From Synechococcus sp. (GTDB taxonomy: Bacteria > Cyanobacteriota > Cyanobacteriia > Thermostichales > PCC-7336), in contig JBFRWD010000145.1 in the NCBI GenBank assembly GCA_051439425.1, positions 1 to 13,063 of the forward strand: a stretch of DNA of 13,063 nt, given 5' to 3'. The stretch's first letter is position 1. Each line of letters opens with the position of its first letter. Below the pieces are notes generated by a model that had not been told where the DNA came from, searched no databases, and saw only the letters and a list, made by a program, of their open reading frames with translations. A program made the translations under genes and the position numbers. Below are positions 1-13,063 of this stretch, in pieces.

Positions 1-582
1 CGACTTCCGAGATTTTTCCAGCTCCTAGCCAGGTCGGGCAAAAAGGCATCGGGTCGCCTCTGTGCTAGCTGGCGATAAATCTCAACAGCTTCTTCAGTCG
101 CGCGTAACGCTTCTTCCTTTTGCTCCAAATTGCTTAGCCTATTTCCGAGATTGTTCAAGCTCAAAGCCAGGTCGGACAAAAAGGCATCGGGTCGACTCTG
201 GGCAAGCTGGCGAAAAATCTCAACGGCGTCTTCATTCGCGCGTAACGCCTCTTCCCGTCTTCCTAAATAGCTGAGCATGGGCCCGAGGTTGGTCAAGCCC
301 AAAGCCAGGTCGGACAAAAAGGTATTGGGTTGGCCCTGTGCTAACAGGCGATAAATCTCAACGGCTTCTTCCACCGCACATAACGCCTCTTCCCGTCGCC
401 CCAAATCGTTGAGCCTAACTCCGAGGTTGTTCAAGCTCCTAGCCAGTTGAGGCAAAAAGGCATCGGATCGAATCTGGGCCTGTTGGCGTCTGATCTCAAC
501 GGCTTCTTCCGCCGCACGTAGCGCCTCTTCCCGTCGACCCAAATAGCTGAGGCGTATGCTCTGGTTATGCACTAGCCTTGCT
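1..582 (-). repeat. Intragenic 138-bp (46-aa) tandem TPR-like repeats, 4 full units plus a partial fifth
   Basis: Anchor ggcatc/ggtatt recurs at 45, 183, 321 and 459 (period 138). Units: ARLVHNQSIRLSYLGRREEALRAAEEAVEIRRQQAQIRSDAFLPQL / ARSLNNLGVRLNDLGRREEALCAVEEAVEIYRLLAQGQPNTFLSDL / ALGLTNLGPMLSYLGRREEALRANEDAVEIFRQLAQSRPDAFLSDL / ALSLNNLGNRLSNLEQKEEALRATEEAVEIYRQLAQRRPDAFLPDL / ARSWKNLGSR... Confidence 0.92.
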
Positions 583-2351
583 CGTTCTTCCTGGTTCGCC
601 TCACTACTGTCTAATGATTGAGTAGTTGTAGTTTCAGCCAACTCTCTGAGGGCTAAAGTCTGCGCTGGTACCAGTTCCATTAAGGCCTTGGATAATTCTG
701 GGTTGGCATTGACGAGTAAATAATTGGCCAACACTCTACCAATGGGATCTCCACCTGCGAGGGCAACAAAAACTGCGGCAAAAGCCGAACGCTCTAAATC
801 CTCCTGAAACACCTCAGCCAGCCAGCTTTCAGTGTCTGGTTTACGCGCTGCAACCCGATTCAGAACCGTCAAACCATTAAACAATTCAGACGGTTCACTA
901 GGTCTTACCCAAGCCGTCCTCAATTCATCACTTTGTATGAAAGCTGTTTCAACCAGTCTTTCTCCCAACAGGTCAGGCTGTAGTGGCTCAATTCTCTCTG
1001 CAGTGCCATACAGTTCGGAGTAGACTCGAGCAAATTGCTTTAGTTGTAGGCGCGTTAATTCGGCTAAGTCGGGCTGCCATTGAAGGACTCCACGGAGACG
1101 TTGTCTATTGCAACCACCTGCTAAAACCAGCATGGTTGCTCCTTCCGCAAGCACATCTTGCTGAGCGAGTTCGGTTGATAAACCTAAATCTCGCGCCTTT
1201 TTCAGCCAGTATCCGCATTCCCGCTCTACACCAAAATCCAGCAATTTATCACGCTGTTCGATCTTCTTCCCCTCCATAGCAGCTAGGGCAGCTAAGTGAA
1301 TGAATAGAACGCGATTAAAGTCTTCATTTGCAAGAGAAGGAGCAAATGTTGGCCAAGGTTTTTCCAACAGTCGCGAATAAGTAAAAACTGCCTCTTGATA
1401 GACAGATTCGCGATCTGTCAGCTCGGATGCCAGCGGCAGCAGTCTTCGAGGCTCCGAATCCTTGCCAACCAACACCTCGTGATCGTGAGACTCCTTCAAC
1501 AGTTGCTGCCACCATTCCCCCTCAGATCTGGCTATCAACAACACCCGAACTGGCTGTCTAAAATCTTTTGTCTTGGCTGCCCGAAATAATTCCTTGACCT
1601 GCTCCCGCCGAGTCTCTGCATAGTCAACCACCAACAATGTTGGTCGCCGCAGCTTCATCAACCCATTGGCCGCTTCTGGATTGTTGAGATACCTTTCAAA
1701 TTCAATCCGATCTACAAACGCCGTCTCCCAATACTTCTGCCGCAAATGCTTGCAAAGCTCGATAGCAAATCGCGTCTTCCCCAATCCACCTGCCCCAGTC
1801 AGCAACCGAACCGCAAACAGGCTGTCCTCCTCACACCACTGCTCATATTCCTCCAACAACTCCTGTCGTCCAACAAACGGCACCACCCCATACTCCGCCC
1901 TCAGCAAAATACTGGGTCGTAAATCACCCTCAGGTGGTTCCCTCGTCGGCTCCTTCAACAGCCGATCCGTTACGTATTTTGGGGGCGCAAGACGATGTCT
2001 TTTGGCCTGTATTCCTTTCAGCTCCCCAGGTAAAGGGGTGCTATCCAGTAAATCAATCCTGAGAACATCGTTCCCTTTCTCAAGTGCTGCTAAATACTCC
2101 TGACGCACCCAGTCAGACTGCGCCGCATATTTAGACCAAATCAGCACTACACGATCAGCTGTCTTGACCTCTTTCTCTAGCCTTTCTCGCCAGTTTTCTC
2201 CACTTCGGATGCTTTTGTAATCTAGAAAGTAATTCTGATTTACTTCATCATAGTCATCGGCTTTTCTTGCAGCCCACTCTCTGTCTTCCCTCGCATAGCT
2301 AATGAAGACCTTATTCGGGGGATTCTTCTCAGGATCTTCGACAGCAGCCAT
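1..2351 (-). CDS. TIR domain - STAND-class P-loop NTPase - TPR repeat protein (NLR/Avs-like); 3' end lies beyond the window
   Basis: Manual translation from ATG at 2351 gives 783 codons with no stop before the window edge. TIR_2-like N-terminus: MAAVEDPEKNPPNKVFISYAREDREWA...YFLDYKSIRSGENWRERLEKEVKTADRVVLIWSKYAAQSDWVRQEY. NTPase: PFVGRQELL, Walker A GAGGLGKT (1773-1796), Walker B LLVVDYAE, sensor-like VRVLLIAR, then EPLQPDLLGE. TPR-like repeats follow from about 582 to the edge. Confidence 0.93.
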   Translation of the reverse strand, partial: MAAVEDPEKNPPNKVFISYAREDREWAARKADDYDEVNQNYFLDYKSIRSGENWRERLEKEVKTADRVVLIWSKYAAQSDWVRQEYLAALEKGNDVLRIDLLDSTPLPGELKGIQAKRHRLAPPKYVTDRLLKEPTREPPEGDLRPSILLRAEYGVVPFVGRQELLEEYEQWCEEDSLFAVRLLTGAGGLGKTRFAIELCKHLRQKYWETAFVDRIEFERYLNNPEAANGLMKLRRPTLLVVDYAETRREQVKELFRAAKTKDFRQPVRVLLIARSEGEWWQQLLKESHDHEVLVGKDSEPRRLLPLASELTDRESVYQEAVFTYSRLLEKPWPTFAPSLANEDFNRVLFIHLAALAAMEGKKIEQRDKLLDFGVERECGYWLKKARDLGLSTELAQQDVLAEGATMLVLAGGCNRQRLRGVLQWQPDLAELTRLQLKQFARVYSELYGTAERIEPLQPDLLGERLVETAFIQSDELRTAWVRPSEPSELFNGLTVLNRVAARKPDTESWLAEVFQEDLERSAFAAVFVALAGGDPIGRVLANYLLVNANPELSKALMELVPAQTLALRELAETTTTQSLDSSEANQEERARLVHNQSIRLSYLGRREEALRAAEEAVEIRRQQAQIRSDAFLPQLARSLNNLGVRLNDLGRREEALCAVEEAVEIYRLLAQGQPNTFLSDLALGLTNLGPMLSYLGRREEALRANEDAVEIFRQLAQSRPDAFLSDLALSLNNLGNRLSNLEQKEEALRATEEAVEIYRQLAQRRPDAFLPDLARSWKNLGS

Positions 2352-2375
2352 CAGCAAGTGCGATCCGATGCCGAA

Positions 2376-2384
2376 ACTATAGCA
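2376..2384 (-). promoter_or_regulatory. Candidate extended -10 promoter (TGcTATAGT) for the TIR-STAND-TPR gene
   Basis: Minus strand reads TGC-TATAGT, ending 24 nt upstream of the ATG at 2351. This matches TGn-TAnnnT. No obvious Shine-Dalgarno in the short leader. Confidence 0.4.
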
Positions 2385-2691
2385 GCACCATCAAAAAACT
2401 CACCGGCAAACAGAGCAGTCTTTTCAATAAACGAGGTTCGCTGCGATACCTGACCCTACGCCCGAGTTTTTCCAACCGAGCTGCCGTCAGCAAACGCTCT
2501 ACTTGTTCTCATCGTGTTTCTGCGTAATCAATCTCAAAGAGCGGCTACTTACCTACATTTGCGAGATTGACGACGGGGATGTTGCTGTATCGGAAGATTT
2601 GTAGGGAAGCGGGCGTCGCTAAAGTGAACTGGATAAAATTTGCTGTGAAATTGTCAAGACAACTCGATCGGCCTAAATAAAGGAGGTGCTC

Positions 2692-3006
2692 GTGATTCTA
2701 ACCACCCTGGAAGGCGTTCCCGGCATGCAGATGCTCGAACATTACGGCTTGGTCAGCGGTAATACCGTGCGAGCCAAAAACGTGGGTAAGGATTTCTTAG
2801 CTGGTTTTAAAAACCTGGTGGGTGGAGAACTGAAAGCCTACACCGAGCTGTTGCGAGAGTCCCGTAATGAAGCCACCGATCGCATGATCGCTCAAGCGCA
2901 GCAAAAAGGGGCAAATGCAATTGTCAATATTCGATTTGCCACGTCCTCCATTGCGGCAGGGGCAGCAGAGCTGTACGTGTACGGCACTGCCGTTCGCGTT
3001 CAGTAG
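2692..3006 (+). CDS. YbjQ/UPF0145 family protein (putative heavy-metal-binding fold), soluble
   Basis: Family motifs GLVSGNTVRAKNVGKDFLAGFKNLVGGELKAYTELL and GANAIVNIRF...YGTAV. AGGAGG at 2681-2686 overlaps the track start (2686), so GTG at 2692 (MILTTLEGVPG, 104 aa) is the more likely start. Confidence 0.9.
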   Translation: MILTTLEGVPGMQMLEHYGLVSGNTVRAKNVGKDFLAGFKNLVGGELKAYTELLRESRNEATDRMIAQAQQKGANAIVNIRFATSSIAAGAAELYVYGTAVRVQ

Positions 3007-3051
3007 TATCAACGCTTTGTAATATCCGTGTCTAGGAGCTGAACAGTTGGT

Positions 3052-3510
3052 ATGGCAGAACTCATCATCTTCTTGATTTTGCTAGGGCTGGGATTTTTTG
3101 TCGGCAGCTACATCGAAAAGAAAAACTACGCTGATATTCGGGCACGAGAAGCGCAAACTCTACACGTACCAATCGTGACATTTGGAGCCAAACAACAGAT
3201 GCCTCCGAATTCGGAGGCTGCACTGTTTGTGGGAAGTGTGGTTGTATCTGCAGACTATTTCAAAATCATTGTGGCTGGACTGCGTAACCTGGTGGGTGGA
3301 CGCGTCACAGTGTACGAAAGTGTAGTCGATCGCGGCCGCCGAGAAGCCATGCTGCGTATGAAAGAGCAAGCCATTGCTTGGGGGGCGAGCCAGTTGGCGA
3401 ATGTTCGCATCGAAACATCTGATGTCGGCAGTAAAGCCAGCAACCAGGGCATCATTGCAATTGAGGTGACCGCTTACGGTACGGCACTGCGCGATCGGCA
3501 ATTACGTTAG
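3052..3510 (+). CDS. YbjQ/UPF0145 family protein with N-terminal transmembrane helix
   Basis: Hydrophobic N-terminus LIIFLILLGLGFFVG; YbjQ motifs GLRNLVGGRVTVYESVVDRGRREAMLRMKEQA and NVRIET...AYGTA; AGGAG upstream. Confidence 0.85.
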   Translation: MAELIIFLILLGLGFFVGSYIEKKNYADIRAREAQTLHVPIVTFGAKQQMPPNSEAALFVGSVVVSADYFKIIVAGLRNLVGGRVTVYESVVDRGRREAMLRMKEQAIAWGASQLANVRIETSDVGSKASNQGIIAIEVTAYGTALRDRQLR

Positions 3511-3570
3511 TCCGCGTCCCTGCGGTCGCCATGTTTTTTAGCGTTTGAAACGCCATGTTTCTCTCTTGCT

Positions 3571-4458
3571 ATGCCCTCCCCTAAATACGTTCCGAAACCC
3601 ATCACCGAAGAGGTGAATGTTACGCCAGTCCATCCTTTGGCTAATTTGGCCTATCTTGTGACGGTGATTGGCGTATGTTCGGTGGTGGCCTATCTTTTAT
3701 TGGGATGGATTTCTGATATTCTGGTCGGCCGGATTGAGCCGGAGACCGAAGTGGCGATTGCCCGCCGAATCAATCCGCAAGAGTTAGAGGATGAATCCAG
3801 TCGCGATCCTCGTGCTGTCTATTCTCTAGATTTGCTCAACTCCATTCGGGATACCGCTGTTGTGGATCGGGTTCCCCTGAGGCTCAATATTTACGAATCA
3901 GAAGTTCCCAATGCTGGGGTATTTCCCGGCGGGCATATCGTTGTTAGTCAAGGGCTGCTGGATACGGTTGAATCGGAAAATGCTCTGACTTTTGTGCTTG
4001 CGCATGAGTTAGGTCACTTCGAACATCGCGACCCGCTGGAACGATTGGGACGGAACTTAGTATTTCTGACCGTGGCCTCTGCGTTGGGCATAAATTCCGG
4101 ATCGAGCGGTAATGCGGTGTCGATTACCAGCGGACTGGCCGAACTGCATTACGGACGCGGTCAGGAGCTAGCCGCTGATGCATTTGCCTTGCAGAAAGTC
4201 GTCGAACATTACGGTCATGGTGGAGGTAGCCTGGAATTTTTTGAAGATATCTTGGCCTCGGGAGATGACGGGCGCTTCACCGATTACTTTTCCACCCATC
4301 CTATGACCCAAATTCGCATCGATCGCCTCTACGAACTGGCCGAACGCAATGGTTGGCCCATGCAGGGCGACGTAACCCCTTTTCCGGAAGAATTACGGTC
4401 TGCAAAGTATTTTGACGAAGAAAGGCCAGAAAAAGTGGGCAACGCACGAAATAAATAG
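3571..4458 (+). CDS. M48 family zinc metallopeptidase, single N-terminal TM anchor
   Basis: PNAGVFPGGHIVVSQGLL, HExxH motif VLAHELGH, third-ligand motif QELAAD, and C-terminal FSTHP...RI; TM segment near residues 24-47. Confidence 0.9.
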   Translation: MPSPKYVPKPITEEVNVTPVHPLANLAYLVTVIGVCSVVAYLLLGWISDILVGRIEPETEVAIARRINPQELEDESSRDPRAVYSLDLLNSIRDTAVVDRVPLRLNIYESEVPNAGVFPGGHIVVSQGLLDTVESENALTFVLAHELGHFEHRDPLERLGRNLVFLTVASALGINSGSSGNAVSITSGLAELHYGRGQELAADAFALQKVVEHYGHGGGSLEFFEDILASGDDGRFTDYFSTHPMTQIRIDRLYELAERNGWPMQGDVTPFPEELRSAKYFDEERPEKVGNARNK

Positions 4459-4515
4459 TTCAGATTGCCGATCTTTGTAGCTTTAGCGTTAGATGCTCGG
4501 CGGCAGAACGTGGTG

Positions 4516-5151
4516 TTATCGAGTGCCGAACATGCGATCGCCCGCATCCCCCAGCCCTGGAATAATGTAGCCCCTTTCGTCTAAGCACTCGTCAATTGCT
4601 GCCGTAACCAGCGGCACATCAGGGTGTTCTGTTTGAAAATGCTCGATACCTTCAGGGGCTGCCAGCAGACACATAAACGTAATTGACCGTGGCCGAGCTT
4701 CTTTAAGGCGGTGAACCGCCGCTACAGCAGAGTTTCCCGTCGCGATCATCGGATCTACAACCACCATGTCCCGCTCGTCGGTATCGTGAGGAACTTTGAA
4801 ATAGTACTCGACTGCAACGCGGGTTTTGGGATCGCGATACAAGCCGATATGTCCCACTCGGGCTGATGGAATTAGCTTCAACATGCCATCTAACAGTCCT
4901 TGACCTGCCCGCATGATTGAAATCAAGACCAGCTTCTTGCCCACCAGCATAGGGGCATGGGTTGACGCAACTGGAGTTTGAATAGAGACCAGTTCGAGAG
5001 GGAGGTTTCGCGTCGCTTCGTAAGCCATCAACATGCCAATTTCATCCAGCAGCATCCGAAATTTAGCGGTGCTGGTGTCTTTTCGACGCATCAAGGTGAG
5101 CTTGTGCTGAATCAGAGGGTGCTCGATTTGGGTGATTGGGGCTGGCATCAT
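4516..5151 (-). CDS. upp: Uracil phosphoribosyltransferase (Urc6-like in this context)
   Basis: [27 protein letters not shown]-binding [13 protein letters not shown]-terminal [16 protein letters not shown]. Start abuts the upstream stop (TGA ATG ATG), so the true start may be 5148. Confidence 0.96.
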
Positions 5152-6441
5152 TCAAAAAACAGTACCGTCGCTTTGGATTGAGATCGGAGGACTGCCATCT
5201 GCCCGCTTTTGACGAGCAATCCGACGTCCTGCACTCCAGGTGCCCCCCTCCAAGACTCTAGCTAAAGGAAACTCGCTGGCTGTTAGACCCAGCCGATCGC
5301 GCAACTGCTCGGCCAGGCGATCGAGTAAAGCCAATGTCAAAGCCCTCCACTCGACAACGATCTCCGATCTGGGCAAGTGCGGCCGTCCCATTACACCTGC
5401 ATACTTGGGAATGAGGACTCCCATATCCACAAACAATCCACCGTTTCGATACTCGGCCAACCCGGTTAAGTGCTCCAAATCAGTGACTCTCCAACCCAAG
5501 TCCAGCAACGGTTCTACAAGCGAATAGGTCAACCACTGAGAAAGCTTGTGAAACGGCACCAGGGAGGCACCGGGTTCGTCTCCAGCCAGAGACTGATGGG
5601 GCCAAACGTCACCCAAGTTAACCCCTCCTAGCTGAATTCGCCCCGGCCAAATCGGTCCAAGTCCTTCCAATACAGAAAGCAGTATTTTTGTTGCCGAAAT
5701 CGTTGGTAAAGCTCCTGGTTTACCGCTTTCAAACATCTCGGATATCCAGTACTCCAACAAATTACCAGGACGGGTAGGAGCCCCCCCAAAGTACACTGGC
5801 TGCTCTGTAAGTACCTGCCCCAGTCGGTGCAGTAAATCCAAACGTCCCTTCAGACCCACAAGTGGATTGGTTGGCGACACCTGTAATCCAGCAGCCACTG
5901 AAGACTCTGTCAATTGCTGCAATCCCTCAGCATCTACTTGCATAGGGCACTGGGGATCGGAGGAGAAAAATCCATTTCCGAACATCACTAGACTCGCGAC
6001 CGCCAACCCTTCCGAGCGGGTTAGGGTGGCACCGCTAGCCGGATCGGTATACGACCACTGACTGCCGGCTCCCGCGTCTAGCAGAACGCTGACCACGGCT
6101 AAGTCCAGCTTTGCTTTCGCCCGTTCTTCTTTGGACGCGTTAGCCAGCATATTCTCCATGACCGATAATCGTGGGGTACCCCCGACGTCGAAGTGGCGCC
6201 AGCGACTGTGAAAGGGGACATTCAGTTGTGGATAGACGTCTGTCAAAGTGTCGAGAACGTAATCAACTGTTGGCGAGAGTCGGTCGAGATTACAGTCGAA
6301 ATGCTGTAGTTCCCCCTGAATGGCCTTGTTAAGTAAGGAATGACAACGATCGCGAATAGCTTGAGGCGTACGCAAATACACGATTGCCTCTGCTTCCGTG
6401 TGTATGTGCCTGCGCTCCATCCCCCAATCACTCACGTCCAC
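5152..6441 (-). CDS. DUF1688 / URC4 (Urg3) family uracil catabolism protein
   Basis: Motifs PFHSRWRHF, SVLLDAGAG, RSEGLAVAS, VPFHKLSQWLTYSL, LTGLAEYRNGGL, VVEWRALT, VLEGGTW and C-terminal SDGTVF. Start uncertain (GTG 6441, GTG 6435 or ATG 6420). Confidence 0.9.
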   Translation of the reverse strand: MDVSDWGMERRHIHTEAEAIVYLRTPQAIRDRCHSLLNKAIQGELQHFDCNLDRLSPTVDYVLDTLTDVYPQLNVPFHSRWRHFDVGGTPRLSVMENMLANASKEERAKAKLDLAVVSVLLDAGAGSQWSYTDPASGATLTRSEGLAVASLVMFGNGFFSSDPQCPMQVDAEGLQQLTESSVAAGLQVSPTNPLVGLKGRLDLLHRLGQVLTEQPVYFGGAPTRPGNLLEYWISEMFESGKPGALPTISATKILLSVLEGLGPIWPGRIQLGGVNLGDVWPHQSLAGDEPGASLVPFHKLSQWLTYSLVEPLLDLGWRVTDLEHLTGLAEYRNGGLFVDMGVLIPKYAGVMGRPHLPRSEIVVEWRALTLALLDRLAEQLRDRLGLTASEFPLARVLEGGTWSAGRRIARQKRADGSPPISIQSDGTVF

Positions 6442-6461
6442 TCACCTCAATATCATCCCCC

Positions 6462-7736
6462 TCAACTGTTCAAATCGCGACCGTAGGCTGTGGTCAAACT
6501 GGTCCGATCGGGAACGGCACCATCTGTGTAATAGCCGGCTGCTTTTTTGGCATCGATCTCTACTCGGGCATCAGCCGGAATCAGCTCTTCGGGAATTGAA
6601 ATACGTTCGCAAATCTCGATCCCCGACTGCGTGACCGCGTCGTACTTCAGATTGCTCATAGAGACAAATTTGTCGATGCGGGTAATGCCCAACCAGTGCA
6701 AGACGTCTGGCATAAGCTCTTGGAAACGCATATCCTGCACTCCCGCCACACATTCGGTTCGACTGAAGTAAGCGTCAGCGCGATCGCCCCCTGACTGCCG
6801 CTTGCGAGCGTTGTATACCAGGAACTTAGTCACTTCACCCAGTGCGCGACCTTCCTTGCGGGCGTAGACAATCACCCCAGCTCCCCCAGCCTGTGCTGTT
6901 TCGACCGCTACTTCGATACCGTGAACCAAGTAGGGGCGGCAGGTGCAAATATCGGAACCGAATACATCCGAACCATTGCATTCGTCATGAACCCGTACGG
7001 CAAGCTGTCGGTTTGGATCGGCAATTGCTTCAATATCCCCCAAGATGTAGACCGTGAGCCCTCCAATCGGCGGCAAAAACACGTCTAAGTCAGAGCGAGT
7101 GACCAGTTCGGGAAACATCCCTCCCGTTTGTTCGAACAGCGTGCGCCGTAACTCCCCTTCATCGACGTTAAATCGGCGAGCAATACCTGGTAGGTGCCAG
7201 ACTGGCTCGATCGCCGCTTTCGTTACCACTAACTCCCCACCATCCTTCAACACGCGGCCATCAATAGTCAGTCGGCCGCTGTCCACGGCTGCTTGTAGCT
7301 CCGGAATGTTGATGTGGGCCTTTGTTATGGCGATGGTGGGCCGAATGTCGTACCCGTCTGCGAGCAAGTCGGAAAATGATTCGCTCACTATTGCCCCGAA
7401 GGGGTCGAGGGAGACTATTTTGTCGGGATCGCCCCAACTGGGATGGGGACCGATTGGACTGGTGGGAGCAGTATTGGTCAGGTCGGCACGATGCTGAGAT
7501 TGGAGGGCTCCGCTGGCCACAGCCAATGCTCGATAGACGGCATACGAGCCGGAATGAGTACCCACAACATTACGATGGGCAGCATTGGTCAGGGTGGCAA
7601 TCGCCGGTCCCCGCTGCTTTGGATCGGGATGTCCCCAGCGAATCGGCATCGGCTTCGGTCCAAATCGCCCTGGATGAGAGGTAAGGACGATATGTTTGTG
7701 ACGGGGCGGTTCTTGGCGAGGTGATTCTGAGAACAT
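6462..7736 (-). CDS. GTP cyclohydrolase II-like protein with N-terminal GTP_CH_N domain (URC1/Urg1 family)
   Basis: N-domain HIVLTSHP...RNVVGTHSGSYAVYRALAVA; Zn-binding RVHDECNGSDVFGSDICTC; RKEGRALGEVTKFLVYNARKRQ; QDMRFQELMPD. ATG at 7736 (424 aa) is preferred over the track's TTG at 7907 because the extension lacks family motifs and overlaps a candidate promoter. Confidence 0.9.
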   Translation of the reverse strand: MFSESPRQEPPRHKHIVLTSHPGRFGPKPMPIRWGHPDPKQRGPAIATLTNAAHRNVVGTHSGSYAVYRALAVASGALQSQHRADLTNTAPTSPIGPHPSWGDPDKIVSLDPFGAIVSESFSDLLADGYDIRPTIAITKAHINIPELQAAVDSGRLTIDGRVLKDGGELVVTKAAIEPVWHLPGIARRFNVDEGELRRTLFEQTGGMFPELVTRSDLDVFLPPIGGLTVYILGDIEAIADPNRQLAVRVHDECNGSDVFGSDICTCRPYLVHGIEVAVETAQAGGAGVIVYARKEGRALGEVTKFLVYNARKRQSGGDRADAYFSRTECVAGVQDMRFQELMPDVLHWLGITRIDKFVSMSNLKYDAVTQSGIEICERISIPEELIPADARVEIDAKKAAGYYTDGAVPDRTSLTTAYGRDLNS

Positions 7737-7765
7737 GAGCCGCGAATCCAATCGGATAAGTCCAG

Positions 7766-7809
7766 AGTCTAACTCACGGGGAGACTTTACCGATGTAGTA
7801 TCAGATGCA
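7766..7809 (-). promoter_or_regulatory. Candidate NtcA-activated promoter for the URC cluster
   Basis: Plus strand TGTA-GTATCAGA-TGCA (7794-7809) is one mismatch from TGTA-N8-TACA. On the minus strand it is followed after 23 nt by TAGACT (7771-7766, TAn3T), 29 nt before ATG 7736. Confidence 0.5.
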
Positions 7810-7957
7810 CAGAAATCTCCTTGACTGATATCCAGGTTCGATACAGAAGAGTACCGGGGGTAGCATGTACATCTCCATGATTGATCGTAGGTAGGGGCCT
7901 GGTTCAAACCTAGGCAACAGTCAAACTGGTTTTCTCGGGCAAATCAGTAGGAATCTT

Positions 7958-8001
7958 CCAGAACTGAGATCCCAAAGCACCAGAACTGAGATCCCAAAGC
8001 A
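7958..8001. repeat. Perfect 22-bp tandem duplication (ccagaactgagatcccaaagca x2)
   Basis: Identical units at 7958-7979 and 7980-8001 with no spacer. Confidence 0.95.
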
Positions 8002-8044
8002 AGGAATAGGAAATGAGAGAATGCTGTTTCCATGTCCTCAGCCC

Positions 8045-8230
8045 TTACGCGGTCAAAAACTCAGCCTCCAATTCTTGAACCCTCTTAGGAACTTCGATGA
8101 GATTGAAGGGAGTTCCTGTCCGTTCGTTGAAGGTGCAATCGCAGGTGTGACAGCGGAATAAAGGATAACCAAGTTTAGTCGTTCGCTTGAGGCTGGTTGT
8201 GTCACTTGATGTGCAATGGGAACAGTTCAT
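8045..8230 (-). pseudogene. Truncated transposase, N-terminal zinc ribbon only (IS6-family-like)
   Basis: MNCSHC...GYPLFRCHTCDCTFNERTGTPFN resembles the CxxC...CxxC-FNERTGTPFN N-terminus of cyanobacterial IS6-type transposases. The ORF stops at 61 aa with no DDE domain. Confidence 0.72.
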
Positions 8231-8316
8231 TCAAGGCAAAACGACGAGGCTGGAGTAGGGGTTGGCCAGCTTATCAGATCGATCGCCCCTGCTGAGATCT
8301 CAATCCTGACAGATTC
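8045..8316 (-). mobile_element. IS remnant (left end plus transposase 5' fragment)
   Basis: Transposase fragment plus GAATCTGTCAGGATTG (minus strand, 8316-8301), resembling a degenerate IS6-type GGnnCTGT terminal repeat about 85 nt upstream of the ATG. No matching right end seen. Confidence 0.5.
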
Positions 8317-8410
8317 TCCCCTCCTGGCTCTGTCTAAAAGAAACCGTTACAGTTGACGACACGAATGCAGCTACATCAACGCAGAGTTCGTGTCCAACCG
8401 GTTACCGCTT

Positions 8411-9733
8411 ATGTTCAGGATTGTTTCTCGATATCGCTGGCGCAGACTGCTCAAAATGGGAGGGGTCTGGTGCGGTATTGGTCTGTGCGTAATTGGGATA
8501 TGGATGGCCGCCGGATTGTGGCGATACACTTCCATATTTCAGGACTCTTCGGCAGCAGCGCAATCGACCTTTGCTCAATCGACCTTTGCTCAATCCACCT
8601 TTGCTCAATCAACCCTCCCTCAAGCAGAAATTCGCGGGGTGTGGATTACGGCCAACGATACAGGTATGGTTCGCGATCGCGCGCGCATGCAAGCCGCCAT
8701 TTCTCAACTATCGCGCTTAAATTTCAACACGATATATCCAGTGGTCTGGAACTCCGGATATGCCCTCTACCCCAGTACCGTTGCTCGCACTGCAGGAATT
8801 CAGCCTTTTGTGCGGCGAGGAAACAACGGTCAAGACATCCTGGCCGATCTCATCGAAAACGCCCACCGCGAAAACATCGCCGTGTTGCCCTGGTTCGAAT
8901 TTGGCTTCATGGCCCCACCGACTTCTGAGTTAGCACTAGCCCATCCCCGGTGGTTGACGCAACGGCAGGATGGCACGCAAACCATTCAAAACGCAGCCGG
9001 TGAAGTGGTGTGGATGAATCCGCTCCATCCCGAAGTGCAGCAATTCGTCACCGACTTAGTCTTAGAACTGGTCAATCGCTACGACATCGACGGCATTCAA
9101 TTTGACGATCATGCCAGCTTCCCGGTGGAATTCGGCTACGACGATTACACCCTGAATTTATATCGCTCCGAAACCGGACAAAATCCCCCCAACGATCCCC
9201 ATAACTCCAACTGGAAGCGCTGGCGGGCCAATAAATTAACGGCATACATAGAACAACTGCGTCAGGCCGTGAAAAACACTAAGCCCGATATCGTATTTTC
9301 CATCGCTCCCACCACTTACCTGACAGCCTACAACTCGTTTTTACAAGACTGGGTGGACTGGGTGGAGCGCGGCATTGCGGATGAGGCGATCGTGCAAATT
9401 TACCGCCACGATCTACAAAGTTTCCATCACGAAGTCCAAAAAACCGAAATCGAGGCAACACGCAAGCAAATTCCACTGGGCGTGGGTATTTTGGCCGGAT
9501 TGCGAACGAAACCGGTGAGCAGTCAGGCTATCCAGGACAAAGTACAGACTGCTCGGGCTAGCGGGCTAGGGCTGACGTTCTTCTCCTACGAAAGTTTGTG
9601 GGAAACCACTGCAGAATCGCCAGAAGCACGCCAAGCACTGTTCCAATCCCTGTTTGGTCGATCGCGAGTCCCACGGGCAACAAAGCAATTTGATGAATCT
9701 CCCGTGTACGAATACCGCCGTGCGGTGTCTTAG
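8411..9733 (+). CDS. Glycoside hydrolase-like family 10 (GHL10/DUF187, YddW/DigH-like), exported or membrane-anchored
   Basis: EIRGVWIT, NFNTIYPVVWNSG, PWFEFG, WMNPLHPEVQQF, YDIDGIQFDDH and QDWVDW motifs; basic then hydrophobic N-terminus. Start uncertain (GTG 8390, ATG 8411 or ATG 8456). Confidence 0.88.
   Translation: MFRIVSRYRWRRLLKMGGVWCGIGLCVIGIWMAAGLWRYTSIFQDSSAAAQSTFAQSTFAQSTFAQSTLPQAEIRGVWITANDTGMVRDRARMQAAISQLSRLNFNTIYPVVWNSGYALYPSTVARTAGIQPFVRRGNNGQDILADLIENAHRENIAVLPWFEFGFMAPPTSELALAHPRWLTQRQDGTQTIQNAAGEVVWMNPLHPEVQQFVTDLVLELVNRYDIDGIQFDDHASFPVEFGYDDYTLNLYRSETGQNPPNDPHNSNWKRWRANKLTAYIEQLRQAVKNTKPDIVFSIAPTTYLTAYNSFLQDWVDWVERGIADEAIVQIYRHDLQSFHHEVQKTEIEATRKQIPLGVGILAGLRTKPVSSQAIQDKVQTARASGLGLTFFSYESLWETTAESPEARQALFQSLFGRSRVPRATKQFDESPVYEYRRAVS
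8558..8617 (+). repeat. In-frame 15-bp tandem repeat x4 encoding AQSTF-AQSTF-AQSTF-AQSTL
   Basis: gcgcaatcgaccttt / gctcaatcgaccttt / gctcaatccaccttt / gctcaatcaaccctc. Confidence 0.93.
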
Positions 9734-9736
9734 CCC

Positions 9737-10714
9737 ATGAACCGCTTGTTCGTTCTGCAACTCTCCATCTGTGCCATTGGGGCTTGCTATCAAACCATCA
9801 GTTCAGTGCTGGAGAACCAACAACCCCCTCCAGGCAAACGTATCGATATTGGCGGCCATCAACTGCATTATTGCGATCGCGGTCAGGGCTCCCCCACCAT
9901 CGTGCTCGACCACAGCTTGGGCGGAGTGGACGGATACTTACTGCTCGATCGCCTCAGTCAACTTTCTCGCACCGTTATTTACGATCGTGCTGGTTATGGA
10001 TGGAGCGATCGCAGTTCGCAACCGCGCACCAGCCACCAAATTGTTTTGGAGCTGGATGAGTTGCTGACAAAAGCAGGAATCGAGCCGCCTTACCTTCTCG
10101 TGGGTGATTCGTTTGGCAGCTACAACATGCGGCTGTATGCCTATCGCTTCCCTGAAAAAGTAGCTGGGTTGGTGTTGACGGACGGGTTGCACGAAGCTGA
10201 AATGTTGCTGATGCCCAAGCGCCTAAAGCTACTACAGGCATTCTTCATCTCCGGATTTGTGATGTCTGCATTCGGATCGGCGATCGGTGCCATCCGGCTC
10301 CTAAACCAAGTTGGTTTGTTCGAGATTCTTAAACCCAATCTGCGCCAGATCCCCAAGCCCGCTCTAGGCAACACAAAATACTCATTCTTGCGCCCTAGCC
10401 ACTGGGTCACCATGACCCGCGAGTTGTGGAGCTTACGACAGAGCGGTCACCAGCTAGCTGAAGCCAAACATCTCGGCAATTTGACTGTGGTCAGCATTCA
10501 AGCCGATACGTTCCTTCATCCCTACATTTGGAATGGATTCTTGCCAATAAGGGCTGCCAACAACCTACACGATCGCATTCATCCCCATCTAGCTCGACTC
10601 TCCTCTCGCGTAGAAACGCTAAAGGCACCGGGCAGCGACCACTTTGTTTGGGTGGAACGTCCCGATGTGATGATTGAGGCGGTCAAACTGGTGCTGGAGA
10701 TGATGCAAAACTAA
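9737..10714 (+). CDS. Alpha/beta fold hydrolase
   Basis: PPGKRIDIGGHQLH, YDRAGYGWSD, nucleophile elbow LVGDSFG (GxSxG), VAGLVLTD, catalytic His in SDHFVW. Starts 3 bp after the GHL10 stop. Confidence 0.9.
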   Translation: MNRLFVLQLSICAIGACYQTISSVLENQQPPPGKRIDIGGHQLHYCDRGQGSPTIVLDHSLGGVDGYLLLDRLSQLSRTVIYDRAGYGWSDRSSQPRTSHQIVLELDELLTKAGIEPPYLLVGDSFGSYNMRLYAYRFPEKVAGLVLTDGLHEAEMLLMPKRLKLLQAFFISGFVMSAFGSAIGAIRLLNQVGLFEILKPNLRQIPKPALGNTKYSFLRPSHWVTMTRELWSLRQSGHQLAEAKHLGNLTVVSIQADTFLHPYIWNGFLPIRAANNLHDRIHPHLARLSSRVETLKAPGSDHFVWVERPDVMIEAVKLVLEMMQN

Positions 10715-10774
10715 GATTTCTGCGATTCTCCACGAACCGCTGCATGTAGCGGGGCAACACTCAGACAAATAGGC

Positions 10775-10780
10775 TATGAT
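10775..10780 (+). promoter_or_regulatory. Candidate -10 box for ssrA
   Basis: TATGAT ends 13 nt before the mature tmRNA 5' end, consistent with a short RNase P-processed leader. Confidence 0.55.
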
Positions 10781-10793
10781 GGATGAACTTCAC

Positions 10794-11185
10794 GGGGCTG
10801 TAACGGTTTCGACGCGTTAGCGAAAGTTCCTTTGTGATGCTGGTCGGGATTGAGCTTATCCCGTTATCAACAGGCTCAAGCACATTAAGTGCCAACAACA
10901 TCGTTGCTTTTTCTCGTAAACCTGCTGCAGTAGCAGTAGCTTAAGTCGAACACTTAGAATTCGATCGAGGACTGATTCACGACTCCGCTACCCGAGTCAG
11001 TCAAAACCTCAGCGGATGCACCTAGTAGACTCCTTCAGTAGGCTGCTGGTTTAAGACTAAACTGGAGCATCCCACCGTTAGGGATAAGTGACGGTTCCCG
11101 TTCCGAGGATTAGAGGAACTAGGCCAGTGAATGAATGAAGGGCGACTACCTAGAGCGGACACGGGTTCGACTCCCGTCAGCTCCA
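10794..11185 (+). ncRNA. ssrA: tmRNA (one-piece), tag peptide ANNIVAFSRKPAAVAVA*
   Basis: 5' GGGGCTGTAACGGTTTCGAC; 3' T-arm ACGGGTTCGACTCCCGT then CAGCTCCA (G3-U70 alanine acceptor stem). Resume codon GCC at 10891 through TAA at 10942-10944. 3' CCA is not encoded. Confidence 0.97.
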
Positions 11186-11207
11186 TCCTATTTGATACTC
11201 AATCCAA

Positions 11208-11242
11208 TGGGTTCCTATCATTTCGATAGGAGCTTATTTTTT
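11208..11242 (+). terminator. Intrinsic terminator of ssrA
   Basis: Stem tgggttcctatc / gataggagctta (12 bp including G-U pairs), 5-nt loop, followed by T6. Confidence 0.85.
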
Positions 11243-11585
11243 GTCAAACTACAGCTCAAATAACTACGTCAAGAAGCGCAACGGGGTTATCACCCTCATC
11301 AATAAATGCTTGCGAAATTGTGTAGCATTTAGCATTTCAGCCATCCACAATCCCTACAGTGCAAAGGTCCTGACGTTCTAGTCGAGATGGCGGACTACCT
11401 GTAGCCTTGGCAAAGACTCTTGGATATAGTTGACTTCGCAAGGAGCTTAACAATTGTTTTATGCATAGGGTGACACCTCTTAAGTGTCCAGTCCCTACCT
11501 TCAAAGTTAGCTAGCCGGTACCTTGACAGCGTCTCAGTTACGTTTGCAGTTAACTGCTGACAAAATTTTGCTGAGGGAGTCACTG

Positions 11586-13063
11586 ATGGTGCGGAGTTTT
11601 AACCAATTCGGGGGAATTAGCGATCGGATATCTGCAACCGCTCTTCTCAGGCTAACGGCCAAACTCTTGCCACTATTCTCCGCAGTCACAGCTGCTGGCC
11701 TGCTGGCTGCTGGTCCTGTCCTTGCTCAAACCACCTCTACACCTGAGCAAGAAGAGGCAGCCACCGCCGATTCCCTAAGGGTGAGCACCTCCACGGAAGC
11801 TCTACGCATCAATCCACAATTCCGCGTCGGCGCCAACACCGAGTCAGGAGGGATCCCGGCCTCTCTCAATGCGTTTGATGGGTTCTTCCCCGTTCTGCAA
11901 ACTCCGGGCACATCTATCACTTACCTCAACCCGCGCCTTAACATCGATTTCGATGACGAGAATCGTTTAGGGGGATCGCTCTTATTCGGTCACCGCAGCT
12001 ACAGCCCAGATCACCAGCGAATTTTGGGTGGATACTTGGGTTTAGATGTCAGGGATACAGGCGAGAATGTATTTCCACAAATTGGTTTCGGGTTTGAACG
12101 GCTAGGTAAGCACTGGGATATTCGTGCCAACGGTTACGTCCCGGTGGGAGATACTCGCCAACGCATAGATCGCGAAGTGTTTGCCTCCAGCCAGACATCC
12201 ATCGCTATCGGAGAACCGACGTTTTCTGGCAATCTCCTGTCCAGTAATGTCACCAGTACCACCACAGATACTCGCACCCAGATTGATCGCCTAGAAGCTG
12301 CACTGGGTGGATTTGATGTGGAGGCGGGGACGCGGCTAGTCAGCTGGAACGAGCACGGCGAAATGCGCTTGTACGGTGGACTCTACTATCTGGGAGGCCA
12401 CGATGTTAGCAGTATTGGTGGACGAGGTCGGCTAGAAATTGTCCCCACCGAATCCATCCGCTTGATGGCTGGCATCCAGGGGGATCCGGTCTTTGACGTG
12501 CGGGGATTTTTCTCGGCGAGTTTTCTGTTGCCGACTCCAAAAGCTTTACAAACAGACACCGATCCCGATGAAAAGGCGGAGGCGATCGCCACAGTGGGGG
12601 AAACCGTTACCCGTTTGGCGGATCCGGTGGCGCGGGACTTCAATGTAGTGGTGGAGGAACAGCAAGAGGTTGATACTACCGTTGCCACTACTTCCATTTC
12701 AGAAGAGTTTGTCTTCCGTAATCCCGAGACCGGCGCTGCTTGGCGTTTTACTCACGTTACTTCGGGGGGCAATAGCGACGGAACCTTCGAGGACCCATTC
12801 GGAACGCTAGAAGAAGCATTGGTCAGCGGACTGCAGCAGGATGGCAACGATGTTGTTTACGTTCGGCTGGGAGACGAAGCGAGTCCAGGCATCGACCTCA
12901 TAGCTGCAGGTGTGCAAAACATCCAAATTTTGTCAGATGGTCCCTTGCAAACTCTGCCGATACAGCCATTTAATGGGGAAAGTACCGTTGAAATCCCATT
13001 CTCCAACCGTGGCCAGTTGACCCAAGTGACTGCTCCGGTGGTACTCAACAACAACATCACAAT
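11586..13063 (+). CDS. Inverse autotransporter-like (intimin/invasin-type beta-barrel) surface protein with probable beta-helix passenger; 3' end lies beyond the window
   Basis: ATG 11586 with GAGGGAG upstream; 492 codons with no stop. Signal peptide ends ...GLLAAGPVLA|QTT. Barrel motifs GGSLLFGHRSY, LGGYLGLDVRDT, QIGFGFERLGKHWDIRANGYVPVG, EAALGGFDVEAG and RLADPVARDFNVVV. Passenger starts with DGTFEDPFGTLEEAL...DVVYV. Confidence 0.82.
   Translation, partial: MVRSFNQFGGISDRISATALLRLTAKLLPLFSAVTAAGLLAAGPVLAQTTSTPEQEEAATADSLRVSTSTEALRINPQFRVGANTESGGIPASLNAFDGFFPVLQTPGTSITYLNPRLNIDFDDENRLGGSLLFGHRSYSPDHQRILGGYLGLDVRDTGENVFPQIGFGFERLGKHWDIRANGYVPVGDTRQRIDREVFASSQTSIAIGEPTFSGNLLSSNVTSTTTDTRTQIDRLEAALGGFDVEAGTRLVSWNEHGEMRLYGGLYYLGGHDVSSIGGRGRLEIVPTESIRLMAGIQGDPVFDVRGFFSASFLLPTPKALQTDTDPDEKAEAIATVGETVTRLADPVARDFNVVVEEQQEVDTTVATTSISEEFVFRNPETGAAWRFTHVTSGGNSDGTFEDPFGTLEEALVSGLQQDGNDVVYVRLGDEASPGIDLIAAGVQNIQILSDGPLQTLPIQPFNGESTVEIPFSNRGQLTQVTAPVVLNNNIT

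What the first reader, a model, noticed from the sequence alone, without database searches (positions are those of the whole stretch)
1..2351. Hidden TIR-STAND-TPR (NLR/Avs-like) gene: candidate single-protein immune receptor
Seen: an open frame of at least 783 aa missed by the ORF track, with a TIR domain retaining the Glu at the catalytic position (SDWVRQE, codon 2097-2099), intact Walker A GAGGLGKT and Walker B LLVVDYAE, a helical linker and a TPR array. Established: effector-STAND-TPR is the architecture of bacterial Avs and NLR-like antiphage proteins, and TIR domains with this Glu cleave NAD+ on oligomerisation. Inference: the protein senses a ligand via TPRs and triggers NAD+ depletion or signalling. 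I cannot assign the NTPase subtype (LLRAEYGVVPFVGR, VVDYAE, LQPDLLGE) to a characterised Avs type, so it may be an untested class.
Basis: partly seen in the sequence, partly recalled or inferred. Interest (0 to 1): 0.8.

Follow-up and report, generated by a model that had tools for sequence, protein, structure and literature searches.

The report
TIR-STAND-TPR receptor gene, cut by assembly
A cyanobacterial gene encodes a one-protein alarm of the plant-NLR type (an NAD-cleaving TIR head, an ATP-driven switch and a repeat sensor); it is real and looks intact but belongs to an already catalogued, still untested family.

Summary
On the minus strand, 2351 to 3, an open frame of 783 aa (from ATG) carries a TIR domain with the WxxxE motif (Glu87, codon 2097-2099), a P-loop NTPase with intact Walker A/B, a helical arm and four 46-residue TPR units. 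It is not frameshifted. It runs off the contig, because the window is a whole 13-kb contig that the assembler broke inside the repeats.

A 50%-identical paralog is cut the same way. Two other contigs start with the matching C-terminal TPR tails; synteny pairs one tail with the paralog, so the other should belong to this gene (at least about 977 aa).

A high-confidence model (pLDDT 95) matches NADase-type TIRs and the NOD modules of Avs5, NRC, NLRC4, Apaf-1 and MalT.

The NTPase subtype can be named. Its relatives (665 clusters at E<=1e-30) are the family modelled by Pfam nSTAND_NTPase5, with swapped heads (TIR, CHAT, trypsin, nucleosidase). This protein itself scores below the curated cut-off.

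No Avs model matches, and the neighbours are housekeeping genes. The gene is patchy among relatives.

Verdict: a new member of a known kind. It is probably a ligand-triggered NAD+-cleaving cell-death or defence sensor. No tested member of the family was found in the searches made.

The parts
3..2351 (-). Open reading frame of the TIR-STAND-TPR protein: 783 aa from ATG 2351, 3'-open at the contig end
2007..2309 (-). TIR domain (residues 17-117)
   Evidence: Pfam TIR_2 E 8e-19. The model matches TIR structures at Z 14-16, rmsd 2.5-2.9 A over 110-115 residues.
2097..2111 (-). WxxxE motif: Trp83...Glu87, the catalytic-position Glu
   Evidence: It aligns to the DW...E stretch of AbTir chains 7uwg/8g83 and to PdTIR 3h16. 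AbTir W204/E208 form the WxxxE motif and E208A is inactive (passages). Glu87 is invariant in 20 of 20 TIR-bearing homologs.
1866..1907 (-). Conserved pre-NTPase motif LLRAEYGVVPFVGR (residues 151-164)
   Evidence: Nearly invariant columns L151, R153, E155, V158, V159, F161, R164
918..1910 (-). NOD module (nucleotide-binding, helical and winged-helix domains), about residues 150-480
   Evidence: The model matches EfAvs5 9jap (Z 14.3), NRC1 8bv0 (Z 14.2), NRC2, NLRC4, Apaf-1 and MalT. Pfam nSTAND_NTPase5 covers residues 165-284 at 22.9 bits, below its cut-off.
1773..1796 (-). Walker A GAGGLGKT (Lys194)
   Evidence: G191, G193 and K194 invariant
1614..1637 (-). Walker B LLVVDYAE (Asp245, Glu248)
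   Evidence: D245, A247 and E248 invariant in A1
960..983 (-). LQPDLLGE motif after the winged-helix hairpin. By position it resembles the MHD motif of NB-ARC proteins (inference).
   Evidence: L459, P461 and E466 invariant; the secondary-structure order comes from the model
546..917 (-). All-helical arm between the NOD and the repeats (about residues 481-604)
   Evidence: Helices in the model, pLDDT above 90
3..545 (-). TPR array: four 46-residue units (138 bp), broken off by the contig end
2352..2685 (.). Divergent intergenic region between this gene and the YbjQ-family gene. No sigma-70-like promoter or terminator match was found.

Best explanation
The gene encodes a single-chain NLR-like sensor of the STAND class. 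In the resting state the protein is a closed monomer. The C-terminal TPR solenoid, built of unusually self-similar 46-residue units, binds a foreign or danger-associated protein. This releases the NOD module, which exchanges or binds ATP through Lys194 and Asp245/Glu248 and oligomerises. Oligomerisation brings the N-terminal TIR domains together, so that their composite active sites around Trp83/Glu87 cleave NAD+. The outcome is growth arrest or death of the invaded cell, either by NAD+ depletion or through an ADPR-derived signal. What is shown here: the domains, the motifs and their conservation, the fold, and the family relations with swapped effector heads. What is inferred: ligand binding by the TPRs, nucleotide-driven oligomerisation, NADase activity, and a role in conflict with phages or other invaders. 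The gene is incomplete only in the assembly. Its C-terminus most likely lies at the start of contig C148, ending in a conserved 55-residue cap.
For: TIR. Pfam TIR_2 scores 68.7 bits. The AlphaFold2 model of residues 3-600 has pLDDT 95.1 and pTM 0.92. Its TIR part matches SPARTA TIR-APAZ, SARM1, SpbK and ThsB at Z 12-16. The WxxxE motif aligns with AbTir W204/E208, and Glu87 is invariant in 20 of 20 homologs. A two-copy TIR complex model scored 0.57 against a best control of 0.00. That mark was reached by 20 of 30 solved homodimers and 1 of 23 solved monomers. The runs agreed in at least 71% of contacts and partner pLDDT was at least 75. Because TIR dimers are solved, this pass may reflect likeness only.

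NOD. Walker A and B are intact and invariant. The fold matches EfAvs5, NRC1/2, NLRC4, Apaf-1, MalT and the STAND-TPR protein 6mfv at Z 12-14.

Family. 13,776 cluster representatives match at E<=1e-3 and 665 at E<=1e-30. Of 60 homologs scanned, 38 match nSTAND_NTPase5. Their heads vary: TIR_2 13, CHAT 5, Trypsin_2 5, PNP_UDP_1 3, Metallophos 1, EAD1 1. This is the effector-swapping pattern of conflict systems.

Sensor. The 46-aa units are 78-80% identical at the DNA level. Variability concentrates at unit positions 16, 17, 19 and 20, the x positions in NLG-xx-L-xx-LG.

Distribution. A match was found in 4 of 41 genomes (own included), all in one family. One same-genus closed genome holds only a remnant, and another that is 99% complete holds none.

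Intactness. There is no stop in 785 codons. Tails with the family's C-terminal cap lie on C148 and C41. Synteny in G003 joins C41 to the paralog on C150. The rare NLEQKEEAL unit variant is shared by the last C145 unit and a C148 unit, which are 89% identical.
Against: No activity of any kind was measured. The protein's own score against nSTAND_NTPase5 (22.9 bits) is below the curated 34 bits. PADLOC and NCBIfam match only the TIR part, well under the NCBIfam cut-offs, and no Avs/NLR model matches. The flanks of all four contigs hold housekeeping, transport and regulator genes and no defence island. Around 12 related loci, only 10 of 110 neighbour ORFs hit a PADLOC model at E<=1e-10. Most of those hits were generic helicase or ATPase domains, and there was no control. 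The link between C145 and C148 rests on elimination and a shared unit variant. There are no exact contig overlaps, and the flanks of C145 and C148 are not adjacent in relatives. Relatives show decay: a remnant in G002 and a stop inside the G003 ortholog of the paralog. The family may therefore be dispensable or often inactive.
Confidence: 0.68

Rival explanations
1. The protein has the same architecture, but the TIR works as a signal generator (a cADPR isomer or another ADPR conjugate). A separately encoded effector would read that signal, as in Thoeris, and NAD+ would not be depleted directly.
For: The best TIR-level profile hits are Thoeris ThsB/ThcB4 models, and ThsB 6lhy matches the fold at Z 12.3. 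Bacterial and plant TIRs are reported to make cADPR isomers (abstracts of PMC10022894 and 10.1101/2022.05.07.491051).
Against: No partner gene is adjacent on any of the four contig ends. The Thoeris model scores are far below cut-off (46.6 against 220 bits). In this family the head is exchanged for direct killers such as CHAT and trypsin-like proteases, which suggests the head is itself the executioner.
Confidence: 0.15
2. The protein is a STAND switch for a non-antiviral purpose: self/non-self recognition, developmental or stress-induced cell death, or regulation within a cyanobacterial community. The TPRs would then read a host or kin protein.
For: Neighbours in this genome are housekeeping genes. 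The family is concentrated in Actinomycetota, Acidobacteriota, cyanobacteria and Chromatiales. NLR-like proteins of multicellular bacteria have been linked in print to programmed cell death and non-self recognition (passages). In the 2026 STAND survey only 198 of 589 clades were classed as defence-associated (section read).
Against: The conserved NADase motif and the protease and nucleosidase head-swaps fit a killing output. Patchy presence and decay among close relatives are more typical of conflict genes than of core regulators. This rival differs from the best explanation mainly in the trigger, not in the mechanism.
Confidence: 0.12
3. The gene is a decaying or inactive copy and the open frame is a leftover. 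The unseen 3' part would be broken, or the two 'tails' would belong to other genes.
For: The 3' end is not assembled. A remnant exists in G002, and the paralog's ortholog in G003 carries an internal stop. No RNA run that holds this DNA was listed, which is not evidence either way.
Against: 785 codons are open, with all catalytic motifs invariant. tblastn finds exactly two heads and two tails in the genome. Both tails are in frame and end with the family's cap.
Confidence: 0.05

Closest known systems
STAND NTPases modelled by Pfam nSTAND_NTPase5 (PF25199), the 'novel STAND' conflict-system NTPases
   Same: It is the only NTPase-specific Pfam model that matches (residues 165-284). 38 of 60 close homologs match it at E<=1e-5, and the paralog scores 31.5 bits. 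The same head-swapping and C-terminal TPR_10/TPR_12 arrays are seen.
   Different: This protein scores 22.9 bits, below the curated 34 bits. No solved structure or tested member of the family was found (for structures; paper searches).
Avs / AVAST antiviral STANDs, for example EfAvs5 (SIR2-STAND, PDB 9jap)
   Same: The layout is effector, NOD, helical-repeat sensor, with an NAD-consuming head. The EfAvs5 NOD is among the top structural matches (Z 14.3, rmsd 4.1 A over 201 residues; the top NOD rows lie within about 1 Z of one another).
   Different: The head is TIR, not SIR2. No sequence-level match to any PADLOC Avs model was found. Here the sensor is a regular 46-residue TPR array. Avs8 and Avs10-24 (PMC13581612, sections read) could not be compared because their tables were not readable.
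Plant TIR-NLRs (RPP1, PDB 7crc/7dfv)
   Same: The order is TIR, NOD, repeat, and oligomerisation switches on the TIR NADase. RPP1 is among the top Foldseek hits (E 2e-7).
   Different: The NOD does not match Pfam NB-ARC, the repeats are TPR rather than LRR, and the sequence identity is 12-13%.
E. coli TIR-II antiphage system (TIR + TPR, about 30% of homologs with an ATPase domain; PMC11350192)
   Same: TIR plus TPR in one protein or split over two. It has shown antiphage activity that needs the TIR active-site residues (passages).
   Different: The PDB holds an 824-aa TIR-TPR protein (9m0n) that matches only the TIR, weakly (E 0.55).
NLR-like proteins of filamentous bacteria and fungi with highly internally conserved TPR/WD repeats
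   Same: These are all-in-one TIR2/CHAT-NOD-TPR proteins in cyanobacteria and actinobacteria. Their repeat units are 80-90% identical and are thought to diversify by unit reshuffling (passages of 10.1101/2020.01.06.895854). Here the units are 78-80% identical in DNA.
   Different: That work defined NLRs by NB-ARC or NACHT domains, whereas this NOD is of the nSTAND5 type. Diversifying selection was not tested here.

Membership tests
TIR domain, NADase type | Profile match above the curated cut-off (Pfam TIR_2) | tested here: met
   68.7 bits against 28, residues 17-117
TIR domain, NADase type | TIR (flavodoxin-like) fold | tested here: met
   The model (pLDDT 95) matches SPARTA TIR-APAZ 8spo at Z 15.8 (rmsd 2.6 A, 114 aligned), SARM1 9mw2 at Z 14.7 and SpbK 9phb at Z 13.5
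TIR domain, NADase type | Catalytic Glu in the WxxxE motif | tested here: met
   W83/E87 align with the W...E of AbTir. AbTir W204/E208 is named as the motif and E208A is inactive. E87 is invariant in 20 of 20 homologs.
TIR domain, NADase type | Self-association of TIR domains | tested here: met
   Model only: score 0.57, best control 0.00. The mark was reached by 20 of 30 solved homodimers and 1 of 23 monomers; contacts agreed at 71% or more; pLDDT was at least 75. The pass may reflect likeness to solved TIR dimers.
TIR domain, NADase type | NAD+ cleavage | not testable with these tools
   Needs an enzyme assay
STAND NTPase superfamily | Walker A GxxxxGK[ST] and Walker B hhhhD | tested here: met
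   GAGGLGKT at 188-195 and LLVVDYAE at 241-248; K194 and D245 invariant
STAND NTPase superfamily | NBD, helical domain and winged helix in one NOD module | tested here: met
   278-319 residues align to NRC1 (Z 14.2), NRC2 (Z 13.8), NLRC4 (Z 13.4), Apaf-1 (Z 13.1) and MalT (Z 12.4). AAA+ unfoldases score nearly as high over the NBD alone.
STAND NTPase superfamily | C-terminal repeat sensor and N-terminal effector | tested here: met
   TIR_2 at the N-terminus; TPR_10/TPR_12 at the C-terminus
STAND NTPase superfamily | Ligand- and nucleotide-dependent oligomerisation | not testable with these tools
   Needs biochemistry or cryo-EM
Pfam nSTAND_NTPase5 (PF25199) | Score at or above the gathering cut-off of 34 bits | tested here: not met
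   22.9 bits, E 8e-5. It is therefore filed as a relative of this family and not as a Pfam member. 38 of 60 homologs match at E<=1e-5.
Avs (AVAST) types in PADLOC-DB v2.0.0 | Match to an Avs NTPase or sensor model | tested here: not met
   There were only four hits, all to TIR parts (ThsB1, PDC-S66, SAVED_TIR, bSEFIR), at E<=0.01. That this release holds Avs1-5 and bNACHT models is recalled, not checked.
Avs6-24 (2025-2026 families) | Membership of the named sensor or NTPase clades | not testable with these tools
   The clade tables of PMC13581612 were too large to read, and four homolog accessions and two family terms gave no hit in the 7 files held
Thoeris ThsB / ThcB4 | Equivalog score and a partner ThsA-type gene | tested here: not met
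   NCBIfam ThcB4 scores 46.6 bits against a cut-off of 220, over the TIR only. No partner is among the neighbours.
NB-ARC / NACHT NLRs | Pfam NB-ARC or NACHT match | tested here: not met
   Neither is listed at E<=0.01

The most novel reading that the evidence does not exclude
The two paralogous TIR-STAND-TPR genes form a small variable receptor set. Their near-identical 46-residue TPR units would be exchanged within and between the two genes, which changes the few exposed positions (NLG-xx-L-xx-LG) and the unit number, so that new invader proteins can be recognised. This would be a bacterial counterpart of repeat reshuffling in fungal NLRs, in a STAND family of which I found no tested member. 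Hints: units of the two genes are on average 75% identical while their TIR-NOD parts are 50% identical. The assembler broke both genes in the repeats. Orthologs differ in the number of TPR units detected by a unit profile, from 2 to 8.
Probability: 0.2. Interest if true: 0.6.

Novelty: new member of a known kind. Interest (0 to 1): 0.3.

Why it matters
TIR-NOD-repeat receptors are the core of plant immunity, and bacterial STANDs are now known to sense many phage proteins. However, the tested ones come almost entirely from enterobacteria and use other NTPase clades. This gene is a clean, probably intact example from a marine cyanobacterium of a very large family (665 clusters at E<=1e-30). I found no solved structure and no tested member of that family. 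If it works as proposed, it would extend TIR-NADase pattern recognition to cyanobacteria and give a regular, engineerable TPR sensor to study. As a genome feature it is ordinary for this kind of bacterium.

Tried and rejected
Joining contigs by exact end overlap: no overlap of 15 nt or more was found.

Bridging the gap with public reads: the one run that holds the stretch (share 0.98, probably the source sample) is kept as contigs, and none spans window position 1. The 2,447-nt contig that touches window 6-56 with 2 mismatches carries, just before it, the 30 letters that precede a repeat copy on C148. It is therefore a cross-match of repeat units, not a bridge. No RNA holder was listed.

Synteny to link C145 with C148: their flanks lie far apart in G001, G002, G003 and G005.

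Profile search of the PDB with alignment A2: swamped by TPR proteins. The NOD alone gave nothing meaningful by sequence.

PDB 9m0n (an 824-aa TIR-TPR protein): it matches the TIR only, weakly, and no paper was found for 9M0N or 9UMD.

A search for 'nSTAND5' as a word found only unrelated papers.

Earlier findings of this scan: none is like this sequence.

Promoter and terminator scan of 2250-2750: nothing found.

Defence-island test around relatives: inconclusive. I used 12 of the 78 loci. 16 loci with full flanks were picked, and 4 of them were dropped to stay within the size limit.

Repeat-unit identity comparison as a test of gene conversion: only 7 full units come from this genome, and one ortholog (P0007) is as similar as the paralog, so it is a hint only.

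A second structure prediction (full length or NOD alone) was not run.
Full report
WHAT IS THERE. The window is a whole contig (G000:C145, 13,063 bases) of a 4.8-Mb assembly in 182 contigs. On the minus strand an open frame runs from TTG 2357 (ATG at 2351) to window base 3 without a stop. It is 785 codons long, or 783 from the ATG. SDWVRQE is residues 81-87, with Glu87 at codon 2097-2099. Walker A GAGGLGKT is at 1773-1796 and Walker B LLVVDYAE at 1614-1637. LLRAEYGVVPFVGR is at 1866-1907 and LQPDLLGE at 960-983. Pfam finds TIR_2 (residues 17-117, 68.7 bits against a cut-off of 28) and TPR_10/TPR_12. The only NTPase-specific match is nSTAND_NTPase5 (residues 165-284), at 22.9 bits against a cut-off of 34.

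WHY IT ENDS AT BASE 3. The last 545 bases are a tandem array with a 138-bp period (4 copies, 78% matches), which is four TPR units of 46 residues. tblastn of the protein against its own genome hits four contigs only. These are C145; a 50%-identical paralog on C150, which also runs off its contig inside the repeats (702 aa); and two contig ends, C148 and C41. C148 and C41 begin in frame with the same kind of units and finish with a roughly 55-residue non-TPR tail and a stop (192 and 163 aa). That tail is the C-terminal cap of complete homologs such as P0003, P0007, P0008 and P0014. So the genome has two heads and two tails, separated by assembly breaks.

In relative G003 the ortholog of the C150 gene lies between DNA collinear with C41 on one side and with C150 on the other. 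C41 therefore carries the tail of the paralog, and by elimination C148 carries the tail of the window's gene. A rare unit variant (NLEQKEEAL...) supports this. It occurs in the last C145 unit and in one C148 unit, and these are the most similar pair of units (89%). Direct proof is lacking. There are no exact end overlaps. No bridging contig exists in the one public run that holds this DNA. The C145 and C148 flanks are not neighbours in four relatives. The full protein should have at least about 977 residues. The intact ortholog of the paralog has 1,008.

THE DOMAINS. I built an alignment of 90 homologs. With it, AlphaFold2 models residues 3-600 at mean pLDDT 95.1 and pTM 0.92.

Residues 12-126 of the model superpose on TIR domains. 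Examples are SPARTA TIR-APAZ 8spo (Z 15.8, rmsd 2.6 A, 114 residues), SARM1 (Z 14.2-14.7), B. subtilis SpbK (Z 13.5) and ThsB (Z 12.3). By sequence the TIR aligns with AbTir and PdTIR so that Trp83 and Glu87 fall on their W...E. In AbTir these are W204 and E208 of the 'WxxxE' motif, and E208A abolishes NAD+ hydrolysis (passages of 10.1101/2023.05.19.541320). Glu87 is invariant and Trp83 nearly so in 20 TIR-bearing homologs.

A two-copy complex model of residues 10-135 passed its controls, with a score of 0.57 against a best control of 0.00. The mark was reached by 20 of 30 solved homodimers and 1 of 23 solved monomers. The runs agreed in at least 71% of contacts, and partner pLDDT was at least 75. 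The interface is symmetric, through residues 27-41, 69-71, 100-102 and 119-122. TIR dimers are solved, so the pass may show likeness only.

Residues about 125-560 of the model match NOD modules. These are EfAvs5 9jap (Z 14.3 over 201 residues), NRC1 8bv0 (Z 14.2 over 278), NRC2, NLRC4, Apaf-1, MalT and the archaeal STAND-TPR protein 6mfv (Z 12-14). Foldseek adds SAMD9 and the plant TIR-NLR RPP1. These Z scores are tied, so no solved clade is clearly the nearest. By sequence, no solved structure matches the NOD.

Invariant residues beyond Walker A and B include R271, R277 (at the end of the strand after Walker B, where STANDs carry sensor 1), W282 and L459/P461/E466. The LQPDLLGE motif follows the winged-helix hairpin in the model. 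This is where NB-ARC proteins have MHD. That equivalence is my inference, not a residue-level alignment.

THE FAMILY. A full HMMER scan with residues 3-600 finds 13,776 cluster representatives at E<=1e-3, 3,637 at E<=1e-10 and 665 at E<=1e-30. The closest are TIR proteins of cyanobacterial MAGs (67% identity). Next come Anaerolineales, Longimicrobium, Gemmatimonadota, Streptomyces and Thiodictyon. Of 60 homologs scanned one by one, 38 match nSTAND_NTPase5 at E<=1e-5. No other NTPase model does better (AAA_16: 5). Their N-terminal heads differ: TIR_2 13, CHAT 5, Trypsin_2 5, PNP_UDP_1 3, Metallophos 1, EAD1 1. Glycosyltransferase heads appear among the word-indexed hits.

This protein is a sub-threshold, TIR-bearing relative of it. 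78 related loci in species genomes are mostly from Actinomycetota and Acidobacteriota, with some from cyanobacteria, Chromatiales and others.

The same genome also encodes an EAD4-NACHT/nSTAND5-HEAT protein (965 aa, C156) and an AAA_16/ORC-like-TrmB-TPR protein (926 aa, C75). This is the repertoire described for 'multicellular' bacteria (passages).

CONTEXT AND DISTRIBUTION. Upstream and divergent lie two YbjQ-family genes and an M48 peptidase. Next comes a UPRTase/DUF1688/GTP-cyclohydrolase-II-like cluster, then a GHL10 hydrolase, an alpha/beta hydrolase and the tmRNA gene. The other three contig ends carry regulators, efflux and ABC transport genes. None is a known defence gene.

Among 41 genomes (own included), 4 have a match at E<=1e-10, all in the same family. 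A closed genome of the same genus has only a TIR-plus-NOD remnant elsewhere on its chromosome, and another same-genus genome, 99% complete, has none. In G003 the paralog's ortholog is split by a stop after residue 776, while another MAG holds the intact 1,008-aa form that is 100% identical over those 776 residues.

Around 12 related loci, 10 of 110 neighbour ORFs hit a PADLOC model at E<=1e-10. These were mostly generic helicase or ATPase models, and PDC-S03 lay next to the gene in two loci. There was no control, so the result is inconclusive.

THE SENSOR. Units of 46 residues read DAFLPDLARSLNNLG-xx-L-xx-LGRREEALRAAEEAVEIYRQLAESRP. In 61 full units from 16 proteins, the most variable positions include 16, 17, 19 and 20, which flank the invariant Leu of the first helix. 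The scaffold positions are nearly fixed. Within this genome, units of the two paralogs are on average 75% identical, while their TIR-NOD parts are 50% identical. This fits what has been written about bacterial and fungal NLR repeats of high internal conservation. The sample is small, though, and one ortholog from another genome is as similar. I therefore treat repeat exchange as a hint.

MECHANISM. The most likely course is as follows. A closed monomer binds its target on the TPR solenoid. The NOD opens, takes up ATP and oligomerises. The clustered TIR domains then cleave NAD+, which stops or kills the cell.

Shown here: the domains, motifs, conservation, fold, head-swapping and patchy distribution. 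Inferred: every biochemical step, from plant TIR-NLR resistosomes, Avs proteins and TIR NADases (established knowledge; PMC13581612 sections read; PMC11350192 passages).

Rivals are a signalling rather than depleting TIR, a non-antiviral trigger, or a decaying gene.

COMPARISON AND NOVELTY. The protein works like an Avs or a plant TIR-NLR, but it is a member of neither. No PADLOC Avs model matches, and Pfam NB-ARC and NACHT do not match. Avs6-24 and the 589-clade STAND tree of 2026 could not be checked, because the clade tables were unreadable here. Those supplements may already place and score this clade.

A TIR+TPR(+ATPase) system, TIR-II, is a proven antiphage defence in E. coli. Its relation to this protein was not tested.

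The paper searches found no experimental work on an nSTAND5-type TIR protein. Subscription journals are not covered by these searches.

I rate it a new member of a known kind. It is real and well preserved, and it could be a useful cyanobacterial test case, but a specialist would not find it surprising.

Noticed in passing
window 10794-11188 (+): A tmRNA (ssrA) gene: Rfam 103.7 bits, and ARAGORN reads the tag peptide ANNIVAFSRKPAAVAVA. The open frame after it (11523-13061+, 513 aa, running off the contig) has no Pfam match at E<=0.001 and only chance-level hits at E<=1. tmRNA genes are frequent integration sites (recalled), so this could be the edge of an island.
   Followed up: partly
window 4516-7907 (-): Three adjacent genes encode a uracil phosphoribosyltransferase, DUF1688, and a GTP-cyclohydrolase-II-like protein with a GTP_CH_N domain. 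From memory, this trio is the core of the URC uracil-degradation pathway known from yeasts. This was not checked.
   Followed up: no
window 2686-4458 (+): Two tandem YbjQ-family genes (106 and 152 aa) are followed by an M48 peptidase gene, divergent from the TIR gene.
   Followed up: no
G000:C150:1-2108 (-) with G000:C41:17725-18216 (-): A paralog of the window's gene (702 aa head, 50% identical) is also cut by the assembly in its TPR array. Synteny in G003 shows that its 163-aa tail lies at the end of contig C41.
   Followed up: yes
L017 5857-8883 (G003:C24): The ortholog of the paralog is split by a stop after residue 776 into ORFs of 776 and 225 aa. Another MAG holds an uninterrupted 1,008-aa form that is identical over the first 776 residues. 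This could be a real nonsense mutation or an assembly error in the repeats.
   Followed up: partly
L016 8531-8892 (G002:C1, about 4.6525-4.6529 Mb): In a closed genome of the same genus, only a remnant of the gene remains: a TIR piece joined to a short NOD piece, in a different genomic context.
   Followed up: partly
G000:C156:17142-20036 (-) and G000:C75:22172-24949 (-): The same genome holds other NLR-like proteins. One is EAD4-NACHT/nSTAND5-HEAT (965 aa) and the other is AAA_16/ORC-CDC6-like-TrmB-TPR (926 aa). C146 and C70 carry two similar frames of about 1,700 aa with weak P-loop hits. They were not analysed.
   Followed up: partly
L033 4171-5016 and L063 9847-10422: In 2 of the 12 related loci examined, a gene matching the PADLOC candidate family PDC-S03 lies next to the STAND gene (E 6e-15 and 4e-47). 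No such gene is in the window.
   Followed up: no
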